Origin: a virus
Length of the DNA stretch: 64,000 bases
Direction: 5' to 3' (one strand)
IMG/VR virus record: IMGVR_UViG_3300042564_004498
Location: 64,001-128,000 of that record
Shown here: positions 1-64,000 of the stretch, piece after piece
Layout of the letters: each line of letters begins with the position of its first letter
Position numbering within the stretch: the first letter of the stretch is position 1
Program-made: the position numbers and the translations under genes
The notes under the pieces: generated by a model
What the model was told of the DNA's origin: nothing
Database searches by the model: none
The model's input: the letters and a program-made list of their open reading frames with translations, nothing else

Positions 1-88
1 AGTTACAGCCATTACCGTAATGCTCAGGACTATAATGAAAATATACCCCTAAATCTTCTAATTTCTTGTATTCATCTAAGTTTGTCAT
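1..88 (-). CDS. hypothetical protein, partial (runs off left edge)
   Basis: ATG at 88 just after the stop of 100..495; open frame MTNLDEYKKLEDLGVYFHYSPEHYGNGCN to the edge. Confidence 0.5.
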   Translation of the reverse strand, partial: MTNLDEYKKLEDLGVYFHYSPEHYGNGCN

Positions 89-99
89 TTTTATTTCCT

Positions 100-495
100 T
101 TAATCTTCATCAGAAATGAAATCCGAAATTGATGGTTTACTATACCAATTTGAAATCAATCCATTTTCACCAATATGTAAATCAATGTAATCACCGTATT
201 TGCCAGGAAGTAATGCGTTAGGCACATAATCTTCCTCAATTGACAATATAGTATTCCCTTCTGAATCTAAAAGAAAGTATGAACCTTCATCACAAACTTT
301 CATACTCAGATGACCTGTTTCACCTTTAGGCCAATCTATTACTCTACCTTCATCAATGTTAATAACTGCGGACCACATATCACCTTTTCTTAATGGAAAA
401 TTGTTAGGTATGTCTTCTTCATCATACCTTACCGCAACATCAACTTTTACCATTGTAATTTCAACTTCTTTCTCTACTTTAATTTTTACTTTCAT
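100..495 (-). CDS. hypothetical phage protein
   Basis: 131 aa ORF in a tightly packed minus-strand run. Confidence 0.75.
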   Translation of the reverse strand: MKVKIKVEKEVEITMVKVDVAVRYDEEDIPNNFPLRKGDMWSAVINIDEGRVIDWPKGETGHLSMKVCDEGSYFLLDSEGNTILSIEEDYVPNALLPGKYGDYIDLHIGENGLISNWYSKPSISDFISDED

Positions 496-500
496 TTTGA

Positions 501-632
501 TTATTTCTTTTTAACTTTTGGTGTTAATTCTGTTAATGGTTTCCCACATTTAATACATTTCGCAATTTTATCCGTGTCCCAAACCTCATCCATCTTAAAT
601 GTGTGATTACATTCCGATTCTTGTTTCTCCAT
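501..632 (-). CDS. small Cys/His protein (43 aa)
   Basis: Read manually: MEKQESECNHTF..AKCIKCGKPL..; fills the gap between neighbours. Confidence 0.55.
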   Translation of the reverse strand: MEKQESECNHTFKMDEVWDTDKIAKCIKCGKPLTELTPKVKKK

Positions 633-635
633 CTA

Positions 636-1136
636 TTATGATTTTAATATTCGTATCGCTCTGTTGGCACATTCATTTGTTAATCCATAACCTATGTCCA
701 CACAATCAGGGTGATTAATATTATTGGCGGTTCTAACAAAATTCCCTCTTTGGTGTTGTAAGAAATCATTATCATCATCAAAGATAACATATTTTTCCAC
801 TTCAGGATGTTCATCCAACCAATATTCAACTTCGTGACCTCTTTCAATTTGGTCTAAAAATACAAATGAACCTTCGTTAAATAAGTCATTACAATCCGGT
901 GTGATATCAATAACCTCACCAGGTAACCCTCTAAACTCCCACATATCTTTCATTCTCTGTAATCCGCCAAATCTCCAAGTTGAGGATATCACAATTTTTG
1001 CACCTGTTTCTTCGATAACTCTTTTAAGATTATCAACTAAATGTTGATGGAAGGTACCACCATATTCGTCGTGACCTTGAGAATACACATTCAACACTCC
1101 ATCTATATCTAAAAATATAACCTTAATCTTTTCCAT
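636..1136 (-). CDS. HAD-superfamily phosphatase (Swiss-Army-knife RNA-repair-like HAD)
   Basis: FLDIDGVLN motif I, ISSTWR motif II, IFDDD motif IV. Confidence 0.85.
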   Translation of the reverse strand: MEKIKVIFLDIDGVLNVYSQGHDEYGGTFHQHLVDNLKRVIEETGAKIVISSTWRFGGLQRMKDMWEFRGLPGEVIDITPDCNDLFNEGSFVFLDQIERGHEVEYWLDEHPEVEKYVIFDDDNDFLQHQRGNFVRTANNINHPDCVDIGYGLTNECANRAIRILKS

Positions 1137-1419
1137 CTTTTTTAAACTTTAAATATTGTTTATTATGTTCTTCTTCTAATTGGTTAGGAGCAAACTCTTC
1201 CCAATGTTCTACAATTCTTTGAGCACATACTTTGTGTAATTCTTCTAAAAATGCCACACAGTGATGGTCTTCTAAAGCATCAATATATTGATTGGCTTGT
1301 TCTTCGTAGTTTGGTATACTCCATGTTTCACTTGATATAACAGCCTCTTCTAATGTTACATTTATCTCATGTAAAAACACATGAACATATGTACTATTTC
1401 CTAATCTAATTGATTTCAT
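1123..1419 (-). CDS. hypothetical protein
   Basis: 98 aa ORF overlapping the next gene. Confidence 0.65.
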   Translation of the reverse strand: MKSIRLGNSTYVHVFLHEINVTLEEAVISSETWSIPNYEEQANQYIDALEDHHCVAFLEELHKVCAQRIVEHWEEFAPNQLEEEHNKQYLKFKKDGKD

Positions 1420-1546
1420 TTTTCTTCTTTGGTATTTCGTAATTTTCTTCTAACCACTCAAATAATTCGTTGGGTAATATACATGGGTAAAAATCTATAA
1501 AATCAAATAAGATTTCTTCCTAATCGTTTTCATTATTTTCTTCCAT
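1406..1546 (-). pseudogene. small ORF interrupted by an in-frame TAG
   Basis: MEENNEND*EEILFDFIDFYPCILPNELFEWLEENYEIPKKKNEIN*; TAG at 1520-1522; fills the gap between neighbours. Confidence 0.45.
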
Positions 1547-1558
1547 ACAATATGTTTC

Positions 1559-2065
1559 TTAATCTTTATTTAATTGTTCAATAATATATTGAATACCTTT
1601 TTCAGTTAATTTATAACCATCAGGAAATTCACCATGACCGTCACTTACCCTAAATAAATGAATAGGGTTGATTAAACTTAAACCTTTTAGAACTTTGTGT
1701 TGTCGAATCACTCTTTTAGCACCTTCTCTTTTCTCATCGTTGAAAATGTCCTCAATTTTAATTTCTTCTTTTGGATATTGAGCCATTGGTACTTCCATCA
1801 TTAAATCTTCTTTTTCAACTAAATAAGGTCTAGCATGCCATATACATTTTGAGTGGTTTTGACCTGAATTATTTGGGTCAACTTCTCTTCCCATAGGATT
1901 AACCAATACTTCAGTAAACTCAACCTCATCTCCATCATAAACCGCAACACCACTAATCCAAACATAATCAGTCATTGTAACAAAATTTGAATGCAATGGT
2001 AACGCTCCTAAAATATCGTACTGAATGAACCAACTACCGTAAAGTTTTACTAATTTACCTTTCAT
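1559..2065 (-). CDS. hypothetical protein
   Basis: 168 aa ORF. Confidence 0.7.
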   Translation of the reverse strand: MKGKLVKLYGSWFIQYDILGALPLHSNFVTMTDYVWISGVAVYDGDEVEFTEVLVNPMGREVDPNNSGQNHSKCIWHARPYLVEKEDLMMEVPMAQYPKEEIKIEDIFNDEKREGAKRVIRQHKVLKGLSLINPIHLFRVSDGHGEFPDGYKLTEKGIQYIIEQLNKD

Positions 2066-2068
2066 AAT

Positions 2069-2278
2069 CTATTTGTTTTTTAATTGTTCAAACCAATTTT
2101 TTACGTCACTTGGAAGTACATAAGGACACCTAATTAATAATTTTAATACTTCTTCCTTACTATAACTTCTTTCTTGTTGAGAAAATAAACTTGGTAGTAT
2201 TTCATTAACTAATATTTCAACATCAATTGAGTTACCTTTATTGTAACCCCACTTTGCTAGTTCTGTTATAAAGTCCAT
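2069..2278 (-). CDS. hypothetical protein
   Basis: 69 aa ORF with 3-nt spacing to neighbours. Confidence 0.65.
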   Translation of the reverse strand: MDFITELAKWGYNKGNSIDVEILVNEILPSLFSQQERSYSKEEVLKLLIRCPYVLPSDVKNWFEQLKNK

Positions 2279-2281
2279 ATC

Positions 2282-2515
2282 TTATTTCTTTTTAAATTTA
2301 AAAATCTTGTCTAATCCGACCCCTAAATAAATAAGAATAAGATATGCAGGAGGAGACAAAATCAAAGAAGTAAGAAGTACAACTGGAGATACAGGTGTAA
2401 ATTGATGCCCCGTAATACTATATGATATCAAATCAATAATAGTTATTATTAATCCTAAAATTAATGTACCCATGAAACCGATTGCCGTAATTATTGTTGC
2501 GATTCTTTCAAACAT
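2282..2515 (-). CDS. small two-TM membrane protein
   Basis: Two hydrophobic stretches; TATCTTTG promoter on the minus strand at about 2537-2544. Confidence 0.65.
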   Translation of the reverse strand: MFERIATIITAIGFMGTLILGLIITIIDLISYSITGHQFTPVSPVVLLTSLILSPPAYLILIYLGVGLDKIFKFKKK

Positions 2516-2576
2516 AACTCATCTTTTTATTAAGTACAAAGATAACATTATTATTTGTCCTAACCAAATATTTTAT

Positions 2577-2584
2577 TATCTTTG
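2577..2584 (+). promoter_or_regulatory. Bacteroidota-type -7 element TAnnTTTG (representative copy)
   Basis: TATCTTTG preceded by TTTG about 20 nt upstream. Also at 3669 and 5530 (+), and on the minus strand near 13770, 15190, 18227, 19262, 19397, 19535, 19842, 33800, 46708, 47242, 54380 and 54918, always upstream of starts. Confidence 0.8.
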
Positions 2585-2588
2585 TCGT

Positions 2589-3092
2589 ATGATATTAGAC
2601 CTTACAAAATACAGCATTGAAGACCTTGTTTCTTTAAAAAATGAAATCAACAATCATTTACACTTTTATGTGGATGGATATCTTTATATTTGTAATGTTC
2701 GTTCATATGGACGACAATGGAAACAGAATGTTAATAACTTACATTCCCTTCAAGAACTTTGTAACCAATACGATGGTTATGATGGTATTGTGGATATCTA
2801 TTCCACAAACCCAAACCTTTCTGAGATTGAGAACTACGGCAATGTAATGTACATTGTCTCTGAGGAAGATTATGAGAAATGGAAACAATATGATTATCTT
2901 ACCTCCACAGTTAGTGATATCAATCATAAGTTGGATGTATGGGAAAGCCGTGAACAAATGTCATTCCGAGACCGACCGACCTTTGCTCCGTATTATAATC
3001 GTGAGGAACTTGCAGGTCTTAAGAAAGAGATTGTTGAATATGATATGTCTTTTGTTGCTCCTGTTAGTGTAAAGAGAGTATATGAGGAGTAA
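2589..3092 (+). CDS. hypothetical protein
   Basis: Start reassigned to ATG 2589 (MILDLTK), 4 nt after TATCTTTG. Confidence 0.7.
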   Translation: MILDLTKYSIEDLVSLKNEINNHLHFYVDGYLYICNVRSYGRQWKQNVNNLHSLQELCNQYDGYDGIVDIYSTNPNLSEIENYGNVMYIVSEEDYEKWKQYDYLTSTVSDINHKLDVWESREQMSFRDRPTFAPYYNREELAGLKKEIVEYDMSFVAPVSVKRVYEE

Positions 3093-3097
3093 AAAAG

Positions 3098-3147
3098 ATT
3101 ATTACCAAAATGTGTAATAATCTCCATTATTACCAAAATGTGTAATA
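3098..3147. repeat. 22-nt direct repeat x2 with internal palindrome
   Basis: ATTATTACCAAAATGTGTAATA at 3098 and 3126; TATTAC..GTAATA inverted arms. Confidence 0.85.
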
Positions 3148-3222
3148 CCTCATCAAAAACTAATTTTTACACAACACTTTATTATAACTTTCACACAAAA
3201 CAATATTACCTTTCATGGTAAG

Positions 3223-3248
3223 ATAAACCTCATAATTTGGGGTTTATC
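3223..3248. terminator. hairpin between convergent genes
   Basis: GATAAACCTCA-taat-TTGGGGTTTATC. Confidence 0.5.
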
Positions 3249-3618
3249 TTGTGATGATTGGTAATGTATTATCACAGTTTTTTACTTTTTTAACATAAAT
3301 GTCTGTTGGTTCCCCGACATAACTATAAACTAATTGCCAAATCTCATCAATTATATCATCATACATTTTACGGTCAGCTTGTGTCACAGGAAAATATTTG
3401 GTCCCATGGCCACCAATAACTTTAACATCTATTCTGTAATGTGAGAATCCAAATTCTTGATTTGATGCCAATTCCCTGTTGTGTGGTGCAATAACTTTCA
3501 CACCACAAACAATTCCATCATGTGAGGGTAAAAAATTTGTTTCCAATAACTTGGTTATCATTGGAGATAAATCTTTCTCTGTTTCTTCTTTTATTATTCG
3601 TCTAATAAGTTCTCTCAT
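3244..3618 (-). CDS. hypothetical protein with N-terminal 'LIRRIIKEE' tag
   Basis: 124 aa; TATTTAT 5 nt upstream of ATG. Confidence 0.75.
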   Translation of the reverse strand: MRELIRRIIKEETEKDLSPMITKLLETNFLPSHDGIVCGVKVIAPHNRELASNQEFGFSHYRIDVKVIGGHGTKYFPVTQADRKMYDDIIDEIWQLVYSYVGEPTDIYVKKVKNCDNTLPIITR

Positions 3619-3681
3619 CCATTATAAATACCTTAACGCACCTATTTGTCAAATTGATTTTAATTATCTATCTTTGTAAAT

Positions 3682-4065
3682 ATGACCTCAGAGCTCCTGA
3701 TATTAAATAAATACATGAAGAAACTATTTCCATTTATTTTGGAAGTGGATAGTGTTTATGTTGGTGAGGAACTATATGACCCGTATACATTTAGCCCCAC
3801 AATTAACCATAGTAGTAGTGGTACCTCCCGAAGAGATAAAAACTTATTAAAAATTAACATTTATGTTTCCCCTCTCCATTTCTGTGAACTTATGGATGAT
3901 AGGGTTGAGAAGAAGATTGTTAACCACATAATTGATAATTGTTCTTCTTTACTTAAATCAGTTGTTACTTCTTGGGATGGTAATAAACCACGAATCTTAT
4001 TCTTCCCATCTGTGGGTGAAAAATCAACTATTCTTGAGGGTTTAGAATGGATAGAACAAAATTGA
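3682..4065 (+). CDS. hypothetical protein
   Basis: 127 aa; TATCTTTG 5 nt upstream. Confidence 0.7.
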   Translation: MTSELLILNKYMKKLFPFILEVDSVYVGEELYDPYTFSPTINHSSSGTSRRDKNLLKINIYVSPLHFCELMDDRVEKKIVNHIIDNCSSLLKSVVTSWDGNKPRILFFPSVGEKSTILEGLEWIEQN

Positions 4066-4079
4066 ATCAACCAACTAAC

Positions 4080-4086
4080 TATTTAT
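4080..4086 (+). promoter_or_regulatory. TATTTAT motif, putative phage-specific (late) promoter (representative copy)
   Basis: TATTTAT 4-5 nt before the ATG at 4091, 5837, 15533, 20021, 29352, 36521 (+) and 3618, 11346, 57839 (-); 12-16 nt before 23222, 28439, 35533, 41319. Confidence 0.65.
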
Positions 4087-4090
4087 TATT

Positions 4091-4792
4091 ATGATAAAAG
4101 ACAAATTAACTATTGTAATTCCTGCAAAAAATGAAGCCGATGTAATTGATATTACTTTATCTCATCTTAACAACCAATACGGTATTAAAGGTACTCGTGT
4201 AATCGTTGCAGATTGTTCTGACGATATGACTGTAAACATTGTATTATCAGGAAAGTATAAAAACTTAAACCTTGAAGTTATTGATGGTGGTCTTCCAAGT
4301 GTTGCAAGAAATAATGGAGCTAAACTAGTTAAAACCGATTATGTTTTGTTTTTGGACGCCGACATATTCTTAACTGATAGACACACAATCTATGAAACAC
4401 TTAGAATTACTCAAAACAATCGTCTTCATTTAGTTACAACCAAATTTAGAGTTAAAGGGGTATACTCATTCATTTTTCCTGTGTTTGAATTTTTTAGAAA
4501 CTTAATCGCGTCAAAAGCGCCATGTGCTATTGGAGGTTATATGTTGTTTAAACTATCAGAATTTAATAAAGTTGGTGGATTTGTTAATGAAGATAAATTT
4601 GGTGAGGATTTCCATCTTAGTATGAAGATAGACCCTCGTCGTTTCTCAGTTGCTCCACATAAAATATACACAACCGATAGAAGATTCAGAAATAAAGGAT
4701 TGTTGTATATGATGAAGATGGCATTCTTAGGTTACATAAACAGAAATAACGATAACTTCTTTAGAAATGACCACAACTACTGGAAAATATAA
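4091..4792 (+). CDS. glycosyltransferase family 2
   Basis: IVIPAKNE, VAD.SDD, ARNNGA, FLDAD (DxD), GED motifs. Confidence 0.9.
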   Translation: MIKDKLTIVIPAKNEADVIDITLSHLNNQYGIKGTRVIVADCSDDMTVNIVLSGKYKNLNLEVIDGGLPSVARNNGAKLVKTDYVLFLDADIFLTDRHTIYETLRITQNNRLHLVTTKFRVKGVYSFIFPVFEFFRNLIASKAPCAIGGYMLFKLSEFNKVGGFVNEDKFGEDFHLSMKIDPRRFSVAPHKIYTTDRRFRNKGLLYMMKMAFLGYINRNNDNFFRNDHNYWKI

Positions 4793-5510
4793 ATGTGTAA
4801 TCCTTTCCGATTTACATTTGGGAATGGCAGATTGTAAACCTAAAAAGATTCTTAAGTTCCTTGAATCCATAAAGACAGAGACGTTAATCCTGAATGGTGA
4901 TATAATTGATATCGACGCTCTTCGTCGTGGTTCCAAGTGGAAAGGTAAACACATGAAAGTTGTTATCAAACTATTGGAGATGTCCAAAGATACAGAGATT
5001 ATCTATATCAGAGGGAATCATGATAATGATGTTAAGGATTTATACCATACATTTCTTGGTAATATTAAATTTGTGGAAGATTATATCTATACCGTTAACG
5101 ATAAAAAGTATTTTATATTTCATGGTGATAGGATAGATGTTACAACCAAATATAAATTACTTACTCAAATTGGTTCCATAGGTTATGACTTCGCCCTTAG
5201 ACTTAATACTTGGTATAACAAATACCGAGAACTCACAGGAAAACCATACTACAGTATCTCTAAAATCATTAAAGAAAACTTTAAGAAAGCATTATCGTTC
5301 ATTAATGACTTTGAAGTTAATGCTTGTGATTACGCTAAAACCCTTAATTGTGATGGCGTAATCTGTGGACACATCCATATCCCATCTGTTAAAGTGATTA
5401 ACGGTATTGAATATTACAACTCAGGTGATTGGGTTGAGAACTTCTCCGCACTTGTTTTAACAAAAAATAATAAGTGGGAATTAAAGGTTTTTGAGTACCC
5501 AAATTCATAG
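4767..5510 (+). CDS. calcineurin-like metallophosphoesterase (UDP-2,3-diacylglucosamine hydrolase-like)
   Basis: SDLHLG, GDIID, GNHD, HGD, CGHIH, NSGDWVE motifs. Confidence 0.9.
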   Translation: MTTTTGKYKCVILSDLHLGMADCKPKKILKFLESIKTETLILNGDIIDIDALRRGSKWKGKHMKVVIKLLEMSKDTEIIYIRGNHDNDVKDLYHTFLGNIKFVEDYIYTVNDKKYFIFHGDRIDVTTKYKLLTQIGSIGYDFALRLNTWYNKYRELTGKPYYSISKIIKENFKKALSFINDFEVNACDYAKTLNCDGVICGHIHIPSVKVINGIEYYNSGDWVENFSALVLTKNNKWELKVFEYPNS

Positions 5511-5542
5511 ATAATTTATTCTATTATCGTATCTTTGTATCT

Positions 5543-5806
5543 ATGACAACAATAGAAAAACACGTAGTTAAATTCATTGAGGATAAATTCGCATTCCCAT
5601 ACCTTTATTACGATAAAGTGGAACAAACATGGGCAAATGAATTCTTTTTATTCGATATTAAATCAGGTACAATGTATGTTAGTGATGAGGTTAAAGACTC
5701 CTTGTATAAAAAATATGGTAAAGGATATATTTCTCAGGTTCTCCTTAAAGTCGTTGACGCTTGGTTCTTCAAAACTTATAAATTGACAGTTAATACAATT
5801 GAATAG
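5543..5806 (+). CDS. hypothetical protein related to the downstream paralog array (no N-terminal tag)
   Basis: C-terminal WFFKTYKLTV motif; host-type promoter upstream. Confidence 0.7.
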   Translation: MTTIEKHVVKFIEDKFAFPYLYYDKVEQTWANEFFLFDIKSGTMYVSDEVKDSLYKKYGKGYISQVLLKVVDAWFFKTYKLTVNTIE

Positions 5807-5836
5807 ATTAGTTGTATTACATTATATTTATAAAAT

Positions 5837-6115
5837 ATGAATAAGTACATTATAACTGAACAGCAGAATGACAAATTGATGGAATTGATGAAAAAATTTG
5901 CCAATCAATATATTGAAGAACGAGTAATTCAAACTGATGTTGAAATTGAATATTCAAATGAAAAAGGTGCTTATATTCTATATCCTGTTTTTTATGTTAA
6001 AAATAAAGAAAATTTCCCACATCATATTTATAAACATATTTTAGCACAACGAGTTGAAGATATGTTTGGTGTTCCTGTTCATTCCTCATCCGCACGAGTT
6101 AAAGTAATTGATTAA
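5837..6115 (+). CDS. MKYIITE-family protein
   Basis: MNKYIITEQQ; C-terminal EDMFGVPV. Confidence 0.8.
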   Translation: MNKYIITEQQNDKLMELMKKFANQYIEERVIQTDVEIEYSNEKGAYILYPVFYVKNKENFPHHIYKHILAQRVEDMFGVPVHSSSARVKVID

Positions 6116-6120
6116 AACAT

Positions 6121-6999
6121 ATGAGATATATTATAACTGAATCACAATATCAAAAATTACAAGAACAACGAGTTAAAGGTGAAGAAATTACACCAGGAAA
6201 ATATGTTGTTCATACTTCTAACCCTTTAAATAGAGATAACATTTCTACCACAGGTCTTCAAGTATCTTTGGGTGAATGTTATTTAATTTATGCCGATAGT
6301 AATTACGGTGAAGATGAAGAATGTGTTCCCGCAGTATTTGCCACAAATAGTATAAAGAAAAAAGATATGTTTGATTCAACATATGATGATGACATATGGA
6401 TTATTGATACAGAAATCGCGGGAGTCCAATGGTATAAAGACGCTCATTTTGAGGGTGGTGATACTAAACATATTGTTACCTTTGAAGATATCCCTGTCGA
6501 AGCAATTAAATTAGTTCAGGAAGGAACAGGTGGAGACACTTGGAATCACCATAATGATGAAACTGAGTTAACATTAACAGAAATGATTAAGTTAGATATC
6601 AAAGTTGGTGACACTCTAATGGGCGGAAAATTTAAGAATAAAAAAATTGTTGTTAAGACAATAGATAAGAATGATAAAGGTGATATAACAATCAATGGTA
6701 AACCTCTTTTAAGATTTAGGATATTAAAAGAAGATAAGTATCGATTACTTAGAAGAGAAGGTGATATGAAACATAGAATTGATAATCAACTTATGATGTC
6801 TAAACTTCAAAATGATTTATATTTTGTACCGTTAGAACATTTAATTTTACACATTGCAGATAATGTAGCAATTGAGATGTCTAACGAATCTAACTTAGGT
6901 GATGATGAGTATATCACATTCAGGAATCAAATAAAACAATATATTCGTAATAACTTTTATGAACATATTAAAAAGTTTTGGGAATCAAATCAATTATGA
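6121..6999 (+). CDS. MKYIITE-family multidomain protein with ART/Tpt1-like domain
   Basis: MRYIITESQY; VHTS..I..TGL..AVFAT..IPVEAIKLV pattern. Confidence 0.7.
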   Translation: MRYIITESQYQKLQEQRVKGEEITPGKYVVHTSNPLNRDNISTTGLQVSLGECYLIYADSNYGEDEECVPAVFATNSIKKKDMFDSTYDDDIWIIDTEIAGVQWYKDAHFEGGDTKHIVTFEDIPVEAIKLVQEGTGGDTWNHHNDETELTLTEMIKLDIKVGDTLMGGKFKNKKIVVKTIDKNDKGDITINGKPLLRFRILKEDKYRLLRREGDMKHRIDNQLMMSKLQNDLYFVPLEHLILHIADNVAIEMSNESNLGDDEYITFRNQIKQYIRNNFYEHIKKFWESNQL

Positions 7000-7370
7000 A
7001 ATACGTAATACCTGAAAACAGGATGAAAAATCTTGTTATAAATTATTTGGATAGTATTGATTGGAGGATTTTAGAATCAACCGATGAATCATATCCTCTT
7101 GAGGTATATGAACATACTACGGATAAAGGTCCAACATTTATAGTAAATTGTTTTAAATATAAGTTTGGAGAAACCTGTAATTTACTAATTAGTTCACTTT
7201 TTCACAAAAAGTTAATAAGTCTGTTTGGTAAAGAGACTGTTAGTGGCGGTGAAGATGGTGAACCAAATGTTTTAATTATGGATTGGTTTAACGAATACTT
7301 TAAAACTAATGTTCACGATTATCGATATGTAGATAGCGATAACTACGCAATAAATAATGATGAATATTAG
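6996..7370 (+). CDS. MKYIITE-family protein
   Basis: Start reassigned to MKYVIPENRM (ATGA overlap); DWFNEYF..V. Confidence 0.8.
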   Translation: MKYVIPENRMKNLVINYLDSIDWRILESTDESYPLEVYEHTTDKGPTFIVNCFKYKFGETCNLLISSLFHKKLISLFGKETVSGGEDGEPNVLIMDWFNEYFKTNVHDYRYVDSDNYAINNDEY

Positions 7371-7371
7371 T

Positions 7372-7683
7372 ATGAAATATATTATAACAGAAAGTAGATT
7401 GAATGGTATCGCCAATACATGGTTGGATGATAGATATGGCGATTTACGAAAGCGTAAATTCCAAGGTTACCCAAATGATGAGTTTTTATCAACAAATGAG
7501 GGAATGTTCTTCATGAATTATCATAAAAACACTAAAATCATTGAGGTTAAACATAAAATCTCCGATGAACTTGAGGATATGTTTGGTTTTGACCAACAAA
7601 TGTCTCGTGAAATACTGATACCTTGGGTAGAAAATAAGTATGGTTACAAAATTAAACGAATGGTATTTCATACTGATGTGTAA
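7372..7683 (+). CDS. MKYIITE-family protein
   Basis: MKYIITESRL; WVENKYGYKI. Confidence 0.8.
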   Translation: MKYIITESRLNGIANTWLDDRYGDLRKRKFQGYPNDEFLSTNEGMFFMNYHKNTKIIEVKHKISDELEDMFGFDQQMSREILIPWVENKYGYKIKRMVFHTDV

Positions 7684-7686
7684 ATT

Positions 7687-8079
7687 ATGAAATACATTAT
7701 AACAGAAAGTAGATTGGAGAAAGCAATCATAGAATATTTGGATAAAGAATTTATTCCTGATTACGGATGGTATGAAAATGGCCGGAAAGCTGGCACTTAC
7801 CAAGATGATGTTGATAAATGGGGCGACCTTGTTTTTTTCATAGATGATGTTGATTCTTACATTTATTTTGGCTGTAATGCAAACAATGGTCCAGAAGATG
7901 AATTCTTCGCGGATTACGGTCATTTACATAATTATGAATGTCCTTTATTACTAGTATATCCTGCAGTTAGTCAACAATTGAGTAACTATTTTGGCGATAT
8001 GTGGAAACCCATATTTAAAAAATGGTTTGAAGAAAACACAGGATTAACTGTAAACCAAATAACTGACGATTACATTTAA
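7687..8079 (+). CDS. MKYIITE-family protein
   Basis: MKYIITESRL; KWFEENTGLTV. Confidence 0.8.
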   Translation: MKYIITESRLEKAIIEYLDKEFIPDYGWYENGRKAGTYQDDVDKWGDLVFFIDDVDSYIYFGCNANNGPEDEFFADYGHLHNYECPLLLVYPAVSQQLSNYFGDMWKPIFKKWFEENTGLTVNQITDDYI

Positions 8080-8080
8080 A

Positions 8081-8716
8081 ATGAAATATATTATAACCGA
8101 AAATAGAATTAATAATTTAATTGAGAGATTTATTCTTGAGAGATACCCTATGGTTAAAAGGGTTACATTCTCAACAATGGCCAAAGGTTATACTTGGGGT
8201 TATAACAATGATAAAGTCACATCTGAAGAGAATCCAATTCATAAAAATGTAATTACTGTTGAACTTATTAGTGGTAAATTAACACATAGTCCAAGTTATA
8301 CCTTAAAAAAAATTAAAAATAATATCAATCCTATGTTTGGTCTTGATATTGGTAAACAAGATTCAGATTGGGGAATTGATTATAAAAATGTTCTTGATGA
8401 GTCAATAACATTGAAACAAATTATAAAAGAGAACAAACTAAATGATTTTATGACCCAATATTTGGATAGTTGGTTGTCAACAAAACACTCATATGATTTT
8501 GACCAATTCATTATAATTGAAGATACAATTGAAACTCATGGTGGAAGCTCTGGTATTATTATGGAACATGATAATGAAGATGGTAGATTATGGTTTGATA
8601 CAGATTTCAGAAAGAACCTTATAGATTTATTTAATAAAAGTGCAGAAGAAATTAATCACTTTATTAAAGAATGGTTTGAACATAAATTTGGTGTTGAAGT
8701 AAAATATGTTGACTAA
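8081..8716 (+). CDS. MKYIITE-family protein, two fused modules
   Basis: MKYIITENRI plus internal LKQIIKENKL; WFEHKFGVEV. Confidence 0.8.
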   Translation: MKYIITENRINNLIERFILERYPMVKRVTFSTMAKGYTWGYNNDKVTSEENPIHKNVITVELISGKLTHSPSYTLKKIKNNINPMFGLDIGKQDSDWGIDYKNVLDESITLKQIIKENKLNDFMTQYLDSWLSTKHSYDFDQFIIIEDTIETHGGSSGIIMEHDNEDGRLWFDTDFRKNLIDLFNKSAEEINHFIKEWFEHKFGVEVKYVD

Positions 8717-9112
8717 ATGAAAGTATTAATTAAAGAAAATAAATTATTCAATCCAATATATCAATATATTGATGATACCTACGATTTATCAACAATTGAT
8801 TATTTTCATCCAACCACTTGGAATGATGATGAACATGATGACAGGGAAAATCCATACATACGAGAGTATTTTTATAAGGATTATATTGGGGATTACGATG
8901 AAAATGGAATTGCTTTCATCTATATTGAAAAAGAATACTATAACGATAGTCCTTCCGACAGTAGTTGGAAAAGTAATGCCCCTACATTAATTGTTGGTGG
9001 TCACGAATATCAACTATTTAGTAGTATGTTTGGTAGTTATTGGAAAGAACCAATGAGAAAATGGTTTGAAGACAAATTTGGATTACCTGTTAAAACAATA
9101 ACGATAGATTAA
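8717..9112 (+). CDS. MKYIITE-family protein
   Basis: MKVLIKENKL; WFEDKFGLPVKTI. Confidence 0.8.
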   Translation: MKVLIKENKLFNPIYQYIDDTYDLSTIDYFHPTTWNDDEHDDRENPYIREYFYKDYIGDYDENGIAFIYIEKEYYNDSPSDSSWKSNAPTLIVGGHEYQLFSSMFGSYWKEPMRKWFEDKFGLPVKTITID

Positions 9113-9114
9113 TC

Positions 9115-9534
9115 ATGAAATACATTATAAAAGAATCACAATATGATAGATTATTGGAGAATAAATCCAATAAAATGGAAATATTCCAAGACTTAATTAA
9201 TGGTAAGTTAGAATATATTAAAAAACATTGCGACGAATATAATGCTGATAATTATCCAAACGATATCTCATTTGATTCTTGTGATGAAGTTTCAACAATT
9301 GAAAATATTAGAGTTGTTAACTTTGAGTATGCCACTTCTAACCATCACCCTTACAATGATTCCACAAAAACAACATCAATCATATTACATCTTATAATTG
9401 AATATGATTTTATGAAATATAAGTCTTATGATAATGTTATTGAGGATATTAAACAAATGTTAATGAAATCAACAGGTCTACCAATTAGTATACAGTTTGA
9501 CACCAATAATATTAGAAAAGATTTTAATTGGTAA
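9115..9534 (+). CDS. MKYIITE-family protein
   Basis: MKYIIKESQY; STGLPI. Confidence 0.8.
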   Translation: MKYIIKESQYDRLLENKSNKMEIFQDLINGKLEYIKKHCDEYNADNYPNDISFDSCDEVSTIENIRVVNFEYATSNHHPYNDSTKTTSIILHLIIEYDFMKYKSYDNVIEDIKQMLMKSTGLPISIQFDTNNIRKDFNW

Positions 9535-9536
9535 TC

Positions 9537-9944
9537 CTAAACATTTTTAATTCTTTCTCTCAACTCTGTTGAACTATACCCGTGAGTTCTTTTATTATAA
9601 TGGTATTCCATATGTAATTCCCTACCCGTAAAGATTTTATGTTCATATTCATCACCTAATATTCTAATATCAATATTGTAATTCTGTAAGATAGTCAGTA
9701 ATTCACTCTCACTACTATAAGGTATTACCTCATCCACATATTTCACCGAAGATAACTGAACCCATCTTTCATAAAACGATTGAACTGGTTGGTTTTTAGT
9801 TGGTCTATCAATTGTTGGGTCAACCTGTAACGCAACAATAAGATAATCACAAACCGATTTTGCCTCTTTCAACATTAAGATATGACCTGCGTGTAATAAA
9901 TCAAATGTACTAGCAGTTATACCTCTTTTAACCTTATTATCCAT
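9537..9944 (-). CDS. cytidylyltransferase (glycerol-3-phosphate cytidylyltransferase TagD-like)
   Basis: TFDLLHAGH (HxGH), YVDEVIPY, RTHGYSSTELR. Confidence 0.9.
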   Translation of the reverse strand: MDNKVKRGITASTFDLLHAGHILMLKEAKSVCDYLIVALQVDPTIDRPTKNQPVQSFYERWVQLSSVKYVDEVIPYSSESELLTILQNYNIDIRILGDEYEHKIFTGRELHMEYHYNKRTHGYSSTELRERIKNV

Positions 9945-10323
9945 TGTGAGATTCTATTTTTGAATTTTTGAAGATTAATATACATCCAATTATTAATAAA
10001 ACTAAACCACCAACTTTACCAACCGTTTCTTTCTCAACAAATTGATTTAATACCTGTAATGTGATTAGACTTATAGTATAAACAGTTGCGTTTTCTCCAA
10101 ACAAAGCGTTACATCTTTTATAGATGGTTGTGAAGTTAAACCAAAATGTTGGAGCCAAAATCACCAAACCTAAAGTTAATAAACCCATGTTATTTGTACC
10201 TATACCGTAACCCAAAGTAAATCCGCCCAAGTAAGCGATAACTGATGCTAATAATATTCTAAGGAAATAATTTAACCCAGAAATTGTTCCACTAAACTCA
10301 AAAAACTTTTTTATTTTTTCCAT
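9937..10323 (-). CDS. DUF805-like membrane protein
   Basis: F.GTISGLNYF..YKR pattern; 4 TM segments. Confidence 0.65.
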   Translation of the reverse strand: MEKIKKFFEFSGTISGLNYFLRILLASVIAYLGGFTLGYGIGTNNMGLLTLGLVILAPTFWFNFTTIYKRCNALFGENATVYTISLITLQVLNQFVEKETVGKVGGLVLLIIGCILIFKNSKIESHNG

Positions 10324-10377
10324 CTTTTTTTTTATAAAAATAGATAGAATAAATCACATTGTAAAATGTTAACAGGA

Positions 10378-11346
10378 TTAAATTTTACCGATTAGAACTT
10401 TTGGAGTAATCCCTAAAGCCGCTGCTGTTGAAAGTCTTGTGTTACCGGCCACTAAATGATACCTATCCCCAAACTGTAATATCATAGGAGAGTCGTAATC
10501 ACCACTAAGAAGTGCCTTTTTAAGTTTTAATGGTGATGTTTTATTGTATTTTAATGCAAGAGCATTAACTTTTTTGATATCACCTTTTTTAAACTTATTA
10601 GATTCGGTGTTCTCAAGTTTAGACCATATATCTTTTGTTAAATCAACTTTTTTGGCTTTAGTAAATGCAGATACAACATCTTTAACTGTAGTCTCAATAT
10701 CACCATCTCTACTTAAGTCTTGTACTGCTCTTTCAATCTCATCCATCTCACCGTCAATGTACTTATCTTTTTTCTTATGAATCTCGTTTAATTCATTTTT
10801 AAGTTCTAAAAACTCTTCATTAGTACCTGTGATAACATAGTCCTCTAATCTATCAAAGTTTTTAAACCCTAATTCATTCATGACATCAGGATTTTCTTTC
10901 ATTAATTTTAGAAACCCTTTTGTTCCATTGGACTTTGATAAAATAGATTCATTGTAAACAACTTTATTTAAATCAGGATATGTCTTTTGAAATTGTTTCA
11001 TGAATATACCTGACAATACATTAGACATATTCTCTTCAGGACCACCGATATCTTGGATTTTATCGGTATCTTTATACCCCATCTTTTGATGTTGGTACTC
11101 ATGTACCCATTCATGTGAGATAGTCCTTAAGATGTCAATTAATAGTCTTCCTTTGGATAATACATGAATGGTATGATTAGGTAATCTAACACCTGTAGTC
11201 ATGCCATTATTACGCTTATCAACAAAGACAAATTTGACATCATCAGTTAATGATAATTTGTTCTGTAAAAAATTAAGAAACTTCTTTATGGTAGAAGTAC
11301 TTTTTTCATCTAAAGACTTATCTGTTTTTTTTATGGATACTTTCAT
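10378..11346 (-). CDS. zincin (HExxH) plus ParB/Srx-like domain protein
   Basis: SHEWVHEYQH; C-terminal PMIL..YHLVAGNTRL. Confidence 0.7.
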   Translation of the reverse strand: MKVSIKKTDKSLDEKSTSTIKKFLNFLQNKLSLTDDVKFVFVDKRNNGMTTGVRLPNHTIHVLSKGRLLIDILRTISHEWVHEYQHQKMGYKDTDKIQDIGGPEENMSNVLSGIFMKQFQKTYPDLNKVVYNESILSKSNGTKGFLKLMKENPDVMNELGFKNFDRLEDYVITGTNEEFLELKNELNEIHKKKDKYIDGEMDEIERAVQDLSRDGDIETTVKDVVSAFTKAKKVDLTKDIWSKLENTESNKFKKGDIKKVNALALKYNKTSPLKLKKALLSGDYDSPMILQFGDRYHLVAGNTRLSTAAALGITPKVLIGKI

Positions 11347-11362
11347 TATTTATAAATATAAC

Positions 11363-11388
11363 AAAACCCCCGATTTCTCGAGGGTTTC
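11363..11388 (-). terminator. intrinsic terminator
   Basis: Minus strand AAACCCTCG-agaaat-CGGGGGTTTTG. Confidence 0.65.
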
Positions 11389-11582
11389 TATAGTCAGGTT
11401 GGAAGTTCAATAAGTAAATCAAAAAGAGTTTTAAGTTTTGACAAATTAATTTTGAACTGCTGAGTGTTGAGGTTTGAGTACTTTATCATCATCAAAACGT
11501 CGAGGACTCTGTTAATAGTTTGTAGGTAATACGGAATAGTCCATATACATTACATTATATTCCTCCCGAACGCCGAACTATA
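11389..11582 (-). ncRNA. candidate structured ncRNA with internal 7-nt repeats
   Basis: No credible ORF; 5' and 3' ends complementary; about 7 (C/G)T(C/T)AAAN-like units; terminator follows directly. Confidence 0.55.
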
Positions 11583-11766
11583 CTTTAGGAACCCCACACT
11601 CGAAACAAGTTCTAACAATGATGAAATATCCACCTTCGTTATACAACTTCAAATATTCCTCAGGGTTTTCCGGCTTAACATATTTGGTTGGTCTTAGATA
11701 AGTTCTCTCAATCGGTTTTTCTATATGACAAAAATCACATTCGTCAAACTCCACATCACCACTCAT
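11578..11766 (-). CDS. small zinc-binding protein (62 aa)
   Basis: Start reassigned to MSGDVEF; CDFC..CFEC. Confidence 0.65.
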   Translation of the reverse strand: MSGDVEFDECDFCHIEKPIERTYLRPTKYVKPENPEEYLKLYNEGGYFIIVRTCFECGVPKV

Positions 11767-11767
11767 A

Positions 11768-12205
11768 TTATATTTCGGTGATTTGGTTATGGTAATCCAA
11801 AATATCTTGAATTTCTTCAATTTGTCCTTCCATATGTTTAACCATCTCGTCTCTTTCAACAATTGAGATTTCCGTCTCTTTCACCGCAGGTGTCTCACGA
11901 TTTCTTGAGTAGTAATCTTGAACAATCCCCTCATTACAATCCAAGTTTTTAATTCTCGCAATCATAGACTTCAATTCCGACAATCTAAAAATGTGTTGAT
12001 ACACTGGACCATTTGCTCTGTGGATGTTTGTTTTAAGTTCCACTAACTCATTACTCTTTTGATTAAGTAATTCCATTGATTCTTTTGCCGAATATGGTCT
12101 AACATTACCAACCTCAACCGAGTTGTATGTTGCCACTCTAGTGTGTAAATCTAAAATCTCTTTAACCAATCGGTTTTTCTCTTTTAACGCCTTTTTAATA
12201 TTCAT
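11768..12205 (-). CDS. DIP1984/septicolysin-like coiled-coil protein
   Basis: MNIKKALKEKNRL..N..LVELKTNIHRAN..IQDILDYHNQITEI matches my recollection of the family pattern. Confidence 0.7.
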   Translation of the reverse strand: MNIKKALKEKNRLVKEILDLHTRVATYNSVEVGNVRPYSAKESMELLNQKSNELVELKTNIHRANGPVYQHIFRLSELKSMIARIKNLDCNEGIVQDYYSRNRETPAVKETEISIVERDEMVKHMEGQIEEIQDILDYHNQITEI

Positions 12206-12215
12206 ATTTTATTTT

Positions 12216-12704
12216 TTAATTTATTAAATTAATAACTATAAAAGTCGCAACTACTCCTAAAATTAATCCAATTGTAAATGCCTTAATCGAATCGTTTGAT
12301 TTAACCGGCTCTTCAATCACCTCAACAGGTTTTGGTTTATTGTATCTCTTTTTATAGTATGGTTTTTTCTTTTTAACAGGAGCAGAATACTCACCATTCT
12401 CAGTGATGTTTTTAACTATTTTTGTTTTTGATTCTTCTGATAAAAAATCTTTAGAATCTTTTACAATTTTAGGTGTGTTTCTTTTTTCTTTGTTGAATAA
12501 TTCTTCTTCAACGTGTTCGCTTAATTTTCTTGAACTCATTTCTTTTGTTTTTTTTATTAAATTTAATGGTGGTAGTGGTATCAATTTACTTCCTCCTTTG
12601 GACGGTTTTAAAAAACTCCAATAGTTCTTTTGGAAATTAACCAATTGTTCTCTGTAATCCTCTATTGATTGTCCTGGATATGGTACAGGTAATAATTTCC
12701 CCAT
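12216..12704 (-). CDS. hypothetical protein, Lys-rich, C-terminal TM anchor
   Basis: Terminal hydrophobic helix; start uncertain (12704 or 12728). Confidence 0.65.
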   Translation of the reverse strand: MGKLLPVPYPGQSIEDYREQLVNFQKNYWSFLKPSKGGSKLIPLPPLNLIKKTKEMSSRKLSEHVEEELFNKEKRNTPKIVKDSKDFLSEESKTKIVKNITENGEYSAPVKKKKPYYKKRYNKPKPVEVIEEPVKSNDSIKAFTIGLILGVVATFIVINLIN

Positions 12705-12763
12705 TGAATTTTCTAACTTACTATTCAATAATAAAACAATAAATTGTATTTGTCAAATATTAT

Positions 12764-13105
12764 TTAATCATCCCCATCAGAATCCCATTCAGTTAACACA
12801 AATTCCAACCTAACACCTTCAATATGACCGTAACGATTTTTCCATGCCGTTGCTTTAAGTCCTCCACTTGAACTGTGATACTCACAATCAGCAGCAACTT
12901 TATTTTCCTTATCTTTAACACCATCTATTGCACTCCTAAGTCTATTAACCGCAGAACTTTTTAACATCTCTATAGTTGGTACTCCATCACCTCTCCATTG
13001 CCAATTAAGAACCTTCATGACCCCATAACATTTGAAAAAATCAAAGTTTTCTATTATTTCATCAATCATTTTATTTTCTTTCAAATATGGTGAAATTTTT
13101 GTCAT
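12764..13105 (-). CDS. hypothetical phage protein
   Basis: 113 aa ORF. Confidence 0.7.
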   Translation of the reverse strand: MTKISPYLKENKMIDEIIENFDFFKCYGVMKVLNWQWRGDGVPTIEMLKSSAVNRLRSAIDGVKDKENKVAADCEYHSSSGGLKATAWKNRYGHIEGVRLEFVLTEWDSDGDD

Positions 13106-13135
13106 CTGTTTATTAAAGTTAAAATTATTAATCTA

Positions 13136-13162
13136 AAAAAAGGGGAGTTAAACTCCCCTTTT
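13136..13162 (-). terminator. intrinsic terminator
   Basis: AAAAGGGGAG-ttaaa-CTCCCCTTTT(TT). Confidence 0.8.
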
Positions 13163-13165
13163 GAA

Positions 13166-13744
13166 TTACATTGTTCTCACAATGGCTTCAGTCATACCTT
13201 CCCATTTTTTGATTTGACTTTTTGGGATGGTAAATTCCATCACTCCAATCTCCTCAACTCTTTTTAGGTAATCCTCACGAAAACGAGTAGCTTCAGACGC
13301 ATCTTTGATATACTCTACTTTCATGTGTTTAGCACAAGTCTTACCCATACCTGTTAACATTGAAAACTCATCAGTCAAGTCTCTCATACAAGAAGTACAA
13401 ATTTTACCTCTTTTAATTGTCATTTTTCCTGCGAATTTGACTTCTCTTGGTCCAACACCTAATAAACGGGTGATGTCAATTAAAGTTGGGTTAAATTCCA
13501 ATCCGTAGGTCTCTTTCAATTGTTGACCAATTCTACGACCAATAATTACAGTTTCACCTGGCGTTGGCCAATTCACTTGGATTGTTCTTTCGTTCGCTTC
13601 TTTTTCAAGAATCCTAACAACCGCCGCGTCTTGGTTTGGTGTTAAACCACCGTACTTTGTAATAACATCGTTCATTTTAACAATGAATGAATTAGTACCT
13701 TTGTAATTTTTAACTTTGTCTGATGTAGTAGTAGTCTGTGTCAT
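13166..13744 (-). CDS. DUF6011-like zinc-finger protein
   Basis: CTSCMRDLTDEFSMLTGMGKTCAKH. Confidence 0.7.
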   Translation of the reverse strand: MTQTTTTSDKVKNYKGTNSFIVKMNDVITKYGGLTPNQDAAVVRILEKEANERTIQVNWPTPGETVIIGRRIGQQLKETYGLEFNPTLIDITRLLGVGPREVKFAGKMTIKRGKICTSCMRDLTDEFSMLTGMGKTCAKHMKVEYIKDASEATRFREDYLKRVEEIGVMEFTIPKSQIKKWEGMTEAIVRTM

Positions 13745-13904
13745 AGTCTTATCGTTTTTGTGAATACAAAGATAATCTTTTTTCTAAACTACTCCTAATT
13801 TATTTTTATTTTTTTCCACCTTTTTTTAAGTCTCCAAAGACTCTCTCTCTTACCGCTCCAAACACAAATCCGATAAAAAACACTACAATATACATCATAC
13901 TCTA

Positions 13905-14126
13905 CTATTGAATTAAATCGTCAAAGGCTAATCCGTATTCACCCATTATTTCGGATACTTTTTCTCTAATTTCTTGAGCCATTTCATTATCTTTATACTT
14001 GGACTCACTTCTAAGATATTGGTCAATATCCCAAAGTGCCAATGATAAATCCAAAGCCTTAACACATCTTTTGTGAGCTGTTACATCATCAGGCTCGTTC
14101 AAATCAAACTCTAATATTCCTTTCAT
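13905..14126 (-). CDS. hypothetical phage protein
   Basis: 73 aa, MKGILEFDL. Confidence 0.7.
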   Translation of the reverse strand: MKGILEFDLNEPDDVTAHKRCVKALDLSLALWDIDQYLRSESKYKDNEMAQEIREKVSEIMGEYGLAFDDLIQ

Positions 14127-14130
14127 ATTT

Positions 14131-14700
14131 TTAGTCTTTAAATAAATTATTCAAATATCTAAACATTTCACCATATGGGTGATTCTCTTTTCTATCCCAT
14201 CCTAACTGAACGATGAAATTATCATTCTCATTTTTATACATCTCAAACATACGAGATTTAGTCATCTTTGAATACTGCACATTTGCAATACGGTCACAAA
14301 GTTTGACGAACACCGCACCTGATGTGTTTCTAATACCTTCGTAATATTTGTCTCCCGCTCTTTCTTTACGGTTCTTACCTTTGTCGTTAGTCACCGCAAA
14401 GACAATATCTGCAGCTTCCTGTCCAATTTGGTTCATAACATCATTGTAAGACACTCTACAGTCCTCTATAAGGTCATGACCCCAAATGGCTCTCATACAA
14501 GCAGCTCTTAAAGTAATTTGGTCTTGTAATGGACCACGAAACGGCTCTCCCGTAAAATAGTCCAAAGTACCATCCAAAAGATGTTTGAACTCTTTACCAA
14601 CTTCATTAACCATTCGTAAGTGTATCTCATATGGAAGATAGGTATCGTACATATGATTTGTTTTTCGGTGTTGTTCAATACACCATTGTTGCATATCCAT
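14131..14700 (-). CDS. HD-domain hydrolase (SpoT/Mesh1-like)
   Basis: PYEIHL, GHDLIED, VKLCDRIAN. Confidence 0.85.
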   Translation of the reverse strand: MDMQQWCIEQHRKTNHMYDTYLPYEIHLRMVNEVGKEFKHLLDGTLDYFTGEPFRGPLQDQITLRAACMRAIWGHDLIEDCRVSYNDVMNQIGQEAADIVFAVTNDKGKNRKERAGDKYYEGIRNTSGAVFVKLCDRIANVQYSKMTKSRMFEMYKNENDNFIVQLGWDRKENHPYGEMFRYLNNLFKD

Positions 14701-14711
14701 AATCTTATTTA

Positions 14712-15164
14712 TTAATTTTGGGCGAATGCTTTATCCGCCCAAGTTTTAGCTCCCATTCTACCCCATAATTCCATGTCACACATGTCAGGGAATGATTCTC
14801 TCATTGTTCCTACGGTTAACACATTCAAAAACCCTTTGTCAATTGAGTACCATTTACCGCTTTTAGTTGTGTAAACATTCATCCAATGACCGTACTCATT
14901 TTTTACTTGGATGTTAACTAAAGAATTTTTTCCGTATCCTCTGATAACTTCAGATGCAGTTCCTTTAGTATCGTGGATATTGATGAACCCCGCTTGACAT
15001 TTATTTGCAATACGGAATTCGTAGTCTTTGTCTTGGTCTTTGATGTGGTTAGAAACCATTACAGAAACTCTTTTGTTTTTTACTGTAGTGTTGAAAGTGC
15101 CGTAGAATACATCTCCAGCTAATGTTCCTTCTGTTACTTTGATGATGGTGTTTGTAGTTGTCAT
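14712..15164 (-). CDS. hypothetical protein
   Basis: 150 aa; own host-type promoter. Confidence 0.75.
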   Translation of the reverse strand: MTTTNTIIKVTEGTLAGDVFYGTFNTTVKNKRVSVMVSNHIKDQDKDYEFRIANKCQAGFINIHDTKGTASEVIRGYGKNSLVNIQVKNEYGHWMNVYTTKSGKWYSIDKGFLNVLTVGTMRESFPDMCDMELWGRMGAKTWADKAFAQN

Positions 15165-15221
15165 AGTCTTATCGTTTTTGTGTATACAAAGATAAGGTTT
15201 AATTCCGAACTACCAAAACTT

Positions 15222-15470
15222 TTATTTATTTTTACAAATATGTTCTTGGTAACAACCTTGACCAGCACCTTCAAGATAACCATCCCTCAAGTCTATGTGT
15301 GTAGATATTAAATAAGGCGTATCTTTACCGCATATTACACATTTATCATATTGTGGTTGTTCAGAGTTTCTCTTTGCCTCCCAATATTTATTTCGGACTT
15401 TTTCACCAAGCATCTCATTATTTGGTGTTTCCAAAATTTCTTTTTCTGTTAAAGTAACTAATATTTCCAT
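15222..15470 (-). CDS. small Cys-rich protein
   Basis: CVICG..GAGQGC. Confidence 0.7.
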   Translation of the reverse strand: MEILVTLTEKEILETPNNEMLGEKVRNKYWEAKRNSEQPQYDKCVICGKDTPYLISTHIDLRDGYLEGAGQGCYQEHICKNK

Positions 15471-15532
15471 AGTGATAATATTTTTTTATAAATATAGAAA
15501 TTAACTATTAGAAAACAAAGGTATTTATTAAT

Positions 15533-15922
15533 ATGATTAATGAAGAAATTTTAACAGAAAAAATTAAATATATTATAATCTCTGAATCAGGAAAAGAATT
15601 TGAGATTATGGATGTCTCATTAGAAATGGATTATTTATCTAACGACAAATTAACAATTGAATCGTATCGTGTTTTTGTTAAATTTGATTATAATAATGCT
15701 ATTGACCCTGATTTACATTATTTCACTAAAGATATTACAAGAATGTCTGAAAAAATGCGTAATATTATTAGCAAATATGTGATAGACTCCAAAGGTAAAT
15801 TAATACAAGGAGGTGAAAATACTTCCATAAGTGAAGGTGATATTTGGACATTAGATTTCGCTGCAGATGAAAGACATATTTTTGATATGTCTTACCTAAT
15901 TGTACCAAATAAAGAAGATTAA
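15533..15922 (+). CDS. hypothetical protein
   Basis: 129 aa; TATTTAT upstream. Confidence 0.7.
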   Translation: MINEEILTEKIKYIIISESGKEFEIMDVSLEMDYLSNDKLTIESYRVFVKFDYNNAIDPDLHYFTKDITRMSEKMRNIISKYVIDSKGKLIQGGENTSISEGDIWTLDFAADERHIFDMSYLIVPNKED

Positions 15923-15924
15923 TT

Positions 15925-16776
15925 ATGAGCGAAAAATTACAAAGACTATCAATAAAAATGGCGGAATTATTCCCCAAAGATGCTTCATCACCTCAAGTAT
16001 ATTATGATTTATTTAAAGACATATACAAACAACAAAAAGACTATTTTTTTAATTTTGACCCATCAGATATTATTAAATTAATATTCTACATATACTCTTA
16101 CAACAAAACAAATAATTTTAAGTTAGCCGATTTAATGTTAAACAAAATAGGGTTTGCTAGTTTATTTATAACTCAAGGAGATAATTACCTTGAAACTTGT
16201 TCAGATTGTGGTGGTAATGGTGAAGTGGATTGTAGTAGTTGTGACGGGTCAGGGGAAGTAGAATGTGATGAATGTTATGGTACAGGAGAAGTAGAATGTG
16301 ATGAATGTCTTGGTAGTGGGGTAGATAGCAATAACCCAGAAGAACAATGTTCTGAATGTAATGGTTCAGGTGTTAGAACATGTGGTTCATGTCACGGAGA
16401 TGCTGAGTTAGATTGTGACAATTGTAATGACGGAAAAGAACTTTGTTATAGTTGTGATTCAACAGGTGAGATTGAAACCGATAAATTATTATATGACTAT
16501 TATGTTATTTGTACTTGGGACACATTTATTAAGGACCGATGTGAATTAAGAGCTGAGACCCTTGAACCAGCTTTATCTGAATATGATTTTGATAGATTAA
16601 GAGACGATTTTATTGTATTAGGATATCAAGAATCTTATCAAAGATTTATTGACGGAATACAAACTAACGAAGTTTATTGTTCCAACTATAGTGATGAACC
16701 AGAATTACATAAAAGTTATTCATCAGATTATAAAATTTGGATGGATGATAGTGATATGATACGATACGAAGGATAA
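15925..16776 (+). CDS. protein with expanded DnaJ-type CxxCxGxG zinc-finger repeats
   Basis: Eight CxxC motifs; no J-domain HPD. Confidence 0.8.
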   Translation: MSEKLQRLSIKMAELFPKDASSPQVYYDLFKDIYKQQKDYFFNFDPSDIIKLIFYIYSYNKTNNFKLADLMLNKIGFASLFITQGDNYLETCSDCGGNGEVDCSSCDGSGEVECDECYGTGEVECDECLGSGVDSNNPEEQCSECNGSGVRTCGSCHGDAELDCDNCNDGKELCYSCDSTGEIETDKLLYDYYVICTWDTFIKDRCELRAETLEPALSEYDFDRLRDDFIVLGYQESYQRFIDGIQTNEVYCSNYSDEPELHKSYSSDYKIWMDDSDMIRYEG

Positions 16777-16778
16777 TT

Positions 16779-17276
16779 ATGAGTAATATAAAAACATTTT
16801 TAAAAGTCTTAAATAAAGTTGGTTACCCAAATCCTGACTTAGATTCTATTTTCAGAATGGTAGATTACGACTTATATGATTTATTACCTGACTTAGTTAA
16901 TGAGGTTGGTGAAGATGGTGCCAATGACTTTATTGAAAGGGCTATAAGTAAAGTTTATAATGGTGGTAAAGGAATTAGAGTTACCGTTAATGATGGAGAC
17001 TATGGTGAATATGCATACATTAAACTTGAAAACCCTCATGTTTCTTTAGAGAATGACGACACAACAGTACTTTCAAGATGGAGTTGGGGAGAAACTAAAT
17101 TATTAACCTCAGACGAGGATGGTAATGAAATTTACAAAACCATGGACCAAATATCTGAAGAGACTGACATGGGAGATTGGGGAGAATATGAAGAACTTGT
17201 TGAATACATAAAAACTCAATGTAATGATTTTATGTATAGAAATTGTGGGTTTGGCATTTGGTGGGATGAACAATAA
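16779..17276 (+). CDS. hypothetical acidic protein
   Basis: 165 aa ORF. Confidence 0.75.
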   Translation: MSNIKTFLKVLNKVGYPNPDLDSIFRMVDYDLYDLLPDLVNEVGEDGANDFIERAISKVYNGGKGIRVTVNDGDYGEYAYIKLENPHVSLENDDTTVLSRWSWGETKLLTSDEDGNEIYKTMDQISEETDMGDWGEYEELVEYIKTQCNDFMYRNCGFGIWWDEQ

Positions 17277-17301
17277 AAAAGAGAGACCGAAGTCTCTCTT
17301 T
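17275..17301. terminator. bidirectional intrinsic terminator
   Basis: AAAAAAGAGAGAC-cgaa-GTCTCTCTTT between convergent genes. Confidence 0.85.
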
Positions 17302-17340
17302 AGGGCCGTACCGTTTTAGTACAGATTCCACCACCAAGTT

Positions 17341-17637
17341 TTATCTAACTTGGAAATCATTATCTCTAAAAATTTGATTCACTAATTCTTCTAATCTTTT
17401 ACCCGACATGTAACCAGCAACCTCTCCATCATCAGGACAAAAGAAATTAGTCATAAATTCACCCGTTTCCAAATTAATAATTGCTAATTCAAATGTATTA
17501 ATAAAATCCCCATATAATCCTTGACAACCACCTACAATAGAAAACTTAATAACATCGTTACTAATAACCGTAATTCGCCCTTTCTCTCTTACAGGATGTT
17601 GTTTTGACCAATCAATTATATTTTGAATTGTTATCAT
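17341..17637 (-). CDS. hypothetical protein
   Basis: 98 aa, GLYGD..TFELAI. Confidence 0.7.
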   Translation of the reverse strand: MITIQNIIDWSKQHPVREKGRITVISNDVIKFSIVGGCQGLYGDFINTFELAIINLETGEFMTNFFCPDDGEVAGYMSGKRLEELVNQIFRDNDFQVR

Positions 17638-17927
17638 TTTTGATTTCTAATTTGTTTTAACTTAACCTCTAATAAATCAATATTAAATCTGTCGTTTTTA
17701 CTTTTGTTTGGTTTATTTCGTAACTCCTTAATAAGCTCAATAACAGTTTCTTCCTCTGTTTTTTCTTTAACTTCCTCCTTAATCACATCCAAAGGAATGA
17801 TTGGTTCAGGAATATTTTTTTTGATTTGTTTGTTAGCATGACTCTCACCAAGTTTATATGCTCCGTATAGAAGAGCTCCCGCTCCTGCGATTTTAAGGAT
17901 TCCTCCTAATAATGTGTCTCTACTCAT
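17634..17927 (-). CDS. hypothetical protein with N-terminal TM
   Basis: 97 aa, ATGA overlaps. Confidence 0.7.
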   Translation of the reverse strand: MSRDTLLGGILKIAGAGALLYGAYKLGESHANKQIKKNIPEPIIPLDVIKEEVKEKTEEETVIELIKELRNKPNKSKNDRFNIDLLEVKLKQIRNQK

Positions 17928-18205
17928 TTTGTTTCTAACGCCTCCATTTTAGATTTATTAATAAGATGTTCTGCCAGTGTGTAATTATCAACATTAGTTG
18001 TGATAATTGAATTAACCAAGTGTTTGTGAGGAACATGAACTAAAAAATCAGTTCCGTTAAAGAATGTTAAATCATTCTTAAGTTCAATACAACCTTGAAC
18101 CATTTTCAAAAACAGTTTGAATTGAGTCGCGTTTACAAATGTTTCGCTCAAAAGTACACCGAATGTTTCGTGTTGAATCTTAATGTTATGTGAGTTCATG
18201 TTCAT
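17924..18205 (-). CDS. hypothetical protein
   Basis: 93 aa; host-type promoter upstream. Confidence 0.7.
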   Translation of the reverse strand: MNMNSHNIKIQHETFGVLLSETFVNATQFKLFLKMVQGCIELKNDLTFFNGTDFLVHVPHKHLVNSIITTNVDNYTLAEHLINKSKMEALETK

Positions 18206-18264
18206 ATCCCTTTGTTTAGATTACAAAGATAAACATTATTTCTTTAGTAAAAAAATAATTAAAC

Positions 18265-18298
18265 AAAAAAAGGTGTTACATCACTGTAACACCTTCTT
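18265..18298 (-). terminator. intrinsic terminator ending the large ncRNA
   Basis: AAGGTGTTACA-gtga-TGTAACACCTT followed by a T run. Confidence 0.85.
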
Positions 18299-18299
18299 G

Positions 18300-19165
18300 G
18301 CTAATACGATGAGAATACTCGTCTTATTGAGAATCTTTAGAAGGATTATTGTTTCCCTTCGTTTCCACTATCTTTTGGATAGTAATCCTCATTGCCGATT
18401 AGTTAGACTAATCACTCCTTAAGGTAATAACCACTCTCTTACTACTCTACTCTCTTCAACCTTGCGAGCTAACTCAGGATTCGACTCCTTAGAGGTTTTT
18501 GGTAAAAATACGATTGAACTTGGGATTCTTTCGTGCCACGGACCGCCCGTGACTGTGTAGGCAACTTTCGTTATCACCTGACGAACACTTTTCCGTTTTT
18601 CTGTTAGTTTTTCACCTATTGAAAAGTTTGGTTTGTGTTGTGGATGAGTCCAAGTAGAGGTCCGTCTTAGGCTTCGTTATCTTTTGAACAACAAAATACC
18701 TGTCTACTCGGTGAGATATCCCTATCTCCATATTTTAAGATTACTTCAAACGAACACCTTGGTAGATGTTTTGTAAGGTTAGTAGCGACACCACTCGTTC
18801 TCTAACTTACCTTTCGGTTTTAAGTCCCCTCTCATATTGGAGTCCGCAATAATATTGTTGGAACAATATTTTTTGCTTGACCCCTGTGACTTATTCTTAT
18901 TGTTTTTCCAAACTCAGTTCAGGAACCCACATTCCCAAACCATCCAACCACTTTCCCTAAAGCGTCGCCCTCAATACTCAAGGTCGGATGATATGTCACT
19001 TGTATACTCGAGTTCCATTTCTGAAACCGCAATCCTGTTAACACAACAGGTTCACTTTATCCCCCTTTCGAGGTTTATTTGACGACCATATACAGCCGAT
19101 TATCGTTTATTAAATTAGTCTCAATGTCAACCCGAAGGTCTTGATATCAACATCTAAATGGATAA
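18300..19165 (-). ncRNA. GOLLD-like large structured RNA (~870 nt)
   Basis: GC-elevated, no credible ORF, GNRA/UUCG hairpins (CCUC-GAAA-GGGG, ACC-GAAA-GGU, GACC-UUCG-GGUU, CUC-GCAA-GG). The 3' part GAGUAG..AGAGUGGUU..GUGGAAACGAAGGGAAACAAUAAUCCUUC..GUAUUCUCA resembles the GOLLD 3' domain as I recall it; next to tRNAs; ends approximate. Confidence 0.8.
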
Positions 19166-19170
19166 TAATA

Positions 19171-19183
19171 TTTTCAAAGAACG
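19171..19183 (-). promoter_or_regulatory. boxA-like antitermination motif
   Basis: CGTTCTTTGAAAA just before the large RNA; second copy AGTTCTTTAAAA at 19762-19773 before the tRNAs. Confidence 0.6.
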
Positions 19184-19590
19184 TAATTCATATTAATGAA
19201 GGAAAGGTCAACCTTACCGAAGTGGGATTTTAACCCTTCCTTCATTTCAATTGTTTTACAAAGGTAGATGAAAGTTTTGACACTGTCAAATTTTTATAAA
19301 ACTTTTTTCTAACAATCTTACTCTGTTACTACCGATAGTGAGATTTGATTTCGGTGATTGTTAAAGACCAAATAGTGTTACCCGTTTGGTTTACAAAGAT
19401 AAGAAAGTTTTTTTGAACTGTCAAATCTTTTTTTAGAAATTTTGTGTTTATTTTTTTAATGACCAAAGTCAAAAACCATATTTTATAACACACCCTCTTT
19501 CATGGTCTTGGGGTTATCTCCAATTGTTTTACAAAGATATGAATAACTTTTCAATTAATCAAACACTTTTTAAAACTTTTTTTTAATTAG

Positions 19591-19663
19591 TAGCGGGAGA
19601 AGGACTCGAACCTCCGACCTTATGGTTATGAGCCACACGAGCTGCCAACTGCTCTATCCCACG
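19591..19663 (-). tRNA. tRNA-Met(CAU), initiator-like; CCA not encoded
   Basis: Full cloverleaf CGTGGGATAGAGCAGTTGGCAGCTCGTGTGGCTCATAACCATAAGGTCGGAGGTTCGAGTCCTTCTCCCGCTA; C1:U72 mismatch. Confidence 0.9.
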
Positions 19664-19677
19664 ATGTTTGTTGTTAG

Positions 19678-19750
19678 TTGCGTAGGGCCGGAAACGAACC
19701 GACTTGGACTGGCTTATGAGACCAGTGAGATACCTTACCTCCCCCTCGCG
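19678..19750 (-). tRNA. atypical tRNA(CAU) or tRNA-like RNA
   Basis: Anticodon arm CTGGT-CTCATAA-GCCAG; T arm GTCGG-TTCGTTT-CCGGC; C1:A72 mismatch; bulged acceptor stem. Confidence 0.7.
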
Positions 19751-20020
19751 ATATATCATTATTTTAAAGAACTTCAGATAAAAAATCCCACAAGCTACAA
19801 GGGTTTTCTCAAACTCACACTTGCGGGATTTGTTTCACAAAGATAGGAAAGTTTTTTTGAACTGTCAAATCTTTTTTTAACCGCGAAACATTTTCTGGGG
19901 TGTTTGTCCTTTCGGACATGAACATATAAATATGTCCTTTTTTTTAAAAATACAATAATATTATTGAAATGTCAAATAAAAATTCAAATACTATTATGTT
20001 TTCTAAAGTATTTATTTGAT

Positions 20021-20374
20021 ATGAAGGTAAGAATTAACGATAACAGTTTTAATGTAAAAACATTAATTGATAGAGAATCCCAATCAATTGGGATGATGGG
20101 TAAAGCATTTGATGGAACTTTTAATGGATTGTTATTCTTAATGGATGGTAAGAAACAATGTTTTTGGATGAAGGGTTGTGTAATTCCATTAGACATAATC
20201 ATTATAAAGAACAATGTGATTGTAAATATACATCACGATTGTCCTCCATGTAATAATGAATTTGATTGTCCTTCCTATTGTGGAAACGGTAATATTGTAT
20301 TAGAACTTGAGGGTGGTTCTTGTGAAATCCTCAACATTCAACCGGGTGATAGTATCACTTACGACTTATCTTAA
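20021..20374 (+). CDS. DUF192 family protein
   Basis: GMMG..GLLF..FWMK..IPLDII..VLELEGG..IQPGD; start reassigned to 20021. Confidence 0.85.
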   Translation: MKVRINDNSFNVKTLIDRESQSIGMMGKAFDGTFNGLLFLMDGKKQCFWMKGCVIPLDIIIIKNNVIVNIHHDCPPCNNEFDCPSYCGNGNIVLELEGGSCEILNIQPGDSITYDLS

Positions 20375-21783
20375 TCCTCCGAAGAATTTTTAGACTCCTC
20401 AATTTTTTTCTTTAATACTTTTTGAAATTCAGTAGCAATCATTTTTGTAAACTTAACTGATGGTGAATCATCTTTCTCAGAATCATACTTATACTTACCT
20501 TGTGGTGGTCTTTTACCTCTACCTAAATAATTAAGTCCTGAGATATTGGTAATACATTTGTGACCACCAGAATTAGACTGAATTAAATCCCAAGCATTAA
20601 TACCAATTTTATCCATCAATTCAAGTTCTTGTTCAGATAATTCATTGAATGGTTTTTCCATCATTCTTTCAATTTTTCCTAAGGCTTCTTCTCCACCGTC
20701 CATGAATACAAATTTTCCACCGTAAAGAGCGTCAAAGTCTTTAAAAGTAAAACCAACACTTTCAGGTCCAGCACTTGTTTCACTAACCCATTTCATAGTT
20801 GACAAAGGAATTTTCCTATCCTTTAATTGAGATTCCCATCTAACCAAAACTTCTTGAGCTATCTCCCCAAGATTAACCCCTTTAAGTTCTCTTTCTTTTT
20901 TAAACGGATTACAAGATGCTTGAACAAGACCCATCGGCCAAGCCATGATAAGAAAATCCGCCTCAGGATTATTTCTGAATGGTGTATATCTGTCGTAAGA
21001 CCCAGGCTTAAACATACTACCCCCACCGTATTGAAAAATAATGTTATCAGACACTGTTGGATAGTCTGCCATTTTGTCTGCATAATCTTGTGCATTTTTT
21101 TGTAAGTCTTCAGGTTTGGCGGCATTTGTTTTTGTCATCCAAGCTCTAATGTTATTTAGTATAGACAATAAAGAAGGTTCAGAATCCATAACCAATCCTT
21201 CTAAAAATCCTGGTTTGTTTTTAAAAGCTAAAAGTAATTTGTTTATTACTAAACCTAATAACATTTTATTCTTTTGTAATGAAGAGTCTTTATCTATTCT
21301 GTAGATATAATTAACCACTTCTTTTGGTGTAATATCATGTTTTGCATAATCCGCAGAATCCACGGTATTAATCAATAATATATCAGATGATGGGAATAAA
21401 TCTGTTGGTGAAACTACTTGAGAAATAGTCTCAACATTTGAACGAGCCCCTCTAAATTGTTTGGAGGTACCCTTTTCAACACCAACTTGTTTATCGTGAT
21501 GGTCTGTGTGAATCACAAACATTGGTTTACCATGAGCAAAATCTACTAGAACAGGCATTGTATCCCCTTGAGCGTCATTCTTTTTAACCGAGAACTCCTT
21601 ATCACCATATTGTATAATATGGGCACCAACAACATCAATACCGTTGTCTTCAAGGTATTTTTTCATCGCAATCGCTGTTGTTACCCCATCAAGGTCTTGG
21701 TGAAAATAAATCTCAGCTTTTTGATATCTTTTCTTTAAGGCGTTGATATTTCTCAACCCTGATTCTGATATAATTCTTTTCAT
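20371..21783 (-). CDS. DHH/DHHA1-family phosphoesterase with N-terminal tag
   Basis: HQDLDG, VLVD, TDHH, GGH; N-terminus MKRIISES. Confidence 0.8.
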   Translation of the reverse strand: MKRIISESGLRNINALKKRYQKAEIYFHQDLDGVTTAIAMKKYLEDNGIDVVGAHIIQYGDKEFSVKKNDAQGDTMPVLVDFAHGKPMFVIHTDHHDKQVGVEKGTSKQFRGARSNVETISQVVSPTDLFPSSDILLINTVDSADYAKHDITPKEVVNYIYRIDKDSSLQKNKMLLGLVINKLLLAFKNKPGFLEGLVMDSEPSLLSILNNIRAWMTKTNAAKPEDLQKNAQDYADKMADYPTVSDNIIFQYGGGSMFKPGSYDRYTPFRNNPEADFLIMAWPMGLVQASCNPFKKERELKGVNLGEIAQEVLVRWESQLKDRKIPLSTMKWVSETSAGPESVGFTFKDFDALYGGKFVFMDGGEEALGKIERMMEKPFNELSEQELELMDKIGINAWDLIQSNSGGHKCITNISGLNYLGRGKRPPQGKYKYDSEKDDSPSVKFTKMIATEFQKVLKKKIEESKNSSED

Positions 21784-21786
21784 AAA

Positions 21787-22134
21787 TTAAAATAATTTAC
21801 TTATCCAAGCAACAGCTTTATCAATAATGTCTTGGTCCAATCCTAATTTATGTAATGCTGTATATGTGTCAGGTCCTGGAATTCCGTCAGGGTTAATATT
21901 CTCTTTTTCTTGGAATTTTTTAAGAGCGTTAACCGTAGTTGGTCCCCATTTTTCATCCACAGGTATTTGGAATAATTTACCATTCACCCCAACTTTTTTC
22001 ATTTTAAAATAATCATTAAGAGCCGTTTGTAATTCAAACACTTCTTGACTACTTAGTTGATTTTGTTCTTTAATAACTCTTCTAACTAATTTAGTTAAAT
22101 CTGATTCTGTTAATCTTATAATTCTTTTTGCCAT
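21787..22134 (-). CDS. peptidoglycan-binding domain protein with N-terminal tag
   Basis: LQTALN..D..WGPTT..ALKKFQ..PDGIPGPDT; MAKRIIRLTESDL. Confidence 0.85.
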   Translation of the reverse strand: MAKRIIRLTESDLTKLVRRVIKEQNQLSSQEVFELQTALNDYFKMKKVGVNGKLFQIPVDEKWGPTTVNALKKFQEKENINPDGIPGPDTYTALHKLGLDQDIIDKAVAWISKLF

Positions 22135-22157
22135 TTTATTTTTTAATTTGTATTAAT

Positions 22158-23222
22158 TTACATTCCAGGGATTGGATTTACTTGTCCCGTGAATAAACCT
22201 CTTAAGAATTTAGCGAATGGGTCACCTGTGACATTGTCACTTGACACACTCTGTGATATATCATCTGCGGTATTTTTGATAGGGTCTACTGGTGAGTTTC
22301 CTTCTTTAAACGATTGATTAAAATATTCTTTAGATTCGGGAGTTTTCTGATAATCTTCCATTGACTTAATCATTTCATTTTCACTACCTAATTTTTTAAT
22401 AACTTCTTCCGCTCCTACCCAATTTCCAATACCAATATAATCCAAGAACCCTAACCACCATTTGGTTTGCTGCATCATAATCTTTAATCTTCTACCTTCA
22501 GGGCTTCGGAACACTCTTGGAATTCCTCCGAAGAATGTTTGACTCAAAAATCCAGGTTTAGATAGTGCCGCAACATCAAATACTTTACTATCTTTCATCA
22601 AATCTTTAAGTGCCTGAATATCATGAATTTTAGCTTTACCTAACTTCATGTCGGCTTCTAATGATTTTGCCAAACCACTAACACCTTTACTTTTAGTACC
22701 CGCTCTACCCAATAAAGTGAAATAATCCATAATAGTGTTCTTCATACCTTTGAATGGTCCCACAGGAAGTTCTTTTAAAAAACTATTAACTTTTTCTGCC
22801 CATCCACCAGTACCACCAGCACTTTGTAAGAATTTACCAACAGGTCCTGGGTCTTTAGCAAGACTTGAAATCATTTCAGTTGCTTTTGCAGGATTAGTTT
22901 TAGATAGTTTTATTGCCGCTTCTAATTCTTTTGTTGCTTTGGAGCCAATTTTCATTGCTCCCATAACAGGCTTAGCGACAATGTCACCAACAAAAAATGG
23001 AACCGCAGCTACTAAACTTAAGACACCAAAAAGGGTATCTCCTTGTATAAAATAAGAAATAGCATTGATTGAATCGGTGATTGGTGTTGGGTCTATGATA
23101 CCGACAATATCCATCACATTGTTATACCACGCCTCATTAATTGTTTTCTCACCATTTTTATCTTTAATGATGGATTCTTTAATTAATTTTAATTGGTGTT
23201 CAGTAATTATAATTTCACTCAT
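22158..23222 (-). CDS. tagged protein with pre-toxin TG-like hydrophobic domain
   Basis: MSEIIITEHQL; DIVGIIDPT..DSINAISYFIQGD..GVLSLVAAVPFFVG. Confidence 0.7.
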   Translation of the reverse strand: MSEIIITEHQLKLIKESIIKDKNGEKTINEAWYNNVMDIVGIIDPTPITDSINAISYFIQGDTLFGVLSLVAAVPFFVGDIVAKPVMGAMKIGSKATKELEAAIKLSKTNPAKATEMISSLAKDPGPVGKFLQSAGGTGGWAEKVNSFLKELPVGPFKGMKNTIMDYFTLLGRAGTKSKGVSGLAKSLEADMKLGKAKIHDIQALKDLMKDSKVFDVAALSKPGFLSQTFFGGIPRVFRSPEGRRLKIMMQQTKWWLGFLDYIGIGNWVGAEEVIKKLGSENEMIKSMEDYQKTPESKEYFNQSFKEGNSPVDPIKNTADDISQSVSSDNVTGDPFAKFLRGLFTGQVNPIPGM

Positions 23223-23254
23223 TTAATCTTTTATTAATAAATATTCGTAGAAAC

Positions 23255-23279
23255 AAAAAAAAGGGTCAATGACCCTTTT
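23255..23279 (-). terminator. intrinsic terminator
   Basis: AAAAGGGTCA-t-TGACCCTTTTTTTT. Confidence 0.7.
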
Positions 23280-23280
23280 A

Positions 23281-24129
23281 TTATAAATCTAATTCTATTT
23301 GTTTGTTTTTATCTATAAAGTGTTGAACTCTATCAGTGGCCACTTTGGTATAATTCTCACTTAATTCAATCCCTATCCATCGTCTTCCACTTACTTCAGC
23401 AGCAACTAAACTAGTACCACTACCTGTGAATGGGTCCAAAACAATATCATTCCTATATGTTAATATTTTGATTGCCTTTAATGGTATATCCATTGAGAAT
23501 GTCGCTTTGGTTTGTTGTTTAGTATCTGCAAAATATTCCCATTGTCCATATACTAAACTCATAAACTCTTTCTTATCCTCATCTTGATACATCATCTTTT
23601 GTTTAATAGTACCATCCTCTTGTTCTAAATCAACCAATTCTCCTTTCCATTGTGATTCACCCTTAACCTTTTTAATACGGTCTTTCTTATAGGCCAATAC
23701 TACACACTCTTTTGGATTATAAATGTATGGACTACTTGGTGACATCCATGAACCCCAAGCTGTGGTTTTACTTCTGTGTGGTGAGTTCTCATCAAGGTCT
23801 ACAAGCCCATAGAATTTAAATCCAACTTTCTTCATCACCGCCCAAAATTCAGACATAAATAATACTCTACCACCTCTATCTTGTACATTTACTTCATAAG
23901 GTATGTTTATTGCAACTCTACCATCATCTTTTATTAACCGATATGCCTGTGTCAACCATTGTTCTGTAAATTCCCAATACTCATCCATCATCATTCTATC
24001 GTCATGACTATCATAATCAATACCAACATTATATGGTGGAGAGGTTACAATTAAATCAATAGTTGACTCAGGAAGTTTAGCCATCTCAACAATACAATCT
24101 CCTTGAATAATTCTTTTTGTTTCTAACAT
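23281..24129 (-). CDS. N4-C/N6-A DNA methyltransferase (beta class)
   Basis: TSPPY followed by LDPFTGSGT. Confidence 0.9.
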   Translation of the reverse strand: MLETKRIIQGDCIVEMAKLPESTIDLIVTSPPYNVGIDYDSHDDRMMMDEYWEFTEQWLTQAYRLIKDDGRVAINIPYEVNVQDRGGRVLFMSEFWAVMKKVGFKFYGLVDLDENSPHRSKTTAWGSWMSPSSPYIYNPKECVVLAYKKDRIKKVKGESQWKGELVDLEQEDGTIKQKMMYQDEDKKEFMSLVYGQWEYFADTKQQTKATFSMDIPLKAIKILTYRNDIVLDPFTGSGTSLVAAEVSGRRWIGIELSENYTKVATDRVQHFIDKNKQIELDL

Positions 24130-24530
24130 TATAATTTACCTTCTTGTTTTAATTGTTCTCTTATTTTGGTGGCTGAGATATCACTCACTTCTTGAGGTGG
24201 TAAATGCTCTATTATATCGTAACCAACTCCTCTTCCAAAATTTACCGATTCAACATCAGGGATTACCATAACCTTAACTCTTCCCTCAATAATTAAATCA
24301 TATAACTTGATAAGGATATTTTCATAAACTTCTTGTGCTGTGAATGGGTTCTGTTCGTTAGGTTCTATGTCTCTAACACAGATTAAAACATTCTTACCTT
24401 GTTCAAGTCTTTGGTCTATCAACCATCTGTGCCCATCGTGCCATGGTTGCCATCTTCCAATAAACATTGAGAATTGTTTACCAGGGTTATTTTTTAATTT
24501 TGGGTCTCCTTCTATGTGTATCTTTTCCAT
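24129..24530 (-). CDS. HxGH nucleotidyltransferase
   Basis: GRWQPWHDGH, ISATKIR; start reassigned to MEKIH. Confidence 0.8.
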   Translation of the reverse strand: MEKIHIEGDPKLKNNPGKQFSMFIGRWQPWHDGHRWLIDQRLEQGKNVLICVRDIEPNEQNPFTAQEVYENILIKLYDLIIEGRVKVMVIPDVESVNFGRGVGYDIIEHLPPQEVSDISATKIREQLKQEGKL

Positions 24531-24531
24531 A

Positions 24532-24963
24532 TTATTTTTTAAATATTTTTTCAACACATTCGGCAACAGTGATGTTGTCGGTGCACATGTCAATGTAATT
24601 TTCTGTTGGTGGTTCATAGTCTTGAACAAAGAATTGTTCCCTACCTCTTACCTCTGAAGTATAAACATAAACTTCTTTTATTGCATTTTCAAGTTTCTCT
24701 TTGAATGCATCTCTTTGTCCTTTGTAAGGAGACACTAATGATACTAAAACATTTTGTCCTTTGGAGTGAAGATATTGAGCCAAATGTTGAGCTAATTGTA
24801 TATTCTTCATTCGTCCTTCTTTTGAATAATCTTTATTATCAAATAATTCTCTAATATCATCACCATCAATATGGTACCAATTATTGAAGTACCTTAACTC
24901 CATAATTGATTTTGCCAATGTTGTCTTACCTGCACCAGGTTGTCCTGTTAACCAATAAATCAT
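24532..24963 (-). CDS. cysC: adenylylsulfate kinase-like P-loop kinase
   Basis: WLTGQPGAGKTT, IDGDDIR, SLVSPY, YEPP. Confidence 0.8.
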   Translation of the reverse strand: MIYWLTGQPGAGKTTLAKSIMELRYFNNWYHIDGDDIRELFDNKDYSKEGRMKNIQLAQHLAQYLHSKGQNVLVSLVSPYKGQRDAFKEKLENAIKEVYVYTSEVRGREQFFVQDYEPPTENYIDMCTDNITVAECVEKIFKK

Positions 24964-25190
24964 TTTTCTAAGTTTTTAATTTTTCTCTCCAAATACCATA
25001 AAGCTTTCTTTAAATCTTGGAGTTCTTTATCCGAGTCTTTTTTACCCGCTCTCGCAACATACTTAACAACATTGAAGATGTAAGCATCTTTATCAAGCCC
25101 CCAAGCCTCGCAAACTTTTACAACTTCATATGGATTATCCTGACCACCGTAATGTTCTGGGTGGTTAACCATTTCTTTATTTTTACTCAT
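24960..25190 (-). CDS. DUF3310 (SaV-like) protein
   Basis: VNHPEHY..NVVKYVARAGKK..DLKKALWYL. Confidence 0.9.
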   Translation of the reverse strand: MSKNKEMVNHPEHYGGQDNPYEVVKVCEAWGLDKDAYIFNVVKYVARAGKKDSDKELQDLKKALWYLERKIKNLEK

Positions 25191-25408
25191 AATTTCACTA
25201 TGTAATATTTCCCCAATTTAAGAGACTTTTTATGGCCATTTCTAACAGAAAACAATGGTTTTGTGGTCACATTAATTCCAAACCCATTATTAAATCTAAT
25301 AGACCATCCTGATGGTGAAGTACTAAATAAAATAGAATAATCAAATACTCTAATCACAGTTTGACTACAACCACTACCAATATAATATGTTTTCTTAGAT
25401 ATACACAT
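25187..25408 (-). CDS. hypothetical protein
   Basis: 73 aa ORF in operon. Confidence 0.6.
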   Translation of the reverse strand: MCISKKTYYIGSGCSQTVIRVFDYSILFSTSPSGWSIRFNNGFGINVTTKPLFSVRNGHKKSLKLGKYYIVKL

Positions 25409-25413
25409 AATGA

Positions 25414-25641
25414 TTATTGGTTATCACTTCGTTTTCCTCTCTTAGTCGGTACTTGGTCGGTTACTTGGTCGGTTACTTGGTCGGTCTTTTTAACTTTACC
25501 TCTGTATTCTTTCCAATCTGATTTTGGTGTGTAAGCCCAGTTACCACCTTTTACTCTAATTCCAGCGTCATAGTCGGTAGTTCTCATAACTTCCCCTAAT
25601 TCTCTACCTTTTGTTTGTCTAATTAATTTAATGCACTTCAT
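25414..25641 (-). CDS. hypothetical protein with TDQV x3 repeat
   Basis: 12-nt tandem repeat at 25451-25486. Confidence 0.65.
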   Translation of the reverse strand: MKCIKLIRQTKGRELGEVMRTTDYDAGIRVKGGNWAYTPKSDWKEYRGKVKKTDQVTDQVTDQVPTKRGKRSDNQ

Positions 25642-25843
25642 TGTTTCCTCCGTGTTTTTTATTGTTAATAATTATAAGAATTTCTTTATCTGACTTACCT
25701 TTACAATATAACTTATGAATAAAATCACCCATCTTATCTTCAAAGATTAAAGCATCACTCTTACCATAATATTGTTTTAGCCTACCATTGTTTAAAGCAT
25801 TAATACTTCCTTCAAGAGTAACCCATCGTTTATTAAATCCCAT
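25628..25843 (-). CDS. hypothetical protein
   Basis: 71 aa, MGFNKR. Confidence 0.65.
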   Translation of the reverse strand: MGFNKRWVTLEGSINALNNGRLKQYYGKSDALIFEDKMGDFIHKLYCKGKSDKEILIIINNKKHGGNNEVH

Positions 25844-25860
25844 AAGTAATTATAAGAAAC

Positions 25861-26640
25861 TTATTTTTCAGAGTCAAAGGAATTCATCTTTTCAAGGTTA
25901 ACAATTTGAAAAATGTATGCCATTAGTTTTCTTTTCATGATTGGAATCATGGTTTGTTCCATTGGTAGTTTTTGAGAACATTTCATCTCAAATATTGGAA
26001 GGTCTTTATAAGAATCTGTATGATTCCATTTTGTGAAAGTATTGATAACACTAGTTAGTGTCATCCCATTCAAAGTATTATCGTAAATTAAATTAATATA
26101 AGTTTTATTATTATGAGTATCCCCTTTTGGTTTTTTTATTTCATATTCCCAAACCATTAATTTTTCATTTTCTTTATCAAAATAAAACATATAACCCATA
26201 CCAGAGATTAATCCTTTTTTGTTTTTTTTAAGAAAAATGTCTGTACTATCATAGGCTAAATTCCATATTGATTTTGCAATATTAAACGCATCAAATAATT
26301 TTCCACCTGAAAATGTAAGAGTCTTATCTAACTCACTTTCTTCATCATTTGATAATTGTCTTGGTTTTTTTGAAATAAGTTCTTTAACAAGGATTTCATC
26401 ATCACACGACTCAAATTTTTTATTAGTCAGTAATAATGTATTTTCTTTAACAATAGATTGTAAGTTCGCCAAATGTAGCGACAATTCAACAAAGTCAGGA
26501 TATATTTCCAACTTATCAAATCCTTTTTCACATTTTTGTAAGTAATCTAATAAAGTATATTTGTTATATTCAAAATCAATAGGCTCTTTGAACATCCACT
26601 CAGGATTTAACTTAAATGATATTTTTTTCTTTCTTCCCAT
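25861..26640 (-). CDS. hypothetical protein
   Basis: 259 aa ORF. Confidence 0.8.
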   Translation of the reverse strand: MGRKKKISFKLNPEWMFKEPIDFEYNKYTLLDYLQKCEKGFDKLEIYPDFVELSLHLANLQSIVKENTLLLTNKKFESCDDEILVKELISKKPRQLSNDEESELDKTLTFSGGKLFDAFNIAKSIWNLAYDSTDIFLKKNKKGLISGMGYMFYFDKENEKLMVWEYEIKKPKGDTHNNKTYINLIYDNTLNGMTLTSVINTFTKWNHTDSYKDLPIFEMKCSQKLPMEQTMIPIMKRKLMAYIFQIVNLEKMNSFDSEK

Positions 26641-26666
26641 TTTTCAATAATACAATTAATGATAAA

Positions 26667-28439
26667 TTAATCAATTCTGATTACATAAAATAACTCATCT
26701 TTCACATAAATCTCATCAGCACTACCATCATAACTACTTATAGTTGCACCATACCCATCAGCATTTATCACTCCTTGGATAAAATCATCTTTGTCAATAT
26801 AATTCTCCCAATCTAACCCATAATTTTGCATGAATTCTTCCGGGTCATAATTAACATCACGAACTAACTCATTAATCTTATCTTCAATCATATCCTCAGG
26901 GAAGTCTCCGTCAGGATTGGTTTCTATTTCTTCAATCTCTTCTTTAAATTCTTCAATAAGTTCATTTAATTCATCAATCTTGTCTTGAATACTTTCATCT
27001 CCTTCACCACCATCCATATGACTTTCCATGTCATTAATATGGTTTTCAAGTTTTTCAATTTTATTATTCAAGATTTCAATTTTTTCTTCTTGGTCTTCAG
27101 ATAACATTCTATCCTCATCACTAAAATAAGATTCAGGACTATCTCTCACATCATTTTCATAAACATCTTCCGCTTCTTTAACAATAGCTTCGGTGTCCAA
27201 ATACCCTTGAGCAAATCCTGAGTTAAATCCTGTATAACCAATATCATCAATTAAATTATCCACGTAGTCATAACAACTTTTTTGCATATCATCATCATCA
27301 CCAACCCCATATCTTCTACCATCTAAATCAGCATCAATAACTTCAAATTCAGTTAAGTCATAATGTTGTCCCACAGGAACAATGTTGTACACATCAATAT
27401 GTCCATCATAAGTTGTTAATTCATCCTCAAGAGCTTCAATTTCATCTAATATTTCAACATTTTCATCAGGTTCTCCTTCTCTTTCATCATCATCATATCT
27501 TCTTTTAAGTACCTCTATCTCATTATTAATTCTTAGAATATCCGCCCTGTCATCATTAGTTAATACACTAACATCTGAATTTTCAACAAGAAAGTTTAGT
27601 AATGCATGGGCCTCTAATCCTTCATCAGGACAATCACCATTCAAATCCCATTCCTCATCTTCTCTTCTCTCTTGAGCGTCTTCCCTCATTCCTTGAACTC
27701 TCTGTTGTTCTCTTAATCTTTCAAGTCTTTCTTTTTCTTTTTTGGCAGAAGCAATATCAGAATATATTTTAAGTTGTTCTCCGTATTCTTGTTGTAAATA
27801 AGAATCAACTGAAGATATTATTTCATTAATTTTGTTTGTGTTGAGTATCCATCCATTTTTAATTGCCTCATCTTTCGCGTCATAATAAATTGTACCCCCA
27901 TCAAATTTTCTTAATAACGCAACTTTATACAATGGGTCACTGGTTGCTTTAGTTCTATCTAAAATGTAGAATAACTTTCCATCTTCATTATATCTTTTGA
28001 ATTGGTAATCAGATTCTGCCGCAGTACACCACTTGGTACCTTTACCATAATAACACGAAGCGTCATGTGTTAATGGATTAACAACAAAAAACTTTCCATC
28101 ATCATAAACAACATTACCACCCTCAACTTTTTTAACATCTCTCCGAGCCCTATTATGATAGTTCACAATTGAGTTTATTAATTCATCAGCATTTTGATAT
28201 TGTGTAATATCAGTTTTTGGTAGGTTTGTTGAAATCTTATCAAACCTTTCAAGAGCATCTACTAATTTGGTAAAGTTCTCATCAAAGTTAATGTTGTCAG
28301 ATACCTTGCCTACCCACTCAAAATATTTTTGTGGTACTTTCTCAATAATTTTGTTCAAATTTTCAGGTGAAAATTTCTTTCCATACTTGGATTTAAAGTC
28401 ATCAACTCTTCCTTCTTGTATTAATTTTAAAAAATCCAT
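26667..28439 (-). CDS. large acidic protein with N-terminal 'C-Y-G..WC' domain
   Basis: ASCYYGKGTKWCTAA; paralogous to 34214..35533; D/E-rich coiled-coil C-terminus. Confidence 0.8.
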   Translation of the reverse strand: MDFLKLIQEGRVDDFKSKYGKKFSPENLNKIIEKVPQKYFEWVGKVSDNINFDENFTKLVDALERFDKISTNLPKTDITQYQNADELINSIVNYHNRARRDVKKVEGGNVVYDDGKFFVVNPLTHDASCYYGKGTKWCTAAESDYQFKRYNEDGKLFYILDRTKATSDPLYKVALLRKFDGGTIYYDAKDEAIKNGWILNTNKINEIISSVDSYLQQEYGEQLKIYSDIASAKKEKERLERLREQQRVQGMREDAQERREDEEWDLNGDCPDEGLEAHALLNFLVENSDVSVLTNDDRADILRINNEIEVLKRRYDDDEREGEPDENVEILDEIEALEDELTTYDGHIDVYNIVPVGQHYDLTEFEVIDADLDGRRYGVGDDDDMQKSCYDYVDNLIDDIGYTGFNSGFAQGYLDTEAIVKEAEDVYENDVRDSPESYFSDEDRMLSEDQEEKIEILNNKIEKLENHINDMESHMDGGEGDESIQDKIDELNELIEEFKEEIEEIETNPDGDFPEDMIEDKINELVRDVNYDPEEFMQNYGLDWENYIDKDDFIQGVINADGYGATISSYDGSADEIYVKDELFYVIRID

Positions 28440-28521
28440 TAATCTTTTATTTAATAAATATCATTTTTATATTATAATTAAACCATAATCACTATTTATA
28501 GTAATAAAGTTATTGTTTAAT

Positions 28522-29112
28522 ATGGTAGGAGGGATTTACAAGATAGAAAATTTAATTGATGGTAAAGTTTATATCGGAAGTTCTATTAATATTATTAGCC
28601 GAAAACAAAAACATTTTTGGATGTTAAAAAAAGGGATTCACGATAATTGTCATCTCCAACATAGTTACAATAAATTTGGTGAGGATTCATTTATATTTGA
28701 AGTATTAGAAGAATGTAATAATAAAGATTTAATAATTAAAGAAAATTATCATATTTTTAAATATAAATCTAACAATAGCGAGTTTGGTTATAATTTGGCA
28801 ACCGTAAATGAATTTAGAAGAAATACATATAATAATGAAGTTAAAGTTAAATTGTCTAAATATAATTTAACCAAGAATGGTAATTTTAATACATATTCAC
28901 TAACTAATATTCAAACTAATAAAGAACACACATTTAATACATTAGTTGACGGCGCCAATTATTTAATTCAAAATGGATTTGCAAAAGGGAAATCTCGGAA
29001 TGTGAGAATGAAATTATCAAACTCGCTTAGGGGGATTAAAGTTAACAATGGAAGTAAAACAGAAACAATAAGAAAAACTTGTTATAAACATAATTTTAAT
29101 ATAATAAACTAA
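28522..29112 (+). CDS. GIY-YIG endonuclease (free-standing homing-type)
   Basis: GIYKIENL..VYIGSS..R..H..E..GYN. Confidence 0.9.
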   Translation: MVGGIYKIENLIDGKVYIGSSINIISRKQKHFWMLKKGIHDNCHLQHSYNKFGEDSFIFEVLEECNNKDLIIKENYHIFKYKSNNSEFGYNLATVNEFRRNTYNNEVKVKLSKYNLTKNGNFNTYSLTNIQTNKEHTFNTLVDGANYLIQNGFAKGKSRNVRMKLSNSLRGIKVNNGSKTETIRKTCYKHNFNIIN

Positions 29113-29127
29113 AAAAAACGAATCACT

Positions 29128-29289
29128 ATGTCGTGTGGATGCAAAAATAAGCAAAATCAAACACCTGAGCAACAAACCGCTCAAGTTCAACAGGCACAAG
29201 CTGTTAAACAACAACAAACTGAAAGCATTAAACAAGCTATCAAGAAAACTGTTGAGAAGTACTACAATGTAAATAAAACCTCTAACTAA
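29128..29289 (+). CDS. small MSCGC Gln-rich protein (53 aa; not in ORF track)
   Basis: MSCGCKNKQNQTPEQQTAQVQQAQAVKQQQTESIKQAIKKTVEKYYNVNKTSN; terminator follows. Confidence 0.7.
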   Translation: MSCGCKNKQNQTPEQQTAQVQQAQAVKQQQTESIKQAIKKTVEKYYNVNKTSN

Positions 29290-29310
29290 GGAATTTTACA
29301 TAAATTAACA

Positions 29311-29339
29311 GAGGGACAATGAAAATTGCCCCTTTTTTT
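29311..29339 (+). terminator. intrinsic terminator
   Basis: AGGGACAAT-gaaa-ATTGCCCCT followed by a T run. Confidence 0.65.
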
Positions 29340-29351
29340 GTATTTATACAT

Positions 29352-30344
29352 ATGGATTTTAATGATATAGTAGAAAAATTTAATAATGGAGATTTAGATG
29401 TTGAAAAATATTTTAACGACTATGAGACTTTCTTCAGTGTATTAAAGAAAAGAGGTTTAATGAGTGAAATAGACCCAAATAATGCCACTGATGGTGACCA
29501 ATGGCAAAATGAATATTTGTTATGGTTATACCATAATGATAAAACCGCCTTTAACAAATGGGTACCACCTCTATTGAATGATGTTATTTTTAAAGACGGT
29601 GTTTATTATTTGGATGTTGATGATAGAGGTGAGTTAAGTAAATTATTTTGTGATGGTAGAAATGATATCTCACGAAGTACTATTGAAGGTATTCTTAGCG
29701 GTGAAAGTGATTGGGACCCTTATTGGAACACAACCGATGATGTTTACAGAGATGTTGTTGAAGAGCTTAATGAAGACAATTTAAAACTTCTTGGTGAATA
29801 CATTGTATCTAATCTTGAGGGTAAAGAAATTGAACCAGAAACCGAACTTTTGTCTGACATTGCAACATCCCAAGGAACTGAAAATCCAATCATTAATTAT
29901 GAGAATGTTACTCAAATAATTAGAGACGAAGAAACATTAAAATATTTGTGGGACACTGGATTACCAGAACTACACGGAGAATTGTATAGTATTCATAGTC
30001 AATCATATAATAATGCGTATGAAGATACTGTTTGGGAAGAAGTTTGGAATGAACTTAGTACTTACTTTATAGGTCATGGCGAATGGGTATCAAGACCTCA
30101 CAGATATAAAAAAGATACCGAAGTTCAACACTTTGTCATACCAATAGCCAATTTTGAATCCGATATTGTTAAATTTTTAGAAGATAATAAAGGTTACGGT
30201 AATTCAGGTACTTTAGAGTATTGGGGTAGTTACGTAGATGTTTTAAAAGAATGGGCTGATTGTTTGGGTGTTCGCTCACCAGATTACCCTGATTTTCAAA
30301 AAGTAGATAAAAATATAAATGAATTATTTCCTGATTATATTTAA
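29352..30344 (+). CDS. hypothetical acidic protein
   Basis: Start reassigned to MDFND, 4 nt after TATTTAT. Confidence 0.8.
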   Translation: MDFNDIVEKFNNGDLDVEKYFNDYETFFSVLKKRGLMSEIDPNNATDGDQWQNEYLLWLYHNDKTAFNKWVPPLLNDVIFKDGVYYLDVDDRGELSKLFCDGRNDISRSTIEGILSGESDWDPYWNTTDDVYRDVVEELNEDNLKLLGEYIVSNLEGKEIEPETELLSDIATSQGTENPIINYENVTQIIRDEETLKYLWDTGLPELHGELYSIHSQSYNNAYEDTVWEEVWNELSTYFIGHGEWVSRPHRYKKDTEVQHFVIPIANFESDIVKFLEDNKGYGNSGTLEYWGSYVDVLKEWADCLGVRSPDYPDFQKVDKNINELFPDYI

Positions 30345-30418
30345 TATTTTTATAATCTTCTATTCGTTTTATTTTTTAAAATCCCTATTATTCACTCAAT
30401 AAATAATAATTTAACTTA

Positions 30419-31177
30419 TTGATGAATTTAAAGAAAATCGGAAGTAATATCTTTGCAACAAATTTATTTGCAGATTTCATATTATCTAAAATACCAAAAG
30501 AAGAACAGTCTATCATAAAAGTGATTGATTGTACCAACTTCTTTGTAATTAAAGGAAAAACAACTTATAATGAAGTTTTAGACATTTCAACTTTAACTTC
30601 AGAATTTGAAAAAAAATACAAATCAATAATTAAAGATGTTAAAATAAGTCACTCGATTGACTTAATTGAATATGGTGTTGATATGTCATCTACATCAGAG
30701 ATTACTCACACTTATTATTTTACCGACAATTGTGCTTATAATCAAAAACAAATTGATTTATTTAAGTCTGAGGATTGTACATACACTAATGAATATGTCC
30801 CTAAAAAAATAACCAATGAAGAATTGGTTACTGTATCTGAATTTCCTCATGGATATTCTCTCGGCCAAGGTAGATTATTATATTACTACGGTAAACACAT
30901 ATTTTATAGTATTCCGTCAGATTATTCAACACAATCATTAACATTCAATTTAACCACATTAAAAGATGAAGATGGTGATAACCTACTTAAAGTGTTTAAC
31001 CCATATCTTGGAACCAATGACGATAGATTAGTTTCCGCAATTTTAGATGTTTTTGATTTTGATATGTCTTGGTTAAGTACTGAAATGAAAAAAGTGGATT
31101 GGAGTATAGAACTCACAAATCCACTTAAAGAATATTCTGTAATTAAAGAAAAAAATAAAGATTTAATTTTATTCTAA
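30419..31177 (+). CDS. hypothetical protein, possible degenerate MetK-like fold
   Basis: FADFILSKI..FVIKGKTT, RLLYYYGKHI, ILDVFDF; the family call is weak. Confidence 0.6.
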   Translation: MMNLKKIGSNIFATNLFADFILSKIPKEEQSIIKVIDCTNFFVIKGKTTYNEVLDISTLTSEFEKKYKSIIKDVKISHSIDLIEYGVDMSSTSEITHTYYFTDNCAYNQKQIDLFKSEDCTYTNEYVPKKITNEELVTVSEFPHGYSLGQGRLLYYYGKHIFYSIPSDYSTQSLTFNLTTLKDEDGDNLLKVFNPYLGTNDDRLVSAILDVFDFDMSWLSTEMKKVDWSIELTNPLKEYSVIKEKNKDLILF

Positions 31178-31473
31178 ATAATTCCTACGTTTTTTCTATG
31201 TTGATTAACAATATCAACCGCTTCTGTAAGTTCATAATAATTTTTATCAGGAACATATAAAAAAGATTCATGGTTTTCACCATCACCTTCAATAATTAAT
31301 AATGCAGGAATCATATCGTTTTCAGTTATTTGACTGAATGTGTCATATTCATCCTTATAGACCTCAATATCTCTATCAAAAAATTCAACACCTTCTTTAG
31401 TTAATAACTCTTTGAACTCTGTACAAAATGGACAACCTTGCATCGTGTACACAATAACATTTAAATCTTTCAT
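31174..31473 (-). CDS. glutaredoxin-like protein
   Basis: VYTMQGCPFC. Confidence 0.85.
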   Translation of the reverse strand: MKDLNVIVYTMQGCPFCTEFKELLTKEGVEFFDRDIEVYKDEYDTFSQITENDMIPALLIIEGDGENHESFLYVPDKNYYELTEAVDIVNQHRKNVGII

Positions 31474-31478
31474 TTTAA

Positions 31479-31799
31479 TTAGTTTAACAAAGCAAGTACT
31501 TGGTCTGGTTGTAAAATCCCCGCTTGGGAGAATGTTTGCATTCCTTCCTTGAAGACTTTTATTGTTGGGACGCTTCTGATTCCTAACTCTCTCATATAAT
31601 CCATATCACTTTCGATATCAAATTTATACACCCCATATGTAGGTGTTCCTGTAGATTCTTTAATTAACGATTCATTAACTTTTTCTAAGTTAACTAACAT
31701 TACTTTACATGGGCCACACCATGTTGCGAATAAATCTAATACAAAACTTTCTTTGTTAATAATTTTTTGTTTTAATTCTTCAGATGTTATTTGTTGCAT
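31479..31799 (-). CDS. trxA: thioredoxin
   Basis: WCGPC, GIRSVPT. Confidence 0.9.
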   Translation of the reverse strand: MQQITSEELKQKIINKESFVLDLFATWCGPCKVMLVNLEKVNESLIKESTGTPTYGVYKFDIESDMDYMRELGIRSVPTIKVFKEGMQTFSQAGILQPDQVLALLN

Positions 31800-32127
31800 T
31801 TTTAAATTGTTTTAATACTTGACCAATAAATAAGTCAAATTCGTTTGATTGTTCTTGTTTATAGTGAATAGTTACTTCAATCATTTGTTGTTGACCAGTA
31901 ATGTATTCATGTTCTCTAAATAAATAAATATAAAACCCTTGTGTTGTTTTATACAATTTTTCTTTATAAATTCTTTTACCATCTGTATCCATAGTAAAAT
32001 GACTATGAATTATGATTACCTTTTTACCTCCAATAAATACATCAAATTCAATTGGTAGTGATAGAGTCATTGTTGAGAATATTTCTCCTTTCTCCTCAAG
32101 TTTTAATATGTACTTAGATATATTCAT
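31780..32127 (-). CDS. hypothetical protein
   Basis: Start likely MNISKY. Confidence 0.65.
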   Translation of the reverse strand: MNISKYILKLEEKGEIFSTMTLSLPIEFDVFIGGKKVIIIHSHFTMDTDGKRIYKEKLYKTTQGFYIYLFREHEYITGQQQMIEVTIHYKQEQSNEFDLFIGQVLKQFKNATNNI

Positions 32128-33791
32128 TAGAAAAGGTCCCACATAGATTTTTCTGCGCCATCAATATTTTTATAAGACCATTTTAATTCATTGTTTTCCC
32201 AATATGAATCAGAATTAAGTTTTATACCATTCTTACATTCCTTATCAATTTTAACCGTTTTGAATCTTTTGTCCTTTAAACAAGATAATACAACATCATC
32301 TAATTTAAATAGAATATCATTCCATTCTTCCCCTAATTTATTATTAAATCTACCTAAACTTTGGATTCGTTTAATCTTAACTTTATCATCTTGTTTAGTA
32401 ATATAATACTCAATAGTCGCTCTTTCGTAATTAGACTCATTTCTGAGAGATATAATGAACGAACTCGCCTTTCCAATGTATGCCTTCACACAGTTTGATT
32501 GCGTTGAGCTTTCCTCGTTATATTCGTAACTGTTGGTTAATAAGATTGGAGCGTATTCACCAATCTTATTTTGTATTTTATTCACAAAATATTCAGGGTA
32601 ATTTCTTTGATAAAACCCTTGTTTATAAAACTGAGCCTTATCCGTCCAATCCAAGTGTTCTCGTCTGAATTCATCTCTATTGTTTTCTGACAACCATCTT
32701 AAATCTCTCTCCCCGAATAATTTTAATTCAGTGTACATTCTTATGTGGTCTTGAAAGGAATATGAATCCATCACCCCATCAACATAGACTCTTTTAAAAA
32801 TAGAATAGACTCTTTTTAATTCATCATTAGATATTAGTGTTTTAAATTCCACAGGAATATATGCATTATATTCTACTTTTGAACCTAACAATTTAGTAAT
32901 TACGTCTCCATCTTGATTTAACCAATCATCACCAAACATATCTTTAGCGTGCCGGTACAATCCAACATTCAAACTTTTACAAGTATGTAGAGCGGTCTTT
33001 AGTTTTTTACCTGATAATCCCTCACTAATCATAAACGACTCAACAAGTTTATTACCATTTTTCTTTAATACTTTTCTTATTTTTGGACCAACAAGAATTG
33101 TTGAATAACAATCAAAGTTATTAGGATATTTTATTTGTCTTTTATCTAAATAAAATTTAAATAATCTTTGACTAAAATCCATATCTCCAAAATCTTCTCT
33201 ACCATCTAATTCAAACATGAATTTAGAAATGGCTTGGATAACAATATCATTATTACTATTACCAAAAATCATTGATAGACTGTTTTTAATCTTTGACTTC
33301 ATTAAATTAATTGGGTCGTTACCAAAATAATTTCTATTAATTTTTTTAGAACACTTTATTTTATTTTGATAATTGTGAATAAATCCAGTATAAACATCAC
33401 CAGTTCTTGTATTAACACTTATGTAATCAATGTTTCTTGAAATCTTAAACCAAGTTTTACCCACTCTTCTATGTCTAAAACCATTGAAGAATTTTAAGGC
33501 AAGTTTATCCCCATTTTTTTCAACCACAACCATTGCGGTATATTTTGTTATTTCATACATTGGATTACCATAATTCTCAACATATGTTTCCTCATCTTTT
33601 GTGGTTTTTTCAACAATAAATAATGGGTGTTTTGAAGTAGGTGGATTAAACTGATTAAAAGAAATTTCATCGTTTAACCAATCATCACTTGACGCAAGTT
33701 TTTTGTCCCCTCTCCAATTGATAGGTGATATGGATTTGTGTAAGACATTGGTATAAACTTGGTAACTTTGTTTGAATAGTTCTACTTTCAT
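32127..33791 (-). CDS. PcfJ-like domain protein
   Basis: C-terminal EESSTQSNCVKAY..IISLR..RATIEY..Q..GRFN; start reassigned to MKVELF. Confidence 0.75.
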   Translation of the reverse strand: MKVELFKQSYQVYTNVLHKSISPINWRGDKKLASSDDWLNDEISFNQFNPPTSKHPLFIVEKTTKDEETYVENYGNPMYEITKYTAMVVVEKNGDKLALKFFNGFRHRRVGKTWFKISRNIDYISVNTRTGDVYTGFIHNYQNKIKCSKKINRNYFGNDPINLMKSKIKNSLSMIFGNSNNDIVIQAISKFMFELDGREDFGDMDFSQRLFKFYLDKRQIKYPNNFDCYSTILVGPKIRKVLKKNGNKLVESFMISEGLSGKKLKTALHTCKSLNVGLYRHAKDMFGDDWLNQDGDVITKLLGSKVEYNAYIPVEFKTLISNDELKRVYSIFKRVYVDGVMDSYSFQDHIRMYTELKLFGERDLRWLSENNRDEFRREHLDWTDKAQFYKQGFYQRNYPEYFVNKIQNKIGEYAPILLTNSYEYNEESSTQSNCVKAYIGKASSFIISLRNESNYERATIEYYITKQDDKVKIKRIQSLGRFNNKLGEEWNDILFKLDDVVLSCLKDKRFKTVKIDKECKNGIKLNSDSYWENNELKWSYKNIDGAEKSMWDLF

Positions 33792-33812
33792 ACCACAAAG
33801 ATAATGAAAAAT

Positions 33813-33845
33813 AAAAAAGGAGAACAAATTTTGCTCTCCTTTTTT
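33813..33845. terminator. intrinsic terminator
   Basis: AAAAAAGGAGA..TCTCCTTTTTT. Confidence 0.75.
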
Positions 33846-33851
33846 AATATT

Positions 33852-34187
33852 TTAAGACATTTTTTTTATTTCGTCTCTTATTCTTGCAGCTTCTTCATAA
33901 TCTTCATTCTCAATTGCCGTATTCAGTCTATCAGTTAAGTCATAAACCGTTTCAGTATTTGAACTTTCAAGTCTTTTTTTCTCATTTAACTGAACACATA
34001 TTTCAAGAATTTGTTTTCTAGTTAAAACATAGTCGTCCCCTTTTTTATAATTTTCAAATGAGAACTCTTTTAACATACGATAAAAATCTCGTTCCTTATC
34101 CTTTGGGACTAAACTAAGTAAGTCTTTTGGATTTTCTTTGAAAAATTTGACGAGTCCGCTTATGTAAACTTCAACATCAACATTCAT
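33852..34187 (-). CDS. UVR (UvrB/UvrC motif) domain protein
   Basis: LNTAIENEDYEEAARIRDEIKK. Confidence 0.8.
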   Translation of the reverse strand: MNVDVEVYISGLVKFFKENPKDLLSLVPKDKERDFYRMLKEFSFENYKKGDDYVLTRKQILEICVQLNEKKRLESSNTETVYDLTDRLNTAIENEDYEEAARIRDEIKKMS

Positions 34188-34213
34188 ATTATTTTAATTT
34201 AAAAGTTAAACAA

Positions 34214-35533
34214 TTAGTCTTGAAGGTCCCACATTCCTCCACCCATGTCAGTTCCTTTCGCTTTGATTGCTTCAGGTACCTCAACATTATTACTTCCTTT
34301 TAAGTTTAAGAAATATAAGTTTGGTAAATTTACAATACATTCAGGAATTGTTCTTAATTCAGGATTGTTAATCAAAGCCAAGAATCTTAATTTAGGTAGT
34401 GTACAGATTGAATCCGGTATAGATGTTACACAATTATCCAATAAAATCATATTCAAATCTTTGAATCTTCCAATTTCTTCAGGAATTGTAATTACAATAC
34501 CATTACCTTTATTATCTCTATTTTGGATTTGAAACTCTTTTAATGTATCTGGTAAATTACCAATCAAATCATCTAATCCGTAAAGAGCAATAAACTTACC
34601 AATTGCCCCGTGACTGAAACTATCAATAACTAATTTCTCTCCACCCACAGTAAGACCTTTTGCAAATTCAGGTTTAAAGAAGTCTTTTAATTCTTGCATT
34701 GGTCCGTTTAATAACGCAACCAAATCTTGTTGACGGTCATCTTTATCCATAAACTGAGCGTCAGGGAAATGGAATTGATATCTATTCTTAGGTAAACCTG
34801 TCATTGGGCTTACATCAGTATCATTAGGATTAAAAATAACATATAACGGACCCTTACTAATATATCTATCGAACCATGATGCGCCAGGAGCTGATGTACA
34901 CCATCTTGTTTCTTGGTTATTACCACCATAAAAACATGCTGCTTCTTTACCTACTGCGCCCTTATCATTAATTTCAATAACTCTCCAATCATCACCATCA
35001 AAAACAAGTTTACCACCAGGGTGAACTTCCGCTTGTTTTCTTTCAGACTTAGTTGTTGTTGCCAATGTTAAGTCAAAATCTTTAACAGCATCGTATAATT
35101 GGTCAATGGTCATCTTATTGATGTCTTTCTCTCCTTTAATTCTTGCTTTAAATCTGTCAAACTTTTTAAGGTCATCAGTAACTTTATAAAGGTCTTCCAT
35201 AAAGGTTGACTTTACTTGTGCCACTTCTCTATCGTATCCGTTATCACCAGGTTGTCTTTCTGTTGATGGTGTTAAATAATTTTTAATTAACCATTGAACA
35301 TACTTACCAGCTTTTACTTTAGATAGGTCTTCAGATTTTGCGGTATCAATATCTACATTATTTAATTTAGTTGTAGGGTCAGCTTTAACTAAATCAATAA
35401 ATTCTTTTTTACTTAATCGAGGCTTACTTTTAACCCCACCTTTATTTTCTCCTGGTTTTGTCAAAGCATTAAATAATACTTCAAATCTTGATTGCTCGGA
35501 TATAATAGTTCTTAATAACGACGTAAATTTCAT
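34214..35533 (-). CDS. 'C-Y-G..WC' domain plus leucine-rich-repeat protein
   Basis: AACFYGG..RWCTSA; LRR units IPEEIGRFKDL, IPDSICTLPKLRFLAL, IPECIVNLPNLYFLNL. Confidence 0.8.
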   Translation of the reverse strand: MKFTSLLRTIISEQSRFEVLFNALTKPGENKGGVKSKPRLSKKEFIDLVKADPTTKLNNVDIDTAKSEDLSKVKAGKYVQWLIKNYLTPSTERQPGDNGYDREVAQVKSTFMEDLYKVTDDLKKFDRFKARIKGEKDINKMTIDQLYDAVKDFDLTLATTTKSERKQAEVHPGGKLVFDGDDWRVIEINDKGAVGKEAACFYGGNNQETRWCTSAPGASWFDRYISKGPLYVIFNPNDTDVSPMTGLPKNRYQFHFPDAQFMDKDDRQQDLVALLNGPMQELKDFFKPEFAKGLTVGGEKLVIDSFSHGAIGKFIALYGLDDLIGNLPDTLKEFQIQNRDNKGNGIVITIPEEIGRFKDLNMILLDNCVTSIPDSICTLPKLRFLALINNPELRTIPECIVNLPNLYFLNLKGSNNVEVPEAIKAKGTDMGGGMWDLQD

Positions 35534-35577
35534 CTATTTTGATTTATTAATAAATATATTGTGATTGCAAAAATATG

Positions 35578-36420
35578 CTAATAATTTAAGATTAACAACT
35601 CTTCCCCCATATTTTGTGTTTTTCCTTTTTTTGCCGCCGCAGCTTTAGCAAACTCTTTCTTTTCCCATCTGTATTGAATCTGAGGAAACCAAGTGTGTAA
35701 TTGAGGAAAATCATAATAAGATAAAGAGAATTTTCCTTTAATATCTTTTAAACAATCTGCTAATCTCTCGTGGTCTGTGGTATCAAAGTCGTGGTTGTTA
35801 TAGTAGTTCTCTGTTTTCCAATATGGAGGGTCAGCATAAACATAAGTTGATGGACTATCATATTTCTGAATAACCTCTTGGAAGTCCATATTTTCCACTT
35901 TAGTAATCTTCAAGAAATGTTCTACCCATTCAGGTTTAGATAACTTATCTCTAAATGTAAGGTACTTTGATTTGTACTTCCCTTTTAAGTCAATAAACGA
36001 ACTTGTTTCAGGTTTAGACCCCGAGAATACTTGAGCTAACACATAAGCATATTTAGCTGCAACAACGTAATCGTAAGCTTGTACGCTGAAATTGGTTCCA
36101 AATATTTCAGCTTGAAACCTGATAAATTGTTCTTTATAGATGTCAGGTGTTGGAAACTCGTCCCTTTGTTGACAAGGAATATTATTCACTTCCTCCAATA
36201 ATCTTTCAGGATTTTGAAGACATTGGAATAAATTGTAATTAAGTGGATTAAAGTCGTTATAGACAACTTCTTTTAAATTTGGGTACTTGGCTAGGTCCAT
36301 GTTAAAGAACACCCAAAACATACCTGAAAATGGTTCTACATATGTTTCAATGTCTTGAGGTATGAATGGGACAATCCATTTACCTATTTTAGATTTCCCT
36401 CCGATGTATGATAACGCCAT
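35578..36420 (-). CDS. Dam-like DNA adenine methyltransferase (D12 class)
   Basis: YIGGKS, YVEPFSG, YND, DPPY. Confidence 0.9.
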   Translation of the reverse strand: MALSYIGGKSKIGKWIVPFIPQDIETYVEPFSGMFWVFFNMDLAKYPNLKEVVYNDFNPLNYNLFQCLQNPERLLEEVNNIPCQQRDEFPTPDIYKEQFIRFQAEIFGTNFSVQAYDYVVAAKYAYVLAQVFSGSKPETSSFIDLKGKYKSKYLTFRDKLSKPEWVEHFLKITKVENMDFQEVIQKYDSPSTYVYADPPYWKTENYYNNHDFDTTDHERLADCLKDIKGKFSLSYYDFPQLHTWFPQIQYRWEKKEFAKAAAAKKGKTQNMGEELLILNY

Positions 36421-36520
36421 AATTTTGTTTTTTTTAAAGTATAACAAATAAAAAATAAAAAAGCAAGTTTCTCTTTCAAATATTTTTTATTATATTTTAA
36501 GTAAATTAATATTTATCACT

Positions 36521-36697
36521 ATGGAAACAGTTGAAGGACAAATTATCGAAGAACAACCTAAAGAAGGATGTAAAAAATGTAATCAAAAACCAACATCAAG
36601 AAGACAGTATGCAACAATTGCTTTAGGATTTTATTTATTAAGTTCTGCAGTATATGGCACAATCGTTATGATTAAAAATTTAATTTCTCTTTTTTAA
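36521..36697 (+). CDS. small membrane protein with CxxC (58 aa; not in ORF track)
   Basis: METVEGQ..GCKKCN..ALGFYLLSSAVYGTIVMIKNLISLF; TATTTAT 4 nt upstream. Confidence 0.7.
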   Translation: METVEGQIIEEQPKEGCKKCNQKPTSRRQYATIALGFYLLSSAVYGTIVMIKNLISLF

Positions 36698-37632
36698 TCA
36701 ACTCGTTCAAACTTAACATTTAATTTAACATACATATCACCACCATTATATCCTTTATTTTTAAGTCTTAATGGTTTTGATGTGTCAAATAATTTAGGCG
36801 ACGCCATCTGTAAATCACCATCAGGATGTGGTATTAAAAATTTGTCTTTTTGAACTTCTTCTAAGTTGAGGTATAGATTATAAATTAAATCATTATTTAT
36901 TTTTTCATACCCGTCTTTTGGTACCATTTGTATTTGAAGAATCAAATCCCCATACTCACCATTTTTAAAATCTCCGGCATTGGCAACTTTTAAATATTGT
37001 CCATCATCAACCCCTTTAGGTAATGTCACATTAATTTCATTTGCCACAGATTTTATACCATTTCCACTACAATTATAACATTTATGTATTAGGGTGTATC
37101 CTCTTCCAGCACATGTTGGGCATGTTTGTCTAACTTGTTGTGTCATAAATCCAGTACCAAAAACTTTAACTTGGAACCCTTGTCCTTTACAAGTTCCGCA
37201 AGTTTGTTGGTCACCACCTTTTCCATTACAAGGTTGACAATGATTATCCTTAACATAACGAATAGTTTTTTGAATACCTTTGTAAGACTCTATTGGAGAC
37301 ACCATCACCTTAACAATTTTGTCAGGAGCGTTTTTTCTCATAGGTTGTTGTCTAGATTGTTGAGATGCCCCTCCAAACATTTGGTTAAACATATCCTGAA
37401 ATGACGAACCACCCCCGCCGCCAGCAAATGGATTATTTTTGGCTTGGTCGTATTGTGTTCGTTTACCCTCATTACCTAAGGTGTCGTAAGCTTCCGCAAT
37501 ATCTTTAAATTGTTCAGCGCCTTCAGGATTTATATCCGGGTGATATTTCTTAGAGAGGGTTCTGTATGATTTTTTAATCTCATTTGCAGACGATTTCTCT
37601 TCAACTTCTAAAATTTTATAGTAATCTTTCAT
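36694..37632 (-). CDS. dnaJ: DnaJ chaperone
   Basis: J-domain HPD, G/F region, four CxxCxGxG motifs, C-terminal domain. Confidence 0.95.
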   Translation of the reverse strand: MKDYYKILEVEEKSSANEIKKSYRTLSKKYHPDINPEGAEQFKDIAEAYDTLGNEGKRTQYDQAKNNPFAGGGGGSSFQDMFNQMFGGASQQSRQQPMRKNAPDKIVKVMVSPIESYKGIQKTIRYVKDNHCQPCNGKGGDQQTCGTCKGQGFQVKVFGTGFMTQQVRQTCPTCAGRGYTLIHKCYNCSGNGIKSVANEINVTLPKGVDDGQYLKVANAGDFKNGEYGDLILQIQMVPKDGYEKINNDLIYNLYLNLEEVQKDKFLIPHPDGDLQMASPKLFDTSKPLRLKNKGYNGGDMYVKLNVKFERVD

Positions 37633-37634
37633 AT

Positions 37635-38279
37635 ATGGAGAACTACCTTGTAGTCTTGTTCAAAAATAAGACAAAGAAAAAAATAATAAATAAGTTCATC
37701 ACTTATAATAGAGCTAAATTATTTTATAATAAACTTGTTAAAGAATCTCAAGACATAATATTTGATGTTGAAGTTGAGTCGGGTAAGGAATGCAAATATG
37801 AGATTGGTATCATTGAGATGAGTGGTAGACAACTCGTACCTGTGTATATGACCGATGAGTATGGTAGAAGTATTAAAGTAAAATTAAATGAAGATGGTAT
37901 GACTCTTTTTGAAATATCCCCATACAAAAAAGATGAACTCATTTACGACATTAAAGAAGGTAAAAAAATTACAACCCAAGAATTAATTAAAAAATATCTT
38001 AAGGGTGATGGTATGAAAATGATTTCCGTATTAAACAATAAAATTGTTGTACAACAAGAAGAAAAGTTTTATTTATTTACATTAAAAACAGAACAAGAAT
38101 CCGCAAGATTTGTTAATTGTTTATCTTCTTACTTTTTTAAAATAAAAAGAGGAGATTGTCTTTTTGTGAAAGACTACTCCTCGGCTCAAAGAAAATACCT
38201 TTATGGTATTTTAGAATCTAATGGTTTTGATAAGAAAGTACTTTATAGAAAATTTACTTCTCTACCTCAGTCAAAATAA
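37635..38279 (+). CDS. hypothetical protein
   Basis: Start likely MENYLVV, 2 nt from the dnaJ start. Confidence 0.7.
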   Translation: MENYLVVLFKNKTKKKIINKFITYNRAKLFYNKLVKESQDIIFDVEVESGKECKYEIGIIEMSGRQLVPVYMTDEYGRSIKVKLNEDGMTLFEISPYKKDELIYDIKEGKKITTQELIKKYLKGDGMKMISVLNNKIVVQQEEKFYLFTLKTEQESARFVNCLSSYFFKIKRGDCLFVKDYSSAQRKYLYGILESNGFDKKVLYRKFTSLPQSK

Positions 38280-38484
38280 AATGAAAATCAGTTCCTGAAA
38301 TATCAATTGTAAATTGTTTGTGATGTCTATCAACTTCTCTAAAGTGATTAATAACACTGGTGTATTCACCTTTAGGTAATTCAAAAACTATAGTCGCCTT
38401 ACCACTAAAAATGGTTTGACAAGATTCAGCAATTAATGCTAATTTTTCTAATTCCCCAAAAGGATGATTTTTATTCTCTTCCAT
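38254..38484 (-). CDS. hypothetical protein
   Basis: 76 aa ORF. Confidence 0.65.
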   Translation of the reverse strand: MEENKNHPFGELEKLALIAESCQTIFSGKATIVFELPKGEYTSVINHFREVDRHHKQFTIDISGTDFHFILTEVEK

Positions 38485-38642
38485 AAACTTATTTTTTTTG
38501 GTATAGGAAACATTTCTTCCTTCTTTAATTTAGTAATTTGTGAGATGTAATCCTGTTTAATTTTCTCAACTTGTTGTGAATCTTTTCGTTCCTCACTCTC
38601 TATCATTCTCAACAGTCTCTGTGATTGGTCTGTCTTGCTCAT
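38448..38642 (-). CDS. hypothetical protein
   Basis: 64 aa ORF. Confidence 0.6.
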   Translation of the reverse strand: MSKTDQSQRLLRMIESEERKDSQQVEKIKQDYISQITKLKKEEMFPIPKKISLWKRIKIILLGN

Positions 38643-39057
38643 ATGTTTCTAAATTTGGTTCTTCCTCCTTAATCTCTAAACTTGTGTCCCCTTCATCAAA
38701 ATCAAAATATAGGTTTTGAAGTCTATCTAAATCAGTTTTTTCAAATGTTTGTTTTAATTGGTCAACAGTTTGTTTAAACAGTCGTTCTTTTAATTCCCTT
38801 TCTTTATTTAACTTAATAATTTTGGCAATCTTTGTCAAAGTTATTGAAACATTATTTTCATTAATCTCGGAAACAAACGAAATACCTTTTAAATTTTGGT
38901 CATCTGAATCAAACCCAACGATTTGTCCCTCATCAATAATACTTTTTGGTAATGCCCATTTAGTTGGGAATAACATGTCAAAACTCAAATAAGTCTTTAA
39001 TTTTCTTATTGAGTGTATGTATTCAACAAACGGTGCTAATTCTTTATAAAAACTCAT
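38593..39057 (-). CDS. hypothetical protein
   Basis: 154 aa ORF. Confidence 0.75.
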   Translation of the reverse strand: MSFYKELAPFVEYIHSIRKLKTYLSFDMLFPTKWALPKSIIDEGQIVGFDSDDQNLKGISFVSEINENNVSITLTKIAKIIKLNKERELKERLFKQTVDQLKQTFEKTDLDRLQNLYFDFDEGDTSLEIKEEEPNLETYEQDRPITETVENDRE

Positions 39058-39242
39058 TTTGCGTATAGATATGTGATTATGTAACTAATTGATAATGCAA
39101 TGTAAATAAGTTCCCTGTTACTATAAACCAATGGTTTTGGTTCTCTAGATAACAGGGCTCCTATGAATTTTGTAACATTTTTCAATGATACTAATATTGT
39201 AAAAACAAATATAAAAAAATATATTGTGTCAATATTATGCAT
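39054..39242 (-). CDS. small two-TM membrane protein
   Basis: 62 aa, hydrophobic. Confidence 0.6.
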   Translation of the reverse strand: MHNIDTIYFFIFVFTILVSLKNVTKFIGALLSREPKPLVYSNRELIYIALSISYIITYLYAK

Positions 39243-39417
39243 TCTTTTCTGATTTGCTATGTTCTAAAATTTCTTTTCTGAATTGTTGAAGAGCGTCTTT
39301 CAACTCTTGAGCAGTTTTTCTAGTTCTAGTTCCCGCGCTTTTATTTCCTTTATAGAATTTAGTAGCATCAACTGATAGTAACTCAGTTAGTTCTTTAATT
39401 TTTTCTAATGTTTCCAT
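39235..39417 (-). CDS. histone H1-like Hc1-family protein (Bacteroidota type)
   Basis: KF.KGNKSAGTRTRK.AQELK..Q.FRKEI. Confidence 0.8.
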   Translation of the reverse strand: METLEKIKELTELLSVDATKFYKGNKSAGTRTRKTAQELKDALQQFRKEILEHSKSEKNA

Positions 39418-39498
39418 TTTTAATTTATAAATTAGTTTATTGTTTATTTTAGAATATTAACTTTTCTTACTCTGGTGTAAATAGAATTAAGGTTTTTT

Positions 39499-39972
39499 TT
39501 AACTAACACTTTTTTCCAACATCTTATAAATTTGTGTTAATATGTCTAAATCAGATTTACTAAATGGTTTATAAACATCAAAAACTTCAAATAAAAAATT
39601 AGGGATAGACTCTTTTACACCCTTATCAGGATGATTATAAAATGTGTCAATAAAAAATGATTTGAAATATTCTCGGTGTTCTCCCGATTCTTTAATAATG
39701 ATATCTTCTTTTTTAAAGTCATTTATAACTTTGCCCCAACACCAATCAAAATGTGATTCATTATCTTCTTGAGTGAGTAGTATTTTAGTCTCATAACTAC
39801 TACTTGTATTACCCATGTAAGTGTCCGCGACAATATGATTCAAAGACTTGAATATATCACCGTACAACTCAATTTTTTCATAATTCATGTTATGAATATT
39901 AAACCAAATTGTTACTTCATCATTGGGGATTACCTTAGACATCCAATTAAAAAAATTCTCCATAGAGTTCAT
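39499..39972 (-). CDS. hypothetical protein
   Basis: 157 aa ORF. Confidence 0.75.
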   Translation of the reverse strand: MNSMENFFNWMSKVIPNDEVTIWFNIHNMNYEKIELYGDIFKSLNHIVADTYMGNTSSSYETKILLTQEDNESHFDWCWGKVINDFKKEDIIIKESGEHREYFKSFFIDTFYNHPDKGVKESIPNFLFEVFDVYKPFSKSDLDILTQIYKMLEKSVS

Positions 39973-39982
39973 CTATGGAGAA
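39949..39982 (-). terminator. terminator-like hairpin overlapping start codons
   Basis: TTCTCCATAGA-tgaac-TCTATGGAGAA followed by T7. Confidence 0.6.
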
Positions 39983-40011
39983 TATAATAAAATGATATTA
40001 AATGTGAATTT

Positions 40012-41319
40012 TTATTGAGTTTTTCTGTCGTAAGAAATTAGATTTTTCATCTTATTCATTTCTTCAGATACTATTTTTAACTTTTTATCTTCAACAGATT
40101 CAAGTTTGTTCATAATATTTTGAGCCTTAGCCGTAGAACTTTTACTACCTCTTTTGCTTTGTAATGAACCTGATTCCGTATTTTCCCCTGCAACATCAAC
40201 AGGTTGTGATTGTCTTTTATAAGAAACATTCATTTGTTCAGCACCATATAGATTCTCATCATAATTCTTTTTGAATTTATCTCCAAGTTTACTTTTACCT
40301 ACATTACCTAATGCCTTTCCATCTTTATCAGTAACCGCATTACCCGTTGTTGAATCCCCTTTTAAGTATTTATCTATTTTCTTATCGTCGGGTTTAATTT
40401 CGTCATAAACTAAATTAGTCATACCAGGATAACTAAAAGCATCAATATACTCATCAACCGCCTCTGATGGATTATATTTCATCACTTTAGCGTCTTTATC
40501 CATTTGGTAATTACTTTGTGGGAAATCGTCAGGATTTTCGTTGTACTCGCCACCACCCATGAACATATCCTTCATATAATCTTTCATTTTCTTAACAACC
40601 TCTTTAGAATAGTCATCATTTTCTTTTTTGTCTAAATCTAAAACTTTGTTAGTTTTTTTAAGACCTTGAGGTTCTTTAACTGAAATATTGTTTTTCTCTG
40701 CTATGTCTTTAATTTTTTGTTCAATCACTAAAGTCTCAATCATATCAATTAATTCTTCTTCAGTTAATTTTAAAGATTTTGTACTTTCCTTAACACTTTT
40801 AAGTGTTAATGCTAAATTAACTTGTTTCAACAATGTAGAATCAGATGCCGATAATTTTTTATCTCCCTCACTTTTTTTCATTAATTCCTTTTTTAACGAT
40901 TGTAATTTAGCGTTAGGGATTTTGTCACCTTCAGGTATTCCTAATTTTTTATGTAAAGCCCCTTTATTCATTTTAGTTTTTTGAATCCAATTTTTATCTT
41001 CCTTAGACTCATACATTTCGTCACCGCACTCATTACACTCATCCTCATCTATATCGTTATTATCAAAGAAAAATTCTTCAACTTCTTTCTTATGAGATTT
41101 AGCATCTCTTAATTTTTTGAAATCCGCAGCAGTGATTTTACCTTTTGGTTCGGCAACATCTATCTTTTTTTGACCACCTTTAAGTTCTTCTCCCATTTCA
41201 ATTTCAGTCCATTCACCTTCATTGATAGTTTTTGATAATTCTTTAACTTTACTCTCAATTTCTTCGTTTAGAATTCTTGAAACAAGTTTGTCAATATTTT
41301 TGTTAAAATTACTCATCAT
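40012..41319 (-). CDS. charged mosaic protein, putative head-internal protein
   Basis: Repeated L/I-x-E segments (ILNEE, LTEEEL); short modules WIQK..GALHKKLGIPEG.KIP and GGQKKIDV..GKITAADFKKLR. Confidence 0.7.
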   Translation of the reverse strand: MMSNFNKNIDKLVSRILNEEIESKVKELSKTINEGEWTEIEMGEELKGGQKKIDVAEPKGKITAADFKKLRDAKSHKKEVEEFFFDNNDIDEDECNECGDEMYESKEDKNWIQKTKMNKGALHKKLGIPEGDKIPNAKLQSLKKELMKKSEGDKKLSASDSTLLKQVNLALTLKSVKESTKSLKLTEEELIDMIETLVIEQKIKDIAEKNNISVKEPQGLKKTNKVLDLDKKENDDYSKEVVKKMKDYMKDMFMGGGEYNENPDDFPQSNYQMDKDAKVMKYNPSEAVDEYIDAFSYPGMTNLVYDEIKPDDKKIDKYLKGDSTTGNAVTDKDGKALGNVGKSKLGDKFKKNYDENLYGAEQMNVSYKRQSQPVDVAGENTESGSLQSKRGSKSSTAKAQNIMNKLESVEDKKLKIVSEEMNKMKNLISYDRKTQ

Positions 41320-41341
41320 TATTGTTTTCTTATAAATATAT

Positions 41342-42199
41342 TTAATTGTGTCTTTTATTCATTTTTTCGTATTCATGTTCCAAAATAGTCTTAATAACAT
41401 TCTCACTGATACCAATTTTACTAGAAACATTCTTGATTGCCTCTTTAACTGATTCGTTTTTACTAATTTTTACATTATTAATATCACCTTGATTACAATA
41501 CGGGAATTTAGTACACTTCTTTTTTATCTTAACAAATCCCCCACCAGGTATTTGAGTTTTTCTACTTGGACCCCAATCTTTCTTTTTAGTTGATTTAGCC
41601 CACATAGATGGTGATTCATACGCTCCACTTGAACCTGTAGTTGTGGCTTCTTTCGCCTCTACTTTTTCAACATCACTCTCTTTTAATTTTGGAGTTTCTC
41701 TTCTACTTCTTTCCCAAAATTCATCGTTACCTCCAAATACTGGTCCTGAATATGCACCTGAAGAACCTGAACCTGTGGCTTCCTTAGTTTCTTTTTTCTT
41801 ACCGTCACAATGCGCTTTTTGACTAAAACCTTTTGGGTTTGAACAATTTATGGATTTTTTATATTTTTCACTCCACTTCTCGGTAACCTCGTTTTTATCA
41901 CTTTTCATCCCTTTACCCATATTTGTTAATATAGTGTTTAAAACATCTGTAGTTAAACCAGGCGTTTTACCTCCAGGATAATATTTTGAATGACCTGTTT
42001 CGTCTTTAGTCTCTTTCTTTTTATTAAGTAAAAATTTCTTAATACTTCTTCTAATCATTGGTGTTTCATCTTCTGTTTCATCTTCTTTAACACCTTGTCT
42101 ATAAGATGCATAATCAGTCATAGTTCCCTGATTAAGATTAACACTTGTATATGCTTTATCTAACCCGTCTTTGAATACTTCTTGTGCTGTTTTTGGCAT
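41342..42199 (-). CDS. charged mosaic protein, putative head-internal protein
   Basis: KWSEKYKKSINCSNPKGFSQKAHC; KEAT..GSSGAY twice. Confidence 0.7.
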   Translation of the reverse strand: MPKTAQEVFKDGLDKAYTSVNLNQGTMTDYASYRQGVKEDETEDETPMIRRSIKKFLLNKKKETKDETGHSKYYPGGKTPGLTTDVLNTILTNMGKGMKSDKNEVTEKWSEKYKKSINCSNPKGFSQKAHCDGKKKETKEATGSGSSGAYSGPVFGGNDEFWERSRRETPKLKESDVEKVEAKEATTTGSSGAYESPSMWAKSTKKKDWGPSRKTQIPGGGFVKIKKKCTKFPYCNQGDINNVKISKNESVKEAIKNVSSKIGISENVIKTILEHEYEKMNKRHN

Positions 42200-42201
42200 A
42201 G

Positions 42202-42447
42202 TTATGCGTTTTTAAGTCTTGGTTCCCAATAACTTCTATTCATCCACATAAATTGGTAGAACTCTCGGAACATTCTTAATGTGATGTCTTTAACATCACC
42301 TTCTAATTTACCTCTTTTGATTTCTTTACCGATTCTATCCAGTAATTTATCTTCAAATTGTTTAAGAGTATTATTTTCCATAAAGCTTTTTATTTCTTTA
42401 CGAATTAATACTTCCATCTCTTTAACTTCAGAACTAGTTAACGCCAT
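42202..42447 (-). CDS. hypothetical protein
   Basis: 81 aa ORF. Confidence 0.7.
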   Translation of the reverse strand: MALTSSEVKEMEVLIRKEIKSFMENNTLKQFEDKLLDRIGKEIKRGKLEGDVKDITLRMFREFYQFMWMNRSYWEPRLKNA

Positions 42448-42847
42448 TATTTAGTATTAGATATGTTGTTGATATTATTCCAGCAAAAGTTCCAACTTTC
42501 CATAAAAAAGTTTTAGTTCTTTGACTTTTTAATTCTTTATGTAAACTATTAGTTAACTCTTCAGACACTTTTAATTGTTCATTTTTTTTTACAATCATGA
42601 ATTGATTATTTTTATCTTTAGTTGTTAATAAATTAATAATCGTGTCTTTTTGAGAGTCTTTCTCATTAAGTTTAAAAATTTTATCATTTAATAATTTTAC
42701 TTCTTCTTTATACCCATCAAATTTCAATAAATCTTTATAGATTAATCTGGCTGTTTTGGTTGGGAGTATTACTTTAGTTGTATCTTGCTGTGAGTAACTG
42801 CTCCAGCTCAACATTACCAAAGTTATTAACATTATTAACTTTCTCAT
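42434..42847 (-). CDS. secreted coiled-coil protein with C-terminal TM (spanin-like candidate)
   Basis: Signal peptide, coiled coil, terminal hydrophobic segment. Confidence 0.6.
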   Translation of the reverse strand: MRKLIMLITLVMLSWSSYSQQDTTKVILPTKTARLIYKDLLKFDGYKEEVKLLNDKIFKLNEKDSQKDTIINLLTTKDKNNQFMIVKKNEQLKVSEELTNSLHKELKSQRTKTFLWKVGTFAGIISTTYLILNNGVN

Positions 42848-43109
42848 TTGTTTTTTCTTTTACTATTGTTAAATTATTATCAATGTGATGAATTTCTTTT
42901 GTAATATTATTTACATTTTCTTTCACCTCAAAAACTTTATCCTCAATTTTTTTATTTACAACCTGAACAGAGTCTACCTCTATTTGGATGTTTTCTATTT
43001 TTTCCTTGTAAGACTTAACATCAGTTTTAATACTATTTGTATTAAAAATGTTCCAAGCGACCAATACAATAACGATGATTAATAAAATGGTTTCTTTATT
43101 ATCTTTCAT
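42774..43109 (-). CDS. N-terminal TM plus coiled-coil protein (i-spanin-like candidate)
   Basis: Start reassigned to MKDNKET; overlaps the previous gene by 74 nt. Confidence 0.6.
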   Translation of the reverse strand: MKDNKETILLIIVIVLVAWNIFNTNSIKTDVKSYKEKIENIQIEVDSVQVVNKKIEDKVFEVKENVNNITKEIHHIDNNLTIVKEKTNEKVNNVNNFGNVELEQLLTARYN

Positions 43110-43119
43110 AATTAATAAA

Positions 43120-43686
43120 TTATTGTGGTGATTCTTTAGTTTTCTTTCTATTAGCAAGTACTTTACCCCACTTAGATTTAAATTTTTGGTAAAATTGTTG
43201 TAATTTATTTAATGTGGTTAAAAAATCTTCATCAACTTTAATCATGGTTCCATTGATGTATATTCCACTATTCTCACCTATTGATAAACTAAATTCAATG
43301 TCATCATCTATAAGCTTACCTGACCACTCTACATTATTTTGGTAAACATTTAATGTATTAAAATCTGCTAAGTCAGAAACCTCATTAACAAACTCGTCCA
43401 TAGTTTCTTGGAATGCAATTTTTTCATCAGATGTAATATCTAATTCACTTCTATCTTTACCATGTAAAGCTAGTATACCACCAGAAATTCTGTATTTTTG
43501 GGTTTTATCTTTTTGAGTTGGATTCTCACCATTCTCAACTTCTTTGTCGGCTGTTTCATATTCGGCATCTTGTTGTATTCTACTTTCAACATCCGCGCCA
43601 ACATTAACTTGTTGTTCAAACAATAATTTAGACCTCTTTAATAGAGATTTAATTTCATCGTATCTTTCGTTATGCAAATTGCTCAT
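43120..43686 (-). CDS. hypothetical protein
   Basis: 188 aa ORF. Confidence 0.75.
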   Translation of the reverse strand: MSNLHNERYDEIKSLLKRSKLLFEQQVNVGADVESRIQQDAEYETADKEVENGENPTQKDKTQKYRISGGILALHGKDRSELDITSDEKIAFQETMDEFVNEVSDLADFNTLNVYQNNVEWSGKLIDDDIEFSLSIGENSGIYINGTMIKVDEDFLTTLNKLQQFYQKFKSKWGKVLANRKKTKESPQ

Positions 43687-44275
43687 TTTCTAAAAATTTT
43701 CTAAAGGTTTCAAAATTAAATGATGGGTTTAGGTCAGTAAAGTTTGAATTAAAATTACTTCTTGTAACAATCCCTTCAAACTCGGAAATACCGTCAATTT
43801 TTACATTATGACCAATACATCTTTTATCTATTTTATAATCACTAATTAATTGGTTACACAAATCCGCAGTTGATTTAATCTGTAAATCTGTATAGGGTTG
43901 CCAAAAAAAGTAATCTCTCCATTTTTTCTCGTAAACCTGTTGATTATAAATACTTCCTTTCCAGTTAATATAATAGTTGGTTAAAGGTTTCTTTTCTAAC
44001 CATCCTAAATTCTCTAAACATATAATTATAGAATTCCTGTTAATGTTAGATTCTTGAAAAAAATTGGTGTGTGAATCGTCAGAGAGTAGTTGTAAAATTT
44101 TACCTTCTCTTGTAATAATGTAATTGGGTATCTTATCAAATTTCCCATTATACCTAAGTTTAAGGGAAGTTAAATATTCTTTAACCTCCCTTGATGTATG
44201 ACATAGGATTATTTGTTTTTTTTTCTTTTGTTTACCCGTAGGTTTGAAGTTTCCATATTTTTGGATATCAATCAT
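43670..44275 (-). CDS. N-acetylmuramoyl-L-alanine amidase-like protein (Amidase_2)
   Basis: IILCHT, YIITREGKILQL, SIIICLEN, YT..Q..S...L, DLNP. Confidence 0.75.
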   Translation of the reverse strand: MIDIQKYGNFKPTGKQKKKKQIILCHTSREVKEYLTSLKLRYNGKFDKIPNYIITREGKILQLLSDDSHTNFFQESNINRNSIIICLENLGWLEKKPLTNYYINWKGSIYNQQVYEKKWRDYFFWQPYTDLQIKSTADLCNQLISDYKIDKRCIGHNVKIDGISEFEGIVTRSNFNSNFTDLNPSFNFETFRKFLENEQFA

Positions 44276-45002
44276 TTCTTTTTGAATAACTCAAGACTTT
44301 TTTTTCAGTCCCATTTATTTCTTCTGAAGTGGTTAATGTTGAATCATCGGGTCCATCGTTCCCTATGGGACCTTCAAGCGAACCAAACTTTTGTTGGTTT
44401 AATTTCACTAACTCTTCCTCAAGTCTTTTTAAATCATCCTCAGTTGGTGTATACTTTTGGTTTTCAATTTCTCCTTCCATTTTTCCCGCTTGGAGACTTA
44501 GAGCTTCAATATCTATTGTTGGAGTTTCTATCGGTAATTTTTTTTTATCTTCTTCTTCAAATTTAACTAACATGTGTAAGAATGAAAGTGAAATTAAAGG
44601 TAACATTCCCCCTGAAAATAACGCTAAAAATCTTTTGTGCCCCGAAATATCTCCAACTCCAAGAAAACTAACTAGTGGGTCAACTAAATCAACCCAATCT
44701 TTAAACGCTTGACTATTAATATCAATATATTGGTATGCAAAAAATATATTACCTATAAATTGGATTAAAGTAACAATACCAAATGGGAAATACACTTTTT
44801 TCCCCATCTGAGCAGATATTGCGGCCAATGCTGACAACGCAGCAATTTCAATACCAATTGATAAGTAAATTGCCCAACTAAAAGGATTAGATAATCCATA
44901 CCATTTCGTTACATGGGAAATTGACACAAACGCAACGGTCAATATTGGAACCAAGAATGAAATGTATATTATTGTTTTAAAATTCCTTTGGAACCAATTC
45001 AT
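44268..45002 (-). CDS. multi-TM membrane protein with acidic tail
   Basis: Four hydrophobic helices. Confidence 0.75.
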   Translation of the reverse strand: MNWFQRNFKTIIYISFLVPILTVAFVSISHVTKWYGLSNPFSWAIYLSIGIEIAALSALAAISAQMGKKVYFPFGIVTLIQFIGNIFFAYQYIDINSQAFKDWVDLVDPLVSFLGVGDISGHKRFLALFSGGMLPLISLSFLHMLVKFEEEDKKKLPIETPTIDIEALSLQAGKMEGEIENQKYTPTEDDLKRLEEELVKLNQQKFGSLEGPIGNDGPDDSTLTTSEEINGTEKKVLSYSKRND

Positions 45003-45286
45003 TATTTTTTTGTGTTTAATTTTTTTATTTCATTCTCAATTTCAGTTTGTCTTCTAACATCAATAAGTTTTCTATCAGTAGCCTGAATCATTCTTTTTTC
45101 CGCCTCAAGTCCTGATATTTGTAATTGAATGTTTAATTCTTGTTTGGTGTATGTTGAATCTTTGATTGCCTCAATTTCTTTTTTAATTGATTTTATTTCT
45201 CTTGAATCTCCGCAACTTTTGAAGAATCCTAATACGGCAATCACTAAAATAATTACTGTGAAGTTGTTTTCTAAAAATTTTTTCAT
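45002..45286 (-). CDS. membrane-anchored coiled-coil protein (possible lipoprotein)
   Basis: Hydrophobic N-terminus ending FKSC. Confidence 0.65.
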   Translation of the reverse strand: MKKFLENNFTVIILVIAVLGFFKSCGDSREIKSIKKEIEAIKDSTYTKQELNIQLQISGLEAEKRMIQATDRKLIDVRRQTEIENEIKKLNTKK

Positions 45287-45355
45287 ATTAATTTGATTTA
45301 AATTTATTATTAAAATATAAAAGGTGTATTAAATAAATACACCCTTTACATCAAT

Positions 45356-46153
45356 TTATAAGTAGTCAAATAAAATTGCCGTCTCATTTCTTAATTTTCT
45401 GAGAGCTTTTTCTTTAATCTGCCGAACTCTTTCTTTAGTTAAATCAAAATCATTCCCAATATCTTCCAATGTTCTTGTTGAACCCGATAACCCAAAATAG
45501 TCTTGAATTATCAATTTTTCTCGTCCATCTAAAACATCTAACATAGAAAACAGTTTATCTTTTAAAGTATCTTCACTAGATAATCCAGCATCTGCCAATT
45601 CAGCATTAGGGTTGTTTAATATATCCAACAATGTATCTCCATCTTCATTCAATGGATTATCTAAATTAACGGTATATGGTAAATTCACAAACTTTTCAGG
45701 TAATTCAATACCAGCCCTTTCCAAATCTTTTTTGGCCCTATGAAGTTCTTGAACCACATTAACAGGTAGACGAATAGTTCTAGCATTTTCATTTAATGAT
45801 TGTAAAATAGATTGTCTAACCCACCAAACAGCATAAGAAATAAATCTCAGTCTTTTAGACCAATCAAAATTCTCAATTGCTTTCATTAATCCAAGATTAC
45901 CTTCGGCAATTAAATCAGATAGTTCTAACCCTTGATTTTGATATTGTTTACTCACAGTAATTACAAAACGTAAATTACCCTCTAACAACTCTTTTTGAAT
46001 CTCTTTTGTTTGTTTTTCGGTTACATTTTCCGATAGCATTATTTCTGCTAACTCTCTTTCTCTTTCAGGTGTCATAACTCTTAATTTCCTAAGGTCTTTA
46101 AGATAGTGACTAATTTCTTCTTGATTAATTGGAATTGACGATTTTTCTTTCAT
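45356..46153 (-). CDS. RNA polymerase sigma-70 factor (RpoD/RpoS-like)
   Basis: NLRFVI.V.K.Y, DLIAEGNLGLMKA, RFISYAVWWVRQSI, RTIRLP, TLEDIG..LTKERVRQIKEKAL. Confidence 0.95.
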   Translation of the reverse strand: MKEKSSIPINQEEISHYLKDLRKLRVMTPERERELAEIMLSENVTEKQTKEIQKELLEGNLRFVITVSKQYQNQGLELSDLIAEGNLGLMKAIENFDWSKRLRFISYAVWWVRQSILQSLNENARTIRLPVNVVQELHRAKKDLERAGIELPEKFVNLPYTVNLDNPLNEDGDTLLDILNNPNAELADAGLSSEDTLKDKLFSMLDVLDGREKLIIQDYFGLSGSTRTLEDIGNDFDLTKERVRQIKEKALRKLRNETAILFDYL

Positions 46154-46156
46154 ATT

Positions 46157-46684
46157 TTATTTTTTACTGTATGTTTCTAAAATTTCTTTTTCAAACGCTG
46201 TTAATGAACTTACACCATCACAACATATCTTATCTAATATTTGGTCTAAAGACGGTTCTTTAAGTTTGTCTTTTAAATTTAACCAAAATTGTGCCATAAC
46301 TTCTTCATCTTCCTCTTCTTCAAATTCTTCCATAAAATCCAAATTATTTTTAATACGAGACATCTCTAATCTCATATTAACATCCCCTGTAGGACTCTCC
46401 AAGTCAAATAAATTTTTTTTCGCCTCCTCAGGTAACGACACTGACACTTTGTCAGACATCTCTGTTAAAATAAATGAATCCGAAATACCATATAACACAC
46501 CTGTTATGTAGTCAAACAATTCAATTTTAGCAACCTCAGACGCAAAGTGATATAACATAACACCTTTAGAATACTGAAATTTTAAATTAGGGGAATCTAC
46601 AATTGGTGTAATTGATAGAGCAATTTGTCTACAATCTTGTTCTGATTCAAAAAAACCGATTACGGTTAATAAGTAGTTAGTCAT
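46157..46684 (-). CDS. hypothetical protein with DUF6576-like C-terminus
   Basis: LDQILDKI..GVSSLT..EKEIL. Confidence 0.65.
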   Translation of the reverse strand: MTNYLLTVIGFFESEQDCRQIALSITPIVDSPNLKFQYSKGVMLYHFASEVAKIELFDYITGVLYGISDSFILTEMSDKVSVSLPEEAKKNLFDLESPTGDVNMRLEMSRIKNNLDFMEEFEEEEDEEVMAQFWLNLKDKLKEPSLDQILDKICCDGVSSLTAFEKEILETYSKK

Positions 46685-46728
46685 ATTAATTATTATAATT
46701 TATACAAAGATATGAATAATTTTTGAAA

Positions 46729-47220
46729 TTATCTTAACGAATAAACAATTTCACAATTATCTTTAACCCATTTTTCACTGAATGAAATGTGATTTGAAGA
46801 TTTACTCATATTTTCAATTTTAACCTTAGCCTCTTCCAACACTATACTTGTTTCACATTTCCATATTTTTTCACAAACAAGTCCACTTTCTTTATTGAAT
46901 GATGCGAAAAAAAACTCATCGTTTCTTTCAATACGATGAAGATTATCTTTGTGGATTCTGTCTAATTGGAAACTACCACCTTGTTTACAAGACAAGTATT
47001 CATATTTTTTATCACCCTCTAACGAAGTTGCGTCAGGACCATGTTTAGTCTTATGACATCTATGCCCTAAAATCTCAGAGATTATCCATTCTTTTAAAAA
47101 TCCTGGTGTTAAAACATCTTGGGTAAACCCATTATCATTCTTTAATTGATTAATCAACCCCAATAAAACATTCAACGGATTGTCCATTGTTTTAATCTCT
47201 TCATATATTCTTTCTTCCAT
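46729..47220 (-). CDS. PvuII-like restriction-endonuclease-fold protein
   Basis: GPDA..G.KYEYLS, FFASF, NHISFSEKWVKDNCEIVY. Confidence 0.55.
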   Translation of the reverse strand: MEERIYEEIKTMDNPLNVLLGLINQLKNDNGFTQDVLTPGFLKEWIISEILGHRCHKTKHGPDATSLEGDKKYEYLSCKQGGSFQLDRIHKDNLHRIERNDEFFFASFNKESGLVCEKIWKCETSIVLEEAKVKIENMSKSSNHISFSEKWVKDNCEIVYSLR

Positions 47221-47284
47221 AGTCTATTGTTATACGAGCAAAGATAAGACAATGTTTCATAATATCCAAAAAAAAAGTCCCACA

Positions 47285-49663
47285 TTATTGTGAGACTTTT
47301 GAAATGTTATCGGTCTTATTAATTTTAACCACATTATCAGCCCAATTTGAAATTAGTGGGTTATGACTAATCACAAATATTTTTTCAAAATAGTCTTTAA
47401 GTTTCATAAAGAAATCCCCAACCATTTCAAGATTATCATTAGATACTTTACCCCAAGTCTCATCATACACTGATATGTTTGGTTTTGGTAATGAACATAC
47501 TTTTGATAGTACCGCTCTAATGGCAAGTGCTCCAATTGTTTTTTCATACCCTGAACCTGCGGTCATTGGTTTTTCAACACCAGTACCATTATCAATCATT
47601 ATGAAGTCAACCTCATTCTTATCGTTGATACGAATCTCCAAGTTAAAGAAACAAGAGTCCTGAAGTAACCTTTGAAGTTCAGAGTTGATTAATGGCATCA
47701 TAGTTTTCATAATGATTTTACTAATCCCGTTCTTACCATAGATGTCCACATAGATTTTATAAATCTTTTCTCTTTCAAACTCCTCGGCAATCTTAAGAAT
47801 AACACTATTGTTTTTCTCAATACGTGCTTCAAGATTTTCAATTTGAGTTGAGTTGGTATTTTGAATTTTCTCATACCCTCTTTTCTCTCCAATCAATTCA
47901 TCAATACGCAAACCAGCTTTAATTAATTGACCATCAATCTCATTGTTCTTTTTGATTTTGTCCTGAACTTCTTGATACCTTCTAAGTTTGTCCTTAACCT
48001 GTTCAAGTTTTAAGTCATTTGCTTCTAAAGATAGTTCGTGTTTCTCCTTAATAAGTTTGTTTCTTTCATACTCATCAAAGTCTTTCTTAAGATTAACAAA
48101 TCCTTGTTCTTTGCTGGTTAAGTCACGCATTAACCCCTCTAATTGTCCTTTATGCGTGATAAAACCGGCAAGCTCACCTATTTTTGCGTTGGTTATTGCT
48201 GCATTCATCAGTTCAATACCACAATGTTCGCATTTGATTCCACCATCAACCGAACTTTTAAGTTCTTCAATAGTTTTAATCTTTGCGTTGTTCTCCGCTT
48301 GTTTGGTAATCAACTCCTTAATCTCCTGTTTTACCTCATCGTGTTTGTCTTCGTGGTAAAATTCAGATGGTTCAACAACTTTAATCTCTTTGATTTGTCC
48401 TTTAATTCTATCACTTGAAGTTTCAAGGTCTGAGATATCTGACTGAAGTTTAATTGGATTTAAAATAATCAACTCTTGGTCTAAATCCGCAAACTTAGAA
48501 TTAAGTAAATTGTCTTTGTAATCTTGACCTTTCTTAAGTCTTTCATCAACATCTCCAATGTTTTTGGTCATCTCTTTAATTTCATCCTTTTTTTGGATAA
48601 TCTCTTCACCAGAAGTTTCATTGTCTTGTTTCAAAGACTCTGTGTTATAAACATTGGACATCATTCCTTTAGAAAATTCAGAATAAATTTCTTTACCTGT
48701 TTCTTCTTTCTTTTTAAGAAACTCTAATCCCAAAAATCTACTCAATACTTGACCACGAGCGGTTGGTTTTGATTCCAATAAGTCCTCAAGGTTGGATGCT
48801 GTTGTTACGATTGTCATTAAGAAGTCATCCATTGTTCCAATAGATTTCTTCATAAAGTCTTCCGTTTCTCTTCGTTGTTCTCCTGTAAAGTTTTGAAGTT
48901 GACCATCGGCAAGTTTCTTGAAGAACTCAAGTTCTGTTTTAACATTCCATTCACCAGCCTTGGACTTCTTTCGTTCAATCTGACGAGCAATAATGTATTC
49001 CTCACCGTCAATTACGATGTCACCCTTAACACTAACTTTGTTAGAGTCTGTAAACCTATTAAAGATTTCTTCTGCTTTCTGGGTCTTCGTAGTGGTGTTA
49101 AAAAACAAGAACAATAGTAAGTCCACCGTAAGTACAGTCTTACCACCAAAATTAGGTGGGTCTGACTCAACAACAGTAATACCATTACATTTCTCAAAAT
49201 CAATTACTTGGTTATCACCATAAGATAAAAAGTTACTGAACTCAATCTTTTTGATATACCATCTTTTGAATGGAGTAACCTCAACTTCGTTGGCCGCCAT
49301 TCTGTTCTCCACCGCAAGGTCAATGTTCATAACTTGGTCTAAATGTTGTTCTTGCCCTTTAGACTCAAGTAATGATTTAATCAATTCCTTTTGATAATTT
49401 TTATCCATGATGTTTACAGAAACATCAACAGTTTGTTGGGTCTCATCAGTTGTCTTCACCTTAGTGATAACATTGATGTTAGAGGAGTTATACTTCTTTA
49501 TGAAGTATTGCTTTACCGACTTAATTCTCTCTTGGGTAAAGTTTTCAGGAGTATCCTCCCAAATGACTTGGATGTAGGGATTCTCCAAAGCAGATACATC
49601 TATTTTGGTGCTCATATGGTTATAATTAAATGTTGGTTGTGGATTGAATAAATCCCATGTCAT
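47285..49663 (-). CDS. SbcC/gp46-like SMC ATPase (recombination endonuclease subunit)
   Basis: FSNFLSYG, Walker A GGKT, CEHC zinc hook, SGYEK signature, YDE Walker B, ISHN. Confidence 0.95.
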   Translation of the reverse strand: MTWDLFNPQPTFNYNHMSTKIDVSALENPYIQVIWEDTPENFTQERIKSVKQYFIKKYNSSNINVITKVKTTDETQQTVDVSVNIMDKNYQKELIKSLLESKGQEQHLDQVMNIDLAVENRMAANEVEVTPFKRWYIKKIEFSNFLSYGDNQVIDFEKCNGITVVESDPPNFGGKTVLTVDLLLFLFFNTTTKTQKAEEIFNRFTDSNKVSVKGDIVIDGEEYIIARQIERKKSKAGEWNVKTELEFFKKLADGQLQNFTGEQRRETEDFMKKSIGTMDDFLMTIVTTASNLEDLLESKPTARGQVLSRFLGLEFLKKKEETGKEIYSEFSKGMMSNVYNTESLKQDNETSGEEIIQKKDEIKEMTKNIGDVDERLKKGQDYKDNLLNSKFADLDQELIILNPIKLQSDISDLETSSDRIKGQIKEIKVVEPSEFYHEDKHDEVKQEIKELITKQAENNAKIKTIEELKSSVDGGIKCEHCGIELMNAAITNAKIGELAGFITHKGQLEGLMRDLTSKEQGFVNLKKDFDEYERNKLIKEKHELSLEANDLKLEQVKDKLRRYQEVQDKIKKNNEIDGQLIKAGLRIDELIGEKRGYEKIQNTNSTQIENLEARIEKNNSVILKIAEEFEREKIYKIYVDIYGKNGISKIIMKTMMPLINSELQRLLQDSCFFNLEIRINDKNEVDFIMIDNGTGVEKPMTAGSGYEKTIGALAIRAVLSKVCSLPKPNISVYDETWGKVSNDNLEMVGDFFMKLKDYFEKIFVISHNPLISNWADNVVKINKTDNISKVSQ

Positions 49664-49664
49664 T

Positions 49665-49853
49665 TTATACGGTTGGAATTTGTTCTTTTAGTTTATCCTC
49701 GTCGTATTTCTTTTTTAACTCCTCCATTTGTTCCTGCATTGACTTTTTAAATAAGTTTTGCATTGCGGTTTTTTCAGCATTAATTTTTTGGGTTCTTGCT
49801 GCCACTTTTTTTGCGTGAGCTTTATCTCCGCCTCTTTTTTTAGATTTTGCCAT
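49665..49853 (-). CDS. small basic protein
   Basis: 62 aa, MAKSKKRGG. Confidence 0.7.
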   Translation of the reverse strand: MAKSKKRGGDKAHAKKVAARTQKINAEKTAMQNLFKKSMQEQMEELKKKYDEDKLKEQIPTV

Positions 49854-49859
49854 AGTTAT

Positions 49860-50366
49860 TTAATTGTTATTTAATTCGTTATTCATTTCTTCTTGTATTT
49901 CTTCAATTGTCGGTGTTAGTTCGTTTTCAACTTGGTCTTGAAGTTTTTGAATAATCATGTCGTTAATTCGTTGGTATTGGTTATGATTATCTTCTCGTAT
50001 TTCATTCTCGTTAGGTTCCTCTTCATCATCCATATAGGAATTTAACCATTGAGGTCTCTCAGGAACTTTAATTGAATCTATTTTTTCAATCATCAGTTGA
50101 ACTTCAGTCTTACTTCCTCTCAACATTTTACCCATTTTAACTTTATTCTCAAGTCGAGTAAAATCTTTATAAAACGCATCCCCACCAATAAAATTAATAT
50201 CAATTTCGTTATTCTCCAAATACTCAATAATATCAATCATGAGTTCATCATCATCAAGAATTCCCATATTATTACATAATGTAAATAAGTCAGTTGCCTT
50301 AATAATCCATCTTTGAACTTTCTTATCATTAAGTTGTTTAACGATAAATTCATTTAATTTTTCCAC
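49860..50366 (-). CDS. hypothetical protein
   Basis: 168 aa, GTG start. Confidence 0.7.
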   Translation of the reverse strand: MEKLNEFIVKQLNDKKVQRWIIKATDLFTLCNNMGILDDDELMIDIIEYLENNEIDINFIGGDAFYKDFTRLENKVKMGKMLRGSKTEVQLMIEKIDSIKVPERPQWLNSYMDDEEEPNENEIREDNHNQYQRINDMIIQKLQDQVENELTPTIEEIQEEMNNELNNN

Positions 50367-50367
50367 C

Positions 50368-50565
50368 CTACAATCCTTTTGCGATTATTTTAATTTGTTC
50401 AGTTATTACTTTACCATCAGGGTCAAACATTTTCCCATTCAAGTATTTTTTTAATTGTTTTTTTCCTAATTCAATAATTTTTGTATTAACATCGGTTTCA
50501 TCTGAAGTCCACATTAAGTCTTCAATTTTCACTGATACCACATACTCCGCAGATACTCTTTGCAT
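50368..50565 (-). CDS. hypothetical protein
   Basis: Start likely MQRVSA. Confidence 0.6.
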   Translation of the reverse strand: MQRVSAEYVVSVKIEDLMWTSDETDVNTKIIELGKKQLKKYLNGKMFDPDGKVITEQIKIIAKGL

Positions 50566-50566
50566 A

Positions 50567-50920
50567 TTATCCTTTTTTTGGTCGGTTTTCTTCATACCAT
50601 TCAACAATTGCATTAATTGCCCATACTGAACCTGAACCTAACATCCCGTCAAAGAACCATGATGCCCATGAACTAACTCCAAGCATTTCGTGTACTGGTG
50701 AATATAAGAAAATTCCAAATAAGAATCCAACCCATACCGACGCACACATCATACATTTAATCATATCACTCACAAATATAAAGAACCCTCTGAAAGGAAA
50801 ATGTGGTGTGTTTGATGCTTTATTAATGGAGTTTCTTGGTCCATTAAAGATACTTCCGTAAACGATTATGTTGGTCATCCCATACGCCATAATCATCCAT
50901 AATAATAGTTGTGTAATCAT
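50567..50920 (-). CDS. DUF1360-like membrane protein
   Basis: CMMCASVWVG between TM helices. Confidence 0.65.
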   Translation of the reverse strand: MITQLLLWMIMAYGMTNIIVYGSIFNGPRNSINKASNTPHFPFRGFFIFVSDMIKCMMCASVWVGFLFGIFLYSPVHEMLGVSSWASWFFDGMLGSGSVWAINAIVEWYEENRPKKG

Positions 50921-50928
50921 ATTTATTT

Positions 50929-51585
50929 TTATTTATAAAGTTTATCGTCTAAATTAGACCCTTTTAAGAACATCGCTCTTTTATCGTCATTAAACTTTTG
51001 AATGTCTTCAATCGTTTTTTCGTATTCTTTAATCTTTTTGTCTTTGTCAATGTTATCTTGTTTCAACTTTTGAACTGTATTTTGAAGGGCATCAAGTTTT
51101 GGTTTTAAACTATTATCAGTTGTCTCCTTTTCTACGACAACTTCTTTTATCACCTCTTTCTCTACAATGACTTCCTTAATAATTGGTTCTTGATTTTCCA
51201 ACTGTTGTATTTTTAACAACAGTTCATTTACTTTAGTTTCGTCCCAAATATTGTCTAAATTTGGGACAGACACTTCTTTAATTACTTCAACAACTTTTTC
51301 TACTATAACTTCCTTAATGACTTCAATAGGTTTTTCAACATCAACATATTCAATCCTAATAACCTCTTTCTCCTCAACCACAGGAATCTCAACATACTTA
51401 ATAATTTCTTTGATAACTTCTTTTTCAATAACTTCTTGGCCAGTATTCAAAAGTCCATATCTTTCTATATTAAATCCAACTGTAAAGGAATCCTTGACAA
51501 CTGAACTAATCAGTAAATCATTTAGATTACAATAAGACAATAAATCTTTATGTTCAGTAGTTGAGAGATTAAGTTTTACTTCCAT
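50929..51585 (-). CDS. V/E/K-repeat coiled-coil protein
   Basis: Many EVIKEVIVEK-type repeats. Confidence 0.8.
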   Translation of the reverse strand: MEVKLNLSTTEHKDLLSYCNLNDLLISSVVKDSFTVGFNIERYGLLNTGQEVIEKEVIKEIIKYVEIPVVEEKEVIRIEYVDVEKPIEVIKEVIVEKVVEVIKEVSVPNLDNIWDETKVNELLLKIQQLENQEPIIKEVIVEKEVIKEVVVEKETTDNSLKPKLDALQNTVQKLKQDNIDKDKKIKEYEKTIEDIQKFNDDKRAMFLKGSNLDDKLYK

Positions 51586-51586
51586 A

Positions 51587-52366
51587 TTAATAGTTAACTA
51601 ATTTCTCAGTCCCTTCAATTAAACAATCAATTGAGTTAATGTAGAACGATAAAAATGGTTTAGGGTTTGGTAAATCAACAAAATCATATTCATCTTTTTC
51701 AATATCATACACACCGTACCCATGTTTAGTTATTTTCTCCCCAAAGTTCTGTTGGATAGTAGAGCCAATCATATACGCTTTCTTTTCACCAGGTATATCA
51801 AACACTTGTCTCTTATGAATATCTCCACATAAAACAAGGTCACATCCTTTAAATTTACTGGTGTCAAACCCATCTTCAAATTTATATCCAATATCAGTAT
51901 AAAGACCTTGTATTGGTCCATGGAATAATCCAATATTTTTGTTTGTTGATTTTTGAACATCAGGTGGAATGTTATGTTCCATTAATGAGAATACACACCA
52001 ATTAACATTGTCATCCTCATACACTCCTCTGTTCTTTAAATAGACAATGTTATCATTGTTAAGTGAATCAATGATTGGAGTTAAGGCATCAAGTCTGGTG
52101 TTGTTGTTCTCAAGGAAATCGTGATTACCAATTATAACAATAGTCTTTGCAATTTTGGCACATTCTGTTAATATCCAAGCAACAAACTCAATAAGTTCGG
52201 GTGTCATTTGATTTTTAGAATGAACTAAATCACCAGTAAAAACAATTCTATCAGGTTGAAGTGTTTTCCATTCTTTTAATGCGGACTCAAGTATTCCACG
52301 ATATAAGTCGTGGTCTTTAAATAACCTAACATGTAAGTCTGAAAAATGAACTAATCTATTAATCAT
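51587..52366 (-). CDS. SbcD/Mre11/gp47-like nuclease
   Basis: SDLH, TGD, GNHD, FHG, GDIHK, GS..QQNFGE. Confidence 0.9.
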   Translation of the reverse strand: MINRLVHFSDLHVRLFKDHDLYRGILESALKEWKTLQPDRIVFTGDLVHSKNQMTPELIEFVAWILTECAKIAKTIVIIGNHDFLENNNTRLDALTPIIDSLNNDNIVYLKNRGVYEDDNVNWCVFSLMEHNIPPDVQKSTNKNIGLFHGPIQGLYTDIGYKFEDGFDTSKFKGCDLVLCGDIHKRQVFDIPGEKKAYMIGSTIQQNFGEKITKHGYGVYDIEKDEYDFVDLPNPKPFLSFYINSIDCLIEGTEKLVNY

Positions 52367-52598
52367 TAATTAATGTTTTTTCGTTTTCATCAAATGGATT
52401 AAATCCTTTATTTACATGACCGCAAGATTCACATTTATAAATCGGGAATGGTACCGTAGTATCTTCTGATGAACCAGTCATAAGTGCGGGAACTCTTTTA
52501 AGATAGATTACCTCATTGAAGTAAATCCCTTCACATTTTTCACATTTAATTGTCGGGCAATCTCTTAAATTAATTTTTGGTTGCTGTAATTCGCTCAT
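52359..52598 (-). CDS. zinc-ribbon protein
   Basis: CEKC..CESCGH. Confidence 0.75.
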   Translation of the reverse strand: MSELQQPKINLRDCPTIKCEKCEGIYFNEVIYLKRVPALMTGSSEDTTVPFPIYKCESCGHVNKGFNPFDENEKTLIND

Positions 52599-52625
52599 AT
52601 TTTTTCTTTTAAATTTAGTTATTTT

Positions 52626-53471
52626 TTACTTCTTTGTCAAATATTTTTTCATATCCATACTTAAAATCATATTGATAACCTCTTGAGGTACTTTATACTC
52701 GTCGTACTCACCATCATCTTTCAAATGGGATATAACACAACCAAGTAGTTTGATATCTTCATATTTGGTCCCTTTTAACATCTTTATAAGTAATTTACCA
52801 TAGAATGGTAATTGAAGGTAGTAGTGCCCTAATGCGGTGTCAGGGAACTTATTAAATGGGACTTTCAATCTTTTGGTATAACTGGTCTCTTGGAAATTCT
52901 TTTTCTTATTTGTTTTCCAATCCGTAATAACCAATCCAAATCCTGTTTTGTCTTTGTTCATCATTAACCATACCTTATCGGGTTGACCTGTATAACCTAA
53001 TTCAGGGTCTCCTAAAACCATCTCCGTATCTAATAACACAGCCCCTCTTTCTTCCATCAATTTAATATATTTATCCCCCGCACTAATCATCGCATCTCCT
53101 TTCATAATTTGAACCGCGTCACATTCAAAGATAGGTTGTCTAACTTCTTTGTAATTTCCATTACGTTCAATAATGTTTTTCTCCAATACAAAATGGACCC
53201 TACTACCCATATTTGTGGAGTAAGTTCCTGCCGCCGCCCACTCTTCAATTAACTCTTGTTGTCTTTGCGGGTCACCACCAGCTTTATTATAAGATGCTTG
53301 TTCTAACGGAAATTCTGTGTAAAATTTCTTAAGTACTTTTGACACAGAAGGATAATCATTCCTACCATTCATTGTGTATATGTGGTCTGCCTCTTCAAAA
53401 GTTAACCCAAGTTCATTTTGTCTTTGAGATATTAATTCTCTTATCTCTTCGACAATTTTATTTAATTTCAT
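52626..53471 (-). CDS. PD-(D/E)XK exonuclease (RecB/Cas4-like)
   Basis: PSVS, GSRVH..E, TE, GQPD, DWKT, Y.LQL..Y. Confidence 0.9.
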   Translation of the reverse strand: MKLNKIVEEIRELISQRQNELGLTFEEADHIYTMNGRNDYPSVSKVLKKFYTEFPLEQASYNKAGGDPQRQQELIEEWAAAGTYSTNMGSRVHFVLEKNIIERNGNYKEVRQPIFECDAVQIMKGDAMISAGDKYIKLMEERGAVLLDTEMVLGDPELGYTGQPDKVWLMMNKDKTGFGLVITDWKTNKKKNFQETSYTKRLKVPFNKFPDTALGHYYLQLPFYGKLLIKMLKGTKYEDIKLLGCVISHLKDDGEYDEYKVPQEVINMILSMDMKKYLTKK

Positions 53472-54372
53472 AATAATATTCTTCAATTTGACCTTTTAAA
53501 TCACAGATGTCTTTGTCACCAGGTAATTTAATAATCTTTATTTTATTGTATAACCTACCACCATTTAATTCATGGTATAATTTTAATCCGTCAGCCCAAG
53601 CATCACCGTCAACACAGATGATAATATTTCTTAACGCCTTTTCATATAAAGTTTCAAATAACAAAGCACTCATTTTCTTACCCAACATAACAATTGAGTT
53701 ATTTAAGAAAAACCCATCAAACGCACCTTCAACCAAATAAACATCTTCAAACCAATCAATAAGACCTTCATTAAATATGATTTCATCTTTAGGTACTGTT
53801 GGGTTTTTGTATTTCATTTTGTTTGCTACCCACGCTCTTGCAACAAAATAGTTAAGAGCCCCTTCTGTATTAAATGATGGTACTATAATTCTATAGGCGA
53901 AGTCACCAGATACGGTGTATCCAATTTTATACTTTTCAATAATTTCTTCAGTAATACCTCTTGAGGTAAGATACCTCATGGCCTCAATGTGTGGAATAAA
54001 TCTTGCGTTGGAATCCTTGAAGGTGGTGTATCCTTCGGGTAATCTTAATTTAGGTCGTTTAAGTTCTTCTTTCTTTAACTCCTCAGGTTTGATTAAATTA
54101 TAAAGTTTCTTTTGTGCTTTGGTTCCATGTTTGTCAAATAGTTTACCAAGAGGTCCTTGAGTTCCGAATGTTTCCCCACAAGACCAACATTTATAAACAT
54201 GTTTTCCATAATTAATCTCAAGGTTACCTTTACCATCACCCCCATCTAACCCTTTTTCATCAGCACACACAGGACAGTCAAAAGATATTTGACCTTTAGA
54301 TTCGTAATGTTGTTTGGGTCTTCCCAATACATCCGTAAGTAACTCAACTAATACCTCAATTTCGTCTGACAT
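53458..54372 (-). CDS. DNA primase (zinc-binding plus TOPRIM)
   Basis: CPVC..CWSC, YLTSRG, KYKNP, VEGAFD, DGD, KD..D. Confidence 0.9.
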   Translation of the reverse strand: MSDEIEVLVELLTDVLGRPKQHYESKGQISFDCPVCADEKGLDGGDGKGNLEINYGKHVYKCWSCGETFGTQGPLGKLFDKHGTKAQKKLYNLIKPEELKKEELKRPKLRLPEGYTTFKDSNARFIPHIEAMRYLTSRGITEEIIEKYKIGYTVSGDFAYRIIVPSFNTEGALNYFVARAWVANKMKYKNPTVPKDEIIFNEGLIDWFEDVYLVEGAFDGFFLNNSIVMLGKKMSALLFETLYEKALRNIIICVDGDAWADGLKLYHELNGGRLYNKIKIIKLPGDKDICDLKGQIEEYYYEIK

Positions 54373-54389
54373 ATTACAAATATAGTAAA

Positions 54390-54554
54390 TTATTTAGGAT
54401 TGTCATCTTTTTTAGTAACACCCACAATATGTTTTCTCCACCATTTCATAACAGAACTATCTTCATCAAAATATTTCTCAATTGTAAATGCTCCGAACAC
54501 AAAAAGAATTGTGACGAAAGCCAAAAATAACCAAATAAATAAAACTATTCCCAT
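54390..54554 (-). CDS. small membrane protein (54 aa; not in ORF track)
   Basis: MGIVLFIWLFLAFVTILFVFGAF..KWWRKHIVG. Confidence 0.55.
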   Translation of the reverse strand: MGIVLFIWLFLAFVTILFVFGAFTIEKYFDEDSSVMKWWRKHIVGVTKKDDNPK

Positions 54555-54910
54555 CCTACTTTATTTATAAATCCGTAATCTTTTATATCAACATTAAAAT
54601 AATACATTCTGTTTTTTACTTCCCATAACATATTTTTTCTTAAAAATCTATTTAATTTAATTTTAGATACTCTATATCCCTTATGTTCAAGAATGGATGT
54701 GTCATACCATGTTTTATTTCCATTAACAATCTTTACAAAAATCTTACCTTCAAAAACAACATCTATTTCATCTCGTGATGTATATTTACGATAGTTTTTA
54801 ATTTTTATAATACCATCAAGATTTCCATCACAAATAGGGATTTCACCCAATTTTGGAAGTAACTTCTTAATTGATTTAGTTTCGGAATTAACAATGGTGT
54901 ATCTTGACAT
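54545..54910 (-). CDS. hypothetical protein
   Basis: Start reassigned to MSRYT, 4 nt after TATCTTTG. Confidence 0.7.
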   Translation of the reverse strand: MSRYTIVNSETKSIKKLLPKLGEIPICDGNLDGIIKIKNYRKYTSRDEIDVVFEGKIFVKIVNGNKTWYDTSILEHKGYRVSKIKLNRFLRKNMLWEVKNRMYYFNVDIKDYGFINKVGWE

Positions 54911-54938
54911 AAAACAAAGATACAAAAAAGATTTTAAT

Positions 54939-55547
54939 CTACCAAATTTCTTTCATCTTCATATAACCTAAAGCGGCACTATAAGCATCTGAAGAGTCAA
55001 AATTTTCTTTTTTAAGTGTATTGTTTCTGGTATAATTCCAAACAATTTGAGGTTCTCGTTTGGAGACTTGTTCCCATATTACGACTTTTTTATCAATGTC
55101 TTTTGGTAGACCACCGAATAAAACATATTTTCCTTTGTCGTTGGGTTGTACTAAGTGTGGGAAGGCAAATTTTCTTGAATTGTAAGTAGAAATGAATTCT
55201 GGCACAACACCTAATATATCATATACTTCTTTACAAACAAGGGTATTAAATCTTAATAGTGTTCCAACGGTATAAACATTATTTGAGTTTAAAAGTGGCT
55301 CCTCAATAATAACATAGGTGATTCCCATACCGACGTACGCCAAAAGTTTTTCTCTGAAGATGTTACTTTTTAACATTAACTCTTCAATCTTATTTTCAAC
55401 TTTAGGTTTTGGTGTTGGAGAAACATGAGTAAGTTCCAATAATTGTTGTGATTGAATATCAAATAACGCAAACCCAATTGTTTTTGTTGAAACATCTAAC
55501 CCCAATACTTTTGGAGTATTTAATTCAATTTGTTGTCTATTTGTCAT
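54939..55547 (-). CDS. RuvC-like Holliday junction resolvase
   Basis: LGLDVST..IG, IIEEP, DKK, DSSDAY. Confidence 0.85.
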   Translation of the reverse strand: MTNRQQIELNTPKVLGLDVSTKTIGFALFDIQSQQLLELTHVSPTPKPKVENKIEELMLKSNIFREKLLAYVGMGITYVIIEEPLLNSNNVYTVGTLLRFNTLVCKEVYDILGVVPEFISTYNSRKFAFPHLVQPNDKGKYVLFGGLPKDIDKKVVIWEQVSKREPQIVWNYTRNNTLKKENFDSSDAYSAALGYMKMKEIW

Positions 55548-55625
55548 AATTAGAAAATTTGGGCTTCTATTATTCTCCCGTATTGATTATAAATTAACAA
55601 AATGAAATTGATTGTAAAGTTCTTA

Positions 55626-57839
55626 TTAAAAGTCTAATTTAACAACAAACTGTTGAATCCCTTGTCTTAACTCAGGAGATTGTAATTTTGAAATGACAAT
55701 AAGGTCATAATTAGAATCATAAAGAGCTATCTCGGTTACATATGATTTTGTCCCTTTTGTCCATGTTGGGTTTGAAGTATTTGTAAATTGGTTACGATTT
55801 AAGTTAATAAGGTAATTCATTTCATAAATTGTTGCGGTGATATCTGTTTCTAAATTCCCATAGAAATAAAACTCATCTCCAAAATTCATTTGACTAGTTT
55901 GTCCATTAAGAGGTAAACTTAATATTGGTCCTAAATTGTAATAAGTTACACCAGTAGTTGGATTATAGTTATTAGTTGTAATTTGGAATGTTGTCCCTGT
56001 TATTGCATCCTGAGTAATATATCCGTTTGTTAAAGTCATACCTGTAGTCACATCAATAACTCTCCAAGCAGTTGGTGATGGTCTTGTATCACCAGTAACT
56101 ATTTGACATAACAATTTCATTGAATTTGCCGAGTATCCTGAAAATTCTACTTGTGATAAAAAATTAAATTCTGCTCCAAATCTAACAGCAACATTTAATG
56201 TGTTAGCAGTAACAGTTACATTAGGTCTAATTAAACTGTAATAGTTACAATGTAATGAGCTTGTTGCTCCTGAATTGGTATCAAATCTATATGTCACCCA
56301 CATTCTTTCATCAGGGTTTGTTAAAACACCTGTTGCAGTTGCATTATCAAAATCACAAGTATTAGGTGTTAATAATGATAATTTTGGGGCTGGTAATGTC
56401 CAGTTTCTATTTGATTTGTATGACATTGCTGCAATTACTTCTTCATCATCAATAACTATAGTTTCTTGGTCAGGGAATACTTTACCAATTCTATTTAAAT
56501 TACCATTATCATCAGGATTTGTATCCCACAAATGATAATATCTAATACCAGGGTCATTCATATCAAGATTTTTTGTGGATTTGATATAATATGGAATACA
56601 TAACCCATTATAACCAGGTGGGTCAATCCAAAATGTTTGCCCAATAGTATTTCCTGAAGATTTATGCCACATTAAAGTAGGGATAGTTAATTTAAAGTGT
56701 CTAGCTAATCCAATATCATTGGTAGGGTTTTGAGGGTCGTAAGGTTGTGTTGCGAATTTTTCCCCATAAACATTATCAATATCTTGATTAGTATAATGAA
56801 TAATTGCAATTGCCTTTTGGTCTTGAGGTCTAACTAACATTGGTTCATCAAATGAATTAAAATAGTAAACTTGACTAGTATCTGTTTGACCACTTGGTTC
56901 TTGGTAACCTAAATATTCTTTAGTTCCAATGTATGTTGCGGAATTATATTGAGTAAAATCTTCATAAGTACTTGCATAAACACCCGCAGGACTTTCACTC
57001 CATGGAATATTCATATTCCAAATTAAAGTGTTTTCACGATTTCTTACATCACAAGGAGATTCAAAATTAAGAGTGTCTGTTTGCCAAAAAGGGGCTGGTG
57101 TTATAAAATCATACAATTGAGTCATACCTGATGGATAAACATAAATCCTAGCGTAATAACTATCAGGAATTAATCCTGTATATGTTGGTAACTTCCTATC
57201 TAATGTTATTGTAAATGTATCACCAGTGGTCCCTGTAACAGGGTTCATCCCTTGAATTTTATAGGTTAAAATTTGATTTGTACCAAAGTTGCCACACCCT
57301 CCGTTACCATCCAAAACAATAGTTACATAATCATTAATTTGAGGAGTTCCTGTTGTTGTTTGATTACAAGTATTAGGGTCAAACTCAATATTAATTGTTG
57401 TTTGTCCTGTCATTGTTGACATATCAATCCAATAATTTGATGTAATTGTATAAGCAGAAGATGTTTCTATTAAAGTAGATGCTGATGTAAAAAACCCTTT
57501 AGGTCCTGCTGCATTATAAACAGATTGTATTTGGTTATCCATAAAAGGAATACCGTAGGTACCTCCATTACTTCCTTCAACATAATAAGGATATTTAACA
57601 TTTTGTTTATTTGATTGTGGTGAACCAGTATCATTTTGAGCGTTAAATGCTGGCATCAAAATATTATTATTTGTTTGGTTATAAGCAGGAGACGCCGACT
57701 TTAATGCGGTGTAATTCACCTCACTATCTCCTATTTGAAAATAAGAAATAGTAAAATTACCTTGAGAGATATTTCTTCTTCCAACGTCGGTTAACCTTGT
57801 ATTAATCAGCCCTGCTGTATTTTTAATAATATATGCCAT
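55626..57839 (-). CDS. virion structural protein (baseplate/tail-associated)
   Basis: N-terminal LTDVGR..I.YFQIGD; C-terminal YVTEIALYD..LIVISKLQSP; beta-rich. Confidence 0.7.
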   Translation of the reverse strand: MAYIIKNTAGLINTRLTDVGRRNISQGNFTISYFQIGDSEVNYTALKSASPAYNQTNNNILMPAFNAQNDTGSPQSNKQNVKYPYYVEGSNGGTYGIPFMDNQIQSVYNAAGPKGFFTSASTLIETSSAYTITSNYWIDMSTMTGQTTINIEFDPNTCNQTTTGTPQINDYVTIVLDGNGGCGNFGTNQILTYKIQGMNPVTGTTGDTFTITLDRKLPTYTGLIPDSYYARIYVYPSGMTQLYDFITPAPFWQTDTLNFESPCDVRNRENTLIWNMNIPWSESPAGVYASTYEDFTQYNSATYIGTKEYLGYQEPSGQTDTSQVYYFNSFDEPMLVRPQDQKAIAIIHYTNQDIDNVYGEKFATQPYDPQNPTNDIGLARHFKLTIPTLMWHKSSGNTIGQTFWIDPPGYNGLCIPYYIKSTKNLDMNDPGIRYYHLWDTNPDDNGNLNRIGKVFPDQETIVIDDEEVIAAMSYKSNRNWTLPAPKLSLLTPNTCDFDNATATGVLTNPDERMWVTYRFDTNSGATSSLHCNYYSLIRPNVTVTANTLNVAVRFGAEFNFLSQVEFSGYSANSMKLLCQIVTGDTRPSPTAWRVIDVTTGMTLTNGYITQDAITGTTFQITTNNYNPTTGVTYYNLGPILSLPLNGQTSQMNFGDEFYFYGNLETDITATIYEMNYLINLNRNQFTNTSNPTWTKGTKSYVTEIALYDSNYDLIVISKLQSPELRQGIQQFVVKLDF

Positions 57840-57865
57840 TGTTAATAAATATTTGTTATATTTTT

Positions 57866-60436
57866 TTATTCTAAAAGACTACAATTGATTACGTCAGAAG
57901 GACAAGGGTCTAATTGAAAAACACATCCTTGACCATAATCACAGTAGTAACCTCCACCATAAGTACAACCAACCTCAACCGCTAAACAAACAACATTTGA
58001 TATGTCATTTTTGTCTCTAATTGCAACATAGTTAAGTCCATTAGGTACTGATGTGTATGTGTTACTTCCTGTAACATCAACAAACGACCCTGCTAAAGCA
58101 GCTCCACATCCGGTGTAATAAGTACTTGTCATTTGATATTCACCTGAACCTCCTACAAAACGATTAAAAACTACTGAAGCTTCTTCAGTGTTTGCACAAT
58201 AGACATTTGATTTTGCATTTACTGATAAAACAATATCATCAGACCCTGGAGTATAATCTAAAGTATTTTCGTTAATTGTTAAGAATTGTGAATCCGCAAC
58301 CACATCACAACAAGAACATCCTAATATTGATGGTGTAATCAATTGTGCATATATCAGTTGTGTTAAATTAGTCAAACAATTATTAGCTTCTTGTCCATCC
58401 ACAATTGACAATGTTGAGGTATCAAGAATAATCACAGGAGATGTTCTACTTACCTTTAAATTATAGGTGTCAGCTTCAGAAATTATTGTTTGTTCATTCG
58501 GACTACAATTAGGTCTTGTTGTTGCCCCATCAGATATTGATTGTGTTAAAGTTGGTGTTTTAACAACACCTCCTTGTGTTACATTGAATGTATCCGTAAT
58601 TGTTCCAGTACCTGGCCCATTATAAGTTTTTTGTGATGATAACACTAATCCAAATTCTATTTCAACACCTATAGGTAATTCAGGAACTGTAATAATTTGT
58701 ACTGTTGTTGTTCTTGAATTAAAGTTTGGTGTTACACTACTAACAACATTGTCAGTATTTGCGCTTACTGTTAATTGGTAAGTTACAGGTATTTCGTCAT
58801 AAGATACTGTAATTGTTTGTGTAACTACGGTACCAAGAGCATCTTGTACTGTTATTGTATAAGATTTAGGGCATAATCCACCAAAATAATTATTACTTTG
58901 ATATGTGTTACCACCATCAATTGAATACAAGTATGGAGCTGCTCCATTAAACGCTGAAACCGTGATTCCACCATTACATTTAGTTCCGGTATTACAACTA
59001 CTATTTTCTGCCATTAATGAAATTTGTAAAGGTATTGTTGTAGGGCAAGTCCCTTTAGTCACTGAGATTGTTCCGATTGCTTTTCCTCCATAATAATTCC
59101 ATGAAGAATTAGGTATTTCAGAAGTATTTGTACTTGCAAGTATACTATCCTGTAATGTAAATAACTCAGTTGTACCAAGAACATAAATTTCCCATCTATT
59201 ATTAGTTAAACTCCATATTATTTCATTTCTACTATCACTCCAAGTAAATTTACCATTTTTATATCCATTACATACAAATTGATAAGGCCCTTCAGTTGCC
59301 AACCCACTACTGTCATAAGTTATTAAACAAAGGTTAACACATTTCAATGGTGACGTAGGTGTTGGAGTTGTCGTAGGTGTTGGAGTTGGAGCATTAGTTG
59401 CCGCCATTAGACTACATATTGTTGTTGCAGTATAATCACCATAGTAATCAACCACCGTTACCTCATAATCACCCTGAGCCATCCCTACCAATGTTTGGCT
59501 TCTTTGCCCACGGGCCCAATTATATGTATAAGGACTTGTCCCTCCTGTCACAATTAAAGATAAAATACCATCTAACGACTTTGAATTACTCGGTTGTACA
59601 ATAGGGTTACAAGTAATTCCCATTTCAAATAAAGTAAAAACATCACAATTATTTTTAAGTTTACGAACTTGACTATTTGTTGGTGTCTGTGTTGGAGTTC
59701 TTGTTAATGTAGGTGTGGTTGTACTTGTTGGTGTTACTGTTGGAGTATTAGTATTAGTTGGTGTTGGTGTTTGAGTTCCTGTTGGTGTTGGTGTTGGACA
59801 ATTTACTGATGCCGGGCTAAATAATTTAGTAACTCCATTAGATGAACTACCATAATTTAATGTAACCAAAATACCTACCTCAGTTCCTTGTATAAAATTC
59901 CCACAACAATCCGTGTAATAGTAATTACCTGTTGTAACACCTTGTCCACATGATATTGGTGTTGTAGATGGTGTTGGGTTAGGTGTTCTTGTATTGGTTG
60001 GAGTACTTGTATTAGTTGGAGTATTAGTTGGTGTTCTAGTTAAAGTTGGCGTTTGAGTTGGTGTTCCTGTGTTAGTTGGAGTTTGAGTTGGTGTTTGAGT
60101 TGGTGATAACGACGGTTCTGGTTCGGGAGGAGACCCATAACAATCAATAAATGTAGTACAATTAGTTTCTAAATTTGTAAATGTTACTGCAGGTACATAA
60201 ACATTTGGACCGGTAAACCCATATCGTGTTGTAGGAGTCAACCCATTACCAACACAAAGATAAAGTGTATATCCATCTGCACCGTCTATTAAAGGAAATG
60301 TGTAAAGACTACTATTAGTGTAAAATCCATTACATTGTAAATACCCAATATACAATGGATTACCACCACTTTGAGCGTCATCTATTGGTACAAAGACTTC
60401 AAAACAATTACAAAATTCTATTGGTACTGCTGCCAT
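57866..60436 (-). CDS. Pro/Thr-rich, SprB-repeat-like, Cys-rich virion/adhesin protein
   Basis: TPT tracts; GGTSPYTYNW..GDYEVTVVD and GAAPYLYSIDGG..YTITVQDA.G modules. Confidence 0.8.
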   Translation of the reverse strand: MAAVPIEFCNCFEVFVPIDDAQSGGNPLYIGYLQCNGFYTNSSLYTFPLIDGADGYTLYLCVGNGLTPTTRYGFTGPNVYVPAVTFTNLETNCTTFIDCYGSPPEPEPSLSPTQTPTQTPTNTGTPTQTPTLTRTPTNTPTNTSTPTNTRTPNPTPSTTPISCGQGVTTGNYYYTDCCGNFIQGTEVGILVTLNYGSSSNGVTKLFSPASVNCPTPTPTGTQTPTPTNTNTPTVTPTSTTTPTLTRTPTQTPTNSQVRKLKNNCDVFTLFEMGITCNPIVQPSNSKSLDGILSLIVTGGTSPYTYNWARGQRSQTLVGMAQGDYEVTVVDYYGDYTATTICSLMAATNAPTPTPTTTPTPTSPLKCVNLCLITYDSSGLATEGPYQFVCNGYKNGKFTWSDSRNEIIWSLTNNRWEIYVLGTTELFTLQDSILASTNTSEIPNSSWNYYGGKAIGTISVTKGTCPTTIPLQISLMAENSSCNTGTKCNGGITVSAFNGAAPYLYSIDGGNTYQSNNYFGGLCPKSYTITVQDALGTVVTQTITVSYDEIPVTYQLTVSANTDNVVSSVTPNFNSRTTTVQIITVPELPIGVEIEFGLVLSSQKTYNGPGTGTITDTFNVTQGGVVKTPTLTQSISDGATTRPNCSPNEQTIISEADTYNLKVSRTSPVIILDTSTLSIVDGQEANNCLTNLTQLIYAQLITPSILGCSCCDVVADSQFLTINENTLDYTPGSDDIVLSVNAKSNVYCANTEEASVVFNRFVGGSGEYQMTSTYYTGCGAALAGSFVDVTGSNTYTSVPNGLNYVAIRDKNDISNVVCLAVEVGCTYGGGYYCDYGQGCVFQLDPCPSDVINCSLLE

Positions 60437-60497
60437 TATTAATTCCTTTTATTATAAGTATAATCTTTAGTTATTTTATCTGTAGATTTTATTGTTA

Positions 60498-61784
60498 TTA
60501 ACATCCTGATGGGTCTGAAGAAGTGATTTGCCCTAACCCTCCTGTCACAACATATATCGCAGTTCCGTTTGAATAATAACCATTCACTGTAGGGATTGTT
60601 AATCCTGAATTAGAGTATAAATACTCTCCAATATTTGGTCCGATTCCTCCCGAGACTGTTCCATAAATTGTACTTGGTGATGAAATATAATCATTACAAG
60701 CATCAATTTCATTTGCACCAAAACCTAAACTATACACATAATAAGACCTTGTTGGTGTTTGAGTTTGAGTTGGAGTTTCTGTATTTGTAGGTGTATTTGT
60801 AGGAGTATTAGTTGGTGTTTCTGTATTAGTCGGAGTTGAGGTGGGTGTTAATCCTATAGTAACCGAAGGTGTTGGTGTTATTGTTTCAGTTGGTGTTGGT
60901 GTCATTGTTTCGGTTGGTGTTGGTGTCTCTGTATTAGTTGGAGTGTTTGTTGGCGTTTCAGTATTAGTCGGAGTGTTGGTTGGTGTCTCGGTATTAGTCG
61001 GAGTGTTTGTTGATGTTTGAGTATTAGTTGGAGTACTTGTAGATGTTTGAGTTTGGGTAATAGTTGGCGTTGGCGTTTGACCAATAGTTGGAGTATTAGT
61101 CGGTGTTGACGTAATAGTTGGCGTAGGAGTAATTAAATTAGTACAAAGTACATAACTCATAATTTGACCAGATAAGTTTATTTGAACTGCGTAATAAAGA
61201 CCTCCCCAATACATTAGAATAAATCTATCTTGACCATCATATGGTGTGTATAAAACTCCATCATATAAATTTTGATAAACAGTAACTCCAATAACAGGAA
61301 TTAAATTCGCCTCATTTATGTAAGTGTATAATACAGTTAAAGATAATGTATCACTACAAGTGTTTGCCGAAGTGGTAAAAGTATTTTGACCAATAAAATG
61401 TGAAGAAGCAATTGGTGTTACTGAAGGAGTAGGTGTTTGAGTTGCAGTGTTTGTTGGTGTTGCAGTGTTTGTTGTAGTATTTGTTGGTGTTTGAGTTGGT
61501 GTTGATGTGCTAGTTGATGTGACTGTAGGGGTTTGTGTCATCGTAGGTGTAACACTAGCGGTCGGAGTTGGTGTGATATAAACAAATTCACCATCAATAC
61601 ATCCGTTAGTATCAATAATTTTAATTAAATAAGTAGAATTGTCTACAGGGTCAGGAACTTCAAACGTAAATGGTACTACCGAGATTGTTGCAACATATAC
61701 ACAATCTCCGCTAGTAGGCCCGCAATAGTAAATTTCGGCCGGTGTGTTTGCAGTTATTGATGTTATTGTTACTAGTTGTCCCAT
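60498..61784 (-). CDS. Pro/Thr-rich virion protein
   Basis: TPTNTPTNTE repeats; N-terminus paralogous to 61784..62002. Confidence 0.8.
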   Translation of the reverse strand: MGQLVTITSITANTPAEIYYCGPTSGDCVYVATISVVPFTFEVPDPVDNSTYLIKIIDTNGCIDGEFVYITPTPTASVTPTMTQTPTVTSTSTSTPTQTPTNTTTNTATPTNTATQTPTPSVTPIASSHFIGQNTFTTSANTCSDTLSLTVLYTYINEANLIPVIGVTVYQNLYDGVLYTPYDGQDRFILMYWGGLYYAVQINLSGQIMSYVLCTNLITPTPTITSTPTNTPTIGQTPTPTITQTQTSTSTPTNTQTSTNTPTNTETPTNTPTNTETPTNTPTNTETPTPTETMTPTPTETITPTPSVTIGLTPTSTPTNTETPTNTPTNTPTNTETPTQTQTPTRSYYVYSLGFGANEIDACNDYISSPSTIYGTVSGGIGPNIGEYLYSNSGLTIPTVNGYYSNGTAIYVVTGGLGQITSSDPSGC

Positions 61785-62002
61785 TATTGTACTATTGTTG
61801 TTCCTACTATGACACAGTTATTTGAATCGATAACTTTTAACATATACGAAGGTGATGTATTATATGGCGCTGGTATATCAAAAACATATGGTATTACAGA
61901 TGTTGTTGAATAGTAAAAACATCCCGTACCATTTGCTTGACATACGTAGATATCATAAGGTGATTGACCTGTTATTGAACTAATTGTTACCTGTACCGCC
62001 AT
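61784..62002 (-). CDS. small beta-domain protein
   Basis: VTISSITG..PYDIY.C..C..PY.F.IP..Y.LKVIDSNNC, the same module as the N-terminus of 60498..61784. Confidence 0.75.
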   Translation of the reverse strand: MAVQVTISSITGQSPYDIYVCQANGTGCFYYSTTSVIPYVFDIPAPYNTSPSYMLKVIDSNNCVIVGTTIVQ

Positions 62003-64000
62003 TATTTATTTTTTTTTCTTCTTTTTTTAGATGTTATTAATTTATAAACCATGACAGAGAATTTATTACCAACATAATGTATCAATTTTCCAAGTTTATT
62101 ATCTTCAGGTAATACTCCCATCATATAAGCCATGTGTTCAGACCAAGGTTTAGTTATTAAATAGAAATATTTAGAATATTGTGGATGTTTAGTTAAGAAA
62201 TTAACCACAGGTTTTGCCCAAGTTAAATAACCAAACAATCCTTCTCTATTTGTTTTTAACATTAATCTACCAAACTTCTCATCCGCTTCCCAAATTTCTT
62301 TAGGTAAGAATCCTTGACGATATAATAAATCACATATGATTTTTGAACCTGTTCCACCCCCTATTGGACCTATTGGCCCAACTATAATTCCAACACAAGA
62401 ATTACCTATTTCTACAATAGTACCTGTGTTATCAATTCTAAATGAACCGTAAAAAGACAAGAATGACCCCGAAGCTGCATACCAACCAGGTGTTGTCACT
62501 AATGTTGGCGACCCAAACAGTGGATTATTATAAAGTTGGGAACCAATTGTAATTCCATTAGTAAAAGTATAAAACCCTAATACAGCTCCTGCGGAATTAC
62601 CTGCAAAACAAGCTGCTGAATTACCATCATACGGACCAACTACGTTATAAGTTTGTACAGGTGCTGGTGGAGTATAAGTTAAACAACTATTACAATCATT
62701 AAAAACATTTGAAGTATATCCCGCAAAGAAATCAACACTAGAAGTTAATGGGAAAACCGTTGATGGTGCAGCATAACCTGTATTAAATCTTCCAAGATAA
62801 TTCCAACAAGTTCCATAAACATTAAAACATTGTCCTTCCGTTGTCACCAAAGGAGATTTTACATCTTGAATCATTTGTGTTTTAAGAGTATTTGGTGATA
62901 TTGGATTACAACTTTCATACACATAAACATAATTAGGTGTTGTTGAAGGTGTCGGTGTTACAGTTGGTGTTGTTGTCTGAGTTGGTGTTTGAGTTAATGT
63001 TTGATTAGGTGTTGGAGGTGGTGTAGTACCTATCGTTGCTGTTGTTGTTGGTGTTACAGTATTTGTTGGAGTGTTCGTAGGTGTTTTAGTTTGGGTTGGA
63101 GTTGGCGTAGATGTAGAACTAGACGTTACTGTAGGTGTTGGTGTTGGATATACATTACAATTACTACAAACCGCATAAATCTGAAGTATACTATTAACAT
63201 TTGCATTTGACGATATATTATCATTATCACTAATATAAGTAACACAATGCAATCCACCAGCAATTTCAACTAACATACTCATTCCAATGACAACAGGTAC
63301 TCCCAAATACACAAGACTATTTGTAACATAGTATTCTTGACCTGATTGACAATCTATAAGTACTTTAACCGACACACAAGTAAATGTTTCATCTAACATT
63401 TGGAATGTTGCTTGTCCTGACGCATTAACAGTTCTTGTTAAAGTAACCGAAGGTGTTAAAGTAACTGTTGGTGTTACGGCTGGAGTATATCCACTCATAC
63501 TAAATGAAATTCCAACACCATTACAAATATCACCCGTTGGTGTAGGTGTTGGCGTCACCCCTAAAGTATCAAATGTAAAATTCACATCGTCACATGCAAT
63601 ACTTGGCGTTGGTGTTGGTAATGGTTCCCAATCACAATCAAAATATGCTGTAAAATCAAAAATAGAACAATTAACCGCTGTTGGCGTTGGCGTTGGACAA
63701 ATACCTGTAGTAAAACTATTGGCTGAAATGTCAGGACAATCTGATTTACATGGACTAGCACCTGTTAAATAACAAGTACCTCCTAAACTATTAGATAAAC
63801 ACCAATATGTTGTTGTGATAGAACTATAATAATAAATTACACCAGCACTCGTACCGTCACCTGAATAACTCGGAAAACCATTATATGTTGACCCTGCGGT
63901 ATAATTTCCACTATAACCCGATAATGATGGCAAAGTTGTGTAAAAACAAAATTGACTATATTCACATGCAAAAGGTGTTGGGGATGGTGTTGGAGTGTTA
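62002..64000 (-). CDS. Pro/Thr-rich virion protein with C-terminal 'KIIC..GY..WA.P.V' domain, partial
   Basis: Frame stays open past 63933 to the window edge (..TPTPSPTPFACEYSQFCFYTTLPS..). Confidence 0.8.
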   Translation of the reverse strand, partial: NTPTPSPTPFACEYSQFCFYTTLPSLSGYSGNYTAGSTYNGFPSYSGDGTSAGVIYYYSSITTTYWCLSNSLGGTCYLTGASPCKSDCPDISANSFTTGICPTPTPTAVNCSIFDFTAYFDCDWEPLPTPTPSIACDDVNFTFDTLGVTPTPTPTGDICNGVGISFSMSGYTPAVTPTVTLTPSVTLTRTVNASGQATFQMLDETFTCVSVKVLIDCQSGQEYYVTNSLVYLGVPVVIGMSMLVEIAGGLHCVTYISDNDNISSNANVNSILQIYAVCSNCNVYPTPTPTVTSSSTSTPTPTQTKTPTNTPTNTVTPTTTATIGTTPPPTPNQTLTQTPTQTTTPTVTPTPSTTPNYVYVYESCNPISPNTLKTQMIQDVKSPLVTTEGQCFNVYGTCWNYLGRFNTGYAAPSTVFPLTSSVDFFAGYTSNVFNDCNSCLTYTPPAPVQTYNVVGPYDGNSAACFAGNSAGAVLGFYTFTNGITIGSQLYNNPLFGSPTLVTTPGWYAASGSFLSFYGSFRIDNTGTIVEIGNSCVGIIVGPIGPIGGGTGSKIICDLLYRQGFLPKEIWEADEKFGRLMLKTNREGLFGYLTWAKPVVNFLTKHPQYSKYFYLITKPWSEHMAYMMGVLPEDNKLGKLIHYVGNKFSVMVYKLITSKKRRKKNK

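What the first reader, a model, noticed from the sequence alone, without database searches (positions are those of the whole stretch)
11363..12205. DIP1984-like coiled-coil gene plus a closed ~195-nt RNA with heptamer repeats: candidate new ribonucleoprotein system
Seen: in an otherwise tightly packed region, 11389-11582 (minus) is non-coding. Its ends pair (UAUAGUUCGGCGUUCGGGAG with CUUCCAACCUGACUAUA, bulged, with G-U pairs) and a terminator follows directly. Inside is an A/C-rich, probably unpaired tract with ~7-nt period: CUCAAAC CUCAACA CUCAGCA GUUCAAAA UUAAUUU GUCAAAA CUUAAAA CUC (11426-11479). It is co-oriented with, and downstream of, a DIP1984/septicolysin-like helical protein of unknown function and a small Zn-finger ORF. 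Inference: periodic single-stranded repeats are what oligomeric rings or filaments bind (compare TRAP, or CsrB-type sponges), so the RNA may scaffold or neutralise this protein, as type III antitoxin RNAs do. I recognise no described family.
Basis: partly seen in the sequence, partly recalled or inferred. Interest (0 to 1): 0.85.

Follow-up and report, generated by a model that had tools for sequence, protein, structure and literature searches.

The report
Heptad-repeat RNA beside DIP1984-like phage gene
Right behind a small helical-protein gene of unknown function, this freshwater jumbo phage encodes a real, conserved, roughly 195-base folded RNA that carries a row of evenly spaced 7-base units; the RNA is in no catalogue, and this gene-plus-RNA pair recurs in hundreds of phage contigs, so the two probably work together as an undescribed protein-RNA module.

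Summary
Window 11389-11582 (-) is a structured RNA, not a gene. Its ends form a long closing helix (P1) that covaries across 67 copies: 81% of cells paired against 57% in shuffles and 36-44% in slid controls. A variable hairpin (P2) also covaries. The roughly 100-nt interior is conserved in sequence only: UACAA, three GAU motifs, five UCAA units at 7/8/14-nt spacing, and a UUAAAACUC box. No Rfam family matches.

The RNA lies directly 3' of a DIP1984-fold gene (fold match to PDB 3KDQ, Z 12.6) in every homologous locus examined, down to 32% protein identity, including two published huge phages. In one of those the unit is UUAAAAG, but the 7-nt period is kept. Complete genomes hold one copy.

The Zn-ribbon ORF and the terminator are optional. 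The 32-aa ORF inside the RNA is not conserved.

Best reading (about 0.5): the RNA is the cognate binding platform of the predicted dimeric protein. Binding and function are not shown. A type III antitoxin role has no support.

This scan has already noted the same gene-plus-RNA pairing on other DNA (eight notes). I could not confirm the claim in those notes about phage T5.

The parts
11768..12205 (-). DIP1984/DUF6847-like gene, 145 aa; four long helices plus a beta-hairpin; predicted symmetric homodimer
   Evidence: NF038048 E = 1.5e-7, 31.7 bits against a cut-off of 70. PF20935 E = 1.2e-3. AlphaFold pLDDT 92.3. 3KDQ Foldseek prob 1.00, TM 0.62-0.68; VIA Z 12.6. 1152 clusters at 50% identity with E <= 1e-3. 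Dimer model ipSAE 0.57 against a best control of 0.00.
11578..11766 (-). Optional 62-aa Zn-ribbon-like ORF (CxxC...CxxC), inserted exactly between the DIP1984-like stop codon and the RNA; its own stop codon (UAG) then lies in the P1 5' arm
   Evidence: Present in 8 and absent in 9 of the closest viral loci that give a full-length match (the element starts at 3616 or at 3431-3434). tblastn finds it in 2 of 28 representative loci. No Pfam or PHROG hit.
11389..11582 (-). The structured RNA (194 nt): P1, P2, conserved interior, P1
   Evidence: CM R1 228 bits and R2 185 bits. Covariation. No Rfam match.
11549..11582 (-). P1 5' arm (purine-rich; begins 2 nt before the stop codon of the preceding ORF)
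   Evidence: Pairs listed. Stop-codon-to-P1 distance is -8 to +13 nt in 27 of 27 clusters.
11529..11546 (-). P2 hairpin (variable sequence, compensatory changes)
   Evidence: Helix 5: 76% paired, all 6 pairs show double changes. Read directly.
11480..11524 (-). Conserved unpaired motifs: UACAA (11519-11524) and GAY...GAU...UGAU...AGU (11480-11501)
   Evidence: Consensus over 39 clusters below 85% identity. R2 consensus.
11426..11478 (-). Heptad array: CUCAAAC CUCAACA CUCAGCA GUUCAAAA (14-nt step) GUCAAAA CUUAAAA CUC, ending in the UUAAAACUC box
   Evidence: Core alignment of 68 copies. Spacing statistics. Column conservation of 80% or more at UCAA and the box.
11389..11417 (-). P1 3' arm (pyrimidine-rich; preceded by the conserved UUGAAC)
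   Evidence: Cognate against non-cognate arm test.
11363..11388 (-). Intrinsic terminator-like hairpin plus U tract; a facultative neighbour, not part of the motif
   Evidence: Present 0-5 nt after P1 in 12 of 27 clusters by script, plus 2 read by eye. In 10 others the next ORF starts 9-29 nt after P1.
12728..12756 (-). Sigma-70-like promoter match (TTGACA-17-TATTAT). It may start the unit: 170-aa ORF, DIP1984-like gene, Zn ORF, RNA, terminator
   Evidence: Consensus scan only, 11 of 12 matches. Not evidence of function, and the host may use another promoter type.

Best explanation
The 194-nt RNA is the dedicated partner of the DIP1984-fold protein encoded just upstream; together they form a ribonucleoprotein module.

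**Shown**
- The RNA is made on the gene's strand. Relatives in which a Zn-ribbon ORF is inserted between the gene and the RNA leave no fixed place for a promoter of its own, so it is probably the 3' end of the gene's mRNA.
- It folds into a long, irregular closing helix (P1, about 23 pairs in four segments) and a hairpin (P2).
- These hold open a roughly 100-nt interior that is conserved in sequence but not in pairing.
- The interior carries five UCAA units and one or two UUAA units in a 7-nt register.

**Inferred**
- Several copies of the protein, predicted to be a symmetric dimer, bind the repeated units through the conserved Lys/His/Asn/Gln residues, which from the helix order appear to lie near one end of the helical bundle (not checked on the model's coordinates).
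- The result is either a stable particle that is the working form, or feedback in which the protein titrates onto its own mRNA tail.

The cellular task of the particle is unknown.
For: **Coupling**
- One element, on the gene's strand and directly 3' of the gene, was found in 67 of 67 loci by CM R2, with no other hit in about 291 kb searched on both strands.
- Of those 67, 12 sequences had not been used to build the model, including L059, L135, L146, L147 and the huge phages LR756500 and LR756511.
- Two of three further metagenome-assembled genome (MAG) contigs also hit. The third shows P1 and UCAA units by eye.
- Complete 309-321 kb genomes carry exactly one copy.
- No other neighbouring gene is constant: 192-aa ORF in 10 of 28 loci, 322-aa ORF in 6 of 28, Zn ORF in 2 of 28.

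**Real RNA structure**
- 81.3% of cells paired against 56.8 +/- 0.8 in shuffles.
- 515 cells with changes on both sides against 184 +/- 12.
- Covariation score 0.471 against 0.045-0.094 for slid partners (similar).
- An alignment-free test agrees: each 5' arm pairs best with its own 3' arm, mean z = -2.67.
- G-U cells outnumber A-C cells 142 to 37, so the gene-sense strand is the one that folds.

**Repeats**
- TCAA enrichment and 7/8/14/15-nt spacing.
- The units are conserved at 80% or more across 39 clusters while P1 and P2 vary.
- No covarying helix lies in the interior. UCAA positions are predicted unpaired more often than other positions, 0.55 against 0.41.
- In LR756511 the units are UUAAAAG with the same period. 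That is concerted change, as expected for sites read by one partner.

**Protein**
- DIP1984 fold.
- Homodimer model ipSAE 0.57 against a best control of 0.00. That mark was reached by 20 of 30 proteins solved as pairs of one chain and by 1 of 23 solved as single chains.
- The runs agree in at least 96% of contacts, and partner pLDDT is at least 88. The relative 3KDQ was solved with four chains, so this pass may partly reflect memory of that entry.
- Basic N-terminal helix, +3 in residues 1-10.
Against: - No tool here tests protein-RNA binding, so the coupling is genetic only. Tight linkage would also arise if the RNA merely regulated the gene or its mRNA.
- The protein is not basic overall (median pI 6.75, window copy 5.98), and its C-terminal helix is acidic.
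- The fold has no known RNA-binding relative.
- UCAA is complementary to the conserved UGAU motifs, so the interior could form tertiary or alternative helices rather than lie open. RNAalifold proposed UUGAUGA with UUGUCAA, but support across the family is weak: 67% paired.
- No expression data could be obtained.
- The sequences are related, so the repeat statistics are not independent samples.
Confidence: 0.5

Rival explanations
1. A cis-acting mRNA 3'-end element that does not need the DIP1984-like protein. P1 begins within the footprint of the ribosome that terminates on the upstream ORF, and it ends next to a terminator or the next start codon. The element could therefore couple translation of the upstream gene to mRNA stability, to termination, or to hand-over of ribosomes to the next gene across the base of the stem.
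For: - The stop codon lies -8 to +13 nt from the first P1 base in 27 of 27 clusters, and this holds when the Zn ORF is inserted.
- A terminator follows 0-5 nt after P1 in about half of the clusters. In 10 of 27 the next same-strand ORF starts 9-29 nt after P1.
- There is no room for a conserved promoter of its own.
Against: - Downstream genes differ or are on the opposite strand, so no common downstream target exists.
- P1 and the terminator do not overlap, so no terminator/antiterminator switch is evident.
- A stability hairpin would not need about 100 nt of sequence-conserved interior with a fixed 7-nt register.
- Close spacing is also what a compact phage genome gives by default.
Confidence: 0.25
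2. A trans-acting RNA, or a decoy for a host factor (for example a single-strand RNA-binding protein, RNase or ribosomal protein of the probably Bacteroidota host). It would be inherited with the DIP1984-like gene only because both belong to one expression cassette.
For: - The A/C-rich, G-poor, weakly paired interior is displayed by a stable stem.
- Some copies lie in or beside phage tRNA/GOLLD RNA clusters: L134 and L065.
- Two of three MAG contigs carrying the module are binned as Bacteroidetes.
Against: - No complementarity longer than a low-complexity 14-mer to the 145 kb of this phage that is held.
- Linkage to the same gene family persists to 32% protein identity and through a change of unit sequence.
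- tRNAs lie within 1.5 kb in only 4 of 37 loci.
Confidence: 0.15
3. The 'repeat tract' is really a small protein-coding gene (33-codon ORF 11394-11495, 32 aa from its first ATG at 11492), and the heptad pattern is a by-product of codon usage.
For: Among the closest relatives most substitutions in this ORF fall on third codon positions and the frame stays open. This rests on about 16 substitutions that I counted by hand.
Against: - In 26 other sequence clusters the equivalent frame is cut by stops at different places. There is often no start codon, and the longest ORFs differ in frame, length and sequence (L018 and L020).
- Conservation follows nucleotide motifs (UCAA, UUAAAACUC), not a reading frame.
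Confidence: 0.03
4. A DNA-level element (iterons of an origin, a packaging site or a recombination site), with the inverted repeat acting in DNA.
For: Short direct repeats and a long inverted repeat are also typical of origins. A second, partial copy in one relative (L026) lies at the edge of an inserted gene.
Against: - G-U cells outnumber A-C cells 142 to 37 in P1/P2, so complementarity holds on one strand only.
- Orientation is fixed relative to the upstream gene in all 67 loci.
- A 7-nt period does not match the DNA helical repeat.
- The element often ends in an intrinsic terminator on the same strand.
Confidence: 0.03

Closest known systems
HutP with hut mRNA, and TRAP with the trp leader (Bacillus subtilis): homo-oligomeric proteins that read evenly spaced short triplets in single-stranded RNA (from my own knowledge of these systems)
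   Same: Several copies of a 3-4-nt motif at a fixed short period, arranged in two groups separated by a longer spacer. HutP reads UAG every 7 nt; here UCAA recurs every 7-8 nt. A small oligomeric protein is the presumed reader.
   Different: Those RNAs are 5' leaders that switch a terminator; this one lies 3' of the gene, is closed by a 23-bp helix, and shows no terminator/antiterminator alternative. Those proteins are beta-rich rings, while this one is a helical DIP1984-fold dimer. There is no sequence or Rfam relation.
Type III toxin-antitoxin systems (ToxIN, CptIN, TenpIN)
   Same: A repetitive non-coding RNA encoded next to, and co-oriented with, the protein it is thought to bind; found on mobile elements.
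   Different: Antitoxin repeats are about 34-36-nt tandem units upstream of the toxin gene and separated from it by a terminator. Here the units are 7 nt, lie inside one closed fold, and are downstream. The protein has no PADLOC hit and no endoribonuclease-like fold match. There is no evidence of toxicity.
Ro60 (Rsr) with bacterial Y RNAs (YrlA/YrlB)
   Same: A roughly 100-200-nt RNA whose 5' and 3' ends form a long stem that displays a large conserved loop region. It is encoded beside its protein partner, and some copies sit near tRNA-related genes.
   Different: No TROVE-domain protein is involved, no tRNA-like domain is present (ARAGORN finds none in the element), and Rfam YrlA does not match the element.
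DIP1984 family / Pfam DUF6847 (NF038048, PF20935; crystal structure 3KDQ; often labelled 'septicolysin')
   Same: The protein partner has this fold (Z 12.6) and gives a full-length profile alignment. A Bacteroidota 'putative septicolysin' cluster is among its nearest Atlas neighbours.
   Different: The family has no known function. The full-text search found DUF6847 and DIP1984 in no paper, and 'septicolysin' mainly as a gene label in genome papers, judged from titles and abstracts. The phage clade scores below both curated cut-offs.
RAGATH-27 RNA motif (Rfam RF03100), named as closest known in two earlier notes of this scan
   Same: An orphan structured RNA of unknown function.
   Different: No match to RF03100 at E <= 10 on the window copy, nor at E <= 1 on 20 divergent loci. 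The paper I searched does not mention it in its main text.

Membership tests
DIP1984 family (NCBIfam NF038048) / Pfam DUF6847 (PF20935) | Profile score at or above the curated cut-off | tested here: not met
   NF038048: 31.7 bits against a cut-off of 70, E = 1.5e-7, aligned 5-132 to 4-129 of 149. PF20935: 19.2 bits against 27. Some close homologs carry a precomputed PF20935 hit. I treat it as a divergent phage branch, not a scored member.
DIP1984 family (structure 3KDQ) | Same fold over the whole chain | tested here: met
   Foldseek prob 1.00, TM 0.62-0.68. VIA Z 12.6, rmsd 3.9 A, 140 of 145 residues; the next entry scores Z 8.0.
Any Rfam 15 family (4227 models, including 6S, YrlA, tmRNA, RAGATH-27, freshwater-1, GOLLD) | Covariance-model score reaching the gathering threshold on the element | tested here: not met
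   Gathering scan of the window finds only GOLLD and two tRNAs, elsewhere. At E <= 10 on 11200-11800 there are only chance-level hits. At E <= 1 on 20 divergent loci nothing overlaps the element.
Type III toxin-antitoxin (ToxIN-like) | Tandem roughly 34-36-nt RNA repeats upstream of the toxin gene, separated from it by a terminator | tested here: not met
   The RNA is downstream of the gene in all 67 loci. The repeat unit is 7 nt, inside one closed fold.
Type III toxin-antitoxin (ToxIN-like) | Protein is a ToxN/AbiQ-type endoribonuclease | tested here: inconclusive
   No PADLOC family at E <= 0.1. The best folds are 3KDQ and generic helical bundles. Absence from these lists does not exclude it.
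TRAP / HutP-type attenuation | Repeats lie in a 5' leader that overlaps an antiterminator of a downstream terminator | tested here: not met
   The element follows the gene. P1 and the terminator are adjacent and do not overlap. Half of the clusters have no terminator.
tRNA / tmRNA-like RNA | Cloverleaf or tRNA-like domain detectable by ARAGORN | tested here: not met
   ARAGORN finds only tRNA-Met at 19590-19663 and 19679-19749 in the window, and none inside the element in 37 loci.
Small protein gene | Reading frame conserved among relatives | tested here: not met
   Frames, starts and stops differ among 27 clusters.

The most novel reading that the evidence does not exclude
DIP1984-fold proteins, a large family with a solved structure but no known function, are RNA-binding proteins. 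Their dimers line up on a heptad-repeat platform held open by a long closing stem, forming an ancient ribonucleoprotein particle. It would be carried by jumbo and huge phages and, if the earlier unchecked notes of this scan hold, by bacteria and archaea too, acting on some aspect of RNA or tRNA metabolism during infection.
Probability: 0.4. Interest if true: 0.9.

Novelty: categorically new. Interest (0 to 1): 0.8.

Why it matters
- **A first lead for an orphan family.** The partner protein family is large (1152 clusters at 50% identity with E <= 1e-3), its relative DIP1984 has a crystal structure from 2009, and it has no assigned function. A dedicated RNA partner would be the first functional lead for it.
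- **A new RNA class.** It would add a structured RNA class, absent from Rfam, that is widespread in abundant freshwater jumbo phages and in published huge phages.
- **A rare architecture.** A covarying stem displaying a sequence-conserved, 7-nt-periodic platform is well suited to structural work on how a helical protein reads repeated RNA sites.
- **Directly testable.** The gene and the RNA together are under 900 bp and can be expressed as one cassette.

Tried and rejected
- **Coding reading.** The 32-aa ORF inside the RNA looked coding among the closest relatives (third-position changes) but is not conserved in 26 other clusters. Rejected.
- **Rfam.** Three scans gave no family for the element.
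- **Interior helix.** UUGAUGA with UUGUCAA was proposed by RNAalifold on 10 close sequences and built into the models. Across 67 copies it is only 67% paired and its core pairs never vary. An all-against-all column scan found no covarying interior helix. I leave it as unsupported.
- **MFE folds.** Folds of 27 representatives agree on P1 and P2 only.
- **Global alignment.** RNAalifold on a global MAFFT alignment of all subgroups gave no structure because the arms were misaligned. Covariance-model alignment and an alignment-free arm test were used instead.
- **Trans targets.** No complementarity to the held 145 kb beyond a low-complexity 14-mer.
- **Phage T5 (lead from earlier notes).** Neither NF038048 nor my family profile hits the T5 genome. 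T5.081 (144 aa), which precedes the stable 'RNAX', is not related by hhalign, probability 0.6%. R2 finds nothing in the T5 tRNA region. Not confirmed for T5 itself.
- **Bacterial DIP1984 genes.** The narrower alignment found only three MAG contigs. Whether true cellular DIP1984 genes carry the RNA was therefore not tested here.
- **Cultured phages.** No cultured phage in the GenBank phage collection carries a detectable homolog; the only hits are two uncultured huge phages.
- **DNA search.** blastn of the region against the phage collection gave no match.
Full report
**Context.** The window is part of a 145.5-kb IMG/VR virus record estimated to be 48% complete. Close relatives are complete 309-321-kb genomes. 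The window also holds a GOLLD RNA and two tRNA-Met genes about 7 kb away. The flagged stretch lies on the minus strand, in this order:
- a 170-aa ORF preceded by a sigma-70-like promoter match at 12756-12728;
- the 145-aa gene 11768-12205;
- a 62-aa CxxC...CxxC ORF at 11578-11766;
- 194 nt without a credible gene (11389-11582);
- a terminator-like hairpin at 11388-11363.

**Checking the observation.** With its terminator, the stretch folds at -50.9 kcal/mol, z = -2.2 against dinucleotide shuffles. The heptamer tract is at 11478-11426. The upstream protein is DIP1984-like:
- NF038048 E = 1.5e-7 over its full length, below the curated cut-off, and PF20935 weakly;
- a confident AlphaFold model, pLDDT 92.3: four long helices and a beta-hairpin;
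- that model matches PDB 3KDQ far better than anything else: Foldseek prob 1.00, TM 0.62-0.68, and VIA Z 12.6 against 8.0 for the next entry.

**Is the RNA conserved?** Yes, and more strongly than its neighbours.
- All 19 close viral loci carry it.
- Protein homologs at 45-60% identity, found through a search of 1.84 billion representatives (1152 clusters at E <= 1e-3), have a 160-245-nt gap after the gene.
- Of 336 IMG/VR relatives, the best 80 were fetched, and all of them show the same layout.
- A sequence HMM of the core hits 64 of 69 distinct downstream regions.
- A covariance model built from 10 close copies (R1) found 55 copies.
- A second model built from those (R2) found exactly one full-length hit in each of 67 loci. 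Every hit is on the gene's strand directly after the gene, with nothing else in about 291 kb searched on both strands.
- Hits not used to build R2 include the huge phages LR756511 (E about 1e-4) and LR756500, L146 and L147 at 33-35% protein identity, and two MAG contigs.
- One MAG copy (L156) escapes the model but shows P1, P2 and UCAA units by eye.
- Complete genomes hold one copy.

**Structure.** P1 sequences differ completely between subgroups yet stay complementary. Examples are UAUAGU(U)CAG/CUGACUAUA, AUAUCUG/CAGAUAU, GGGUUAAG/CUUAACCC, GGUUGGG/CCCAACC and CCUGAGA/UCUCAGG.
- On the R2 alignment of 67 distinct copies, 81.3% of cells pair against 56.8 +/- 0.8 in shuffles.
- 515 cells have changes on both sides against 184 +/- 12.
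- The covariation score is 0.471 against 0.158 for shuffles and 0.045-0.094 for slid partners.
- The four P1 segments are 84-94% paired, with up to six pair types per position (the R1 alignment gave the same picture).

These alignments are fitted to the model, so I also ran a test that needs no alignment. The 40 nt after the stop codon form a much better duplex with their own 3' segment than with the 3' segments of unrelated copies: mean z -2.67, with no better non-cognate partner in 32 of the 61 copies (my count from the output). G-U cells outnumber A-C cells 142 to 37. The fold therefore exists on the gene-sense strand, that is, in RNA.

P2 is a variable hairpin with compensatory changes. 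The interior shows no covarying helix, and thermodynamic folds disagree there.

**The conserved interior.** Over 39 clusters below 85% identity, the invariant positions are UACAA after P2, GAU...GAU...UGAU...G, then UUCAA, UCAA, UCAA, UUCAA, UCAA and the UUAAAACUC box.
- TCAA is the commonest 4-mer: 4.15 per element against 1.88 in shuffles.
- 67% of successive TCAA spacings are 7, 8, 14, 15, 21 or 22 nt, against 10% in shuffles.
- In LR756511 the units read UUAAAAG, about five times in the same register, before the same box.
- In L147 they are A-rich.

So the period is the conserved property, and the units change in concert.

**What is not part of the motif.**
- The Zn-ribbon ORF is an insertion between the gene's stop codon and P1. 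It is present in 8 and absent in 9 of the closest loci, and its own stop codon takes the same position in P1.
- The terminator follows P1 in roughly half of 27 clusters. In ten others the next ORF starts 9-29 nt after P1.
- No flanking gene is constant.
- The 32-aa ORF inside the RNA is confined to the window's subgroup.

**How it probably works.** Three facts are established: strict one-to-one linkage with one protein family across deep divergence, a stem-closed display of repeated short motifs, and concerted drift of those motifs. The simplest reading is that the protein reads the repeats.
- The protein is predicted to form a symmetric dimer: ipSAE 0.57, best control 0.00. That mark was reached by 20 of 30 proteins solved as pairs of one chain and by 1 of 23 solved as single chains. 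The runs agree in at least 96% of contacts, and partner pLDDT is at least 88. The relative 3KDQ was solved with four chains, so memory may contribute.
- The invariant residues (K10, K58, E77, Q133, N140, with K8, H62, N65, D137 nearby) are polar and, from the helix order in the model, appear to lie near one end of the bundle. That placement is my inference, not a measurement.
- Against this reading: the protein is about neutral overall, its fold has no RNA-binding precedent, and nothing here measures binding.

A purely cis-acting role is the main rival. The stop codon of the preceding ORF lies -8 to +13 nt from the base of P1 in all 27 clusters, so a terminating ribosome must open the stem. 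However, downstream partners vary, and there is no terminator switch. A trans-acting or decoy role is possible but unsupported. Coding and DNA-level readings are rejected.

**Comparison with known systems.** The RNA matches no Rfam family. By analogy it works most like the HutP or TRAP targets (periodic short motifs read by an oligomer). It looks most like Y RNA in outline (paired ends displaying a conserved loop beside the partner's gene). It fails the defining features of each, and those of type III toxin-antitoxin systems; see the membership table. In the full-text search DUF6847 and DIP1984 occur in no paper; the hits are for 'septicolysin', and none of the 15 listed titles or abstracts is a study of what such a protein does.

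**Earlier notes of this scan.** Eight notes on other genomes describe the same pairing of a DIP1984-like gene with a heptad-repeat RNA. I used them as leads.
- Presence in huge phages is confirmed here.
- The HutP/TRAP and Ro-Y RNA analogies match my own reading.
- RAGATH-27 gives no match here.
- Phage T5 itself shows neither the protein nor the RNA with my models.
- The claimed RtcB neighbourhood and the bacterial and archaeal range were not tested.

**Verdict.** This is a real and widespread RNA that is not in Rfam and that my literature searches did not turn up, coupled to a protein family of unknown function. The ribonucleoprotein reading is the best available (about 0.5), but it remains an inference from comparative genomics.

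Noticed in passing
window 18306-18711 (-), with tRNA-Met at 19590-19663 and 19679-19749 (-): A GOLLD RNA (Rfam RF02032, 323 bits) with two tRNA-Met genes just upstream, about 7 kb from the module.
   Followed up: no
L134 (IMGVR_UViG_3300042352_001190) 279-3195: Here the DIP1984-like gene and its RNA sit inside a run of eight tRNA genes. A freshwater-1 RNA (RF02979, 72 bits) lies upstream and a GOLLD RNA (241 bits) about 500 nt downstream. L065 has four tRNAs directly upstream of the gene, and L088 and L111 have a tRNA-Leu. Overall, tRNAs lie within 1.5 kb in 4 of 37 loci.
   Followed up: partly
L026 (IMGVR_UViG_3300032330_001609) 5520-7200: After the normal gene (5520-5957) and full RNA (5956-6151) comes a 280-aa gene on the opposite strand. 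It is followed by a second, partial copy of the RNA: only the 3' half, from the AUUAAUUUGUCAAAAC stretch to the P1 3' arm, plus a terminator. This looks like a gene insertion that duplicated the element's end.
   Followed up: partly
window 11578-11766 (-): The 62-aa Zn-ribbon-like ORF is a clean insertion or deletion between the DIP1984-like stop codon and the RNA, bounded by a short TATA repeat. It is present in about half of the closest relatives and is 87-90% conserved where present.
   Followed up: partly
window 10378-11346 (-): The 322-aa downstream protein has an HExxH-like motif (SHEWVHEYQH) and a C-terminal stretch resembling ParB/sulfiredoxin-type domains (VAGNTRLSTAAALG). It has no Pfam hit. 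A homolog follows the RNA in 6 of 28 representative loci.
   Followed up: no
window 13166-13744 (-): A 192-aa protein with a weak DUF6011 zinc-ribbon match lies within 1.5 kb of the DIP1984-like gene in 10 of 28 representative loci, upstream in nine of them. It is the most frequent protein neighbour, but it is not constant.
   Followed up: no
L154 (phage T5, AY543070) 14849-16052: T5 has a superficially similar layout in its tRNA region: a 144-aa hypothetical gene (T5.081) followed by the 719-nt annotated stable 'RNAX' of unknown function and then tRNA-Arg. The protein is not related to the DIP1984-like family by hhalign, and model R2 does not hit the RNA.
   Followed up: partly
L155-L157 (GTDB genome contigs): The only three matches in 185,579 species genomes are short-to-medium MAG contigs. 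Two are labelled uncultured Bacteroidetes (Lake Loclat) and one Polynucleobacter. They are probably phage contigs binned with a host, which hints at Bacteroidota hosts.
   Followed up: no

Follow-up and report, generated by a model that had tools for sequence, protein, structure and literature searches.

The window, by which we mean the whole 64-kb stretch of viral DNA analysed here, carries on its minus strand a gene for the giant RNA GOLLD, with a pair of tRNA-Met genes upstream. GOLLD and these two tRNAs are all that exceeds the Rfam cut-offs in the window, and the Rfam model finds one copy only of GOLLD in the 145,525-bp record to which the window belongs. The family model RF02032 scores 323.2 bits on 18711..18306 (-), where 150 is the gathering threshold (E 8.8e-92), and the match comprises the entire model, 1-416 of 416, with posterior values near 1. 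The initial annotation had proposed a structured non-coding RNA of the GOLLD kind at 18265-19165. The structured RNA is real, its strand, which that annotation omitted, is minus, and the family assignment is sustained by cmsearch with the Rfam model, whose score is more than twice the curated cut-off over the whole model. A check against rival large-RNA models brought up no competitor: ROOL and all other Rfam families, searched as covariance models over the 64-kb window, are without a match at the GOLLD stretch, and the interval 18700-20100 holds no credible further Rfam match even at E up to 5. Sequence analysis could hardly place the RNA in GOLLD more firmly. The likeness is closest to env-38, a GOLLD from a marine metagenome that was resolved by cryo-EM as a homo-14-mer with D7 symmetry (PDB 9MEE; Kretsch et al. 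2025, PMC12286853). The features of the locus, with the evidence for each, are listed below in their order along the minus strand.

19869-19838, 19563-19532 and 19425-19394 (-): three more stacked promoters, upstream of the one next to GOLLD (motif scan)
19762..19772 (-): second boxA-like word GTTCTTTAAAA, after a hairpin at 19831-19780 and before the tRNA pair
19749-19679 and 19663-19590 (-): tRNA-Met(CAU) pair (Rfam tRNA model, ARAGORN)
19259..19290 (-): predicted promoter, TTTG (-33), about 20 nt, TACCTTTG (-7) (sequence and composite motif scan)
19195..19246 (-): 5' leader hairpin with a 17-bp stem (fold -24.2 kcal/mol, z = -5.0)
19171..19182 (-): boxA-like word GTTCTTTGAAAA, following the leader hairpin and preceding GOLLD
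19101..19170 (-): 5' extension with a UUCG-capped hairpin at 19140-19129 (alignment A2, fold)
19100-18306 (-): GOLLD core, 795 nt, env-38-equivalent
18712..19100 (-): GOLLD 5' domain (cap domain in env-38), outside the Rfam model (covariation, env-38 alignment by eye)
18306..18711 (-): GOLLD 3' domain (Rfam RF02032, model 1-416)
18650..18711 (-): first 3'-domain hairpin, UCAAAAG loop (Rfam alignment, covariation)
18580..18649 (-): variable A-rich linker J13/15, 70 nt, 46% A (Rfam structure line)
18476..18490 (-): L21a-equivalent hairpin, loop GUCGAA (position and env-38 sequence)
18456..18472 (-): L21b-equivalent hairpin, loop CGCAAG (Rfam alignment, position)
18260..18298 (-): intrinsic terminator, 14-bp stem, 4-nt loop, seven U (fold z = -4.2)

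The helix numbers used throughout (P13/P14 for 18650..18711, L21a and L21b) were deduced from the text of the published papers together with the sequence. The core is placed at 19100-18306 because the first bases of env-38 align with window position 19100, and transcription is predicted to start near 19252. The 991 nt from this predicted start to the terminator (19252..18262) fold more stably than all shuffled versions, with z = -4.3. The span first proposed, 18265-19165, needs to be revised at one end: it does include the terminator, the core at 19100-18306 and the clade-specific 5' hairpin, and it leaves outside the promoter, the leader hairpin and the boxA-like word, at 19290-19171. Its length of ~870 nt gives way to two values, ~795 nt for a core of the published type and ~990 nt for the predicted primary transcript from promoter to terminator. 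The sharp terminator that had been claimed is indeed found, as a 14-bp hairpin at 18298-18267 followed by a U run, and so are the stable tetraloop hairpins, since GAAA and UUCG loops are both present and conserved in the GOLLD stretch, one of them in an invariant CCUC-GAAA-GGGG hairpin at 19073-19062 within the 5' domain.

The tRNA-Met pair lies 490-580 nt upstream of the GOLLD core on the same strand, and the association with phage and tRNA that had been noted for this RNA holds, the record being an IMG/VR viral one with two tRNA-Met genes upstream. The first of the two (19679-19749) scores 30.3 bits against a tRNA cut-off of 29 and may be a non-standard tRNA. Two small elements were also observed in this upstream region. 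The first, at 19780-19831 (-), is a 13-bp hairpin followed by six U (z = -4.3), situated right after the most upstream promoter and ahead of the boxA-like word and the tRNA pair, an arrangement that resembles a terminator or attenuator ahead of an antitermination signal. The second, at 19310-19363 (-), is a conserved small RNA element of ~54 nt between two stacked promoters; its 8-bp outer stem shows compensatory changes, and its inner CCGA/UCGG hairpin closes an invariant loop of 15 nt. This element is common to three related phages (L011:3222-3292, L033:2634-2704 and L023:994-1064), and other relatives have different small units in its place; none of the upstream small RNA units, the 19310-19363 element included, has a match in Rfam.

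Predicted expression signals and the probable host of the phage

The Bacteroidota sigma-A promoter has the form TTTG at -33 and TAnnTTTG at -7, and most of the 34 relatives described below show the same layout as the window immediately ahead of GOLLD. The sequence of the leader hairpin varies, relatives having a shorter hairpin at the same place, and the boxA-like word before GOLLD is kept in nearly all of them. In the E. coli rrn operons, boxA (UGCUCUUUAACAA) is bound by NusB-S10. An 11-mer identical to the GOLLD-leader word, GTTCTTTGAAA, is situated ~115 nt upstream of the 16S gene in a Chitinophagaceae MAG (L098), where it stands behind two TAnnTTTG promoters, and Pedobacter (L099) carries the boxA variant GTTCTTAAAAG twice; the comparison of rRNA leaders covered these two genomes. 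Because the 11-mer of the Chitinophagaceae 16S leader is identical and the Pedobacter word a close variant, an rRNA-style boxA antitermination leader is, by analogy, a reasonable reading of the region ahead of GOLLD. Such a word also stands 15-22 nt ahead of tRNA genes, both in the window (19772-19762) and, as ACGTTCTTTAACAT in other phages, in the tRNA arrays of several unrelated ones (L005, L017, L019 and L037). At the other end of the gene, the terminator stem (hairpin 18298-18267) shows compensatory changes in the two closest relatives (L011 and L033), and in several more relatives it is the final GOLLD hairpin that a T run follows.

The record is an IMG/VR viral contig of 145.5 kb that CheckV judges 48% complete, from which a phage of roughly 300 kb can be estimated; the designation as a jumbo phage in the initial annotation rests on this estimate. 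Few of its genes belong to a known family (an SbcC-like nuclease, a DNA methylase, a peptidoglycan-binding protein, a DUF192 protein and a virion protein). Cultured relatives were sought by tblastn: the 856-aa virion protein had no match, and the SbcC-like protein had matches of 22-28% only, mostly in uncultured megaphages, with no close cultured phage among them. The T4-type capsid family Gp23 has no match in the phage, and none in the control genomes either, which makes this negative uninformative.

A Bacteroidota host is inferred from the sequence signals of the phage itself. Composite promoter sites number 27 genome-wide, against 11.4 +/- 3.7 expected (~2.4-fold); 18 of the 27 are intergenic, intergenic DNA being 13% of the genome, and 10 are located 5-26 nt before an ORF. 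A Shine-Dalgarno core precedes 11 of 197 ORFs, and sites of the sigma-70 type show no enrichment. The label "Bacteroidota-type" given earlier is consequently supported in an indirect manner, by the enriched promoter motif, the scarcity of Shine-Dalgarno sites and a boxA word that recurs unchanged in a Chitinophagaceae rRNA leader. A route to the host through GOLLD copies in genomes was tried and set aside. The exact 5'-domain motif has 0 matches in a prophage search of 185,579 species genomes, and a degenerate 3' motif has 59 genome matches, about the number expected by chance, of which nhmmer confirmed 5: three Mycobacterium, one 1.6-kb contig binned with Cyanobium and one Saprospiraceae MAG, the last a partial match at a contig end and below the Rfam cut-off. 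These five give no usable host link.

The alternative is that the host is not a member of the Bacteroidota, the TTTG/TAnnTTTG signal and the boxA-like word being the phage's own or those of another AT-rich lineage. It is favoured by the searches, which found no host genome, prophage copy or cultured relative, and by the close GOLLD relative on the 1.6-kb contig binned with a Cyanobium MAG, a contig that is weak evidence for a host. We consider it improbable, since the composite promoter is not only enriched but gathered in the intergenic DNA that immediately precedes ORFs, hardly any ORF has a Shine-Dalgarno core, sigma-70 type sites are unenriched, and the boxA 11-mer recurs without change in a Chitinophagaceae rRNA leader behind two promoters of this very form. 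The apparent Bacteroidota host would add to the settings of GOLLD, which in the literature covered here are predominantly Lactobacillales and mycobacteria.

Conservation among relatives and abundance in lakes

The exact 23-nt 5'-domain motif AACCTCGAAAGRGGGATAAAGTG was found in 34 IMG/VR contigs. In 32 of them the GOLLD match extends over most of the RNA at 67-80% identity, and the other two are cut at a contig end. Two uncultured megaphages, LR756502.1 (642 kb) and LR745206.1 (635 kb), carry the motif as well; they were reached by a distant blastn of the stretch against phage records, in which their matches extend far into the 5' half of GOLLD, and each has a full Rfam GOLLD beside tRNAs. The tRNA-like genes that flank GOLLD in these two records could not be assigned by ARAGORN, which reports two-base "anticodons".

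The structure was evaluated on an alignment of 16 representative sequences (A2), with the consensus derived by RNAalifold. This consensus has 192 pairs, of which 118 show compensatory changes, and pairing is kept in 97%. Both halves of the RNA contribute: the 5' domain has 99 pairs, 97.2% paired and 61 of them compensatory, and the 3' domain 92 pairs, 97.7% paired and 57 compensatory. When partners are slid by one to three columns, 35-45% are paired and 8-19 compensatory (10-17 for the 3' domain), a comparison that is flattered because the structure came from the same alignment and in which the margin is still large. These data indicate that the GOLLD helices are under purifying selection.

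Members of the freshwater clade share the ~70-nt 5' extension at 19170-19101 in conserved form. The hairpin at 18818-18809 is here a bare GAAA tetraloop, at a place where seven close relatives have a hairpin insertion of ~14 nt. The linker J13/15 is poorly conserved among relatives, and ARAGORN found no tRNA embedded in it (18580..18649). The loop of the L21a-equivalent hairpin, GUCGAA, includes a self-complementary CG dinucleotide, and this position is CG or GC in 16/16 relatives. According to the cryo-EM study of env-38, L21a is GC in some GOLLDs and CG in others, an alternation in favour of a symmetric kissing loop, the inter-shell bridge B8 (PMC12286853). A separate observation concerns columns 812-848 of A2, where the loops CGCAAG and CUCGGCAG of neighbouring hairpins are swapped between sister clades of the tRNA-array type (L005 and L037 versus L017, L019 and L007), which would be surprising if pairing across the cage equator joined only loops of the same kind. 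In one clade, the loop GUGGG (18926-18930) and the linker flank UCCAC (18640-18644) covary to GUAGG and UCUAC, a possible long-range or inter-subunit contact that consists of a single event. We do not put forward the pairing of 18930-18926 with 18644-18640 as a structural element, given that it is a single change in one clade and could not be recognised in env-38.

The genomic setting of GOLLD varies among the relatives. In five other representatives of A2 it lies within arrays of 22-26 tRNAs, many relatives are without a tRNA inside the flanks that were fetched, and a tRNA-Met is present upstream in the two closest relatives and in one megaphage. Beyond these, a cultured 106-kb Acinetobacter phage, vB_AciJM_313 (PX050566.1), carries an unannotated GOLLD (L004:2352-3336), with the 3' domain at L004:2760-3143 (207 bits), between the tRNA-Gln and tRNA-Pro of an array. 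This phage is a tractable system for GOLLD genetics.

GOLLD is made as an abundant RNA in lakes. A 2-kb stretch of the locus turns up in no fewer than 18 metagenome runs from lake water and in six metatranscriptome runs from fresh water. For RNA depth, contigs of four lake metatranscriptome runs (2017 and 2025) were placed on 16500-21000 in bins of 150 nt. RNA contigs with 98.9-100% identity over 180-370 nt extend across 18331-19108, and the word depth over 18312-19066 is 350-7500 in the four runs, compared with 0-5 on the neighbouring protein genes, contig depth being a crude measure to which closely related sister strains contribute part of the signal. The upstream region of small RNAs and tRNAs has a depth of 4-7, and of 211 in one run. 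Since the silent flanks were measured alongside, DNA carry-over cannot explain the depth on GOLLD. The initial annotation had allowed for the case that no transcript is made, and the near-identical contigs, with their very high depth over the GOLLD stretch, dispose of it. The RNA contigs end at 18318-18357, some with adapter beyond, short of the terminator, and at 19080/19108 they continue into the 5' hairpin of a relative (L012-like); contigs cannot define ends, so the uncovered terminator is no evidence of processing.

Proposed cage assembly and competing explanations

We propose that the locus is a complete GOLLD gene of the env-38 type, a reading to which we assign a probability of roughly 0.8. 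Very few natural RNAs are known to form a cage free of protein, and GOLLD is one of them; its cages have been seen by cryo-EM (PMC12286853; PMC12990946), with a stoichiometry that varies between 10, 12 and 14 (PMC12990946), and they form at 12.5 nM (PMC12286853). The life of the RNA can be hypothesised in three steps. In the first, which we regard as probable, the host RNA polymerase would start at the Bacteroidota consensus promoter 19290-19259, read the leader hairpin and the boxA-like word, and stop at the hairpin 18298-18267, with the stacked promoters further upstream adding read-through. By analogy, the boxA-like word would probably recruit NusB and S10, the host's antitermination factors of the rRNA type. 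In the second step, on which we place the same good measure of confidence, two domains would form in the ~800-nt core, the 5' cap and the 3' ring, connected through the A-rich linker, and, in the manner described for other GOLLDs, the RNA may self-assemble without protein into a closed dihedral cage with the linker pointing inward. A 14-mer similar to that of env-38 is the most likely outcome, because the RNA has the size of env-38, its 5' domain and both of its loops, L21a and L21b. It should be added that the missing hairpin insertion at 18818-18809, or the added 5' hairpin, could alter the geometry of the cap.

The third step concerns function and is doubtful. During infection the cage might act on the machinery of translation, for instance by retaining or protecting tRNAs or ribosomal particles, which would fit because the mode of expression is rRNA-like and the gene is placed beside phage tRNAs. 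Tentative, too, is the idea that the GOLLD of the freshwater clade is a stand-alone gene wired into the host's rRNA expression system and not a passenger of a tRNA array. If this were true, the termination-resistant and folding-assisting transcription complex that the host uses for its rRNA would make and fold the cage RNA, and the task of GOLLD would be tied to the translation apparatus. The boxA leader suggests a route by which GOLLD RNA may be produced, an idea that is testable.

A different view of the same gene is that the RNA, a true GOLLD, is present in the cell as a monomer or small oligomer, acting as a protein-bound scaffold or as a decoy for host RNases, defence sensors or ribosomal proteins, and that the cage is a property of the in vitro preparation. 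The ribosome pull-downs cited in PMC12286853 are compatible with such a role, as is the change in oligomer number with the construct (PMC12990946). This view has a small chance of being correct in our opinion, given that the inter-subunit contacts are conserved, that the switch between CG and GC in the palindromic L21a is sensible only for pairing between two copies (PMC12286853), and that the cages form at a concentration in the nanomolar range (PMC12286853). That the stretch is instead a new class of large RNA merely resembling GOLLD, or a decayed GOLLD remnant, might be argued from the 5' half, for which Rfam has no model. This is refuted by the alignment of the whole 416-position model with posteriors near 1, and the 5' half matches the 5' domain of env-38, the helices bear the marks of purifying selection and the RNA is abundant, so that practically no credence is left to it. 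The same negligible credence attaches to the coding of small proteins: an 81-aa and a 79-aa ORF do exist on the plus strand, with no ORF above 81 aa in 18200-19300, but no ORF inside the GOLLD stretch has a Pfam match even at E 0.1; the lengths of relatives differ by non-multiples of 3, the open stretch being down to 51-67 aa in most; and the substitutions are pair-compensatory.

Comparison with known systems

The leader of the locus has the appearance of an rrn operon leader, in that stacked host-type promoters, a hairpin and GUUCUUUGAAAA are followed by genes for stable RNAs (tRNAs and GOLLD); it differs in being phage-borne and in driving a non-ribosomal RNA. Among large RNAs, ROOL is phage- and tRNA-associated and forms an octameric RNA-only cage with an internal disordered linker (PMC12286853; PMC12990946). 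The RNA of the window shares with it the large size, the association with phages and tRNAs, the relation to RNA-only cages and the internal linker, whereas sequence and fold are unrelated and no Rfam ROOL match exists in the window.

The GOLLD of Streptococcus agalactiae (Sag) is 700 nt long and forms a 12-mer (PDB 9L0R), its 3' domain alone giving mainly a 10-mer, and it is without P9, P11a-c and P21b (PMC12990946). It belongs to the same family and has the same 3'-domain core as the RNA described here, but is ~100 nt shorter and lacks the helices just mentioned. The window RNA is closer to env-38 than to Sag, because it has kept the two hairpins L21a and L21b and a 5' domain similar to that of env-38.

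The env-38 RNA is 833 nt long, with residues 1-420 forming the cap and 421-833 the ring of each half-shell; its linker, 497-538, is disordered and inside the cage, and its gene is downstream of a Met-tRNA (PMC12286853). Its construct sequence, as printed with the paper, was compared by eye. In this qualitative comparison the 5' domain of the window RNA aligns block by block with env-38 residues 1 to ~420. Both RNAs consist of two domains (with a core of ~795 nt here and a construct of 833 nt for env-38), both have the full 3' domain, the A-rich linker and the L21a and L21b hairpins, and both are downstream of a tRNA-Met. The differences are also well defined. L21a is of the CG form here (GUCGAA) and of the GC form in env-38 (CGCAAG); env-38 has the hairpin GGGGAAACCCC where the window has the bare GAAA tetraloop at 18818-18809; the ~70-nt 5' extension is absent from the env-38 construct; and the window gene is equipped with a predicted promoter of its own, followed by leader hairpin and boxA-like word, and with a separate terminator. 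The window RNA, moreover, comes from a freshwater phage known from sequence, whereas env-38 comes from a marine sample and has a solved structure. This copy is a good specimen of a known class of giant RNA and not a new class. It leaves the picture of GOLLD unchanged and provides a clean example with defined control elements and an architecture like that of env-38, in which natural differences such as the CG form of L21a, the shortened hairpin and the extra 5' hairpin offer a test of which contacts set the size of the cage, with ~35 natural relatives available for mutate-and-rescue designs.

Follow-up and report, generated by a model that had tools for sequence, protein, structure and literature searches.

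A large lake phage of Bacteroidota carries, on one strand, a cassette in which a pair of tRNA-Met genes and the RNA known as GOLLD stand behind several tandem promoters and two boxA words. These elements, in this order, are identical with signals of the ribosomal RNA (rrn) leaders of the host phylum and are conserved across related phages. Judging from these signals, it is likely that the cassette is a unit for stable RNAs that is transcribed by host RNA polymerase, is built like a host rrn operon and is subject to rrn-type antitermination. The tRNA pair and GOLLD would then probably be made by the termination-resistant machinery with which the host transcribes its rRNA.

The phage is represented by an IMG/VR virus record of 145.5 kb with ~31% G+C, which is estimated to be ~48% complete, and the window analysed here is a stretch of 64,000 nt of that record. 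The cassette lies on the minus strand throughout, and its four main promoters span 19868-19259 (Table 1). Read along that strand, it begins with P0, a small GNRA hairpin, P1, a 13-bp hairpin with U6, GTTCTTTAAAA and the two tRNA-Met genes. Past the tRNAs follow P2, a stretch of weak fold, P3, a hairpin, P4, a 17-bp hairpin, GTTCTTTGAAA and GOLLD.

Table 1. Elements of the RNA cassette, in window coordinates
Feature	Position	Strand	Description
P0, fifth promoter-like site	19945..19975	-	TTGACA-17-TATTTTTA; degenerate -7 box; outside the span flagged by the sequence-only reading
U0 leader	19890..19937	-	Small hairpins including GUCC-GAAA-GGAC (19918-19905), then ACACCCC; z = -2.9
P1	19838..19868	-	Host-type, TTGACA-N19-TATCTTTG
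U1 leader hairpin	19783..19831	-	13-bp stem, loop UUGAGAAAA, then U6 (terminator-like); z = -3.1
boxA-1	19762..19772	-	GTTCTTTAAAA; ends 12 nt ahead of the tRNA pair; unpaired in fold
tRNA-Met (CAT), first	19679..19749	-	Low-scoring; ARAGORN; Rfam tRNA 30.3 bits
tRNA-Met (CAT), second	19590..19663	-	ARAGORN; Rfam tRNA 55.6 bits
P2	19532..19562	-	Host-type, TTGATT-N19-TATCTTTG
U2	19436..19531	-	Sequence past P2; weak fold, z = -0.26; no boxA or terminator
P3	19394..19424	-	Host-type, near-copy of P1
U3 hairpin	19308..19365	-	Stems of 7 and 5 bp, conserved loop; z = -2.4
P4	19259..19289	-	Host-type, TTGACA-N19-TACCTTTG
U4 leader hairpin	19195..19246	-	17-bp stem, between P4 and boxA-2; z = -2.7
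boxA-2	19172..19182	-	GTTCTTTGAAA; ends 6 nt ahead of the UUAUCC block; unpaired in fold
UUAUCC block	19160..19165	-	From alignments; first stretch past boxA to be conserved among GOLLD relatives
GOLLD RNA	18306..19165	-	3' domain (18711-18306) is RF02032; alignment of the 5' domain with relatives begins at about 19165
Intrinsic terminator	18267..18298	-	Strong; end of the RNA cassette, directly past GOLLD; fold z = -5.3

The large RNA matches Rfam RF02032 over the full model (1-416) with 323.2 bits (E = 9e-92; gathering cut-off 150), and its 5' domain was placed by BLAST against >100 GOLLD loci. The UUAUCC block, 6 nt past boxA-2, is almost invariant among GOLLD relatives and, as the alignments suggest, is probably the start of the 5' domain. 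A pairing of this block with 18951-18940 that would close the 5' domain was dropped because 18951-18940 pairs locally with 18986-18978, with covariation. No pairing partner of UUAUCC was found, and RNAalifold on 32 leaders left the block unpaired. Nor was a leader-trailer helix or pairing, or a boxC, found at the phage cassette. The first tRNA-Met scores just over the Rfam tRNA cut-off. Upstream, the cassette is bounded by a divergent DUF192 (COG1430) gene, 20021-20374 on the plus strand, which sits between the cassette and a minus-strand gene for a 470-aa protein with a weak, sub-threshold match to the DHH domain.

The four promoters P1-P4 share the pattern TTGAyA, 19 nt, TAyCTTTG, with an A-rich stretch upstream of each. 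This is the -33/-7 type of Bacteroidota, and all four have what is expected of a sigma-A promoter in that phylum, namely a -33 TTTG and a -7 TAnnTTTG at the right spacing. A reading made from the sequence alone, without database searches (the sequence-only reading), had described four host-type promoters within 620 nt directed toward the tRNAs and GOLLD, two of them near-identical. The pattern scan bore this out, the near-identical pair being P1 and P3 with 94% identity over 51 nt. In the entire record, both strands counted, a loose form of the pattern has 56 matches, where ~38 are expected, so that four matches on one strand within 620 nt constitute a real cluster. In three relatives (L004, L011 and L044) the position homologous to P0 is occupied by a promoter with the canonical TATCTTTG.

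In related loci the density of promoter matches is 3.04/kb on the sense strand upstream of GOLLD, as against 0.09 on the antisense strand and 0.147 in the rest of the loci. At least two promoters lie upstream in 78 of the 90 distinct GOLLD loci, and most loci have two to four in tandem. Host rrn leaders are arranged in the same manner: 44 of 88 have at least two promoters, mostly 105-130 nt apart. Phage and host rrn promoters have in common the upstream A-tract, the TTTG, the A-tract in the spacer and the TAyCTTTG, whereas the bases past the -7 box are unlike, GCAnCCCC in the host and GTAAAACAA in the phage. Five relatives (L027, L036, L046, L051 and L069; e.g. L027:7929-8038) carry a complete host-type promoter inside the loop of the tRNA-leader hairpin, and transcripts from such an inner promoter would therefore begin in the 3' arm of the hairpin.

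The word GTTCTTT(G/A)AAA, which the sequence-only reading had placed shortly before both the tRNA pair and the large RNA, is indeed found there, 12 and 6 nt ahead, respectively. boxA-1 begins 65 nt past the -7 box of P1, and boxA-2 begins 76 nt past that of P4. By the predicted folds and starts, both words would be single-stranded in a transcribed leader, on the sense strand and soon after a promoter. The exact 11-mer of boxA-2 occurs once in the record, where 0.2 occurrences are expected. The variant at boxA-1, GTTCTTTAAAA, has 7 one-mismatch matches in the genome against 7 expected, which is no excess over chance, and the case for boxA-1 therefore rests on its recurrence in relatives. No clear boxA belongs to P2 or to P3. 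A third candidate, GGTCTTTAACA at 19369-19359 on the minus strand, was not counted, because it is paired, as part of the 5' arm of U3, and is not conserved in two relatives (L018 and L077). It is one base off variants that precede tRNAs elsewhere.

The word was next compared with host leaders. The sample comprised 120 stretches with the Bacteroidota-specific 16S 5' signature, taken from one-genome-per-species contigs, with 121 16S starts. In these, GTTCTTTGA is the most enriched leader 9-mer outside 16S (45 of 103 Bacteroidota leaders), and GTTCTTTGAAA with at most one mismatch occurs in 62 of the 103, the leader consensus being aaa(a/c)GTTCTTTGAAA(a/g)tATTGaaa. The motif of the phage and the rrn boxA of Bacteroidota, a comparison which the sequence-only reading had proposed as a check, are thus the same word. 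Between -600 and 0 of 16S there are 79 sense and 2 antisense matches, with a sharp peak at -200 to -100, and a second peak falls in the 16S-23S spacer (14 matches at +1700 to +2300). This distribution, biased to the sense strand with peaks in leader and spacer, is the textbook distribution of boxA. The likeness extends beyond the word itself: several hosts have ACGTTCTTTGAAAATATTG, which equals 19184-19167 of the window over 18 nt, and boxA-2 with its flanks, ACGTTCTTTGAAAATATT, accordingly shows an 18-nt identity to some host rrn leaders.

GTTCTTTGAAA, the top word in leaders of the host lineage, is one base off the NusB-binding consensus of Bacillus subtilis (PMC13753749). The rrn boxA consensus of that organism, AUGAUCUUUGAAA, is a direct binding site of NusB and immediately follows a 5'-terminal hairpin (PMC13753749). 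In Escherichia coli, boxA is found after P2 and again before 23S, and it is both required and enough for formation of the rrn antitermination complex (PMC10250234). Hairpins precede boxA in the host leaders as well, the preceding 63 nt folding with z < -2 in 48% of them. NusB, NusG and Rho are all present in a Bacteroidota control genome, that of Bacteroides thetaiotaomicron, and no gene for NusB, NusG, Rho or an N-like protein was found in the 145-kb phage record (~48% of the genome). To our knowledge, boxA function has not been demonstrated experimentally in any Bacteroidota.

Relatives of the cassette were drawn via the neighbouring DHH gene and a conserved GOLLD pattern. GOLLD aligned in full at 115 of the loci obtained, 90 of them distinct. 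A boxA word with at most one mismatch lies 40-160 nt ahead of the conserved core in 84 of the 90, these loci sharing descent and not being independent events. The survey of other GOLLDs for an upstream boxA, also suggested by the sequence-only reading, therefore found the word conserved. It most often reads GTTCTTTGAAA (37 loci) or GTTCTTTGAAT (32 loci), and a host-type promoter is found at most 230 nt upstream of it in 78 of the 84 boxA-bearing loci, with a gap of 18-28 nt between -7 box and boxA in 43 of the 78. The background rate of the word in the same loci is 0.083/kb, from which <1 locus would be expected by chance. Chance as an explanation was rejected on the promoter counts, the boxA-word counts and the promoter density. 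The flanks differ in sequence and length among relatives and the word is constant. Comparison of the sequences thus indicates that the word is kept by selection while its flanks drift, and points to purifying selection on the elements of the cassette across the relatives.

The usual upstream neighbour in the relatives is again tRNA-Met(CAT). A strict boxA-like word stands 12-20 nt before tRNA-Met in 16 of 33 distinct pre-tRNA leaders, and near variants occur in most of the others. Seven loci (L006, L008, L021, L030, L038, L141 and L129) have a structured insert of ~80 nt between boxA and tRNA-Met, located in L006 at about 6115-6205; the insert is absent from the window, and an Rfam search with it gave no match.

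The motif is co-inherited with GOLLD in 84 of 90 relatives, and a mere 6 nt separate it from the first block that is conserved in GOLLD. This could also mean that the motif is the conserved 5' end of GOLLD itself, either structural or an RNase site, and that it resembles the host rrn leader by coincidence. Such a coincidence would have to account for a match of up to 18 nt to the leader and spacer word of the host phylum, when a chance 11-mer match is expected 0.2 times in this record, and a part of GOLLD would not be expected before tRNA-Met genes, where the same word recurs. The GOLLDs of other phages bear on this point. Five Rfam-confirmed GOLLDs in tRNA arrays were inspected, four from higher-GC phages and one from Acinetobacter phage vB_AciJM_313, and no boxA-like word lies within 1.2 kb of any of them, even when two mismatches are allowed to either form of boxA, that of E. 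coli or that of Bacteroidota. The word is therefore best regarded as an expression signal of the host lineage and not as a structural part of GOLLD, and we hold the coincidental reading to be very unlikely. The GOLLD of vB_AciJM_313 (L321; PX050566.1, 81344-81727, minus strand) is unannotated, scores 207 bits with Rfam and lies between tRNA-Pro and tRNA-Gln in a long tRNA array.

Between the promoters and the boxA words lie the leader hairpins. The sequence-only reading had a stem-loop follow each of the four promoters, and this stood for P1, P3 and P4, behind which the sequence folds better than its shuffles, and failed for P2 (z = -0.26). Hairpins in the position of a boxB precede both boxA words; they are conserved in subsets of the relatives, and U1 and U4 are missing in about half. 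The U1 hairpin, with the same loop word and U-run, is found in about 13 relatives, and the U4 stem in 16, where compensatory changes are seen at 7 of the 11 pairs. U3 is 90-97% conserved in L018, L039, L077 and L096, and the U0 hairpin is conserved in relatives with a compensatory change, GACC/GGUC, in L004. U2 has no homolog in 200 loci. Separately, the GOLLD-leader hairpins of five relatives (L021, L044, L065, L093 and L168) contain one or two copies of GGTTGTAAAGATTCC at internal positions, which could be a site for a protein or a tertiary contact.

The hairpins had also been proposed to be separate small RNAs. The cassette would then be an array of small RNA genes, each a promoter plus a hairpin, and GTTCTTTRAAA, instead of being a Nus site, would serve them in common as a signal for processing or for the RNA end. 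The conservation of the U0, U1, U3 and U4 hairpins in subsets of relatives, some of it with compensatory changes, agrees with this, as do the terminator-like U6 behind U1 and the conservation of loop words such as UUGAGAAAA. A small RNA gene should, however, have its own terminator as well as its own promoter, and only U1 has a U-run; U0, U2, U3 and U4 run without a terminator into a boxA or into the next promoter, which begins at once. Three of the four hairpins originally named thus have no terminator behind them, and for U2 the fold is not superior to that of shuffles and no homolog was found. Moreover, the distance from promoter to boxA is 18-28 nt and free of any hairpin in about half of the relatives, and the order of hairpin then boxA also occurs in host rrn leaders and in B. 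subtilis rrn (PMC13753749). The proposal of separate small RNAs is not supported, and we consider the array improbable. As no terminator other than that of U1 is present, the U1 and U4 hairpins are read here as rrn-like leader hairpins. The rrn-type model leaves the terminator-like U1 unexplained: it lies upstream of boxA-1, which could therefore not override it on one and the same transcript.

From the signals described, we infer Nus-factor binding, antitermination, an output that is high or rRNA-like and help with folding, in the following manner. Several tandem Bacteroidota-type sigma-A promoters would fire one way, and on two of the transcripts a leader hairpin and then an rrn boxA would appear soon after the start, one transcript having its boxA before the tRNA-Met pair and the other directly before GOLLD. 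Host NusB-NusE(S10) would bind the boxA RNA (GUUCUUUGAAAAUAUU) and, with NusG and NusA, would turn RNA polymerase into an rrn-type antitermination complex. This complex would resist Rho along the GOLLD transcript, which is untranslated and ~860 nt long, and would elongate fast, and it may aid the folding of the long RNA during its synthesis. The stacked promoters would raise output, and the terminator at 18298-18267 would close the unit.

Two further roles for boxA can be envisaged. The complex assembled on boxA, 6 nt before the 5' domain, might be needed as a co-transcriptional folding helper. If this were so, NusB/NusE would be required for the GOLLD cage to form in the cell, and the words UUGAGAAAA and GGUUGUAAAGAUUCC could bind an unknown phage or host factor, making a nut-like two-part signal. 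In a bolder version boxA would stay on the mature RNA and the cage would bind S10/NusB. That the helper is needed strikes us as unlikely. Alternatively, boxA on very abundant phage RNAs might act as a sponge that draws NusB-S10 off host rrn and shuts down host ribosome synthesis. The evidence for this is circumstantial: the boxA is identical with that of the host, the promoters are several, and the cargo forms 14-mers (bioRxiv 10.1101/2024.12.08.627333). A sponge would require boxA to be retained on the mature RNA and would have no need of a leader boxA right behind a promoter, yet boxA is so placed in 78 of 84 loci. We regard it as extremely improbable.

Antitermination of the rrn type would place the phage cassette in a known class of mechanism, represented by rrn operons, the nut sites of phage lambda and boxA-led CRISPR arrays; what would be new is the cargo and the phylum. 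In the E. coli rrn control region, tandem promoters P1/P2 are followed by a leader with boxB-boxA-boxC and by a spacer boxA, and the complex comprises NusA/B/E/G, SuhB and S4 (PMC10250234). The phage cassette resembles this in its tandem promoters, in having a hairpin and then boxA soon after the start, in the second boxA further down before the large RNA and in the combination of untranslated structured cargo and tRNAs in one unit. It differs in that the cargo is GOLLD and tRNA-Met rather than rRNA, in having up to five promoters, some of them between the tRNAs and the large RNA, and in that its function is a prediction from sequence. The B. subtilis rrn leader (PMC13753749) has nearly the same word, GAUCUUUGAAA as compared with GUUCUUUGAAA in the phage, and the same order of hairpin then boxA, although it belongs to another phylum and the phage hairpin is optional across relatives.

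As at the lambda nut sites, where boxA and boxB serve the phage N protein, the phage would engage the Nus machinery of its host by way of a boxA on the RNA being transcribed. Unlike nut, the order in the phage cassette is hairpin then boxA, as in rrn, and not boxA then boxB, and the cargo is a stable RNA instead of the delayed-early genes. boxA also precedes CRISPR arrays and suhB in gammaproteobacteria, according to work cited in PMC13753749. There, as proposed here, boxA is used outside rrn and carries polymerase through RNA that is not protected by ribosomes, but those are chromosomal genes of Proteobacteria, whereas the present case concerns a Bacteroidota phage and a giant structured RNA.

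We know of no function for GOLLD since its first description. It assembles as a 14-mer cage (bioRxiv 10.1101/2024.12.08.627333), and the window resembles the solved env-38 GOLLD in having a full GOLLD adjoining tRNA-Met. Transcription signals are not discussed in the cryo-EM paper (bioRxiv 10.1101/2024.12.08.627333), and our literature search found no paper linking GOLLD with boxA and none on GOLLD transcription. A search for the motif string gave only unrelated primers, such as those for the Mycoplasma 16S-23S spacer. The presence of a host-identical boxA and stacked rrn-like promoters before GOLLD in most related contigs suggests that this RNA takes the transcription route of rRNA. If it does, GOLLD should be very abundant and its transcription resistant to Rho, and its folding may be assisted. 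Production by that route would also extend boxA-type control to Bacteroidota, in which it has been little studied, and to stable RNAs encoded by phages.

The signature of promoter, optional hairpin and GTTCTTTGAA could be used to find other stable-RNA genes in Bacteroidota phages. In three other phage contigs, GOLLD is preceded on the same strand by a tmRNA gene at a distance of 0.6-1 kb (L114, 12201-12566; L122, 6454-6797; L128, 6248-6649).
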